Shown: one piece after another, positions 1 through 56,885 of the stretch
How positions within the stretch are numbered: position 1 is the stretch's first letter
How the letters are laid out: every line of letters begins with the position of its first letter
Assembly (NCBI GenBank): GCA_012862495.1
Contig: BLSG01000299.1
Span: 87,772-144,656 of the forward strand
Length of the DNA stretch: 56,885 nucleotides
Direction of reading: 5' to 3'
From: Thraustochytrium aureum
Taxonomy: Eukaryota
Notes under the pieces: generated by a model
Told to the model about the DNA's origin: nothing
What the model saw: only the letters and a program-made list of their open reading frames with translations
The model's database searches: none
Position numbers and translations under genes: made by a program

Positions 1-41
1 ATCAACAGGGCCTTCTCGGCGCCACGGCGGCGGCTCGCAGG

Positions 42-3000
42 ATGGACTCTACGTAGAGTAGTACTCTACTCCAGTGCGCAGCCCCGCAAACAGAACAGAT
101 TGGAACAGAAAAGGTTTCATTTCATGTTCAGCTGTGCTGCGGCCGCCGTTGTGGCAGCAGAACCCGAACGGGTCGCTGCGCGCGGCGCCGCGGCAGAGTG
201 GCCGCGTGCCGCCGGCGCCGGGAGTGCGTGTTACTGGCCGGCGTTGCGCGGGATGGAACGCGGCAGGGCGCCCGGGGTGGCGGTGGAGGTCGCGACAGAA
301 CGGCTTCGAAATCCGCGGCGGTCCAGCTCGCCGGACCCGAGGTCCAGGCGCGATGGCGGCGGGCTGGAGGCGTCGACGGTGCCGATGAGCGCGCCGGCGG
401 CGGTTCAGATCAGGATGGTGCAGGAGAGACAGGATATCGCGATTCGGGAGCACTTGATGCGGGCGAGGGCGAGGTCGCCGCGAAGCGCGGGGCGCCGGCT
501 GGACTTTTACGGGTTTGAACGGGAGGACCAGTGGAACACCAAAGCGGAGGCGGTAGATTTGAGCGGGGCGGCGCCGAGGCGCGCCCGACGGCGGCGGTCC
601 GTGCCGCTGTCGACGCTTCGCGTCAAGTACAACAGCATGACGCCTGCAACGCGCCAGTACATGTTTAATGCCCTCGCGCGCGCCGACCGCATCCTGCAAA
701 TGCTGGTTGTGAAGCGCAAAGCGAGCTGCTTTACGTTTTGGCGCTGCCGGGCCCTCTTCGAGCGGGGCCTGCCGCAACGAGGCGTGCCTGCGCCCCGCGC
801 GGTACCCGCTGAGCAACAAGCCCGGGAGCGCCAGTTGCAAGCTGAGCGGACCGAAATCCTTCGCGAGCTCGAGATAGCGCGAGCCGATGCCGATGCCGCG
901 GCTGCCGCCGCGGCTGCCGCAGCAGATAAATCGCACGTGGGCAACGGGCAGCCGCACGGGCTGGCCGAGGCTCTGCGCCGCAGGCTTGTGGCGCGAACGC
1001 TCGTCCGCATCGCCCGCCGCGACCTTGCCAGCGCATTTCGCAAGTGGCAGCAAGCTAGCAAGCGCGACGCCGTCGGCGCCGCGCTCCTGCACCGGTCGAT
1101 CGGGCGTTTAAGGAATCGCCTCGTGTACGGCGCCTTCCACACGTGGAAGTCGGCAGGGTTTCGCGCCGAGGCAGCCACCCTCGCTCGCGAGCAGCGCGAG
1201 TGGAAGGTGCGGCAGTGCCGCAGAGCACTGGCGCGCGCCATGCACAGATCGCTTTCGCAAGCCTGGACCCCAATGGCGCGCCGTCACCAAGTCGGAGGTT
1301 CGTGTCGAGGCTGAGCGGTCGATGCACCTGCGCGTGGTGCGTCAAGTCCTCGCACGGATGAGCCATCTTCACCTACTGGCGGGATTCCGCAAGTGGAGGG
1401 ATGCCCACCAGCTGGCGGTGCTTGGCACAGCGCGGACCGGGCACCAACGCTCACTTTGTCGCCGCGCCCTCCTCCGGCTCCGCAACCGCCTTCTGGCGCA
1501 AGCCTTCTGCACGTGGCAAGAAGAAGCGCGCCGAGGCTCCGGAATCGAGGTCGCCTTGGGCCGCGCAGCGAGGCGCCTCGCGCACCGACACGTGGCGGCC
1601 GCATTCTTCACTTGGCGCGGGCGCACGCAACAGAGTGCAGACCAGCGAGTTATTATTTGCCGAGCGGCGCGCCGTCTCGTGCTCCGCAACCTGGCAGCGG
1701 CTTTTCGCACCTGGGAGTACGAGACGCGGAGGCGAGCCGCAGCCGCGCGAGTCGGAAAGCGCGTCGCATCCCGCTTGCAAAACAGGCTCTTGCTGAGGGC
1801 TCTCAACAAGTGGCGCGACATCATGCTCGGAGAGCGCAAGCGCGTCGCCAGCGTTCAAAGCCTCGCCAGAGCGCTCCCGCGCGCCTCAATACGACAAGCC
1901 TGGTCCAAGTGGCGCTCCGAGATGATCGCCGCCCGCCAACTCGAGCGCACGATCAGAATCAAGTCAATGTGCAAGTCGTGGTTTGCTTGGCGCCAGTACA
2001 TGCAGCACTGCGAGCACGAACGGGTGGTGGTGAACCTTGAGAACGACGCTGCCCGGGCCGCGGGGCGCAGGCTCTTGGGCATGTGGACAAGGCTGGCTGT
2101 CGCGCAGGCCTTCCTGCGCTGGAAGGCCCAGTTCGCCTCAAGGTCGATCATGATGCGCGTTGTCCGGCGTCTCGCGCTGGTTAAGAGCGCTTGTGCTTTC
2201 CGGCAGTGGGCAGACTTTGCAAGGTGGCGCGCCTCGGTAGAATACCGGGAGCGCCTCGTGCTGCACGCCGTCCTGCGCATGCATCGCTCTGTAATGGAGC
2301 GCTGCTTCATGTCATGGAAAGCATGGCGAGTCGAGAGCCGGCACGCACGGCTGCTTGAGACGCAACAGCTCGCCGTCTCGCGGCTCATGTCTGCCAAGTC
2401 GCACTCGCGCCTCGTGCAGCACTATTGGGGCCGTTGGCGCGGCGCGACGGGGCTGGGCAAGCGTCGCGCCGGCATCGTCCGGCGCTGGATCCAAAACACG
2501 TTGACTTGCTACCTCTCTTGGGGGTGGCGGCGGTGGCGGCTCAACGTCGCTCTGGGCGAGCAGGCTCTCGTGCACGCCAAGCTCCTCGGGGACCGGCTTG
2601 AAGAAATCCGCGACTTGCAGTTCAAGGTTCAAGCCGCGCAAGAGCGACGCGCAACGCAAGTTCTGTTCCGCATGCGCAACCGCACCGCCTCGATGGCCTT
2701 CGAAAGGTGGTGCTACGTCGTGCGCATCCAGCGCTTGTTGAAGCGGACCTCGCAGCGGATCAGGGGCAACCTCGCACGCCGCGTTTTTGACGCCTGGGCT
2801 GGGTTCGCGCACGGAGTTGTCTCGCGCCGCCTGCGACGCATCCTCGTCAAGTGGGCGCAGTTTGCCCGGTCGCAGCGTAGTGTGGTTCGCTTTCGCGACC
2901 AAGCTGCGCGCTTCCGCCGCAAATCACGTGCCTTTTCGGCTTGGAGGGATTCTCTTCTGTATGACCGCAAGTCGATCGAGCGGATCATGCGCGCATGGCG

Positions 3001-4495
3001 CGGGGCTCGACTCCGCGTTGCGTTCAACCACCTGCAGCGTGCTTACTTTCGGGCCAAAGTTCACGTTCTTTGCGCGCAAGTCCAAGTCCTTAGCAGGCAG
3101 CAGGCCAAGTGGCAAGGCGCCGAGCGCTTGCGACGCGCTCTCGGGTCGTGGGCCTCCGTTCTCGAGCCTAGGCGAAAGAGGCGCCGCATCGAGCTATTGC
3201 GCATGCGGATCTCACTTCGCCGCCTCAAGCAGAGGGCGCTTCTTCGTCGTCGCTTGGGGGAACTCAACTTGCGCAGCTTGGCGTTTGCTCAACGTCGCGG
3301 GTTTGCAGCTTGGCGCCAGTATCATACCGCACTGCAGCTCGCAAGGGTTTGCCGGCGGCGCCAAGAGCGCGACTTGCTGACGCGCAGTGTACGGGAGTGG
3401 TCCAAATTCGCTTCCCTCAGCCGGCGTTTCCGAACAGCAACAAGAATAGCCCTCACGGTGGCGCGGCGATCAAGCGCCCAAGCCAAGCTTGCCGACATGC
3501 GGGCAGCATTCTGCGCACTGTCGCGGGGACCTCGGATTCTTGCGAGTCTCCTTCGGATCGCAGAGCGCAGGTCCTCTGCAGTATTGCACGCTTTGCGACG
3601 CGGCATGCTTGCCCTTGAGCAATTTGCCCTTCGCTCGCAGGTTGTTGTGCTTCAGTCTCGACTTCGCGTGGCAAGCAAGGCGCACATGCGCTCGTCCAAG
3701 GAGATTCGCAAGCTCCGTCACGCTCTTTCGGCCAGGGAGCAGCAAATCCAGGCGCTCGAAGAGCGGATCGACCGCTTGCAAGGGCGTGCAAGGCCAAAGT
3801 CTTATCGCGAGCAGGCTGCAGAGGACAAGTTCTACTCGCGGCTTCACGGTGAGACGGCGGCGGACACGCCGCCTCCCCAGCCCGCCAAGGCCGCAAGGCT
3901 GCGCTCTCGCCCGCCACTTCGAAGTGGGCTCCGTGGCACCACCCCTTCCGTGAGCATGCCCTGGACTGTGGGCCCAGGCGCACAGGGCACTCAAGCTGCT
4001 TTTTCCGAGAGCAGGCGACCGGTTAGTCCTGTTCGCTCCGCTTCAGAGCGCCGACGATGGAGCACCGAAACCGCGGTGAGGCATCCCACGCGTCGACCGA
4101 TCAGCCCTGTCCCGCGGCCCTTCCCGCACGTCAACTTTGACGCCCAAGCCGAGCTTGCTCTCCTCGAGGAGAGCATGTGCATGCATGACGATGGCGAGCT
4201 CAATATGTCGCGACGGTCCATCGAGGTGCTCGAGGAGGGCGAGCGCCGGCTCGACAACCTTGAAGATAGTTTGGTCTCCGAGGTGCTGGACTTGAGCAAC
4301 AGCTTTCACTACGTTTCGCATGCGGCTGGCGCGAGCAAGCTAGCTCGCGGCCACGTCGGGGCAAAGCCGTTCGAGCCCGCGCTTGAAGGGCTTGCTACGA
4401 GACTGTTTTCCAAGGAGCAGCAGCTCGACCTCGTCGGCAAGACCAAGTCAACGCTTCGCGACCTCAAGGAGGAAGTGGGGCGCGGGGACGAGTAG
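42..4495 (+). CDS. Sfi1-like (centrin-binding) repeat protein, coiled-coil, Arg/Trp-rich; one apparent frameshift near 1268
   Basis: ORFs 100-1314 and 1322-4495 carry many AFxxW/FxxWR repeats (LASAFRKW, YGAFHTW, LAQAFCTW, AAAFFTW, SMAFERW) typical of Sfi1 repeats. Removing one C at acc-cca-atg (~1268) joins them (QAWTQWRAV...). A possible 46-nt GT-AG intron at 53-98 links ATG 42 in frame (MDSTLEQKR). That frame is also open to the window edge, so the true start may lie upstream. Confidence 0.7.
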
Positions 4496-4527
4496 GGGGT
4501 GCTGCGCCAGCGTGTAGGAAGTCGCAA

Positions 4528-4574
4528 CTGGCGTCGTGGCAAGATGGTTTCTGGCGTCGTGGCAAGATGGTTTC
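4528..4574. repeat. 23-bp tandem duplication just downstream of the Sfi1-like stop codon
   Basis: ctggcgtcgtggcaagatggttt occurs at 4528 and again at 4551. Confidence 0.85.
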
Positions 4575-5084
4575 GACTCTCGCAGCTAGCGAGCGAGAGC
4601 TTGATCCGCGAGAACGACAACGACACAGCGGTGCGTTCAGCGTCCGACGGATTCTCTCGAGCAGAACCAGAGAGCCGACTGCGAAGCATCCAAAGGAGGC
4701 GGGAGGCGCGGTTGATCTGCGCTTAGCGGTTGGAGGGCCACTTCGCCACGCGAAACGCGACGGAAGGAGCGACATACAAAGTTGCGCGATGATGCGCTGC
4801 CGGGTATGTGAGAGCACATCGCGGGGCGTCTCGCAGCGCCACTGAGGCTGCACACTGACAGCTATATACCCAGGTGACGCAAATTTTGACGAATGGCAGC
4901 CTTGCGATGCCGACGCGCGACGTCCGCATCAATCCCGTTCGTTTATGATCACTTGCGGCCCACCGGTAGCGAGTGCGCAGAGACTCGAAAAGGACCAAGT
5001 TGAGTTTTTTCTTTTCGAGATGAAACACAATTGGAGAACAATACCACACTCGCATACTCTACTGAGAACCACAGAGCGACCGCT

Positions 5085-8000
5085 TCATGCTGCAGCTGGC
5101 CCCGCGTTGGTTCGGAGGTACTCGTCAACAGCCTTTGTCAACACGCCAAGGTAGGTCTCCTTCTGCTTCGGCGAGAGTGCTTTGAAGGCCTCCTCAGCGC
5201 GCCCCTCCGAGCCCGCAGGCTGCTGCTCTGCCTCGTCGTCCAGCCCGCTGCGGTCTACGTTGTTGGCGTTCCGCTGAGCAAGGAGGCGCACGCACCCCTG
5301 CGACAGGAAGGACTTGCTCCGAAGTAGCTTTTCCGGAGGTGGTACGGTCGCGCGNNNNNNNNNNNNNNNNNNNNNNNNNNNNNNNNNNNNNNNNNNNNNN
5401 NNNNNNNNNNNNNNNNNNNNNNNNNNNNNNNNNNNNNNNNNNNNNNNNNNNNNNNNAGGAAGGACTTGCTCCGAAGTAGCTTTTCCAGGTGAGGGTCGCG
5501 CGCAGACTCAAAGGTGGAGGCCGCCTCCCGAATAATCTCACAGGCGTGGTGCGCCGCCAGGAGGAGGTTTTTCTTCATTTCGGGCGGTAGCTTGGCAAAC
5601 GCCTCCGCGGCGTCCGAGCTGCGCGAGATGCGCTGCGACTTGGCCACCAGTTGCTGCGCCACCGAGACGTCCAGCGTGAGTCGGCGTTCCAACGCGCGCG
5701 GCTTGGCTTGGCACGACACGGCGTTTCGCTTTGCCTTGAACGACTCCGAGAGGCCCGAGCCGGCTTCCGCGCGTTGAGGCTGCGCGCCTCCCGTGGCCAG
5801 CGGGCTCGCCTTGAACGAGGACTCGATGTCCGAAAGCTCGAGGGCGCGCTTGAAGACGCTCATTTCGCTGACATCAGCAGCCTTGACCCAGTTTTTCACC
5901 GCAGCCAGTTGCTGCGTCTTGCGTGAGCTGCGCAGCTCTGCGTACAAGATGAGCTTGAGCAACTGGCTGAACTTGAAGTCGAGCGCTCGGGAGTCGTAGA
6001 ACGAGTCGGCGCTTTGGGCAGCATTCTCCTCGAGCGACGGGGCCGAGTATTGAGCCGAGCCCCAAATTGCAAGGTGGGTGGCATTCCTGTTGTACGCGGG
6101 CCGTTGCAGCGTGTTCCAGAGCGTGGTCTGCTCCATGAGGTGGTAAAACCCCACTATTCCTGTCGTAGTTCCTCCGTCGCCCTCGACAAAGCCGAACGAG
6201 CCAGAGTCGCTCTTGACCCCGACGGCCTTGAGCTCGTCCTTGCTTGGCATAAAGATCATGTCGGCGAGGCGCAAAAGCGCTTCGAGGAACTGCGCAAAGT
6301 CGAGCGAGACGACATCGCGCCACTGGCGGAACGGATCCACCGTCGCAATGGTGCTCGCGCAAAACGCCCACGCCGCGTCGCGCTTGTTGAAGTGTGGGTT
6401 GTACAGGCCGATCTCGCCAACGAAAACGATCCAGTCTGGTAACGACATTAGATCCCCTGAAACGGCGCCGCTGCTGCGAGAAACCTGCTCAATTACGTCC
6501 GTGTACTTGTTGAATAGCCCGCGAAGCATGTCCAAGTTGTCGGAGAGCAGCGCGTTGACGGCCCAGTTGTACATGCGGTCGGTGCGGAACGCCGCTGTGT
6601 CAAGAATCCGCTCCTTGCCGAAGAGGTCCTTGATGTGGTCTAGCAGGGCCTCGAGCGAATCTGCGATCGAGGGGACGACGGCTTGCTTGGTGCGTTTCGC
6701 CGCCTGATAGCCCGCGGCGTCTGCCACTCTGACAAGGCAGTCGCAAAACTCGAAGAGCTGCAGCGACTCGTCAAACTTGAGGTTGAAGATCTTCGAGTTC
6801 GCCAGGTGCTGCTTGGCCCGCTCGAGGAGCGTGTCTGGCAGCGTCTTGTTCACCACGATAAAGATGGTGTCTGTTGTCGCCGTGTCAAGCTGGTGCAGTG
6901 CCACAACCCGGCCGTCCGGCCCACGGAGCGTTTGGCGGATGACCCCGTTCTCTGCTCGTTTGCTCTTCGGCGAGGTCGTGGAAGAGCGGGTCTTGAGGAT
7001 GCCCGCGTCCTTGAGAAACGCACTGAATTCGTTCAGCTGCATCGTGAAGGACGCCGTCGCGTTGGCCATCGACAGCGCGTAAAAGTGGAAAATGGAAAGC
7101 AAGAGCGCGTAGTTCTCCTCGAAGCAGCACCTGATCCGAGCCCCCCTCGTCGTCGCGATCAATGATGCGCCGCACTTGGGTCTTGTCACAGAGCATCGTC
7201 CAGTTTGCGTCAAAGTGTACGAAGTGCTCCGGCTTGCCACGGTAGAGGTCCGCGCGGCTCTGCTTGCTGGCGTTTCCCACCTGGCGCAGGTTTGGCTTCC
7301 ACGTCGTGTTGAATGCGGTCGGCCTCTTGGGCTTGGTATTGCGGCTAAAAACAGACGAGGCGAGGTCAAACTGGCTCGCCAGTGGCGTCTGCCATCCGGT
7401 CTGCATCAGCGACAAGTCGGAAAGCGAGCCCAGCGAAAAGGTGCTCTTCTGCCACGTTCGGCTGCCAAAGTGGACGACTTGCGATGCAACGAGCCTGCAC
7501 CCGGCGTGGGCGGTAGCGCGAGCAGCAGTGGGAGCGCATCGTCGAGCAGGACGCCGCTGTCGGACCAAACAAAGCCCTGAAGCGAGGCGTGCTTGTCGCC
7601 TTGCTCGAGGTCTGTGTCGCTCGGCCAGGCAGGGTCCGGAGCGCCTGGGAGCGGGACCAGATCCTTCCAGGGAGCGGCCGATACCGTTGCAAAACAGGCC
7701 TGAAGGTGCGCGTCCCGCAACGGCGGGACCGGGAGATCGCGAAACACGCTCGGAAGCCTCGGCTCTGGCGCTTTGGTCAGCAGCATGCAGAGTTGCGAGA
7801 GCGGCTCGTCCGGGCCGGTGTAGTAAAAATACGTCTTTGTCCCGTTGGGCAGCTCGTACGAGGGCATGCCCGCGTAAACGCGCCCCCCTTCAACGTGCTT
7901 GAACATGGCCAGCGTGGGCCGATGCGCGCTGCCCGAGCCGTCATCTTGAAGAAACTTGTGGTACTCGTCGGCAGAGGCCGGGTCTGCAGCGGCTTGATCA

Positions 8001-11000
8001 TTGTCTTTGCGAACCGCGGTGCCGCTCTGAGCAACATGGCCTTGACTGGTAGAAGAAAGAGTGCTGGGTTCGTTTGTGGGCGACGGCTTGAAGTTGTCGC
8101 GCATCCGCTCTTTGATCCTGTCGCGCAGCACCTTTCGCTTTTGACGGTCGACCCTGTCGTGCAGCGACTCGGCCTCCTCAGGCCTGCTGGCGCGCTCGTT
8201 TTGCTCGCGTTTCACTTGGGAACCGTTGTTCTCGGGCGATAGAGCTAGCGGGTCTGCGGGTTCGGCCGCCACCCCACCCCCGCCTCGGCGCGAGCGGGGA
8301 GTTGCCCGGCGCTGCTCTGGGTTCCTCCTGAAGCGGTCACCAAAATGCTTGAACGAGCTGTCTGGTTTGTTCCCGTGGCCTCCTTCTGTGCCATTGGTTT
8401 CGCTCTTGGCCGCGAAAGACGAAGGGATCGTTCTCGACCGTGACGCGGATTGCGCTTAGACTTGCCAAAGCCTCGATGCGGGGGGACCGGGGGGACCAGC
8501 GGTTCGGCGGGCCAACCTTCGCCAACTGGCCTGCAAAGGCAGTCGGCGATGTGGCTTGTTTTTCCGCCGCGTCGTCGTTGCCCTTTGGCACCTCAACCGC
8601 AGCCTCGCTTAACGTGCCGAGGGCGGCGGCGACTGGGAGGACCCCGGCAAAGGACCCTTTTCGCGCCCAAAGGTTTGCCACAGGTCGCCTAAGGCGCTGG
8701 TGCTGGGCGGCTCCAGGTGAAAGCGGCGACTTGGGCGAAGCGGGCGAGGCTGGCCCCCCCGCGGGCGCTCCAGAGTAGGCGATTGCTGCAGTGGAAGTGG
8801 AGGCAAGGGCTTCGAGCCCTTTCTTGCCGCCTTTGAAGAGGAGGTGGTGGAAGCCTTCTTGCTGCTCGATCTCGACGCGCAAGAGCCAAGCCTCGTACGT
8901 TTCCTTTACGTTGCCGCCGCGGCGCTTGTCGACACGAAGGCGTGGGAGCGATAGGGTCCGCCGCAGCGAGGCAAGCGGCCCGGACGAGGCGGATGCCTCC
9001 TCGGCCGACCCCGACGCCATGCCGTGAGGCTTGTTGCCGAGTTGGTTTCCGTATTGACGCGGCTCTGGGCGGCCCTTTTCATCGGCTGCAGTGGCGTCGG
9101 CCTCGGCCTCAGCCTCGGGGTCGGCAGCGGCGCGCAGGTAGAGCTCCATCTTGTAAATGGAGGAGCGGTTGGCCGCAAGTTTGAGCAGGTTTCGAATCAC
9201 TGCTCCGGCAAGCTGCCGCTCTTGGTCGCCAGATCGCCGCAAAATGTCTGCCAGGGTCGCGAGCGAGCGCGCTGACCCAACGCGCTTTTGGTTGACCTGG
9301 TCAAGCTCTGTGGCTTGGATGAGGCCAATAAGTCCCAGGCAGCGAGCCTGCGCGTCGACGCGTTGTCGAACGAGATACAAGAGCTGCTTGATTCCGTCCT
9401 TGCCCCGAAATCGCTTTTGCAGCTCGTTGGCCTCGATGCGCTGGCGGCTGTACAGGTACGCGCCGCACGCCTTGACCTGCACGTTGTCGTTGCTGAGGAA
9501 AGCGAGGCAAACGTCAATAAGGTCCTCGTCCGAGCCCAGCACGACGTCCGGGCAAACGACGGGCTGAAGCGCGCCCAAAACGGCCTTGTAGTCGAGCGTG
9601 CTCATTGCCAGAAGAGCTCCGGAGGCCACCTTGCAAACCCGGTCCGCCTGGTCGTCTTTGAGAGCTAGGGTGAAAACGGCGCGGATTGTGCGGCTGTCCA
9701 GGATGTCGCGCGAGTGGCACACGGCGGCTGGCTGTGAGGCCACGATCCACAGGAGCTGCAGACTCTCGACAACCGTGTCCTGGTTGGACGACGACGAGAC
9801 GAGCTGAACCGCCAGGCGGACAATCTTGTCGATGTTGTCGTGCCCCTTCGAGGCGCTTGGCTGTCGCTGGCCAGGCTCGGGTTCGCTCTCGGGGTCGCCG
9901 GAAGACTGGGAAGCCGCAGGCCTCACGAGTGTCTGCGGTTGCTCTTCGATGAATTGCTTGCTGAGGGCGGTTTGCAGCGTCCGGAGCAGAGCGAGGGTGG
10001 AGAGGCGATGATGGGCAGACCCGACGAGCATGTCGATGATCGCCGAGAGGCGGGGGTCTCCAAAGCCTCCGCGCACTAGTGGAGAGGCGGGCTGGCGGCT
10101 CAGCACCAGCCAGAGGCCGTTGAATNNNNNNNNNNNNNNNNNNNNNNNNNNNNNNNNNNNNNNNNNNNNNNNNNNNNNNNNNNNNNNNNNNNNNNNNNNN
10201 NNNNNNNNNNNNNNNNNNNNNNNNNNNNNNNNNNNNNNNNNNNNNNNNNNCCACGACCTTGTCGAGCTGGGCGGCGCCTTCTCTAGCGCGGCCTTTGAGG
10301 AGGTGGTCATGCAGGAGCGTATAGTACTCGTCGAAGGTCCCCCATTCGCGGCAAGTCACGCAGAGGGCAGCTGCCAGGTAGCGCTGCACCGTCTGAGTTG
10401 CGCCAAGCTTGCCGGTGAGCGAGTCAGCAACGAGTTTCCGCTGGCCTTGCGGTAGTGGCTCGCCGTGCAACGCGATGTAGTACATGAGTAGCGCTTGGGC
10501 TGCTTGCGAGCTTTGGGTGAGCCGGTCTGGGATGGTCGAGACTGAAAAGTGGCCGTACACGCGGTCGGCGGAGAGGCGAATCGCTTGGGTAAAGCGGCGT
10601 TGTGTGCGGCAGAGGACAACCGTGGTCGTCAAGAGGATCTCTTCAAGGGCGCGAAAGCCTCTGGTAAGCGGTGTGGTCGCATTGGCGCCGGGACCAGCAG
10701 GCGCATCGCCAAGCTCGCCCGTGGCATCGGCGTCGTTCCCGTGACGAGCAGCGCTGGAGGCAGGCGAGCCGGCCTCGGTGCGAATCACTAGCAGCACTTT
10801 CGGGAACACGGTGAGGAATTGCGAGCAAATTGGTCCGGGCACGGGCTGGCGGTTGTGCTTGCAGATGTGCTGGGTCACCGCGCAAGTCATCGCAGTCACA
10901 AAGCAGACCAAGTAGCGCAGGGGCTGGCTTGGTCCGCCGCCCGCGCTGCCCTCGGATGGCTGCCTTGCGCTTGAGGCGCGTCCCGAGTGAGCAGAGCCCG

Positions 11001-12953
11001 AGGACCGTGCTGAGCGCACAGACCGCGAGGACCTTGACGGCGCGGCTTGCCAGAGCGGCGGCGGGGATAGGGTCGTTTGCGCGAGCGGGTCGGTCGCGGC
11101 AGCGGCGCGATCGGGGCACTGACCGTTGCCAGCCGCGTGGTCCGCTATGCTGCGGTCCTGCTCGTCTTCGTCCGGCTCGTCGTCGCTCTCCGAGCCACTA
11201 CAACCTTGCCCCTCGAGCTCCTTCGAGGACGAGCCAAACTCTGGCTGCTCCAGCGCTGCGTTCGTCTCGTCGCCGTCCCTCACGCGCTCGAGCGACTGTG
11301 CAAGGAGCGCCAAGAGGCGCTTGAGCAGCGCCGGGGGGACGGCAAAGTCGTCCCCATGAGCAAGAGCCCTGGCAAAGTACCTGTACCCGTGCGCAACGAC
11401 CGCGAGCTGGGTCAGGTACAGCGTTGTGCGGCACTGCAGAGTTGAGTATTTCGAGTTTTTGGTGGGCACAAAGTGCGAGTCGCACACGACGGCCATGAGG
11501 CGGTCCCAGAGATCTGCGTGGAGGTCGAACGAGTTGGGCTCCAAAAGCGCCTGCGTGAGAATTTGCGCGCATCGAAGACGCACGAGCGCGGAGAGCGAGT
11601 CTTCAAGCATGGTGAGCAAGAGGTCGGCGTGAATCGACTTGGAGCGCAGGACAGCGCTGCGACATTCGGGCTCCTGCGCGAGGCAGGCCAGGGCACCAAG
11701 AATGAGGACGACGCCCGGAGCTGGCTTCGACTGCATGAGCACCTTCGCCGGCACCCGTTTCAGGGCGACGAAAAGCGCTTCGACGATGGGGAGCGAGGCC
11801 GCCGTCGCGGTTGCGAGCGCTGCAGAGGAGCGACCGCGCGGCTGGGGCCGCGGCGAGGGCGGCGATGGCGCCAGTCGCGAGGTAGTGAATAGAGACCATG
11901 CGTTCCTCATTGGCAAGCGCGGTGCATGGCGCGAGCGAGGAGATGGCACCGGTGACAGCGGACAGGATTGGCATGTTTGCCTCGACGAGCATTGTCGCGT
12001 GGTTGGCTTGGTGCAATGCCAGCTCCCAGAGCTGATGGAACGCTGAGGCGCCGGTCTCGGCTTGAAGCACTCGCTTCTTCGGCAGGCGCGAGGACCGACG
12101 AGAATATCTCCATCACGGAGCGGAGCTTGCGAGCGACGCGCAGCGGCCTTGTATTCATCCACTGCTCCAGCGCAATGAGCAGGTCAGACTGGCTCTGGAC
12201 GCGAGTGAGCGTGACTGATTGGGACTCGACGGGTGAGTCTGCATACCGTCCGGGGATGAAGAGCGTGAAGAGTTCGGTGTTTTCGACGAGCTCCTCGACA
12301 GAGTTGAAGCAGCCCGCTCGGGAGGGGGCTGTCTTGTGGAGCTTGGAGTCGACGAGAAGGGCGCGCTTGAGCGCCTTTGTGTCGTAAAAGTGTGGTTCGC
12401 CGGCCGCGTTTGCAAGGAACGCCCTCTCGAAGTCGTAGAAAGTGATGCGCGCGTCGGCCGTGTCCAGCACGACGAGCGCGGAAGCCTCCGCCCGACTTGC
12501 TTCCGAGTGGGAATAGTAGTTGGTTGTGGCGTCGCCGCTCTTGCTGCCGTTTGCGTCGAGGTGCAAGTCCGCCGTTCTGCAAGGGCCCTTCGCCTTTGAG
12601 CTGCGACGCCCTTGCGCTCCCGGCGGCCCCACTTCGGCCTCCGCCCCGCCTTCCTCCTCGGCTTCCTCTTCGTCGTCCTCTGCAATAGTGGGCGGGGCTT
12701 GCATGGTGTCTGCGATGCTGTCCAGGACCTGCGACTGCTCCCTCGAGACTGCGACGCGGTCTCGCACAGGCGCGAGCACAAAACGCACCAGGGCTTGATG
12801 CATGGCTTCCGTTAGCCTCTGACTCGCATCCTGGTCGCCGTCCGCCTCGGCAGCCTCGAGCGCAAACAGCTCGGCCCTGACCCCGAGGGCAGCCTCGTTG
12901 TTCCTCTGCGCCTGAAGCAAGCTCCTCCGTCCGCGGCCCCTCCCCCGCTCCAT
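5085..12953 (-). CDS. Very large (~2600 aa) protein with an alpha-solenoid/ARM-like central region and a C-terminal helical EF-hand-like region; rebuilt across several frameshifts and two gaps (could be more than one gene)
   Basis: Protein-like segments chain across overlapping ORFs 11907-12989, 11603-12070, 9514-12162, 8337-10310, 7406-8272, 6885-7568, 5255-7369 and 5085-5291. ARM-like text includes GIKQLLYLV, NQKRVG..LATLADILRRSGD.ERQLAGAVIRNL. The C-terminal part has repeated EF-like helices (MQLNEFSAFLKD, LFEFCDCLVRVA, LDFAQFLEALLRLA). Confidence 0.55.
5306..5490. repeat. Coding repeat on both sides of an N gap (EKLLRSKSF encoded twice on the minus strand)
   Basis: aggaaggacttgctccgaagtagcttttcc occurs at 5306 and at 5457, flanking the gap at 5355-5456. 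Confidence 0.7.
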
Positions 12954-15900
12954 CCCGTCGAGCCGGCCGCCGCCGCGACGGCGCCTCAAAGCACCACAAC
13001 GCGGACCTCGCTGGTCGAACGAAAATGCGGCGAGTTGCTGCGGCCTTGGAGCCAGCCCAAGCCAGCCCAGAGCGTCCAGCCGCAGCCGCAGCGCGCGCAG
13101 AGGCGACCGACCGCGGAGAGGGGCGTCCTTCCGCCTGCGCCTTCGTTGCTGCCTGGCAGGCTGGCAGGCAGGCAGGCAGGCAGGCTGTCCTGGTTTCCCC
13201 GAGATCGATCGCGAGGCGGGTCGCGATCGGAACTGCGTTACTGCGTATTTTCGGACTATTTTTAGTCTTTTCGCGGGGCGGATACGAGGTGGAAAGCGCC
13301 GTATTTCTCCGGGTTACTACCGAGACGAGCGGCTGCTCAAGAAGGATGAAACGGCTCTCCTCCGCGCTGCTACGGGTTCTCTATTGAACGTTGATATTTG
13401 GCTCGCGGGGTTTGCGCTTGAGTACTGAGGATCAAGATGCGAGGGGCGGCCTCGCGTGCGCCGGGTCGGGGTGGCCGTGGCGCGCGGAGCCGGCGTACTC
13501 CCGTGGCAGGGCTAGGATTCGGGTCGACTCTCTGCGCGCTCGCCGCTCGTTTTGAAACTGTCTCCTTGGCGGGGATGGGTTTCGACAGTTGCGAAACAAC
13601 CTGCCACGATCGTTTCGGGGGGTGGTTGAGCGAGTTACCGTTGCTGGCTCATCAACGGCCGCCGGCAGCAGAGCAGCGCCTCGGACGAACGTTTTTTTTC
13701 TCAACTGCAAGATAAAAAACGCGCAAGCAAGCAATCAACTCGCTCTGGCCTGCGCGCCAGCCTCGACGGTTGGGAGCTCTTGCCCCAATCCGAGCACCTG
13801 GCGAGCGTGATGGTCAACGTTTCGTTCGGCGCGCGCGCAGTTTTGGGCAGGCGATCTCGAGCCGCGCCAGCTGGACAGGCCTTCGTCGGCCGGTCTTTTC
13901 GAGTTATCGAAAGACAGTCCAACAGGGCGCAACGGAAAAGCGGCCTTTTTGGTAAATTGTAACGCTCGTCATTGACCCTCCCGTTTCGTCAGTCAGGAAG
14001 CTGCCAGGGAGCTGAGCTGCCAGGCCTCGTCGTTCGAGGCGCCTCGGCGCTGCCGTCGTTCGTTGCGCCTAGTCGTAGAAGCGCAGCCCGACCGTTTCGC
14101 TGGCACGCCAGCGCCGAAGCCTTGCCAGCCGCCGTGCAGGCACTCGGCGGGCTGGTTGCGCCCGGCGCGCGCTGGCGTGCCTACTCCTCCCTCGCAGCCC
14201 TCGCAGTGGACCATAGAGCCAACTCTCCAACAAGGCCCGCGCGCCGAGCTGGCACGGCCCTCGGATGCTCGGCATGCGCATCGGCAGGCACCTGCCGTGG
14301 CGCTCAAGCATGCGATAAACAGCACGTGCGTGCGTGCGAGCGAGCGAGCGAGCGAGCGTGCGTGGCCAGGTCAATTTCCTGTGAGACAATCTTGGTGGAA
14401 TAGGTACACTCCCGCAGAAAAGGACATCTCGCTGTCTCCTCCGCCGCTGAGATGAAATTGCGGTGATGCGAAATAGGTGCGTGGAAATGCCGTTACCATT
14501 CCGCTGCATACGAAGAGCCGACCTACTTTCCCTCCCGGCTCGCCATTTCCTCAGAAAAGCGCACCGGCCTCCTCACAAACCAGCGGTCCAAAACGAGCGT
14601 CCTTACTTTACTCTGCTAGGGACTCTGAGGGCCCGTTGCGAGTCCGCCGCTGTGCAGCCGAGCGTCGAGGCGGCGCTCGCTGGCAGAGGGCCTCACTACC
14701 TCCCTGGACCCTCCCTCGCGCTCGTTCGTTTGCGGCCCGCCAGCTCCATTGCCGACGCACTTTTCAGCCTGGCGCCATTTCGACTCGCGAAACTCGATCG
14801 CTCGTCACGGTGGTGCGTCTCGTGATGGAGAGCGAGCCGACGTCGGTGGTGGGCTGTTTTGATTCGTCCGCCGCTCACTCTCCTCTTCCGCCGCGGAGCA
14901 CTCAAGGACGAGGAGTCTTCAGCCTCGCGCTGAGCCTCTCTCTGATGACTTGAGCTGCCTGGCGCGCCTGCCAGCCTACTGCTCGCTCACNNNNNNNNNN
15001 NNNNNNNNNNNNNNNNNNNNNNNNNNNNNNNNNNNNNNNNNNNNNNNNNNNNNNNNNNNNNNNNNNNNNNNNNNNNNNNNNNNNNNNNNNNNNNNNNNNN
15101 NNNNNNNNNNNNNNNNNNNNNNNNNNNNNNNNNNNNNNNNNNNNNNNNNNNNNNNNNNNNNNNNNNNNNNNNNNNNNNNNNNGCTCATGGTCTACTTGCT
15201 ACGGAGTACTCTACTTACCTTCGACTCTCGCCTTGCACAACTGCGCATGCGCCTGCTGCCACGCGCGGCGCTCTCACCACCAGGGCACCACGGCGTCACC
15301 GACTCCGCCCGCTCGCGGCTGCTTGCGCGTGAAAGAGGTAGGTGCCTGTGCAGGCGGTGGTGACGATGAGTATTGGAGCGTCCAGGTGGCGGCGCGTTCA
15401 CGCTGCGGCACGCATCTCACGCGAGTCGAGGCCTCCAGGTCGGATTCTGTCGGGTCTCGAGGGCGGATGGGTGGACCTCCGCGAGCGTCGGGAGAAAGCG
15501 CGCATAGAGCGGGACGTGCCGGCAGGCGCGGCTCCCTGGCGGTGACCAGCCGGCTCGGGCTCTTGGTGCTGACCAAGTCGTGCTCCCCGCGGGCTGCCGT
15601 GCCTCCCACCTTCCTTTCTTTCCTTCTTCAAGTTTCTTCTTTCTTTCACCCGACCGAGCCAAACGTGCGGTGCTGCGGCTTTGACGGGCGAAATTTCAAA
15701 TTAATGGCGGAAACGGCGTTCGCTCGCTACCGGTTCTGGGCCGTTGGCTCCAGAAAAGCGAGCGGTGGCAATAAAGTGCACGGTTTGGAGAGTAAGCAGG
15801 GAGCCGGTGTTTTCGCCGCGCAAGCAGAGGAGCCCTCGTGCCACGTAGATCGATCGACCGGCGGCGCAGCCGAATCCAAGGACGCCGCTGCTTGCTTTCT

Positions 15901-15969
15901 GCCTGCCGGCCTGACGTCTTCAACGACGAGCAGGCCGTCGCGATACTTCCTGCTGATCGATGAGTGCGA

Positions 15970-16095
15970 TGCGACGAGACGAGACGAGACGAGATGGAGT
16001 GGGATGGATGGATAGAATTCATCGAGCTTTTGGTCTGGTTTTTGTTTCCCCAACAATGCATGCATGCATGCATCCATCCATCCATCCATCCATCC
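15970..16095. repeat. Compound microsatellites (GAGAC)n, (GGAT)n, (ATGC)n, (CATC)n
   Basis: Visible simple repeats. Similar (GGCA/GCCA)n tracts occur at ~13155, ~26991, ~31411, ~42313 and ~51700, and (GCGA)n at ~14336. Confidence 0.85.
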
Positions 16096-16829
16096 CACCG
16101 ATGCGCCACAAAGCGCGGCTGCTGCAGAGATTTGCGTCGACTCGAACCCGCCTACTTGCCGACCTGACCGCCCTCCATGCTGCAGTCTGCAAGAGAATGG
16201 TGCTCTGTGAGGGCACTTTCTGCGCGCGGCGTGGCTGGCTATACCTCCAGCCGAGGAGGGTCAGATACGCACTGAGGCAACGACTGGGAACAAATCAGCC
16301 CGCAGCGCGCGCCTCTGCAGCATGAAACCACAACTGGTTATTTCACTAACAAACTGCATGGAGGGCCCGAGCGAAACAGCGCCGCGGCTGTGAGTGCAGC
16401 GAGGCGCAGCGAGCCGCGCTTTGGCGCGCTTGGAGCCCGCCAGGTCGCGGAAACTGCTGCCCTGCTACGCTCCCTCCCAAAAACAACGGTATGGCTCGGA
16501 CGGACAGAAACTGGGCATGGGCGCCCAACATTGCAAACACCAAACTCGCGAGCCCAAATACGAACGGCACGGCGCGCAAGCATCGAGCAGCGCTGCTAGA
16601 GTCGCCCACGACACGCGCACAGCCCAACGCGCGAAGCCAGCAAGGTCCACGCTGGACCACGCGCAAGAATCACTCGTTCTCTCCTCGAGACCGCCGAGTT
16701 CGAGTTCTCAACGCCGCAGGAGCAGACCTCCCTTCGCCAGAAGGACATTGGCCGATTCCAGGCCGAGCCGCAGAGCCCACCGGCACGGTGGCAAGAAACG
16801 CGCCATAAATTCAGCCGTCACCCGTCAGG

Positions 16830-19209
16830 ATGGGCCGCTTCGCAGCTCGCGCTGTTGAGGCCCTCGTGGCACTCGCCTCTTTCGCGAGCCTCGCTGAGGC
16901 CATCACGATGGCCGGCAAGGAGATCCGTTCATTAGAGGCAGTAACGGTGACCAGCGTCAACCGCACCAGCGCCGATAGCCTCAAGGTTGAGATCGAGTTC
17001 CGTGGCGACCACGTGGTATGTGAAATGGAAAAGGTCCGCGCGCTGTACTCCATGTCCAGCTCAATCATCGTGGGGGGCGAAATCGTCGAGCGCCCCAACG
17101 GGAGGGACGCCAAGGCGACGTTCCGCACGGCCGCCCGCAGCGAACAACTCTGCCTCGCCACCCTCAACGAGGACGACTCCGTAGATTGCACATTCCGCAG
17201 CAAGGACGGCAAAATCTACAACATCGCCTCCACCAAGAAGCTCGAGTCCGACATGGGCTCTGACCGCGTTCGCCTCCTCCGCTCCGAGAGCTCGGAAAGC
17301 CGCTACCTGGCCGCCGAGGAAGTCGAGGTTGGCTCGTGCGGGGAGGGCACGCTCGTCGAGAACGTCATCCACGACCTCGCCAAGGCGCGCAGCGAGGAGA
17401 TCAAGCAAGCTGCCGCCAACCCAAATGCCCGCCGCCGCCTCGGAGGCCACAGGCATGCCGCCGCTGGGTCTGCCGACACGGCAGCTGAGCGCGAGCTCGG
17501 GTCGTCCATGACCCTCCCCATGCCTGGCTGCTACGATAATCAGGAAGTGGAGCACGCGCTTGAGATCGGCATCGTCGTCGGCAAGCCGCTCGTCGACTTT
17601 GCTGGAAGCGTTGACCGCGCTCTCTCCTTGGTTGAGCAGACCGTGTCGCGTTCCAACGTCGACTTTTCTGCCTTTTTAAACGTCGTCTTCACCATCAAGG
17701 AGGTGATCGTTGTCACCGGCGGCAGCGGCACCCACGCTGCGCTCCGCCCCCTCGCGACCTGCAGTTCTTCTATCAACGACGCCCTCGACGCGATGCGCGA
17801 CTTCAGTGCAGCGCTCGGGACCACCAGCCCCATGCAAACGGGCCACTGGCACCTCCTCACCGACTGCGACTGGAACGGAGTTATCGGCATTGCGTACAAG
17901 GACCGCACCTGCGAGGCGCAGAGGGGCTACAACACGGCTGTCACGACCTTGTTCCATGGCAATGCCAATGGTCTCGCGCTGACCTTCTCTCACGAGGCTG
18001 GCCACGGCTTTGGCGCCTCGCATTCCTTCGAGCAAGGCAAGGGCAAAACCGGCGGCATCATGGATTACGGCAACCCTAACCTCCCGGGGTATGGCAAACC
18101 CGGCTTCCGCATTGAGCGCCAGAAGGAGATGTGCAAGAATATCCGTTCTGCCATTCAGAGCAACTGCCAATACTTGAAGGCGCACGGCTCCAGTCGCAGC
18201 GCGTGTGGGAACCGTGTGCTCGACAACAACGAGGAGTGCGAGTGCCCCAACGGGTCTACGAACTGCAATGGCTGCACCAACTGCAAGCTCGACGACCCGA
18301 CGCGCCAGTGCAGCCGCGACTTTTTCATGCGCGTGCGCCCCGATGCGGACGGCTTGACCGCTGACAGAGACTGCTGCACCGCTGCTGGCAAGCTCATGGA
18401 CGCCACCACTGAGTGCGCGGGGAAATCTGCTGGCTACTGCTCGTTCGGCAAGTGCCTCAACACCTGCACGGCCTCTTTCCTCGCTTTCGACTTGTGCACC
18501 GAAGCTCCAGGGAAGGGGGCTGCCGTCAGCTGTGCAAACAAACCGGTCGCGGGTTCTGCACGCCCTGGTGGAGGGTTGACGGTGTTGGCTTCCTGAGTCA
18601 CCTGCCGGACGGCGCACTCTGCAGCGCCACCGGCCAGCCGGGCACTTGCTCGAAAGGGAATGCAAACCCATCAAGGAGGACGCTGAGGTTCCCGATAACA
18701 ACGACGATGGCNNNNNNNNNNNNNNNNNNNNNNNNNNNNNNNNNNNNNNNNNNNNNNNNNNNNNNNNNNNNNNNNNNNNNNNNNNNNNNNNNNNNNNNNN
18801 NNNNNNNNNNNNNNNNNNNNNNNNNNNNNNNNNNNNNNNNNNNNNNNNNNNNNNNNNNNNNNNNNNNNNNNNNNNNNNNNNNNNNNNNNNNNNNNNNNNN
18901 NNNNNNNNNNNNNNNNNNNNNNNNNNNNNNNNNNNNNNNNNNNNNNNTACCAAGCATGGTGACGACAACACCGATGACGATGAAGAGGACCCTGACGATA
19001 GCCGCCTTCCCATCCAAAGCGGGTGCGAGTCAATCAAATCTCGCGAGGACTGCTGCAAATACAAGGAGGGAAAGAGCAAGTCACACCAAAACAGCCCATG
19101 CGTGCCCACTGTGGCCGGCTCGTTCTGGAAGCGCAAGCAAGTATGCAGACCCCTTGCCTGGGTTTACAACCAGAAAAAGGAGCGCTTCCTCGACCACTGC
19201 TCGACGTAA
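16830..19209 (+). CDS. Secreted reprolysin/ADAM-type (M12B) zinc metalloprotease with disintegrin-like and Cys-rich regions; frameshifts near 18500 and 18655; N gap
   Basis: Hydrophobic signal peptide, a prodomain with SCG and RRRL, the zinc motif HEAGHGFGASH, a Met-turn (GIMDY), a disintegrin-like start (CGNRVLDNNEECEC), then an acidic linker and a Cys-rich tail ending at 19209. Confidence 0.85.
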
Positions 19210-20248
19210 ATGCTCGCGTGAGAACCTGGAGAACATGACTTTCTCCAGCGATACAGCGCCCGCCACCGCGGTGCAGTTCTCACGCAAGCTCTCGAGCCTT
19301 TTTCTCTGCACGCCACGACTGTAGCGTCGTGGCGTGCACGACATGCCAATGAATTTCAAGATCAAGCCATGACATGATGATCATCCCACACCAATTTGTA
19401 GTTACTAGTGTGATGGGAAAGCAAAACCCGAGTTTGACATGACTGAAATTCGACTTACCGCCGGTGCCGCGAGTGCCGCCTTGCCGAGGTTCGCGCCTGC
19501 CATCCATCTGTCCTTTGGAGCAGCGCTCGAAGCTTTCCAGGTCCTCTCGCGGCGACATGCTGCTCGAGTCGCCCGGCATGCCGCAGCATCTCCAACCCAA
19601 CCCTCTCTTTCGTCACCGCAATCCGCGCGCACCACGCACGTACTTACGTACTTACTCTCCGGAGGAGTGCAGATTGCAGATACTTCGCGAGGCGCGTTGG
19701 CTTCGAACAAGCAGAGCCGCAGAGCAAAAGCTTCCGTTTGATTGAACTCTACGGTACTGCATGTTGGTCCTTCTTTCCAGCGACGCAGAGCTCGCCACGC
19801 GCCAGCCAACCCCACCACCAGCCCGCACATGCTGATGAGCAGCGAGCATGCAGCAAGTCCGCCTCGGCCCCACCTTGCGCAGCAGGTGGGGCTAGTCGTC
19901 AGCCGACTGCCGGCGATATTCTGGTCCATCGCACATTCATCGCACATTCACGATTCACCCCTGCTGTGCGCGTCTGCGACGCCGCATAAAACACCGCTCG
20001 AGAGGATTATCGTGCCGGAAGTGGGGCGTAGGCACCTACCTTCAGTATCTCGCATCTGGCACCGCGCAGCCTGGAGAGGTTTGACGCACTTGCACTGCAT
20101 TCGGCCTTGCGTGCATGCATGCAGTCGCCCAACTGGACACAGCACGCAGTGCGTGGCGCAGAGCAAACCAGCGAAGCAAAGTAGCAGAGCGAGCAAGCAA
20201 GGCCGTTCGTGTGTTTGTCCCAGACGCAAGCGGGAGCAAGCGGAGATA

Positions 20249-21259
20249 ATGCTGGCCACGAAGGCAACGGCCGCAGCTATGGCGAGCCGCGTCCTGAAAA
20301 GGGGCCTGGCGACTGGTGCCGCGTTCGCGCCCAGGATGGCTGGCCAGGTCTGCATTGTACTGGTGCCGCGGGTGGCATCGGCCGCGAATCGGCGCTGCTC
20401 TTCGCAAAGCATGGCGCGGAGGGCGTGGTCTGCGCGGACATCAACGTGGAGGCTGCCACGGAGACGGTTCGCATGATCGAAGCCGCCGTGGGGCCTGGCA
20501 AGGCTGTCTCGCAAAAGGTGGACGTGTCCAAGCAGCAAGACTGCAAAGACATGGTGGACAACGCCGAGGCCACGTTCGGCAAGCTCACCGTGCTTTTCAA
20601 CAATGCCGGAATCATGCACAACGACGACGGCGACGCCATGGCCACCGAGGAGGAAATCTGGGACCTNNNNNNNNNNNNNNNNNNNNNNNNNNNNNNNNNN
20701 NNNNNNNNNNNNNNNNNNNNNNNNNNNNNNNNNNNNNNNNNNNNNNNNNNNNNNNNNNNNNNNNNNNNNNNNNNNNNNNNNNNNNNNNNNNNNNNNNNNN
20801 NNNNNNNNNNNNNNNNNNNNNNNNNNNNNNNNNNNNNNNNNNNNNNNNNNNNNNNNNNNNNNNNNNNNNNNNNNNNNNNNNNNNNNNNNNNNNNNNNNNN
20901 NNNNNNNNNNNNNNNNNNNNNNNNNNNNNNNNNNNNNNNNNNNNNNNNNNNNNNNNNNNNNNNNNNNNNNNNNNNNNNNNNNNNNNNNNNNNNNNNNNNN
21001 NNNNNNNNNNNNNNNNNNNNNNNNNNNNNNNNNNNNNNNNNNNNNNNNNNNNNNNNNNNNNNNNNNNNNNNNNNNNNNNNNNNNNNNNNNNNNNNNNNNN
21101 NNNNNNNNNNNNNNNNNNNNNNNGCAGGCCGCCCTCTTCCTGGCCAGCAAGGAGGCCTCGTACGTGACGGGCACGTCCTTCTATGTCGACGGCGGCATCA
21201 CCAGCGCCTACGTGACGCCCGAGGAGCAGGTCGACCCGTTTGGCGGCCCGCCCCACTGA
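20249..21259 (+). CDS. Short-chain dehydrogenase/reductase (classical SDR) with a probable mitochondrial presequence; frameshift at ~20357; middle lies in an N gap
   Basis: Presequence-like MLATKATAAAMASRVLKRGLA, cofactor motif TGAAGGIG, LFNNAG, and the C-terminal ALFLASKEASYVTGTSFYVDGG. Confidence 0.9.
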
Positions 21260-21735
21260 ACCAACCACCTTCGTGCCTGAAACAACTGCTGCTCAGCCAG
21301 CGCAACTGAGCCGCCTTGCTTCGCGCCTGCATGGGCAGGGCGTGCTGCTGTTGACTGGATGCTTGGGCGTGCAGAGTGGCGCGACAACCAAGTGCGATTT
21401 TGACAAGAAAACAAGAAACAAACGAGACTTTCATCTCCCGATTTCCGCGTCCATGAAGCGACTCGCTGCGGCGAGGGCTCCCGTGAACCAGGCACATCGA
21501 CTCTCTACTTGTAGCTCACTGAGCTAGTAGTCTACAGAGAGACAGGTCCATGTCTAGTCCGAGACCTCGCATGTAAGTATCGTTCCTTTTGATTGTATTC
21601 CGGGCTGGGGGCCAGCGACGGTGCAACAGAGCGTTCGCTTGTTCAATAGGCACCCACCGCGTGGCTCCCCGCTGACCGTGCGCCCCTTGCGCGCTGTGCG
21701 GGTCCAAGGCGGCCCCTCCTACGCGGGAACAAGCT

Positions 21736-24700
21736 CTAGGACCCCCTGGCTTTCATCGACTGCAAGGCGCCTCGTGCCGCTGTCTTGGACGTGCTCAATG
21801 CGCCATTGAACGACTCTAGCACGCTGCGTTGGCCACTCTCGGCTCGACGTTCGCGCCTAATTGTTTCCAACTGCTTCACCTTGACGGCACGTGCCTCAAT
21901 CTCGTTCTTCTTCCGCAACTCCGCCCGCACCGACTCGAACACGCGCTTCTTTCGGTCCCACCATTTTGCACCGAGAAACGCTCGGATTACCGCGGCTTGC
22001 ATGTCAAACACGGGCAGCAGCATCACCGGGTAGCGCGCGTACACTTGGCGAAACTCTTCAAAGCCGAGCTGGGACGCGTACGTGTCGTTGACGTGCTTCA
22101 TCACACGTTGAAGGTCGCGATGGTCCTCCGGGTCGAGGTCGTGCAGCTTTTTCAGCAAGTTCTCAAAGCTTGCGATTGGAAGAAAGCCCGACCCGGCCGG
22201 GTCGGCGATGTTGAATACAACTTGCAGCACTTCCCGCGTCCCGAACAGGCAAAACGTGCACAGCGCTTCCATGAGCTCCCCAAAGTCCATCGTGCCGTCT
22301 CCGCTCTTGTCTAGGAATCGAAACACGCTGGCTGTGACCTCGCTCTGTTTCAACCCGATGTAGTAGAAAAACTGCTCCATCGTGACTTGTCCGCTTTGGT
22401 CCGTGTCCATCGCTGCGAAACAGGCGGCCACCTTGGCAAGGTCCCGCTTTTCGAGAGCGAGCGTCTCGACGCAGCGTTCAATGGCGTCCGGCTTGCCTGC
22501 GTCGTTCGCCGAGTTGTACTCGTGCTCGGCAATGTCTTGCTCCACCTCTGCCAACAGCTGCACCACGCGCAAGTTGTTCGGGTTTTCCTCCAGCGCGGTA
22601 CGGAGCTCGTTCTGCTGGGCGACAAGCTTTTCCAAGGGCGCCACACTGTGCTTGGCCGCGTCCGCCTGCCGTTGCACCCAAATGTAACGCTCTTCGCGTA
22701 CGCGCTCGCTGGGTTTTGCGCACCTCACCTCGCACGGCAATTTGAAATACTTTTTGCGCTTGAGTGTGGTCTCCTCGCTCTCGTTTGAAGCGACCTTCAG
22801 GTCGACCAAGCTGTCTTCTGGAGCTCCGTCCCGGGACACCTCAAGAACAAAGTTGGGCAGCTTCGGGTGTCGGACGAGCTGCCTACTCGCGTTTCGAGTC
22901 GCCCGTCGCTGTTGCACGCTCAACCCTTGTTTCAGTGCCGCTGCAAGCCTCGAAGGCGCGCGACGGCTGCGGCGCCCGGCTGCGCGCCCCTCGCCCGCAC
23001 CGTCATCGCCGCCGCTGTCGTTGTCGTCATCATCAGACTCCTCCTCATCGGAGTCGCTGTCCGGGTGCTTTTCCGGTTCAGCGGCTGCATTGGATGACAC
23101 GGAAATGAACCTGATTTGCTCGCCAGGGTGGATGCTCCGCGTGATCCAAAAGTAAATTGGCTCCCTCGTTTCAAAAGCAGGGCCGAGGTTGGTCCGAAGG
23201 CAACTAAAGTGCGGTTCCCCGCGCTTCCGGGCATCGGTGGCTGATCTTTTCATCTCTTCCTCCTCCTCTTTGCCGACCGTGATGACGATGTCACTGATGC
23301 CCTCTGCGAACCCGAGTGCCTGCTGCTGCTTGTCCATAATTGCTCGCGCGATTCGCTGCCGCTCGATTCGCGCGTCCGTGCCCAACAGCATCGCCAGCGA
23401 CTTTTGCAATAGGCCTCGGCTCCCTCTGGACCTCGTTGTTTTGCTGTTGATGGCCTTTGCGGTTTTCGCATTCAGTTCGCGGGACCGGGCCTCAAGCAGC
23501 ATCTCGTTCAAAAGCCCGCGGTTGCCGTCTACGTCGGTATCTTCAAGCTGCTTGACCAAGTCCAGCTCCAGCGCGCGCCTCTCCTCCTCGCTCAGTTCGA
23601 GGTCGATCAGGTACTCTTGCGCAAGCTCCAAATTTGCCACTCGACTCCGCGCGGCGGCGAGCTCCTCCTGCAGACGCGCCAATTCTGCCGGCTTGAACAA
23701 TTCGACAGGGACGAGGGCAGTCCAAGCTTCGTGGCGCAGCTCCCTCTCGAGATGCTTCAAATTGCGGCTCATTCGCTCCTTCCTGGCTTTGTCTTCCATG
23801 CGGATTGAAACGTTGCGACGTTGGCAGAGGTCGAGGAACCTGCCCGACACCGCGGCGTTCTCGCGGTAGACTTGCTCAATCGCGGCTCGCACACGGCCCT
23901 CCCGCGAGTTCAGCCACACGCGAAGACCACCGTCAGGCAAACGAACCGCACCAAGCATGGTGGACAAGAGCTCGTGCCGCAGCGACGACTCGCTCTTGAA
24001 CAGGCGCTCTGCCCTGGCGTGCAACCAAAGCATGTCGAGTTGCCCTAGGTACTCGCGCCGCAGCCTTGACGCTTCGTCGCGCGCGACGCCCTGCAGTGCA
24101 GCCGTGGCGTCCCGCGTCGTCGTCGCGAGGCGCTCCAGCGACTCGTCGATCCACCGGAGCTCGACTTTGACCGTTTCGCCGAGGCTCTTCTCGCTGCCAG
24201 TCGCGCACAAGGCGCGCAGTTTCGAGTCCTTCGACCTCTGGTACCCGTGGACGCCAGCCTCGAGCTCGGCCTTTCGGGTGAGGAGCCTGTGCTCCACAAG
24301 CTGGGCTCGCTTGCGGATGGCCTCCAGTTCGTTTATCTCCTTGGCCATCATCTCCGCCGTCTGCTCGTGGTATCGGCCGCGCCGCACAACGTTGGTGTGA
24401 AATCTCTCGCAGACGACGGCGTGCAAACGAATTGTGGACTCCATCATCACTGCAAACTCGAACCGGGCTTCTTCCTGGACCCCCGCCGGCGATTCGTGTC
24501 GGCGACGGCGCAGCTCTGCGAGCGCAACGGCCTTGTTCATCTCTGCAACATTGTCTGTCTCGAGGCGCTGGCTCGCAAAGACCTCGCGAAGGTCGATATT
24601 GAGGCGCTCAATTGTTCTCAGGTTGCTCACTTCCGCAATGTGGGGCTTGGCCCGCCAAAGATGGCCGCGCCAGCGAGCCTGGACCTTGCAGATCAAGTCC

Positions 24701-26969
24701 TCCACCTCCTTTGGAACACTGCGCGTCGCCTCGCGTCCGCGCAAGACCCGCTGCCGGCGCTCTTCCTCTCGTCGGGTCTGTGCTCGAACGGCCAACAGAA
24801 CGCGCCGGGCCCACGCCTGCAGCCGACTGGCAGCGACGACAAACATCGACTTGCGCATGCGGAGCGCCTCCAGTCTTGCTTCCTCCAGCCGCTCCTCGCG
24901 CACTCGGAGGACCTCGCGGAGCTCCTCGAGGAGCCTAGCTTTCAGGGCCACCAGCTCGCGCGCGCCGACTAGAACGATGTTCATTTCCACCAGTGGCTGC
25001 TGCCGATTGTTGTTTGGCGGGGGTTGTAAGCCCCAAAGTAAGCGCCGTGCCAGACGGCTCGCGCACCGGCGGCGGCCTCGCACCGCTCTACTGTTGGGTA
25101 AAAGACCCGTTTCCAGGACTGGAGGGCTAGAAAGCCGACTGTATCCTTGTTCGTCTTTCGCCACGCGAACCCCCTGAACGCGGCTTGCAACAGCGACGAG
25201 CCGCGCCACTTTGCGCGAAACGTCGCGAGGTTGGCTTGGAGGCGCCTGCGCCAAATCCAGCGGCGCACCCCGCGCTGGAACCGAACGAGACGCGCAATCA
25301 CGTGCCGGTGGTTTGGGACCCTGTGCCCGCGCCACAACGCCTGCATCTTGGTTGCTGCGGCAGGTGCCACGGCACGGTATCGGATGAGCAAATACCCGAA
25401 AGAAACCCACGGCGACCGAGAAAAGCTGCGGAACCGCCTCTGGATGCAGCATGCACTAGAGTCCTCAAGTTGCAGTCGACCCTCCAGCTGATCAGTTGCT
25501 CGACGGAGCGCCGGTTTGACGAGTCTCGGGCACGCCTGCCGCACGATGTTCCAGTCCAGGTTCGGACATCCCTTGCTGGCCACGAGCCAAGTCAGCCCTC
25601 TGCAGCACTCGTCAAGCTGGACAACCTTTGGGTTGTCGCAAATCATCAGCTTCTCTGTGCAGAGTGGGGAAACCACTTTGTTCAAATTGCTATCCTCGAC
25701 GAAGGACAGTCCGCTGAGCCCGATGCTGCGCAGCTGGAGCCACGGGACGGCCCAGCCCTCAAAGCTGGTCACTTGTGAGCAGTACGAGACGTCCAAAACG
25801 CGCAGGTTTTTGCCCCGCTCCCTCACGACAGCAGCTAGACCCCTCGACGTGATGCGGGACGCTCCGCTCACGTTCAGTTCAACCAGAAAGCGCAGCCCGG
25901 ACACTTGCTCGGCAAGCGCTCTGTCGCCCACCCAAGGCGCTCCCGGCATCTCCAGCTGCTGTAGAAGCGTCGCTCGCGTCACCTCTGGCAGCGAGCGCAG
26001 CGCGCTTGCGTTTCCAACAGCAAGCCGCGATAGTTTACGGCACTGCAGCAGGATCGCCCCCAGCCCTCGTGCTCCGAGCCGCGAAATCCCGCTTACATTC
26101 AATGACTCAAGCCGCGTTAGGCGACCGATGCCTTCGCAGACGCGGCCCGTCAGCGCCGAGCAGTTGCCAAGATTGAGCTCTGCAAGGGTGTCTCGGAGCG
26201 GCGCCAGATTGGAGACACCAATGTCGGTAATCCTTGTGCAGTGCTGCAGCTCAAGCCGTCGCAGGTGAAAGAGCGACTCGGCGATCCAGCGAAGAGCCCC
26301 GTCGCACACGTCCTGGCAAAAGCTCAAGTCCAGAGTCACGACGCGCTCATGGACAACAAGCATAACGGGCTGCGTCGCGCTTGGCAAAGTCAGGAACCCA
26401 CTTCCGCAGACTCCGGGGCTAGACGCCATGCTGATGTGCCTTAACGCTCGCAGATTCTCGACGCAGTAGCTTAATCCAGCGTCAGAGACCCCAGTGCACT
26501 TTTCCACGCGCAGGTGCTCCAGGTGAGGGCACCCGTGCGCGATGGCCTGCAGGCCGAAGTCTGTCAACAGCGGTAGCCTGCTGAGGTTCAGCGACCGCAA
26601 CCTTGGGCACGTTGCTGCAATCGCCCGCGCTGCCCCATCCCCAAGCATCGCGCAGCCCGAGACGTCCAAGTGCCGCAGCGTAGCGGACAGAATCGCACGT
26701 GCAAATAAAGCCTCCGTCACGCTCGCGTCCCTGCACCGCACGACGCGCCAGTTCTCCTTAAGCTCCCGCAGCGTCTCCTCGCACCATTCTTCCTGCGCAT
26801 CTCTCCATGGCGACAGGTCCACGTTGCTCACCGCTTTGCCGAGTTGTCTGCCTCGTTGGAGCACGAGTTTCCCGTCGTGCAAACAGTACGCGTTGGACAG
26901 CACCCGGCGCCAGGTCTCGCGCCGCGGTCTCTTGCCCGCCGTCACAGGCGCTTCTTCGCGCTGGGCCAT
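21736..26969 (-). CDS. Cys-containing LRR (FBXL/AMN1-type) + IQ motifs + coiled coil + C-terminal EF-hands; probably one gene with a frameshift near 25090
   Basis: LRRs (LRHLDVSGC, LRSLNLSRL, LEHLRVEKC), IQ-like motifs (IQRRFR, MQALWRG, LQAAFRG, VQARWRG) and EF-hand loops (DTDQSGQVTMEQF, DKSGDGTMDFGE, DPAGSGFLPIASF). ORFs 24981-26969 and 21736-25452 overlap. Confidence 0.8.
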
Positions 26970-27348
26970 TTCACGCGCGCCGCGGATCCCGGCCAGCCAG
27001 CCAGCCAGCCAACGAGCCCAGCCAGCGAGCCCCGGACGCGGTCTGGCGTGCGGCCTCGCTCTTAGCGAGCGGGGTCCGAATTCGAAGACTTTTGCCCTGG
27101 CGCCGAGACGACTCTGCGAGGTCCGCGCTGGCCAGCGAGTACTGACATTCAGTCCTCATGGAAAGCGTTTCGCAGCGTGGTCTCGAGAATTCGAAAACAA
27201 CCTTTTGCCCCAGCGTCATCGCGCGCTCCAGAGCTCGCAGAGACCTACCGCTTTCGATCCCCCGCGGTTCGAGCCCACGGCAGCACGTACGTGGAGCGCT
27301 AGGCGAGTAGAGGCGGCGGAATCGCGTTCTCGCACGCTTTTGTTGGAG

Positions 27349-30300
27349 ATGTCCGGTGGATTGGCAGGAGAAGGGCGCAGCTCGAGCGCAAACTCGAGCT
27401 CGAGCCCGTCGAGCATTGCGCCGCCGCCGTCGCCGCCGCCACCGCGAGAAGAGGGAGATGCATGGCAAGGTCCGCAGCGAGGGGCTCAGGAGGAGGAGGA
27501 AGACGCGGTTGAGACCCGACGTGAGAACGTGGAGCAGGAGAAGCGGGCGAGAGCGCCGCAAAACCGAAAGGCGGAAGCGCAGGCGTGCAAGCAGTGCGGG
27601 CGAACGGACTGCAAGCGAGCCAACAGCGCAAAGTGTCCAATGAACAAGAAGCGCCACGACAAAGCTCCGTCTGGGGCTTTCGGACCGAACACCCCACCCG
27701 GTCCTCCCTTGCCGCAAGGGCTAGGAAACCTCGAGTGGGAACGCTGCCCGCAGCCCGACGAGTACGACCTCGAGTTCGCCACTGAAGCGCGGGACGCGTA
27801 CTTCATGCCCCGCGTCAAGAAACAGTGCTCCGAGATGGTGGACAAGGTCAAGAGCAAGGCAATGCAGTTCCGCGTTGACGCCGCCGAACTCAGCATTCTC
27901 CACGTGTTCATGATTATCGCTCGCCCCATTCTCGAGCTGCTCGTGAGCTGGACCAACGAGCGCATCCGCACGCAGCTCTCTGGCAGCGAACAAACCGACC
28001 TCCCTGAGTTCATGGTCTTCTTTGCGGTTTACCTTACCCTTCAGCTCAGTGGCATGAAGTTAAATCGCACGCTGGTGATGTTGAAAGGAACCGCCATCAG
28101 GCGGGTGGACATGACAGCTTCTCGCTTCTCGCAGCTCGTCAGCCAAGTCAACGCTATCAACCCTTCGCATTGCATGGCTGCAGGGAACGAGTTCGACCAG
28201 GGGGTGGACCACGTCGCGAAGATGCGAGACTTTGAGGCGACGCTCTTCCAGACAAGCCGTGCCATTGTTGGCTCTCGCAGCCAGTTTCTCGTTCTGGACG
28301 ACGAGGTAGTCGGGACATGCTCGAAAAAGGTCCAACAGAGGGAAACCAGCCACAGGAAGGCTGGCAAAGACGGGTCCAAGAACGACGCTTTGGCGGACTC
28401 GCTCTTTCGCGTCATGCAAGGTATCCGGCACGTGCACAGGCTTGACTATACCCAGATGGGCGCAGTTTCCGAGCTGCTCGCTCAGTCTGACAGTATGGGT
28501 GGCGAGACCGGCAGGCTTGCAGGAAGCGTCGGGACAAGCGATCGCGGGTACAGCAAACCTGCGCTCTGGTCTCGGTTTCTGGCTTTCGGAATGGGTTTCG
28601 TGATGGTCTGCGACACGCTGGCTCACCCGTTCACAGCCCTGAGCAAGGCCATGGTCAAGGTGGTCAGGGCTGAGGAGAGGAAGAAGGTTGAGGTTGGGCC
28701 CGCCCGTGACACGGTGCACAACGTTGCCAGCCGCGCGCACGCGGTTGGGGTTAAAGGTGTGAGCCCGGACTTCACCATCGCGGACGGCCCACACCTCGGT
28801 CGAGAGATTTTCGCCGCCAAGGCCCAGACCGAGGTCAACGGCGCGACGAAAGAGCTTATGGCAATTGCTTTTCGGGACTATCAAGGGCGCGTTTCGGACA
28901 AGTCTAGCAGGATTCTGCGCTTTGTCGAGTCCGGGACGGGCCTGAGCGGCAAGCTCGTCAAAACCATGTGCATGCACAAGCTAGCCATCCCGCGAGAGTC
29001 AGCCGTGGCCAAGCGCGTTCTGTTTTTCCCGTGCGCGACAAACAGCAAGCCCGCAGCTGTGAAGGAGGTCGAAGCTGCCTTAAAAGGTAGAGGCGTGCGG
29101 GCCTTGACGTGTTGGCAGCGGTGCGCGGACTGGTTCGTGCTTCGCCTCTTTTGCGTCACGGGGGCGACAAGCGCCCAGATAGCCCGGGCGTCGCCAGAGG
29201 CACGCGCGCTTCTTGTGAGGTCGGCTGGCATTCCCGACCCTCTGGAGGGCAACAGCGCAGATGAGGACGAAGACCCCGACGAAGAGCCTGCCGTTGTCAC
29301 AACAGGGAGCGCCGGAGTCGACGAGGGGACCGATGACGACGGCAGCGACGACGGTGACTCGGACAACGATGACGAGGCCAACGAGGAGGGCCAAATGGAT
29401 GACGAGTTGCATGCTGTCGAGGCGGCGGTGGCGGCAGCAGCAATTGCGGAGACAGCCGCTGGCCTGGCCGCGGCGAAACGCGCGGCAGCGCTGGAGTTGG
29501 AGGGTCTTGACGCGGACGAGCAGAACCGAGCAGCAGCCGAAGCGCTTGGACGGTCCTGGTTTTCAAGCGAGGCTTGTCGACGGCGGCGATGAAGACGGGG
29601 ACACTGAACGCGTCCAAAGTCTTTGACGCAGTGCAGCGGTCGCCCTGGTGCCACGACATATTTGAGGTGGGTCTCTTGGCCAGCAAGGAGCACCCGTTCT
29701 TGGCTGCGTCGAGCGATGCGGTTGCTCGGGTTCTTCCCCCGGGATCCCCGGTTGACACCGAGTCTGTCCTTGCGAGCGTCGAGTTCAAGACCAGGTCGTC
29801 GAAGCTCGCGCAACAGCGAGCGCGGGACGTCGCAACCAAGCACTCTAGTTACTTTGCCTGCCGTGTTGGCGAGGAGACCTGGTGGGAGGCTATCCCGTAC
29901 GAGTACCGCGGCCGAGTCCTGCACCAGGCAACAGTCCTCGACGTCGACCACGTCCTGTACGTAGAGAGCACCACGACCGGCGTGATCTTTGCCTGCTTGG
30001 TGGAGGTCCCCGTCGCAGCCCGGGCCACGTACCGCAACTCGTTGCTCAGGTTCGGACACCTCATGTCGTGGGCGCACGAGAGCGTTGGCAAGGCTGGGCC
30101 GCCTCCCGAAGCGCCGGCCGATTTTGACGAGGCAGCTCGTGAGGTGATCGCCTCGCACATGCGGCTCTGGCTCGCTGTGCAAAAGCAGGTCGTGGACAGG
30201 CCACTACCACCCATCAAGAACTTCAAGTCCCTTGCTCAAGTCATTTACAACGCCCTGAAGGGTGGCCTGGACGGCAACGCCCAGTATGTCGCAGCCATCA

Positions 30301-31043
30301 CGGGTCCTGCTGTGCACAAGCTAAACTTCACCCAAACGATCGTATTCCGCGGTCTGAAGCAGCTCGTTGCGAACGCATTCGTAGTGTACCGCACCGTCAA
30401 AGCGTGCACGAGCGGCGCGGCCTTCGCATTCGAGTTCACGGAGCTCAAAAAGTTCCGGGCCGCGTGCAACAAAGTCATGGACCTGAAGGATTTCGCGTAC
30501 AACCTGGCTGAATCGCTTGTCGACCAGAGTCACGACCCTCTCTTCAGCCACAGTCGCCCTGCGGCCCAAGTCGAGCAGAGGGGGCCTGTTGCAAGCGCAA
30601 TTGTTGGCGCGGGCGTCGTCGAGGTGCCTGCGAGGGGCGCGGGCGTCGTCGAGGTGCCTGCGAGGGGCGCGGACGTCATCGAGGTGCCTGCGAGGGGCGC
30701 GGGCGTCATCGAGGTGCCCTCGCAGGCGCAAGTCCGGGCCGCGCTCAAGAAACGACCGGGGCGAACGGCGCTTTTGCGCGAATTCTTTGACGAACCCGCG
30801 CCGAAGCGAATCCGATTGTGCGGTGGTCTCGACCATCACCCCATCCCGATCGGGAGCTCGAGTAGCGGTGCCGTCCGTCAGCTAAGCTGCGTGATGTGTA
30901 ATGTCATCGGTGGGCGCCAACGAGCCAGAGACATGTGCTCTGTGTGTCGAGTCCCATTGCACAACACGCGCACGGCAGGCCAAGCGATATCCTGCTTCAC
31001 CAAGTTCCACCGCAGAGAGTCGATCAAGTCACACCACAAGTAG
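27349..31043 (+). mobile_element. piggyBac-family DDD transposase-derived gene with an internally inserted YqaJ/lambda-exonuclease-like domain; frameshift at ~29570
   Basis: piggyBac-like motifs in order: LLVSWTN, EFMVFFAVYL, MTASRF, VLDDE (D ~28297-28302), SDRGYS (D 28540), YNALKGGLDG (D 30270), ANAFVVY, and C-terminal CVMC..CSVC..PLH..CFTKFH (30888-31010). YqaJ-like motifs QRCADWF.LR...TG (29116), AMKTG, GLL..KEHPFLAASSD (D 29715), VEFKT (29781) and VLHQ lie between the second and third Asp. Confidence 0.85.
30606..30720 (+). repeat. 30-bp coding minisatellite, about 4 copies, encoding GAGVVEVPAR
   Basis: ggcgcgggcgtcgtcgaggtgcctgcgagg is repeated with few substitutions inside the transposase ORF. 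Confidence 0.95.
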
Positions 31044-31644
31044 GCGCATGCGAGCTCGCAACACCAAACGAAAAAGAAACCGCGCCCGCGTTGAGCTTGA
31101 GTCGGGATTCAACACATGTCCCTGTGATTGAACTTTACGCGGTTGGGCTTGTGCTATGGACCAAATCTAAGATGCGCGCATGACCATGCCGGTGTCACCA
31201 CCCTGGTTGTTCGCGACGCTGGGACAGTGAGCTGTCGCCCGCGGGCTCAGTGCCAGTGCATCGTTTTGACTTGGTTTTTTGCTAAAAAACGCACATAGAG
31301 CAATGTGAATGTTCGGTAATAGAACAAGTTGAATGTTCATCAAGTTCCGGAATTCATAACGGAAACATGCCAACTGGGACAGTTGACGAGCAGAACACAA
31401 CCAGAACGCAGGCCAGCCAGCCTGCCAGCCAGCCAACCAGCCTGCCTTCGCGGCCAGGCCTACGCGGCCAGGCCTTGACGAGGGCCGGCAAGAGCTGCGT
31501 TGGCGCTTGTGCTAGTTGTCTCGGCGACTGACGCCTCGTGCGGGCGCTGCGCGCGCAGGCTGCCCTGAGCCGCCAGGGCGCGTTGGAGGCAAGGGCGAGA
31601 AACGCTGGCGCCGGGAGGCTGGCACTCGCCCGCGCGGCGATATC

Positions 31645-34600
31645 ATGGGCGGAGCGTACTCTGTCAACGACCTGGTGGACCCTCGAATTGATGCGCGAAT
31701 CGAAGCGTCCGAACACCGCGCACGGCTCGAAGAGACGTTTCGCGAGTGGGGCCTTGAAGACGTACTAGATGTTGTGCGCGTCGTTAGGACTTCAGCGGGC
31801 AACCCGGAAAAGGAGGTTCGCAAAGCAGATCGCGTCAGGTGGCCAGTGCTGTTCAAGGCACTGGAAACCACCGAGCACGCGCTTTCTGAGCGACTCGAGA
31901 ATCGCAGAAGAACCACTTTCCACCCGGCTTGCCATGGGTACGCAATGGCTCTAGCAGCACCCAACTCGCCAGCGCCACTCGCCGAGTCTGGCTTTGCCGA
32001 CACGGCGCAAGACGGTCCCGGCTCGGCGCGCGCATTGCATACAGAGTCTGGGCATGAAGAGTCTGAGAACGGCGGAGCTGAAAACGACGAGGACGAAGGG
32101 CAGGAGGAAGTGGACGGCGACAGCGCTCAAGCTGAAGCAAACGACGAAGCAGCGCTTCAAGAAGCAGAGGCAGCTGCCGAGGGAGTAGTCGACGGTACTG
32201 ACTCGGCACAGAGCCCAAGAACCGTGCAGCTCAATCGCGCGCTCGACCCAGCAACAACGAACCCTGTATTCTTCGGCTACTCTGTCATAACTGCAGCGCA
32301 GGAGGACGCCGCGAGGCGGGCCGCCTTTGAGGAAAGCTGGGAGCGCGCCCAAGTTGAAGACAAGGAGGGGGAAATGCTTCAAGATGAGGAGGCGGAGATC
32401 CGAGAGCGTCACGAACGTCGTACGAACAAGTCCTCACGGGAAAGAAGCGTGTACTGGAAAAAGGTCGAAAAGGAGCGCGGCGATATCGCACAAAACTCCA
32501 AGCGTGAGCGCGCCGCTGCGCGCAAGGCAATGGCCGACAAAGAATACTCGCAGTTCATCCGCGAAATGGACCTGGCCGATGCAGCCAACGAAGCCAAATG
32601 GAAGCAAGAAGACTTGAAACGAAAGGCGGAGCAGCACAAGGAGGACAACGAGGAGCGGCGGCGGCTCAAAAGCGAGCTCGCAGACAACGCTGCACGGCTG
32701 GCCGCCTTCCTACAAGAGCGTGACGCGCCGAAAGGCGAAAAGCTCGTGGAGCAGAACGAGCATCTCCTCCTCCAGCGGCGCGAAGAGCAGCGGCGACTCA
32801 AGAACGAGGCTGGCTTGCGGCACATTGAGCTTCAAGAGGCCATCAAGTCCGCCGGGAAAAACGCAGACAAGAACCCGCATCGGTCCATGATCATGGTGGC
32901 CGAAGGCGAGCTGAAAAAGGCCGAAGCCGCGCTCAAGGAGGCATCGGACAGTCTTGCTACGCAAGAGGTAGAGCTGGAGCGAGCACGCGCGATGGAGGCA
33001 CGTGAGGCGCGATTTGTCTCCCTCTACCACGCGCTCGCTGACACCGACGCAGAACTCGGCCTTCTGGCGTACTCTATGGAGACGATTCGCGTTGGGTTGC
33101 TCCTAGTCATATCGTGCAAGGTGGTCTTGCAGAAAAAGCTCGACCTCGTCTTCGATCTGTTCTGCCCTCGCGGCGGGGACACTCTAAGCGAGGCAGACGT
33201 GCTCCGCGTCTTGGAAACGACGGTGCGCGTGCTCGAAGATCTTGGCGGTTGCCTTGCCACACCGCAGAGAAGGAGCGTCTTGGACCCGGCCAATGCCGAA
33301 CCCGACACTGGAGCTCAGGACGAGGAAAAAGTCAATGCTGATGCCGACGCAGCAACTGGGCCAAGGAGCCCAAAGGAAAAGCACGAATCTCGCAGCAAGC
33401 GCTCGAAGAAGAAAAGCAAGTCGAGCGTGCGCCGCAAAGTCGCGCGCCGCTGCCCTCGCGAGTTTCTCGAAAGCGTCGCCAAAAGGCAGTTTGACCTGGC
33501 CAGGGTACCTGCACAGGCGCCAAAACCTGCTGATGATGGAGCCGCGGAGGGGGGGGCAGACCCGGGAACTTGGCGCCGCGGCCGGGTCATGACCCGGTTC
33601 GAATTCGTCGCGTGCATGCACAAGTTAGTCGCCGTGTCTCAAGACCTCTCCAGCGTATTTGGCGTTGCCTGGAAGTACGCCAACATGAGCCGCTGGCAGC
33701 TCACGCGCATGTCTTACATCCAAAAGTACGAGCTGGGGATGCTGACGCTCGACGACATGAACAAGAGGTTTGCACGGCTCTGGGTAACGCACCGGCCCGC
33801 CCTCTCCGAGTCCCGCAAGGTGGAGATGCACGAGCGCGCCCTAGCGATGGGAGCCAACGATCCGCTCAAGCCCGATTACGCCAAGTTTCTGAAAAAGCGC
33901 AAGCACCGCCTCCAGAGCAACGTGGTCCCGCTCGAGCACGGGGCGCTGGGCAATATTCTCCACTACCGCGAAAGGCTCCTATACGACTCGGCGATGCTCG
34001 TGCAGGCCGCATGGCGAGCGAAAATGGGGCGCCGGCGTGCAGAGCTGGAGACAAAGCGCCGCGCTTTCTTTGCGGCATGGGACGCCGCCAAAGAAGAGTC
34101 TCGCGCCAAGGTACAGCGCGAGTACGCCAAGCGCGAGGCGCAGCCTTCGGGCGGGGTAGGCCGCATGAAGTGGGACGCAAAAGTGCGAATGAAGCAGGTC
34201 AAACTCCGCACCAAGGGCCAGACCCTCTCTCGAGAAGAGGTCGTCGCCCTCCTGGTTGAAGAAGAAGTCCGGGTCGCGCACGAGTCTGTGAACGAGCACT
34301 TTGAACGCATGAAGATGGATCGTGGACTCAAGAGCGACGAAGAGGTTGCGCAGGAGCGCAAGGAAGCCGAGGAGCTTCTCAAGGCCGCCGCGTTCAAGTC
34401 TGTGATCGCCACGGGGGTGATCAACGTCAAAGAGAAATCTGAGCGCGAGATCCTTCGCGAGGGGCGGCGCAAGCAGCGCAAGCTCCGCCAGGAGGCTGAG
34501 CGCGAGTGGGTCAAGCGGCGGGCCCTGGCCAAAAAGGGCTGGGACCCCGACAACCCAGAGACGTACCAGCTCGAAGAGCCCCTGACCCTGGAAACAAGGC

Positions 34601-37600
34601 GGGAAGACCTTGTCGACTTGGACAACCTCGACTATCTCGGCGTTGCCCCAAAGGACCGGTTGGGGAATCAAGAGGTTGAAGGCATATCTGGGCTGGATCC
34701 TGGGCGGACGCGCGAGGAAGACGAATCAGCCGCCCAAGATGAAAGAAAGATGACGGCGGCGAGCAAATCGAAGACGAGGAGGCGTCCGAGCGCCGAAAGG
34801 CCGAAGAGGAGCTCCGCGCCAAAATGCAGCTACTCCCGAGCGAGTTGCCGCCAGTCACGCTGCCGCTCCCAGAGTTGAAGCTGGGAACAAGGCATGCGCT
34901 CCTCCAGTTTGGGGCGCCGCTGGAGCAGCTGTACGATGTTGGCCTCACGGAAACCGAGTTTGAGCGCGTGCTGGAGCTGAGCAGGTCAGAGCCCGACGTG
35001 GAAGCGCTCGAGCATCGTCTTCGCTCTATCGGGACCACCGTGACCGCGAAGAAGGCAGAGGAATTAATGCAAGAGCTGCCCTCGAAGAAGCTGCTTATCA
35101 AGTTTATGGACAGATATCGGGAGCGCCCGCTCCGCGACCTCGAGGCAGAACTCGCAGAGCACTTTGGCCTCCTTCGGCGCGAAGCGCCAGTAATTGCAAG
35201 GGCGCTGCGCGCTTTGGTCGAGCAAGACCGTGCTCTGGCCGGCTGCGCAGACGTGCAAGGGTTGTGGCGCTCGAACTCCAGCGGGAGTTGCCGGGTTGCG
35301 GCGCGGGACATTGCGGAGACCTTGCAGGACATCGAGAACAAAGAGAGACACGCCGCCAAGCAGGCTAAAACCAAACTAGAGTCTGCCAAACTGCGCGCGG
35401 CAGAGCAAGCCGCGCTTGAAGGCGACGTTGGAGACAGCAGCGACAGCGATGGCGAAAGTGCCGACGGCGAAGCATCTCCCGACGCCGACCCTGCTCAAGT
35501 GGATTTGTCCGAGGAAGTCCCTGACACGAACTCTGTTGACCGCTCGCGCTCAGGGCAGAAAGCGATCGGCAACGGGGACGGGGACGGTCCTGACGACGGA
35601 GGTGCTCCGCCCGAGGCCGAGGAAAGCCCAGACCAACTTGCGCTGCAAGAAAGCAGCAAGCGAAAAGCTCGCGTGCGCGAGCTTCGCGATGGGGTCTTGG
35701 AGCGAATGCAAGAACTGCGCGTCGCCGAGCTTGAGTTCGAGCGTGCAGAACGAAACCGAATCGGCATTCTGTTCCGGGAAAATGCGCGCCTTGACGAGGC
35801 AACAGACGGACCCGAAGCGCGAGCATCTGCGTCGCTCTCGCAAGACACCCCGGTTGGAAGCCGAGCCTTGGACGCTGATGCATCAGGGGCCAGCTCGGAC
35901 GATGGGGCATCGCGCTCGCGCTCGAGCAAGCTGATTCGGCGCGTGTCCCGGTCGGTGTCGTTCCTGAACCCGGAGGAGGTGAGCGAACTCCTAAGCGAGG
36001 AGGAAAGCTACGAGCGGCGGGCAATGCAGGCCCTCAGCGAGCAGCGCCGGAAGGCGGGCTGGCTTGCGCTTCGCAGTGCTGCCAAAGTGCAGGCCCTTGG
36101 GCCGGGGTCCAAGGGCGATGTCGAGGCTGCGCGGTGGTTTCTCAACCTCGAAAAAGCCAGCATCCAAGAAGCAACCATTCGCCACCGTTGCAACTGGATG
36201 GAGCGGTATCGAACCATCCTCGCGCTGCCCGATGCCACGCCGGACGACTTTGTCCTCAAGTACTCGAAGCTGCTCAACCTGTACGAGGACTTTTTGCGCG
36301 CCGCCGTGGCCTTTGCACGCACCATAATCCTGGAGCAGCACCTTCCAGACAGTCAAAAATCGATCTTGCCAACCCGGTTCCGCGACGCGGACGTCGGTAG
36401 GGGGGACCAAAGGGCCTACTATTTAGTTGGCAACATCCACTTCAAGTTCGCCACGGACGAAGACGGGATTTGCAACGGCTCGGAGGAACATGCTGCCAAG
36501 TACTACGGTCACGCGATCCGAAACGCTGTTGCCTTTTCCAAGTGCAAGACCCCCCGTGTGCTAGCGCCCTTCGAGGTCACCGTAGACTACAACGGGTCGC
36601 GTGTGCTTGCGTCTGCTCATCTCCCGATTGAGTTTAACACGTTTGACGTCAAAGGCAAGCTCAAGCGCTCCGAGGTGGACCACGTGCTGGGCTCGTGCGA
36701 CAGGGGCAAGACGGTCAAGAACGAGGACAAGAGCTTGGACCGACTCTTAGCTCAGGCGGCGAGCAAGCTCTCCTTGTCGCAGCACGGCGTCAAAGGCGAG
36801 CGGGACCTGCTGCCCAAGTATCTTTGCACGCCCGCAGACATGTGTGGGTACCGCGACTTCAAGTCGGCCACGTTTTATCTCGTAAACTTTCGCCGCTTGT
36901 TTCCCCCAGAGGACCCCGAGGAGACGCCACACCTGCCGCGGGCGGCTCGCGGGCACTCTATCTTCTGGCGCCAGGCGAGGCCCGAGCTAGTTGCGCAAGG
37001 CGGTGTGCCGCTTAGCGCCGATTCGCTCTCGCTGTTCACGCTTGACACCCCTGACTGGGAGCAGCACAGCATCGCCGCAAAACAGGCAACTCGGCGCCTA
37101 GTCCGCGATCGGATCCCCGAGTACGCCGAAGAGCTGGCGCAGCGTCCGCGTGACGAGGTGCACGATTCGGACGTGACGCGCGAGATGCACGCCCGGGGCA
37201 TCAACATGAGGCACCTTGGCCTTTTGCGCTCCAAATTTTGGCGCCGCGTCAGAGGCACTGCGCGCGTGACCTTCTCGGAGCGGGTGCTGGTGTTTTCTCA
37301 CGACGCTACGAAGGAAGTCAAGCCCAATCAGCAAATACGGCTTCGCGACCAGCTCTTTCGCGTCTCGGACAACCCCGCAGACCCGTACAACAGCGAGACA
37401 CACACGATCTGCATCGCTCGCTCGGACCGCGCGGAATGCACCGACGATGGCGAGCAAAGCCAAGCGACTGCGAGTCGAGCAGCTGTCGCTGCTGCAGAAG
37501 AGCTCGACACAGATGTCCCGCTGTACTCGTCGTACGATGAAGAGGTGTTCACGGGCGAAGTCAGCTCCGAGCACAACTCAGACCTTGTTCGCTCGTTGCT

Positions 37601-40600
37601 CTTGTCCGAGATTCTCGCGCGCACGTTCAAGCAGCTGGCCCGAGCTTTGCTACGCGAAGTATGTGCAGAGCTGAAGGCACCGTCCGACATCGCAACAGAG
37701 CGCGTGCTAGTGCACATGCTCAACTTGATCTCCGGAGCGTCGAGCGGTTCTGACGCGTTTTGGATAGACGAGGTGGTCGGCGAGGTCGAGGAGCGTTTCG
37801 GCAAGTGCGCACTGAGCGAGATCGAAAAGCTCAACCTTCGAGTCGAGGTGGAGAATGCCGGTGTGCTGCCGCGCCTCGTGGACCGCTTTCTCGAGGGGTT
37901 TGGGGCCAGGATCCTCGAGCCGTGCCGCTCGCGCTTTGCCGAGGCCTGCGGCGCGATCAAAGATTGTGCGTGCTCGTTCGCCTTTTTGCAATCCGACCTG
38001 GCGCCGGTCGGCTGCAGGGTCAAGCACAACCTGTTCTTGCATGAATTCTGTCAGGGACTCGTTCTGGCGGCAGAGGGGCGGCTCGTTCGGTCCTTGACTT
38101 ATGAGTCAATCGTCGTTCGCGATGCGCCTTGCGCTTACTGGCCACTGAGCGAGCGTCCTGGATCCAAGATTGCGGTCAACCGCGGCTGGACTGGTCTGCG
38201 GCTGTCGGGCAGGATCACCGAAGCCAAGCCCGGAGCGCCGGCGTTTGTGAAAAACCAGTGGCCAGAGCGCTCGATGGGATTTCCTGCATATCGCGACCCA
38301 AGTGGGGAAAGCGACGAAGAGGAGGAGGGAGCGGCGGCGGCGGATCAGCCGGAGGGTAAGCGTGCCGGCTACGCCTCAATGAAGCTCGGCAAGCAGAGCG
38401 CAAAGGCGTTGGCCCAAGCGACCGCCGATTCAGACGGCCAAGCCCGCGGCGATTCCGACGAAGACACCGACGACGGCAAGGTCATGGCGGCGAGCAAAGC
38501 GTCCGCAAATCCAAAGGCAAAACGGAAGGGGAAAGCGAAACCCCCGCAAATGCATGTAGCGTCGCCTCGCGTTGACGTCCCCTTTCATGCGAAAGTGGTC
38601 CCGCGCGAGCGTCTCGCTGCGTTCAGCGTGGAGTGCTGGGCCCGCGCGGAGGTCGCCGACGGCAAAGAGCGTTTTCTCGTACGCTGCGGCCGGTTTGCGC
38701 TCATGTGCAATAGGCATCTGGCCTTTGCTTTCGTATTGTACGACGCCAAATTCGCGATCGAGGTGGAGCTCAGTTGCCCTGCAAAGTCACTCGACTACGA
38801 GTGGCACCATGTTGTCGGGACATTCGATGGGACGCAAGCAAGCCTCTACGTTGATTCAAAGTTGGTGGAGCGGGTGGACTATGACGAGGCCGCTCGTGAG
38901 CGAAGCCGTGGCTATGCGATGCGGCAGGCGCAGCTCGAAAGCGACCGACGTGCCGCAGAGCTTGCAGAGCGCGATGGTGCCGCCGCCGCCGCCCGCTCCG
39001 AGGCCTCGGTCTACTTCAAAAGCAAGGCCGGCCAAATCTTCCTGAGCTCGGCGATGAAGAGGCTGATCTCGCGCTCAGAAGCGCGCCTCAAGCTGAACAG
39101 AGACAAGGCCAGGATTCTGGGCCTCAAGGCGTTGAGTTCTGGCGAGGCCCGCACGCGGGCTGTCCAGGACTGGATTCGGAACCGCACTGGCGAGCACCTG
39201 GAGAAGATCACCGAAAAGCACCGCCAGCTGATCAAGAAGCGCAAAGAGCTGCGCAACAGGCGCCTAATGGTCGCCGAGCAAAAGGCAGGCCTCCCGCTGC
39301 GCATCGGGGCCGGATTCGCAAGCACCGGTGGGCCCAAGGGGTGCTTTACCGGGGCTCTTCAGCATGTAGCCGTCTACACGCACGCGCTGTCCCGCGACGC
39401 GATAAACCAGCGGTTCCACGTCGCAAAGAGCGACTTGGGGCAAGAAGCGGAGCGGCTTTTCGCAGAGTCTGCGCGATTCTTCACAGACGCGCTGGTCCGC
39501 TGCTACGATGACGAGATGGTGCTCGAGCAGTACGCGCGGGTGATAGCAGACTTCGCCGCTGTGGACCGCGACGGGCGCAGCGACGTGGATGCATTCGCGC
39601 GCAAGATCCGGCGCAACCTGCGTGGGTTTGAGCATACGGCAAACGTGCGTGGCATAGCTTCGCTCATGTGGTCGATGCCGGACATGGTCGAGTACGCAGT
39701 GGTGGCCACAGAGTGCTGGCGGGCTGCCAAGCGTGTGGACGAGGGGTACTTTGCGGGGGGGCTGTTTTCGGAGCGGAAGCGCAAGCTTTGGCTGCTGGAG
39801 CAAGTGCCGGATCGCTTTGGGCTGTGCGGGCCGGCGGCGCGCACAAGGCCGGCATTGCGCGAAGCGGCTGCAGACATGTACAAGTACGTTTTGTCTCACC
39901 AAGACGACTTTTACGGGCCGCACGTCGGGTACGTGGGGTGGATCTCGCGCTTGCGCACGCCGTCGCTGGTCTGCTATCTCGTCTCCAAGGTCAAGCACGT
40001 CCTCGCCAACAAGCACAAGCAGGACCAGTTCCGGCGCTTTGTCGAACAGCGCGCCCGCATTGACCGCTTGTTTGAGGAGTCCGAGGAAGTCGCGGCTCGC
40101 ACCGAGGTCTCAGAGGCCGAAAAAGAGTGCCAGCGGTGCCTCCTCACCCTAAACCTGTCGGAGGAGGCCCGGGACGTCGAGTCGGACGAGCTGCTCGACG
40201 TATGCGACAACATTCGACTGCTAGAGTCGTTGAACGTGTCGCGGTGCGCGGCGTTGAGTGCAAGCGCGCTCTGCAGCATCCCGGCCAAGTGCAAGTTTCT
40301 GGACGAGCTGCTCGTGAATGAGTGCGCAACAGTCGACGATGTCCTACTTTGCGCAGTTGCAGACAATTGCCCGAGCATCCGCGTGGTTGAAGTTGCGGGG
40401 TGCCGCCAGGTTTCTGACGCCGGCCTTGCAGCGCTCGCGCGCAACTGCAGCAACCTGCGGCAAGTGAATCTAGCGCGATGCGAGCTGATCAGTGACGCTG
40501 GCTTAGCAGAAGCTGCGCCGCACCTGCGCAAGCTAGCGTGGCTCGACTTGTCGTGGTGCCTCCTCCTGTCCAATAGCGGTTTGTACAAGCTGGCCAGCAC

Positions 40601-41830
40601 CGGGCCTGCAAAATCGCTGGTGCACTTGGGCCTCGTCGGGTGCCGTCGCCTCAGCGACGACGGCATCCTGGCAATGTGCAAGCACCTCACAGCGCTCGAG
40701 TGGCTTGACGTTTCGTACTGCAACAAAATTACGGACCTGGGCGGCGTTGCAATCACGCACAGCCTCCTCGAGCTTCGCGTGCTGAGCTTTGCAGACTTGT
40801 TCCAGATCACCGACAAGCCCTTTTTCTTCGACGCTGTGGGTGACGGGCGGGCCATGGCTGACCAGAGGATGCTGGGCAAACTGGAGGAGCTTGACCTCAC
40901 AGACTGCAAGCAGGTCACCGACCACGCGGTGGCCGAGATTGCGCGGCGCGCACCTCGCCTAGGAACTCTCAAGCTCAACAGCTGTGCGCGAATCACGGAA
41001 GAGGCTGTCAANNNNNNNNNNNNNNNNNNNNNNNNNNNNNNNNNNNNNNNNNNNNNNNNNNNNNNNNNNNNNNNNNNNNNNNNNNNNNNNNNNNNNNNNN
41101 NNNNNNNNNNNNNNNNNNNNNNNNNNNNNNNNNNNNNNNNNNNNNNNNNNNNNNNNNNNNNNNNNNNNNNNNNNNNNNNNNNNNNNNNNNNNNNNNNNNN
41201 NNNNNNNNNNNNNNNNNNNNNNNNNNNNNNNNNNNNNNNNNCAACGTGCTCGTCCGCTGCCCGATCACTGGGGCTCGGCGCGGGGAGGCACTTGTTGCTC
41301 TGGACTTTTCGTACTGCTCGGAGGTGACTGGGGCAACGCTCGCGGTTCTCGGCGAGAGTTGCCCGCAGCTCCAGTCGCTCGCGTTGTCAGGGTGCGTCAA
41401 GCTCACGGACAAGCACCTGCGCAAGCTCTGTCTAGCTTGCTCGGGCCTCCAGACGCTCGCTCTGGCGCATTGCAAGAACCTGTCGGACTCTGCCGTGGAG
41501 GCCATGTGCGAGCACTTGTGGATCGAGCAGCTCGACCTTTCGTATTGCAACCGCATCACGGACCGTTCGCTTGGTATGCTGGCAGAGCACTTTTCGGGCT
41601 TGACGCACCTCGGCCTCGCCTGGTGTCGCAAGTTGACGGACTCTGGGTTGAACGTGCTTGCCGAGTCGTGCACGTGGCTCGCCGAGCTGCACGTGGCCGG
41701 CTGCGATGCGTTTTCGCAGGGCGTTCTCGACAAGGTTCGCTCGACAAACCCTGGTTGTTCTGTATATCGGCAGCGCATCGAGGTGTCCAACCCAGGCGAT
41801 CCAGACCGCCCGTGCGCCCTCTTCTGCTGA
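31645..41830 (+). CDS. Giant (~3300 aa) multidomain protein: coiled coil, EF-hand-like, IQ, Clu (clustered-mitochondria) domain, LamG/concanavalin-like, C-terminal FBXL-type LRRs; frameshift ~34745; N gap 41012-41241
   Basis: EF-like [23 protein letters not shown]-like [12 protein letters not shown]; Clu-like [40 protein letters not shown]; LamG-like [43 protein letters not shown]; many LxxLxLxxC LRRs from ~40140 to ~41760. Confidence 0.8.
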
Positions 41831-41991
41831 GCTGATTGCCCGTTACCTCGAGGCCAATCCCATGAGGAGCAGCGGCCTCACGAGCGCAAAACTAGAGTAG
41901 GATGTACTTGCACTGTATGAAAAGCATTCTGCTGCATCCTCAGGCCCCGTTCAACGAGCTGAGCAGTCTACTGCTCCAGGGGGCTGACTCA

Positions 41992-42069
41992 CCACATGGG
42001 TTGCTATCACTGGCACCGCCAACGCCGCTCTCCACTTGGGTCGCTATCACTGGCACCGCCGACGCCGCT
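41992..42069. repeat. 40-bp tandem duplication in intergenic DNA
   Basis: ccacatgggttgctatcactggcaccgccaacgccgct at 41992 and ccacttgggtcgctatcactggcaccgccgacgccgct at 42032. Confidence 0.9.
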
Positions 42070-42414
42070 GGCTGGCGTTAAATCGAAGAGCCCAGGTGCT
42101 CGCGCGCCATGCGATCAACGAGGGAGCGAGTTGAGTCGAGCACGTTGTCGTGCGATTAAGTAGAGGGAGGTTGCGCCACTTCGAGTGCCAGGAGGACGAG
42201 GACCTGGCCCGAACAAAACCCACTTGGCGTCCGCTGCCAGAGCCGCTCAGCCGGCTTCATCAGTCGCCGCGAGACCGCGAGCTGCCGCCCAGGCGGTTGT
42301 TTCTCGGGGCAGGCAGCCAGGCAGCCAGGCAGCCAGGCAGCAAGCCAGGCGGGCGGGCATCCAGGTCGTGGAGCGAGCCCCCCTCGACGAGCGCGGGGAA
42401 TAGACGGGTCGAAG

Positions 42415-43676
42415 ATGGCCAAGCGCAAGGCCAGCGACGGCGCCGCGGAGCCCAAGACGAAGAAGAGCAAGGCCGTCGACGGCGCTGTGGAGGCCAAGGC
42501 GAAGAAGAGCAAGGCCAAGCCCCAGGATGGCGAGGTCAAGGCGAAGAAGGTGAAAAGTGCGAAGAAGCCAGCAGCAAAGCCAACGACGGCGAAAAGGGTC
42601 GCGGACCGGCGGAGGGGCCAAGGCCACGAAAAAGACTGCCGCTGCCGCAAAGGGCGCGGAGAAGCCCGGCCTTGGCGATGGCGCAGCTACGAGCGAGGGC
42701 GCGCCGGCGAACGCGCTCACCCGGGAGGCCAGCAAGGAGTCCACGGCAGTTGCCGTCGTCTCGTACGTGCCGCGCAACCCAGGAGGCAAGCTCAAGGCGC
42801 CAGAAGGGCTGAGTGCATGGGAGGAAGAGGCCGGCACCGTTGCAGAGGTCTCGATCAACGAGCTGATGCGATTCTGCGCCGTCGTGTTTGAGCAGGACTG
42901 CAGCGCCACAATCGACGGGCAGCGGGTCATCCAGTGGGAAACGGTAGCGGCCCGCGCGCAGTCCAAGGCGCTGGCATGGGATCAAGCCAAGTGCAAGGCC
43001 GTGTGGAAGCTGCTCTCGCATGGGCGCATGCCCCAGCCGAAAACCGACAAAGACCTGGAGGCCTATTGGGCTCCCTTTGACACCGTCGAGTACAGCAGAC
43101 TCTTAAACGGAGACCCATTGCAGCTGTGGTTCCCGCCAGACGGGGCCTGGGCGAAAGAGGGCCCGCTCTACTTTTTCAACCAGTACAAGGCAATCATGGA
43201 GGAGCGGCAGAGCAGCGCGTTGCAAAAAACGCAGCTGCTAGAGTTGCTCGGCATACAAAACAACGGCACGCTCAAACTCCAAAGCGCTAGCGATTCGCTG
43301 GCCGCGGATGAGGACGTCGCGCGAGCGTCCAGCCTGCTGCTGCAGCAGGCCGCGACGGCGGCCCTCGCGGCCTCGAGCGACGCGTACGGCGCACTGGGGG
43401 CGGTGGGCCTGGTCCTCGCCGCTTGCTGCGACACCGTCTGACGTGGCAGCGAAGCTCGCGTTCGCCCTCTTTGAGGGTGCGAAGCAACAGGAGGCGGAGC
43501 GGGCGAAACAAGACCTAGACCACCGGGTGCACGGAGAAGATCGCGGTGAGGGCGGCGTCGCCCACGACGCTGGCAACCTGCCCAGCGCGGCAGAGCCGGC
43601 GCAAGGCAGCGCTCGACGACCAAGCGTCCGAGATGTGGTAGGTATTGACGACGAATCGGTGCCATTCGCGGAATAG
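42415..43676 (+). CDS. Probable nuclear protein: histone-H1-like Lys/Ala-rich N-terminus plus a Myb/SANT-like helical segment; frameshifts ~42603 and ~43430
   Basis: The N-terminus reads MAKRKAS..KTKKSKA..KAKKSKA..KAKKVKSAKK. A later segment IQWETVAAR...WDQAKCKAVWKLL resembles a Myb/SANT repeat. ORFs 42415, 42557-43441 and 43308-43676 chain together. Confidence 0.55.
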
Positions 43677-43844
43677 GCCCGGCGCCGTCGGAGGAGGTGG
43701 CGGCGGCGGCGTTCGCGAACGTGCCGCCCTGTGCAAGGCCGGCCTTGCGGCGGGCTGCCAATCGCCGCCCCCTTGGTCTTGGTCTTGGGGAAAGAAGATC
43801 GTACCAGTAAGGAAACAAGGGAAAAGTGCACAAAATGCTGTGAA

Positions 43845-44450
43845 TCAGAACAGGGTGTTGGAGAGGACCTGCGCGAGCTGCGGGAGCTCGGCGTCGGCGG
43901 CGGCGGCGCTCGCCTTCGACTTGGCCTGGTTGCCGTGAGCGGCAGGCATGATGAACTTGTCGCCGACGAGCTTGGCAGCGGGGAAGTCGCCCGAGATGCG
44001 GTCCGTGCTGCAGTTGAGAAACTCGCCGAGCACCTTGGCGGGGATCTCCTGGTAGGTCAGGGCCACTGTGTCGAAGATGGAGCGACGGAGGGCACCCTCC
44101 AGGCTCGGCACGACGGCGAGTACCTCGGTCTTCTTCTGCAAGAGCTCCCAAAAGGCCTTGTACTGGCAAACCTCGAGCTTCTCGCAGAGCTTGGTCAGCG
44201 CGACCACGCTCTCGATGTTCTGGTACTGGTCGGGGACGAGGTAGAGGCAGAGCTTGAAGTCGGCGTTGGGCGTCTGAGCGAGCGCGAGGCCGAGGATCTT
44301 GAGGAGCACGTCCATCTCGATCACGTTCGAGTTGGGGTCCGGGTTGAACTGGTACAGCTTGAGGATGGCCGTGTTGATCTCCGGGTCATACCAGCCTTCC
44401 TCCACCTGCGCGTGCACGCAGGTGGTCAGCTGCGGCAGCACGGCCTTGTT
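43845..44450 (-). CDS. EIF3K: Eukaryotic translation initiation factor 3 subunit K; 5' end lost in the N gap at 44451-44630
   Basis: YDPEINTAILKLYQFNP, KILGLALAQTPNADFKLCLYLV, LEVCQYKAFW and IFDTVALTYQEI match the characteristic eIF3k PCI sequence. Confidence 0.9.
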   Translation of the reverse strand, partial: NKAVLPQLTTCVHAQVEEGWYDPEINTAILKLYQFNPDPNSNVIEMDVLLKILGLALAQTPNADFKLCLYLVPDQYQNIESVVALTKLCEKLEVCQYKAFWELLQKKTEVLAVVPSLEGALRRSIFDTVALTYQEIPAKVLGEFLNCSTDRISGDFPAAKLVGDKFIMPAAHGNQAKSKASAAAADAELPQLAQVLSNTLF

Positions 44451-45398
44451 NNNNNNNNNNNNNNNNNNNNNNNNNNNNNNNNNNNNNNNNNNNNNNNNNN
44501 NNNNNNNNNNNNNNNNNNNNNNNNNNNNNNNNNNNNNNNNNNNNNNNNNNNNNNNNNNNNNNNNNNNNNNNNNNNNNNNNNNNNNNNNNNNNNNNNNNNN
44601 NNNNNNNNNNNNNNNNNNNNNNNNNNNNNNAATATGCCGCTCCTGCGCTCCTTCTGCCGTGTCTTCAGCAAACGGGCTGTTCGTCGTCGAGCCGCGAGTC
44701 GCGCTTCTGCCTGGAGCCCTGCTTCCTCTTGCTCGCCTTGTGTCCACACAAACCCTCCCTGAGGAACACACGAGGGCTCTTCGCTGGACTCTGCCGGAGG
44801 TAAATGTCGGGCAGATATTCGGCGAACGATCGATCGAGCCCCACCCTGAATCCTGATTGTCAGGTGCCTGTACGCGCTCCTGCGCAGAATGCCGCGGTGT
44901 TTTGATGGCCGCTCTCGTCATACACCACTCTAGGTACTCTACATACTTGGAGCTTCTCCGGGTGCTTTACAGTGTTGAGTACGTTGTTGTGTTGATGTTG
45001 AAATGCCTGCGAACTTGAAAATGCCTGCGAACCTCCAGTGCATTCATGCGGTCCTGACGGCTGCGCGACTGTCTCGAGTCTGTTGCGGCGCAGCGTGCCG
45101 TTAGGTTTGCATGGATGGAGGCTCTCATGCCTCACGTTTGCTTTGGGGCGCGGCGGCGGAGAGCGAGGCGGTTGCGGAAAGCGTTGTCGGGCGACGGCTC
45201 TCGAGAACTCGAATTTGGTCGAGCGCTCATGCCGATTCTTGGCGGATTCAAAACAAGGTTGACGTGGTGCTGCGCGTGGACGTGGCGCTGCGCGTGGGCG
45301 CGAGGAAGAAGAAAAAAGAGTTCTCGGCGCTTTTTTTGCGAGTTTGCTCGTTGCAAGGCGGGTCTTCGCGCGACGGGACGCAAACCGCTGTTTTGGGC

Positions 45399-48318
45399 TT
45401 AGCGCCACGACGTTGAAGGGCGCCAGGCGCGGCCCTGGCCGACTGGCGCACTAGTCTCTTGTGGGATTCGCCCGGACGGCGCGCCCACAGGCGAACGCCG
45501 CCACTGGAACACAGCCCGGTCATGCCCGCCAACTGAAACAACGCGCTTCGAGTCCGCAAGGAAAGTCACATTCATCACGTGGCTCGAGTGACCCGTTTCG
45601 CGATGGCTAGGGGCACCCTTGACAAGCACTGGGTAGTTGAAGAGGTTGACAAAGCCCGAGTCGTCCGCGGTCGCCAGGAGGCGCAGGTCGTTGGAGCGCG
45701 AGACGGCGTTGACATCCGTCCCATTCGATCCCTCGGGCCAAATTCCCATCACGTCAAAGCCCAGCACGCACGTGTACGTGTCCCAGTCTACGTCGCGGAC
45801 CTCGAACGCCTGCTTGATCTGGCGGCCCGTTTTCGCGTTCCAGATCAAGTGCTCGTAAGCCCCACATGTGGATTGCAGATAGGCCGAGTCCCTTGACCAG
45901 TCAATGTGCGTAATGTACGCGCTGTGGCCGCGGCAGCGAAACAAGTGCTCAAACGCGCCGTCCACGTCGTAAACGTCCACAAAGTTGTCGTGCGAGCCAA
46001 CCGCAAGCCGCGAGCCGTCTGGGCTAAACCGAAGCACGTCGATCGTCTCCCGCGCGTGCCGAGCCGCGAAAAGGGACTTGAACGAGCCCGCCTCAAGCAC
46101 GCAAAACGAACCATCCTTGAACCCCACCGCAATTAGTNNNNNNNNNNNNNNNNNNNNNNNNNNNNNNNNNNNNNNNNNNNNNNNNNNNNNNNNNNNNNNN
46201 NNNNNNNNNNNNNNNNNNNNNNNNNNNNNNNNNNNNNNNNNNNNNNNNNNNNNNNNNNNNNNNNNNNNNNNNNNNNNNNNNNNNNNNNNNNNNNNNNNNN
46301 NNNNNNNNNNNNNNNNNNNNNNNNNNNNNNNNNNNNNNNNNNNNNNNNNNNNNNNNNNNNNNNNNNNNNNNNNNNNNNNNNNNNNNNNNNNNNNNNNNNN
46401 NNNNNNNNNNNNNNNNNNNNNNNNNNNNNNNNNNNNNNNNNNNNNNNNNNNNNNNNNNNNNNNNNNNNNNNNNNNNNNNNNNNNNNNNNNNNNNNNNNNN
46501 NNNNNNNNNNNNNNNNNNNNNNNNNNNNNNNNNAATGAGCCGACCAGCGGAGGTTGCGGCAAGGAGGACCGGCGTCGCCTTGCCGCGCGAGAGAAAGGCG
46601 AGGTGGCGCGCAGACCCCGCACCCTCCGGGAGCTCAATCTGGTCAAGCCGAGCAAGCGAGCCCGCGCCCTTCGTCGCTTGGTCGCCCCCCCAATAGACGA
46701 CACTGCGGTCTTTGGCTCCGGCCGAGAGGATCTGATCGTTCGCAGCTGGGAGCAGAGCGAGCACGGGCCCGTCGTGGGCAGGCACGGCGCGGCGGCAAGT
46801 GCCGCGCGCCGTATCCCAGATGTACACAACGCCGTTCGAGCCGCCCGTCACAGCGGTATCGTTCGGCAAAAACGCGACACAACGCGTTTCGCGGGGCACC
46901 GGACTGACTTTGCCGTACGTCGCAGACTTGCCGCCTTGCAGCTTGCCACTCGAGGCGTCGAAAGTCCAAAACTTGACGTGCTTCACCCCACACGTCGCGA
47001 ACCGGTTGGTTGTCCCATCCTGATCAAAGGCGACCGCATGTACCTGCGGCGGCGCTCCGTTCTGCGTCGGCGCCTGGGCCAAGAGCTTTTGCTTGGTCCA
47101 GTCCCACACGGCCATCATGTGGTGGTTGTCTCCGCCCACAGCGACGAGAACGTGCGGTGAGGCGTGTGAAAAGGCCAGCGCGGTGATTTCGCGGTCGTAA
47201 AACCCAACAGGCGTGCTCGCAACTTGCTGCATGGTGTCGAGGTCCCACACTAGGACTAGCGGCGTCTTGCCCATGCAGCCGGTGGCGGCGTACTTTTGCG
47301 AGGCATCGATCGCGATGCAGGTGATATCGTCGTCGTGGCCCTTGAAAAATCGCTGCGTGTGCGAGCGAGGGTCGTATACGATCCCGACGCCCGCGGCCGC
47401 GTACACGACCTCGCCGCTGTCGCGAGAGATCAGTCCGCAACGCGAGTTGATGCCGTGCACGAACTCGAGCTCGAGCTTGTCGTCTGGAAGTGTCGACGAG
47501 GCCTTGAGCTGGCGGTCCGCGTCCCACTGCGACGGCGGGTGTGTGCTCACCCAATTGTTGCTGACACGGTAGCGTACAGTGTCCGGGATCTTGGTCAGCG
47601 GGCTGTTCTTGCGGAAAGGCCCTGTGCATATCTCGGCGGGTTTTTCGTGTTCGGGAACGGTGCGAGGCACAAATCCCCGAGCAGCGGCCAGCGTGCCAAT
47701 ATGTCGTGCCTCTTGGGCGCTGCCTTGTCCACGAGCTGCGGCAGGCTTTGCCGCTCGGCGCGGGGCGACGTCCGCCTCGTCGCGTGCCTGAGCCTCTGCC
47801 CGCGTTGTCTTGAACTGTGCGGCTTGTTCGCGGCGCTTGGCGCGGTTTCGCTTGGCCTGCTCGATGATGTCGTCCGCAAGTACCGAGCTGGCTTGCTGGG
47901 TCTGCCGCTGCTCCTTGAGCTCGGCTTGGCGCGCCTTTCGCTGGGCTGGGTCCTTGAACAGGCTTGAGACGAACTCGGATGCATCCAAGTCGCCGCTGCC
48001 GTCCGTGTCCCATTTGTCAAAGAGGGCGCGGAGAACGCCCGGGTCTGTGCCGACCACGAGAGGCTCGACAACCTTTTTGAACTCGGCGAACGAGATTACG
48101 GAATCGTGGTTGACGTCGAGCTGTTTGAACTGCTTGACCAGCGTTCGCTCGGGGTTGCTGCTTGACTTGGTGCGCTTGATCAGGTTGTCCTACAGGGCCA
48201 ACACCGCCGCTCGTTTGTGTGGGTTAGCGGCTGCATGGCCATGCACTTTGCTAGCTCATCTAGCTGGCTGCCTGGGACTCACCTTGAGGATCTCCTCGAC
48301 GTGCTCCACATTGTTCAT
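45399..48318 (-). CDS. EML/EMAP-type WD40 (TAPE-like) microtubule-associated protein with an N-terminal EF-hand pair; intron 48190-48282; N gap 46138-46533
   Basis: Exon 1 MNNVEHVEEILK; EF loops DVNHDSVISFAEF and DTDGSGDLDASEF; HELP-like LELEFVHG..VVYAAAGVGIVYD..QRFFKGHDDDI; EML-like C-terminus GHSAYITHIDWS, TYTCVLGFDVMGIWP..GTDVNA, GHSSHVMNVTF..SVGGHD..VFQW. Confidence 0.9.
48190..48282 (-). other. Spliceosomal GT-AG intron (93 nt)
   Basis: On the minus strand: donor AAG|GTGAGT, branch point GCTAAC (~48223-48228) and acceptor CTGTAG|GAC. Splicing joins exon 1 in frame to the EF-hand exon. Confidence 0.85.
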
Positions 48319-48511
48319 CGCCTCCCTCCAAGCCCCGGCGCGCGCGCCACCTCTCCGTGCCAAACCTCGCCAGGGGAAATCAAGCCACTCACCCAGCCCA
48401 CGCGCTTGCCCTGCTCCGCTCCCTCGCCGCAGTCCAACTCGTGCCTGCTCAGCTCCGTCCAGCCCAGCAGTCTCGACAGCAGCATTCCTGGGTGTTACCG
48501 TTACGACCGCC

Positions 48512-48617
48512 GACCCTAACCTCCTGTACGACCCTAGCCACCTTCGCCAACCCTAGCCAACCCTAACTAACCCTAGCCAACCCTAGCAGACCCTAGCCAA
48601 CCCTAACTGGCCCTAGC
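48512..48617. repeat. Telomere-like degenerate 10-bp repeat (CCCTAGCCAA / CCCTAACTAA)
   Basis: About 9-10 CCCTA(G/A) units, mostly at 10-bp spacing, close to the gap at 48704-49290. Confidence 0.75.
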
Positions 48618-49641
48618 GAAGCGATTGTTTGATCGTGCGAGTTTGCGCACGAAGTGATCCTCTTGGATTGTTGTTGATTTCTCTTCTTTCAAGATCAATC
48701 AAGNNNNNNNNNNNNNNNNNNNNNNNNNNNNNNNNNNNNNNNNNNNNNNNNNNNNNNNNNNNNNNNNNNNNNNNNNNNNNNNNNNNNNNNNNNNNNNNNN
48801 NNNNNNNNNNNNNNNNNNNNNNNNNNNNNNNNNNNNNNNNNNNNNNNNNNNNNNNNNNNNNNNNNNNNNNNNNNNNNNNNNNNNNNNNNNNNNNNNNNNN
48901 NNNNNNNNNNNNNNNNNNNNNNNNNNNNNNNNNNNNNNNNNNNNNNNNNNNNNNNNNNNNNNNNNNNNNNNNNNNNNNNNNNNNNNNNNNNNNNNNNNNN
49001 NNNNNNNNNNNNNNNNNNNNNNNNNNNNNNNNNNNNNNNNNNNNNNNNNNNNNNNNNNNNNNNNNNNNNNNNNNNNNNNNNNNNNNNNNNNNNNNNNNNN
49101 NNNNNNNNNNNNNNNNNNNNNNNNNNNNNNNNNNNNNNNNNNNNNNNNNNNNNNNNNNNNNNNNNNNNNNNNNNNNNNNNNNNNNNNNNNNNNNNNNNNN
49201 NNNNNNNNNNNNNNNNNNNNNNNNNNNNNNNNNNNNNNNNNNNNNNNNNNNNNNNNNNNNNNNNNNNNNNNNNNNNNNNNNNNNNNNNNNGCTCGAGTGG
49301 AGCATGAGCGAGCGAGAGACCGGAAGAGAAAGTGAATTGAAATCTTCTTCAAAGAGCTGTGCGGCGGATTTGCGGGGCGGTGGGCTTGTGGATGCGAAGA
49401 CCAAGACGAAGGACCATGTCCAGTAGAGAGTACCCTACCGAAACGAACGAAACCAACGTAGGGGCACATTCGCCGTTGCCAAAACGACCGCTGCCGACTG
49501 CCTCCAGTGCACGTCTCGATCAAAGGGGTTTGCACAGAGGGGCGCCATACCGCGCCACAGGAGCCCGATGTTCCCTATGTTCTGGCGGTGCGTTGGCAGG
49601 CGGGAGGGCTCGAGGCGCGTCGCGACTCGTGGCGGGACTGA

Positions 49642-51287
49642 CTACTCGTCGTCGTCGTCGTCCTCGGCAGCCTCCGAGCGGCCGAAGAGCACCTTGACGC
49701 GCTGGTGGATCCCGTAGCCTTGCGCTGCAAAGTGAAAGACGAGGAATGAGACGATGGTGTAGAACAGCGCGCCGAAGAGGTCCGAGACGTCCATGCACTT
49801 GAGCGAGCGACGCGGGCAGACAGTCTCGAGCACGTAGCGGATCAGGTAGGCGGCGAGCGCAACCATGATGGGCACGATGTACGGCGCCACAAAGCTGAAT
49901 GGGTCGCGGAGCCGGTTCGCCTCGAGGTAGTCCTTGAAGCGCTCTTCAATCTGGTGGTCGAGCTTGGTGCGGTACTGCCTGATGGAGGCCACCGGGCCGA
50001 GGCGGGCGATCTCGTTAAACTTGTCCACAGCGCCCTGCTGGCAGACGGCGTGGTGCTTTTTCAGCTTTTTCTCGGTCACGTACGGCTTGCCCGTCCCGCA
50101 AGGCGGTCCATCTCGCGCTTGTAGGTGTTGATAGCGCTCTGCAGCGCGTTCATGTTGTTGGCCTGCGCGGTGGCCGCGAGCAGGGTCTTGGCCTCCGGGA
50201 AGATCTTGGCCTCCTTGAACAGGGCGCAGTAGATCTTGATGAAGTTGAAGAGCTGCATGGCCGTCACGGGGCGGCCCGAGACCTTCTTCACGGTCATCCT
50301 TTTGCCAAAGACGCGGCGGATGTAGTCGGATACGAGGCGGCGGAACTCGGGGCTGGCCTTGTTGAGGTCGCCGTCGTAGGTCTTCTTGACGACCTCAAAG
50401 CCCGGGTGCGGCAGGAGCCAGATGCTCACCGTTTCGTAGCAGAGCTTGATCTGCTCGCGCACCTCCTTGAGGTCCTTTTGGTTGCGCTCGCCGAGCACCT
50501 CGTCGAGGTAGACCGACATGTCCTCGTGGATGGCGTCCAGGGCGCCGTCCACATCGACAAAGTCCTGCCAGTCGCGCACAAGGAGTTCGAGGCGCTGGAA
50601 GGGCCGCGGCGCTTCGCCCGTCTGCATCTCGGTGGGGTCGTCGACGGAGGAGGTCCAGTGGTCTTCTTCGCCGGCCCCCTTGCGCTCCTCGGCGAGCGCG
50701 ACGCGGCCGTACTCGGAGAAGAGGGCCAGGTGCTGCAAGTTGTCCTCTTGCACGCGCTTGTCCAGGTTGTAGACAGAGTAGCTGGATATCAGCGTGCTGA
50801 GACCAAAGATGGAGGCGGTCAGGTGCTGGCCCAGGTGGCTGTCGAACATGCCTTGCGTGTCCATGATGAGTACGGCAACCTTTTCGCCCTTGCTGTCGGG
50901 GAGCTCGCGGATAAAGTACTCGCTCCAAAGCCAGATCCCCGTCGTGCAGCGGTCGCGCCCGGACCGCCACCCGAAGCCGCCTTTAATGTCGCCGCCCTCC
51001 GAAGTCTTGTTGTTGTTGCCCTCCAGGTTGCCGCCCTTGTACATCCACGAGTCATCGGGCTCGCCCTTCAGCTTGTCCGGCCTTCCGGAGGAGCTGCGCA
51101 GGTACCGCAGGAAGAGGTCAAGGATGAAGCTCTTGCCTGTGCGAAACGCGCCGACGACGCTGATCACGTTGAGCTTGAGGTCCGCGGGAACCGTCTTGAG
51201 CACCGACTTGAGCGCCTTTTCATTCAGCACGAACGACTGACCCTCCGCGTCGATGTCGATGATCTTGACAGCCTGGGGCTTCATCAT
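49642..51287 (-). CDS. Atlastin-like GTPase (GBP/atlastin family) with a C-terminal transmembrane hairpin; frameshift ~50095
   Basis: P-loop VVGAFRTGKSFILD, FGWRSGRDRCTTGIWLW, MDTQGMFD, IFGLSTLISS, LLVRDW and LLPHPG. Two hydrophobic segments in ORF 49642-50079 follow. Confidence 0.92.
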
Positions 51288-52278
51288 CGCGCCACCAGCA
51301 CTAGCAACCAACAACCACCACCACCACCACCACAACAACACCAACACAACAGCCTATGGCCCCTCTCCCGAGCAGCCACCGCGCAGCCTGCGCAGCATCT
51401 CGCGAGTCAGCTCGCCTTCGCTTCAGCCTCCGCGCCTCTGCAAGGGCCGAAAACACTCACCCTTCGTCCCTTCGAGCGCAGGCGCGTGCGCGTGCGGCGG
51501 GCCCTGTTCGCACAACGAAGCAAACCAAGCCTTGCTGGTTTCCTTCCCCCCCGCGGGCTTCCTTGCTTGCTCGCGTGCTGTCTATCTTGCGCGCGTCCTG
51601 CCTGCCTGCGTGCCTGGCTCGAACAAGGCGCTCTGCCTGGCAGCCTCCCCAGAGCCCCTGTAAGCCAACGCCACAGAGTCGATCGCGCACTGCTGTTGGC
51701 CTGCCTGCCTGCCTGTTCGCCGGCCTGCCTGCCTGCCTGCCTGCCTGCCTTCTGCCTGCGAAGCCCGTCTGCCCCCCAGGTGCACTCGCGCAAACGACTA
51801 AAATTAGCCCGTTCCGAGCCGGGGCAATCGCCATTGCGGCGCAAAGGCTGTAAAATGTGCCTTTTCGAGACCGCAGCGGGGAGGCAGCACTCTATTCGTC
51901 AACGCGGTGTGCACCGGGCTGACTTCGCGTGGGCGCGAGGGGACAGGGGCAGGGTGAGTGCAAGTTCGTTCGCTCGCTGGCATCATGAGCGCATTGTGGC
52001 GCCCGCCCACCTTGGCCACCGTGTTGTGGGCTTCTGGTTTTTGTCGTGGCAGTGCGCTGGGGTGCGCAGGTTTTGGTGCCGTTTTTGGCGCGGCAATGCG
52101 GCGGCGGCATGCTTTCGAGGGCAACGCGCTTGGATTCGCCCACGACGAGCATGGACGCCGATCGCGTCGAGCAAAACCGTGAAATTCAGACACGCGTTGT
52201 ACGCAACGGACGACTATGGCAAGCCGGACAGGGCGAGGCCGGTCTTGCGTGCGTGGCAGCGCGGCTCATTTGATTTCC

Positions 52279-52322
52279 CGTTGTTGTTGTTGTTGTTGTT
52301 ATTGTTGTTGTTATTGCCTTTG
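52279..52322. repeat. (GTT)n microsatellite next to an N gap
   Basis: gttgttgttgttgttgttgttattgttgttgtt is visible directly. Confidence 0.9.
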
Positions 52323-52750
52323 TNNNNNNNNNNNNNNNNNNNNNNNNNNNNNNNNNNNNNNNNNNNNNNNNNNNNNNNNNNNNNNNNNNNNNNNNNNNNN
52401 NNNNNNNNNNNNNNNNNNNNNNNNNNNNNNNNNNNNNNNNNNNNNNNNNNNNNNNNNNNNNNNNNNNNNNNNNNNNNNNNNNNNNNNNNNNNNNNNNNNN
52501 NNNNNNNNNNNNNNNNNNNNNNNNNNNNNNNNNNNNNNNNNNNNNNNNNNNNNNNNNNNNNNNNNNNNNNNNNNNNNNNNNNNNNNNNNNNNNNNNNNNN
52601 NNNNNNNNNNNNNNNNNNNNNNNNNNNNNNNNNNNNNNNNNNNNNNNNNNNNNNNNNNNNNNNNNNNNNNNNNNGCCGCTGTGCCTCTCAGAGCTAGAGC
52701 TTGCTCGCGAGAGCGGTGCGCTCTCGCGCCCAGATCAAGCAAAACTCGAG

Positions 52751-54023
52751 CTAGAGCGCCGCAGCTGGCGCGCGGCGGTACAGCGTGACAACAGCACACG
52801 AGGACCCAGCCGTAGTTGTGCTGCAGGCCAACCGTGGCGCCGTCCACCTGACGCTTGCCAGCAATGCCGCGAAGCTGCCAGCACAGCTCGGCACACTGCG
52901 CCAGGCCTGTGGCCCCAACAGGGTGGCCCTTGCTTTCAAGCCCACCAGACGGGTTGACAACCCAGCGGCCGCCGAGCTGGAACAGCCGACCGCCGGCCTT
53001 GTTGGTGATCCACTTGCCGCCCCGTAGCAGGCTGATGCCCCCGCCGTTCTCCGGCGCCAGGCCGAGCGCCTCGTACGTAACGATCTCGCTGCTGGCGAAG
53101 GCGTCGTGCAGCTCGACCACGTCAACGTCCGCGGGCGTGAGACCAGCCTCGCGAAAGACGGCCTGCGCCGCGCGCCGCGAGAGGTCAAACCCGCACAAGT
53201 TGGCGGTCGGGTCCGCACCCGACGGCGAAAAGGTGGCCTCTGTGTCAGAGGTCATGCACTGCGCGAGGATCTCCACCGCCGAGCCCTGCAGGCCGTGGCG
53301 CTCCACAAAGTCCCAGTCGCACAATAGGGCAGCGGCCGCCCCCGAAGCCATCGGCGCAGACATGGCCGTGTTGAGCGGGGGGATCAGCGGCCGCGAATTG
53401 AGGATCTGTTCGAGCGTCAGCGGCTTGCGCACGAGCGCGACGGGGCTGTATTGCGCGTGCGCGTGGTTTTTCATCGCCACGAGGGCCAGGTCGTCCGTCG
53501 TGACACCGTGCTGCTTGCCGTACACTCGCGCGCTGTGCGCGTAGACCTTGAGCACGCTCTCCGTCAGCTCGGTGATGCCAGGAATGAGGCGCTCCTTGGG
53601 GATGCCGGCCTTCCACATCGCGTTCAGGTGCCGCTGGGCAGGGTGCTCGCGGTCGTCGAATAGGGCGCGGAGGCCCTTGGGCATCTTTTCAAACCCGCAG
53701 GCCATAACGCATCCCGACCCGGCCTGCACAAAGCGGCGCGCCGTATCGAGGGCCGAGCTCCCTGTCGCGCAGTTGTTGTTCACGTTGAGGACCGGGATGC
53801 CGGTGAGGCCGACGCGATAGCACGCCGTCTGGCCCGAGGTGGAGTCGCCGTACACAAAGCCACACACGGCCTGGTCGACGAGCTCGTAGGCGATTCCCGC
53901 GTCCTTGAGTGCGAGTCGCATCGCTTCTGCGCCCATCTCAGCAAAGTCGGAGGGCTCTGCACCAGGCCACCGAAACTCGGTGTGCCCCACGCCCACTACG
54001 AACACTCGCTTCTTTTGCGCCAT
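52751..54023 (-). CDS. SCPx/SCP2-type thiolase (nonspecific lipid-transfer protein family), thiolase domain only; frameshift ~52808
   Basis: RVFVVGVG, GFVYGDSTSGQ, NVNNNCATGSSAL, GFEKM, VELHDAF, NPSGGLESKGHPVGATG and GLQHN; the correct C-terminus CAVVTLYRR is in the frame that stops at 52751. Confidence 0.92.
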
Positions 54024-54422
54024 TTCGCCCCGTTCTCGCGCGGCTCTCGCGCCGGGCGGCGTGCACCAGATCGACTAGTTGCTGGCACGGTCGGGGTGGG
54101 CTCTAGCAGGTGACGGCGCGGCAGCCGGCGTGCGTGTGCCACGCCGAGTCCGTCTGAACCAGGTCGACGAGGACCTCGGCAACAAGGCCGACCCGTCCAG
54201 GCTGACGCCGCCCTCCGCAAGGCAGGCCGGCGATTGAACCGGGAGCCTCGCCACGCAGCGAGCAAACCGGGTCCGCGGGCTGCTCTTGTCGTGTCCTGCA
54301 CAAACCGGGTCTGGTCGCCGGCCCATCTCGTAGCGAAGGACTTCGGAAGTGGCAAAAGGCCGGACTTGCCGGCCCCAACCCAGCCGCCACTACCGACCGA
54401 AGTGTTTCCTTTCTTGTGTTGA

Positions 54423-54711
54423 TTGAAATCACTCGAGGCAACGACCGGACTNNNNNNNNNNNNNNNNNNNNNNNNNNNNNNNNNNNNNNNNNNNNNNNNN
54501 NNNNNNNNNNNNNNNNNNNNNNNNNNNNNNNNNNNNNNNNNNNNNNNNNNNNNNNNNNNNNNNNNNNNNNNNNNNNNNNNNNNNNNNNNNNNNNNNNNNN
54601 NNNNNNNNNNNNNNNNNNNNNNNNNNNNNNNNNNNNNNNNNNNNNNNNNNNNNNNNNNNNNNNNNNNNNNNNNNNNNNNNNNTTGAAATCACTCGAGGCA
54701 ACGACCGGACT
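54423..54711. repeat. Identical 29-bp sequence on both sides of an N gap
   Basis: ttgaaatcactcgaggcaacgaccggact occurs at 54423-54451 and at 54683-54711. Confidence 0.85.
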
Positions 54712-55011
54712 TTGCGATCGCACGCCTTCCGGAGTCGCCTTGCCTCGACGGCCGCGATCGTTGGAGAGCCTCCTTGCGAGGGCAGCTGCCGTGCTCAGCC
54801 GAAGGCAAACCTTCTTGCGGCGGTCCCACGCCCACCAGGTCTCCAGCAGACGGCTGGCTTCAGCCCGTGCGCTACTTGCAAACCGCTCAACGCGGTCGCT
54901 TCGCGCGTCGCGGCGGCCTCGAGGCGTGGTGGTGATCAAATATATTTCGTTCTCTCTAGCTAGCTAGCTAGCAGTAGAGCTACATACATGGGGGCGCAGC
55001 GCTGCGTGCAG

Positions 55012-56885
55012 CTACAACTCGGGCTCCTCCGCGCTGTCAGCGGCGGGCGGCGGCACGGTGAACCGCCGCAAACTCGCGCGCCACGAACTTCGCGGCCGAC
55101 CAGCGCTGGAGCGCTGAGCGCGGCCTGCCGCTTCCGCTGCGGAAACCTCGCTGTCCTCGTCGTCGTGGCCCAGTGTGTCGCGCGAGACGTGGAGATTCGC
55201 GTGGCAGGAACGCGAGCGCGACCTACCCTGCTCTGATTCGCGGTTTAGCGAGGCACGGAGCGCAGTCGACGGCGATCGAGCAGACTCTGTGGGCGATCGA
55301 GCTCCCTCCAAGCCAGCGACCCCGTCCGCGTTGTCTCTCGAGTGCCAGGTGCTGGGCGAGTCGTGGCTTGACGGCGCCGACCGAGGCGGAGGCTGCGGCG
55401 GCCTCAGGTCGCGCGAAGCGCTCGAGCGACCAAACACGAAAGGCAAAGGATGCGACGGCGGCGGCGGCGGCGGCGGCGGCGAGGGGGGAATGGCAACGCC
55501 TGCTGCTGTCCTCGACTGGATGTCCTCACGATCTCGGGCTGATATTGGTCAAGAATTGAGGCGAGCTCCTCCAAGAACTCGTCGCAGAAACCGAGCAAAT
55601 TGTGCTCGTCTTCAGTCGGGTGGTTGCGCGGGCCGTGCACGAAGCTGATGTACTGCGAGAGGCACTGCTCCGCAAACTCTGGGTCGGCAGACGCCAGCTC
55701 GCTAAAGTAGTGGCGCACGGTCGGGAAGATCTCGGTGAGAAGCGTCACCTGCGCAGACTCTCGCGAATCGCTGTGCTCGAGAACCTCGGGAATCCGCCCA
55801 ATCAGCTCTCCTGCGCAGCGCTCGAGGCCAACGAGCGCCGAGACCCGGAACTTGCTGTCCTGAAAACGCTGCGGGTTGCGGTGCGCTTCGGCGGTGCTGC
55901 TTCGGCGCAAGCCGGCGCGGCTCGCGATGACGTCGATTTCCTCCAGTTGCTCCTCTTTGAAGGGGAGGAGCGTCTCGGGCTCGGTAAAGTTGCCGGTGAA
56001 CAGCATGTAGTCCACGAGGGACTCGACACGGTAAGTGACGCGAGTCCCGTTCGGACGAGTGAAGACAAACGTGGCCTCTTCATCGCTGATCGGGGTGAGT
56101 AGGATTGGGTCGACGGGGCCCTCGCCTTCCTCGTCTTCGTCCTCGTCCTCGTCGCCCCCCTCCGCTGCGCCTTCGCTGCTGGCGCCATGGGCCTGGGGGG
56201 ACCGCGAGGCGCTGCGTCTTGGCCTGGAGAGTCGCTCGTCCTCTCGCTCCTTAGTCTCGACGTCGACGTCGACTTCGTCCGGCTCTCGTCGTTGAGCGCT
56301 TCGTCTGTCTCGGTCTCCACCTCTTCGTCCTCAGCGTTGTCCTCGCCGTCGTGGTCGACGTTGTTGCTACTCGCGCGACGGCCCGAGGCGGCCGAGTTCC
56401 CAACGCCGCGGTTTCGCGCGAGCTCTTCTTCGCGGGCGCGGAGAGCCCGTTCAATCCGCTTCTTTCGCACCGTCGCGAGCCGTTCCTGGAGCTCGTTCTC
56501 GCGTGGGCGCTGTATACGCCCCACGCGCCGCGAATGCTGAAAGACTGCTGGCCGCCGCGCAGGCGCCCAGGGCACAAACGTGGCTTCAGCGTTGCGCGAC
56601 GCGGCCGAGGAGGGCGACGAAGGCGCGGCTCGTGAACCGAAGGGGAGGAAGCTGCGCATCATGTCGAAGCTGCTGCGGCGGCGCCCGCGCGCGCGCCCGC
56701 GCTCCTGTGCCGGCGACGCTTGGGCGGCTGGAGCTTCTTCGTCATCCTGCTCCTCGTCGTCTTGCTCTTCGCGCGACACTGCTCTCGAGAAGCGGCCCCA
56801 GCTGGGGCGGCGGAGTTTGAGTGAGGCGCGGCGGCCCTTCTTGCTGCTCGAGGTGGCCGAGCCTCTGCCTGCGTCTAGGGCGGAG
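55012..56885 (-). CDS. Hypothetical protein, 5'-truncated at the window edge, with acidic low-complexity tracts and a U-box-like segment; frameshifted
   Basis: The frame is open from the window end into ORF 55802-56779. After a shift near 56280 it reads DPILLTPI..FVF..YRVESLVDYMLFTGNFTEPETLLPF, which has U-box-like spacing (~55960-56115). It then continues through ORFs 55404-56015 and 55012-55446. Confidence 0.5.

Follow-up and report, generated by a model that had tools for sequence, protein, structure and literature searches.

A piggyBac-superfamily transposase gene with a nested lambda-type exonuclease fold in Thraustochytrium aureum

The locus and its reading frame

The window, that is the whole stretch of Thraustochytrium aureum DNA analysed here, comprises 56,885 nucleotides, and the gene under study lies on its forward strand, placed between host genes. 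Its features, in window coordinates, are as follows.

27349..31043, + strand: entire gene, 1,231 codons once the additional base of run X1 is counted (ORFs, run X1 contig)
27589..27636, + strand: N-terminal cluster of Cys residues (CKQCG...C) of zinc-knuckle-like type, preceded by low-complexity sequence (sequence)
27817..28803, + strand: first half of the piggyBac DNA-binding/dimerisation domain and RNase H core, with D1 and D2 inside (Pfam PF13843, E=0.001; profile against 6x67 131-307; model from residue 84)
27949, + strand: WTN motif
28111, + strand: MTASRF motif
28297..28299, + strand: D1, intact, aligned to T. ni D268 (profile alignment)
28540..28542, + strand: D2, intact, aligned to T. 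ni D346 (profile alignment)
28804..28983, + strand: region of beta strands where piggyBac has its insertion domain, limits approximate (P0008 model, strands 387-452)
29020..30176, + strand: nested lambda-exonuclease/YqaJ-type PD-(D/E)XK domain, equal to P0008 residues 466-760 (P0008 model against 3sm4, mapped to the window)
29116..29163, + strand: QR..WF..R....TG motif, conserved in the window copy (aligned to the LHK-Exo 3syy N-terminus)
29260..29550, + strand: acidic low-complexity loop within the exonuclease
29560..29563, + strand: T-run with apparent frameshift (one more T in run X1; relatives open through it)
29586, + strand: AM..G motif
29610..29612, + strand: Ala replacing the conserved exonuclease Glu of the M..G..NE motif
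29694, + strand: PFLAASSD motif
29715..29789, + strand: exonuclease D...ExK core, intact (D 29715, E 29781, K 29787)
29781, + strand: EFK motif
29922, + strand: HQ motif
30246..30272, + strand: YNALKGGLD motif, with D3 at 30270 (aligned to T. ni D447), intact
30372, + strand: NAFVVY motif
30606..30718, + strand: 3.8 in-frame copies of a 30-bp tandem repeat, within the linker ahead of the Cys-rich domain
30888..31010, + strand: piggyBac-type cysteine-rich domain at the C terminus, CxxC...CxxC...H...C....H (profile against 6x67 549-594 and 9c0f 526-574)

As assembled, the window splits the gene into two ORFs, 27349-29592 (747 aa, P0001) and 29511-31043 (510 aa, P0002). An earlier note on this DNA had placed a frame break near 29570, and we locate it to the T-run at 29560-29563, where the run X1 contig that spans 28904-30515 at depth 4.5 carries an extra T and joins the exonuclease part to D3; relatives read SWFFSRG (P0109, P0004) or SWLFSRG (P0003) across the same site. 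Because a second data set carries the base that the window lacks at 29560, the frameshift is likely to be an assembly error, and with that base there is no stop across the 1,231 codons. A programmed frameshift and an intron at the break were both rejected, as run X1 and the relatives have an open frame here, and no XXXYYYZ slippery site is apparent by eye. GC3 is uniform along the gene (0.68-0.79) and like that of the LRR gene (0.73) and the CLU gene (0.71). Contigs of run X3, which is at a guess RNA, cover parts of the gene. The N-terminal Cys cluster has a putative zinc-knuckle-like function and resembles clusters in P0008, P0005 and P0109, while the tandem repeat was not found in P0003.

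A piggyBac core interrupted by an exonuclease fold

The piggyBac motifs are all located where the earlier note had read them, in canonical order, and the D2-D3 distance that it gave as about 575 codons is 577 by our count. The Cys and His residues of the C-terminal domain are invariant in family alignment A3. The hairpin-binding Tyr-Asn pair (T. ni Y439/N440) is conserved, with Tyr in 103 of 119 family rows, and the omega-loop Arg (T. ni R275 in the profile alignment) is kept in 23 of 35 members; at the position of a fourth Asp (T. ni D450) most family members have Thr or similar. For T. ni piggyBac, the accessible part of PMC7351741 gives a D2-D3 spacing of 101 and an insertion domain at 372-433 that contacts hairpin and target. 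The beta-strand region at 28804-28983 appears, from the model described below, to be equivalent to that domain.

Pfam applied to the window protein returned only DDE_Tnp_1_7, at E=0.001 and under its cut-off, so that of the split transposase domain and the YqaJ domain expected from the earlier reading the former was seen below threshold and the latter was not found. Searched against PDB sequences, P0001 by itself matched in low-complexity sequence only, and PHROG 434 (RecE-like exonuclease) matches the window protein at E=0.029. As the window protein alone scores weakly, the above-chance evidence is that of the family profile and the structure model. The family profile matches 6x67 (E=1.4e-20) through distinct segments that flank the insert, and the insert within it matches LHK-Exo and mimivirus R354.

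The evidence for the fold is a model of the relative P0008 (35-40% identical; pLDDT 90, pTM 0.82), whereas a single-sequence model of the window's own P0002 has a pLDDT of 36. The P0008 model superposes on T. ni piggyBac 6x67 with Z 25.9 and rmsd 4.3 over 388 aligned residues (model 84-889, 6x67 117-526) and on piggyBat 9c0f with Z 23.4, and the piggyBac superposition spans both sides of the exonuclease insert. From the superposition of this relative we infer that D1, D2 and D3 converge in one RNase H fold, which in P0008 is predicted to come with a split DNA-binding/dimerisation domain. Residues 466-760 of the model superpose on lambda exonuclease 3sm4 (chain 13-226) with Z 15.7 and rmsd 3.2 over 201 aligned residues, on LHK-Exo 3syy with Z 14.8 and on mimivirus R354 with Z 12.3. 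Together with the motifs at their expected sites and the family profile, this bears out the YqaJ-like fold that had been proposed between D2 and D3.

Within the exonuclease, the D...ExK residues are kept across the family rows (D in 113/118, E in 117/126, K in 115/125), and we take the QR..WF..R....TG motif to be the 5'-phosphate-binding motif of lambda-type exonucleases. The Glu of the M..G..E helix, presumably lambda E85, is Glu in 96 of 103 aligned family rows and Ala in the window copy. The stretch with the acidic loop is 132 residues long in the window copy, compared with 26-243 in 35 relatives.

The same nesting in a large family

An HMMER search with P0002 matches 457 clusters at E<=0.001, against which a word-index search is insensitive (no matches with P0001, two proteins with alignment A2). 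Among 151 proteins examined, 38 are at least 850 aa long; 32 of these also match the N-terminal half, and 30 of the 32 reach the D1/D2 region. D2 and D3 lie 444-834 residues apart in every one of the 35 full-length members that were aligned; Pfam recognises YqaJ in 13 of them and DDE_Tnp_1_7 in eight, and both active sites (D/D/D and E/D/E/K) are kept in 27 of the 35. The clade of the window copy (SH-aLRT 99 in a quick tree of 74 rows) takes in P0007, which is full length and lacks D1, D2 and D3. Relatives were not found in viral contigs or prokaryote genomes by pattern scans, which are insensitive. One lead came from an Atlas search with P0003, namely an oomycete-labelled cluster with SAP in 20%, whose score of 0.89 is under the reliable range.

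The frame break inside the exonuclease and the lack of a Pfam YqaJ hit for the window protein might suggest that an independent element or gene supplied the exonuclease and became nested by chance, or that the assembly is chimeric. This is refuted by the same arrangement in single ORFs of many relatives; moreover run X1 bridges the region in open frame, GC3 is uniform, and inverted repeats sought around the exonuclease part gave nothing above chance-like matches. We give chance nesting virtually no weight, and the separate insertion with its own ends that would have spoken against the earlier note's transposase-nuclease chimera is ruled out by the single-ORF relatives and the lack of inner ends. 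The nested transposase-exonuclease fusion is, in our judgement, almost certainly real.

Transposon ends

The close relative L001 is a whole 4.1-kb element with one 1,102-aa ORF between inverted repeats. These are perfect over 14 bp (ATATCCCGATATCT), a length reached in none of 200 shuffles, and the element ends in CCC...GGG (CCCGATATCT), starting with C as in ordinary piggyBac. Its flanks are ATAT, one side carries an AT run, and there is no empty site for comparison; rare ATAT sites are mentioned in the accessible part of PMC5381638. The L001 end motif has more than 120 single matches in viral contigs, which we take as chance. Because L001 has inverted ends, and relatives in Hondaea fermentalgiana, which are merged into gene models, have differing neighbours, we regard the family as mobile.

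The flanks of the window copy have no TTAA or ATAT-CC ends and no inverted repeat longer than 9 bp. The lack of recognisable ends and the Ala at 29610 are both observations beyond the earlier note.

Status of the window copy

Comparison with run X1, a second haplotype, shows 11 codon differences in the gene, none of them silent, whereas in neighbouring genes 13 of 21 are silent (Fisher p=6e-4); zero of 11 falls under the neutral expectation as well (P=0.049). Against run X3, four of 15 codon differences are silent, where 3.6 are expected under neutrality. These comparisons use contigs of depth 3-6 and a window with its own errors, with one difference near a contig end left out. The 3' junction of the gene in run X1 is that of the window, and there are indels between haplotypes in the flanks on both sides. 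Relative to the family consensus, none of 38 conserved transposase positions deviates in the window copy and five of 38 exonuclease positions do; P0006, P0024 and P0055 show this pattern too. With the threshold set at 75% the difference has p=0.054, and with 60% it has p=0.17, so that a decay restricted to the exonuclease is at best a borderline suggestion.

Because it has no ends, Ala for Glu, and 11 codon differences with none silent, the window copy looks immobile and looks to be under relaxed selection; its immobility we consider probable. Counting against simple decay are the stop-free 1,231-codon ORF, the intact D1-D3 and the absence of deviations at the conserved transposase positions.

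These same features could reflect domestication as a host gene, in which the transposase core is kept while the exonuclease is being lost and amino acids are under positive selection. The ORF is intact without ends, it lies among host genes with similar GC3, its conserved transposase positions are unchanged, contigs of run X3 (if RNA) lie over parts of it, and its clade-mate P0007 is full length yet without the catalytic triad. However, the silent counts against both runs show no purifying selection, run X1 alters a Lys kept in 31 of 34 members, and an orthologous locus in another genus was not seen, and we therefore think domestication unlikely. A still-active autonomous transposon with unrecognised ends would account for the intact D1-D3, Cys-rich tail and D...ExK core, but inverted ends are missing, both flanks carry haplotype indels, and run X1 depth over the gene (about 3-5, a poor copy count) is like that of the neighbours; this we hold to be very unlikely. 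On balance we somewhat favour the reading that the gene encodes a DDD transposase of the piggyBac superfamily, from a large family, in which a complete lambda-type exonuclease fold is nested, and that this copy is a likely immobile remnant under relaxed selection.

Discussion

The exonuclease is probably active in intact members. We tentatively propose, with some doubt, that its job is resection of donor flanks. In active members, cutting and pasting by the DDD site would follow the piggyBac route, with hairpins on the transposon ends and a 4-base staggered target, after which the tethered 5'-to-3' exonuclease would resect the 5' overhangs on the donor flanks. Repair of the empty donor site would use the sister or homologous chromosome as template in place of seamless sealing, and the donor copy would thereby be restored, giving a net gain in copies. 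With ordinary piggyBac the overhangs left behind are complementary, so that repair can be seamless (PMC7351741, in part). As the window copy is without ends, has lost a conserved Glu of the exonuclease and gives no sign of purifying selection in the haplotype comparison, the resection or recombinational repair suggested by the earlier note applies poorly to it.

The exonuclease of active members might instead trim flanking bases or 5' flaps at transposon ends or target, replacing or supplementing hairpin opening and freeing the element from TTAA. The ATAT flanks of L001, the Thr or similar at the D450 equivalent in most of the family, and the location of the insert at the insertion domain, which in T. 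ni contacts hairpin and target, are in keeping with this, but the hairpin-binding Tyr-Asn and the omega-loop Arg are largely kept and the ends are those of ordinary piggyBac, and we regard such trimming as a rather unlikely alternative to donor-flank resection.

With T. ni piggyBac (6x67/6x68) and piggyBat (9c0f) the family shares the DDD order and motifs, the fold, the C-terminal Cys-rich domain and, in L001, the CCC...GGG ends. It differs from both by about 300 exonuclease residues between D2 and D3, and from T. ni piggyBac in the unconserved D450, in the ATAT instead of TTAA flanks of L001 and in the window copy without ends. The insert has in common with lambda exonuclease, LHK-Exo, mimivirus R354 and YqaJ (PF09588) the whole fold and the QR..W, M..G..E, S.D and ExK motifs, although the lambda type is a free ring and here the domain is embedded in a transposase, with one conserved Glu replaced in the window copy. 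Lambda-type exonucleases are partnered with an annealing protein. Since lambda exonuclease requires a toroidal oligomer (PMC6137704, in part) and piggyBac functions as a dimer (PMC7351741, in part), the nested domain may act differently.

Eukaryotic DDE transposons with a lambda/YqaJ-like nuclease are described in the accessible parts of papers on KolobokE (PMC9587614) and ISL2EU (PMC4122938, PMC4482050), the last of which states the function of the nuclease to be unknown; these have their own transposase type, with the nuclease located downstream or encoded by a different ORF, whereas here a piggyBac-like transposase holds the nuclease between its D2 and D3. A precedent for nesting after the second Asp of a DDE core is found in the Dada elements of Laccaria and Ectocarpus (PMC3706591, in part), but theirs is a DEDDy 3'-5' exonuclease, in an unrelated superfamily of elements. 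The novelty of the family, which is large, is lessened by such published fusions and nestings (Dada, KolobokE). It may moreover be the catalogued DNA/PiggyBac-X, a named divergent piggyBac class that corresponds to piggyBacX and piggyBacA of Repbase. This RepeatMasker/Dfam class is reported in Plasmodiophora brassicae (10.1101/2025.07.30.667784, in part). In the literature compared, which did not extend to the definition of PiggyBac-X, we found no description of a piggyBac with a nested lambda-type exonuclease.

That the family is an undescribed, widespread protist piggyBac lineage with two nuclease centres, in which donor-flank resection would lead to copy-gaining homologous repair and insertion would be at sites other than TTAA, is a speculative and rather improbable extension of these findings. 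The window copy is a poor test subject and the intact element L001 a better one. With both active sites in one protein and separable by knock-out, the role of YqaJ-like nucleases in eukaryotic transposons is made testable.

Reading frame and neighbourhood

The transposase gene is carried by two overlapping open reading frames and lies between eukaryotic host genes:

upstream: LRR gene, head-to-head with the window copy
27349-29592, + strand: 747-aa ORF (P0001)
28297, + strand: catalytic Asp D1
28540, + strand: catalytic Asp D2
29511-31043, + strand: 510-aa ORF (P0002)
30270, + strand: catalytic Asp D3
downstream: CLU/LamG/LRR gene

All of the motifs named in the earlier note were found in this copy, with 577 codons from D2 to D3 where about 575 had been estimated, and the indel it placed near 29570 was located in a T-run at 29560. 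A 1,613-base contig from sequencing run X1, the second haplotype, spans 28904-30515 with five substitutions and one T more in that T-run, and this extra T restores an open frame across the copy, the contigs behind the comparison having a depth below 6. Elsewhere in X1, ~8 kb of listed contigs covering neighbouring genes show a single added base at each of four coding sites, one of which fuses two host ORFs, and relatives pass through the break site as SWFFSRG or SWLFSRG. Because of the extra T, the extra bases elsewhere and the read-through in relatives, the frame break is likely an assembly error, in which case the copy is one gene of 1,231 codons.

Downstream, ORFs 31516-34878 and 34743-41327 are united in X1 by an added base at 34741, giving a gene (31645-41327) of ~3,200 aa with CLU, LamG and LRR domains. 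The window contains 11 N runs (3,087 N bases in all), none of them inside the transposase gene, and at 48530-48629 a 10-bp tandem repeat (ACCCTAGCCA-like) that resembles a degenerate telomeric repeat and adjoins an assembly gap.

The family

By itself the window protein scores weakly: in Pfam it matches DDE_Tnp_1_7 at E=0.001 and does not match YqaJ, and its match to the PHROG RecE-like exonuclease is at E=0.029, against 9.4e-6 for the homologue P0003. With P0002 as query, HMMER returned 457 clusters at E<=0.001 among 1.84 billion representatives. The best 150 of these plus P0003 include 38 proteins of at least 850 aa; the N-terminal half is also matched in 32 of the 38, and 30 extend to the D1/D2 region. 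We aligned 35, leaving out P0004 and P0109 (long gene-model fusions) and P0152 (without the N-terminal half). Across this alignment 444-834 residues separate D2 from D3, Pfam recognises YqaJ in 13 proteins and DDE_Tnp_1_7 in 8, and both the D/D/D triad and the exonuclease E/D/E/K are kept in 27/35. The match of the family profile to T. ni piggyBac (E=1.4e-20) is broken into several stretches (131-307, 432-516 and the Cys-rich tail), between which the lambda-type exonucleases LHK-Exo and mimivirus R354 match. The split piggyBac match with a C-terminal Cys-rich region anticipated earlier is seen at the level of the family profile, and the nested layout recurs in single ORFs of many relatives.

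Among relatives that carry a name, the nearest bear the labels Hondaea fermentalgiana and Durusdinium trenchii, which would fit a thraustochytrid-like marine protist as host. In a quick tree the window copy falls into a group (SH-aLRT 99) that also contains P0003, P0004 and P0007, which lacks the triad. P0007 (1,219 aa) is full-length and lacks D1, D2, D3 and ExK, yet is intact; its cluster has a second member of the same length, and it is a candidate domesticated gene. In the public gene models P0003, P0004 and P0109, family members are joined to adjacent genes of other kinds (FKBP, peroxidase, histone acetyltransferase), and misleading names conceal them. At 29105-29162, contigs from runs X2 and X3 match the QR..W motif only and then diverge, pointing to additional family members in those samples.

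Predicted fold and nesting

An AlphaFold2 model of the relative P0008 (35-40% identical to P0002), made from an alignment of 143 rows, has pLDDT 90 and pTM 0.82, and its top two Foldseek matches are piggyBac (6x67) and lambda exonuclease. Residues 84-889 superpose on 6x67 (Z 25.9, rmsd 4.3, 388 aligned) and residues 466-760 on lambda exonuclease (Z 15.7, rmsd 3.2, 201 aligned). As one superposition covers both sides of the insert, we infer that D1, D2 and D3 converge in one fold, as the modelling check proposed in the earlier note had envisaged. In the model the insert comes after beta-strands that lie where piggyBac has its insertion domain, residues 372-433 in T. ni (PMC7351741). The idea that the exonuclease is a separate nested element was rejected on the recurrence of the layout in single ORFs, the even GC3 along the copy (0.68-0.79 throughout) and the search for inner element ends, which found none inside the copy; the chimera first proposed from the sequence therefore stands.

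Relation to catalogued transposons

We found no description of the nested layout in full-text literature on piggyBac, YqaJ, Kolobok, ISL2EU, lambda exonuclease and thraustochytrids. The main text of PMC5381638 does not contain the word 'exonuclease', and sequences with long insertions were excluded there; for Plasmodiophora brassicae a preprint reports a class named DNA/PiggyBac-X (10.1101/2025.07.30.667784). Repbase/Dfam may already list the family.

Mobility of the family

A metagenome scan gave 6 loci out of 531 candidate stretches. One, L001, has a 1,102-aa single ORF flanked at 69 and 4140 by inverted repeats (ATATCCCGATATCT) that match perfectly over 14 bp, a length attained in 0/200 shuffles. 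Its ends read as CCC...GGG flanked by ATAT, a possible target duplication; there is an AT run on one side and no empty site was seen. This whole, intact-looking element (L001:69-4140) is the best candidate for experiments. Contigs of many full-length members measure 3.5-5.4 kb, about element size, a hint that assemblies broke off where the repeats end. A second locus, L004, holds a broken copy split into three ORFs (317-3424), adjoining an ORF whose translation reads as DNA-glycosylase-like and a long repeat protein rich in glycine and tyrosine. Downstream of the member at L002 is a 36-bp inverted repeat pair (2215-2322) whose arms are 92% complementary and which has a short tandem repeat inside it, possibly a subterminal structure. 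Insensitive scans of viral and prokaryote collections found no relatives.

Proposed role of the exonuclease

In piggyBac, hairpins form on the element ends and complementary overhangs are left that permit seamless repair (PMC7351741), so that transposition by itself brings no copy gain. The hairpin-contacting Tyr-Asn is kept in the family, and hairpin chemistry therefore likely persists. Lambda exonuclease degrades 5'-to-3'. The simplest role for such an enzyme, tethered to the transposase, would be to cut back the flanks of the donor site and direct repair toward homologous copying, which would bring back the donor element. We hold this prediction tentatively, and a real difficulty is that lambda exonuclease requires a ring-shaped oligomer (PMC6137704) whereas piggyBac acts as a dimer. 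Processing of the transposon ends or of the target is a rather doubtful alternative, and other or structural roles take up the remaining probability.

State of the window copy

Neither TTAA nor ATAT-CC ends were found in the flanks of the window copy, nor were inverted repeats longer than 9 bp flanking it. X1 has an identical 3' junction and indels in both flanks; over 3,021 covered bases 11 codons differ, none silently (0/11), against 13/21 listed differences silent in the neighbouring genes (Fisher p=6e-4). In X3, which may be RNA, 4/15 differences are silent, with a neutral expectation of 3.6. An exonuclease Glu conserved in 96/103 rows is Ala in this copy, and a Gln conserved in 126/135 rows is Arg. 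Plain decay is opposed by the lack of a stop codon, the intact triad, the absence of change at conserved transposase positions (0/38) and silent changes below the neutral prediction (P=0.049). The main rival is domestication of the copy as a host gene. The best fit is a copy that no longer moves and is under relaxed selection, and the window copy is probably an immobile member of a real, well-supported piggyBac variant.
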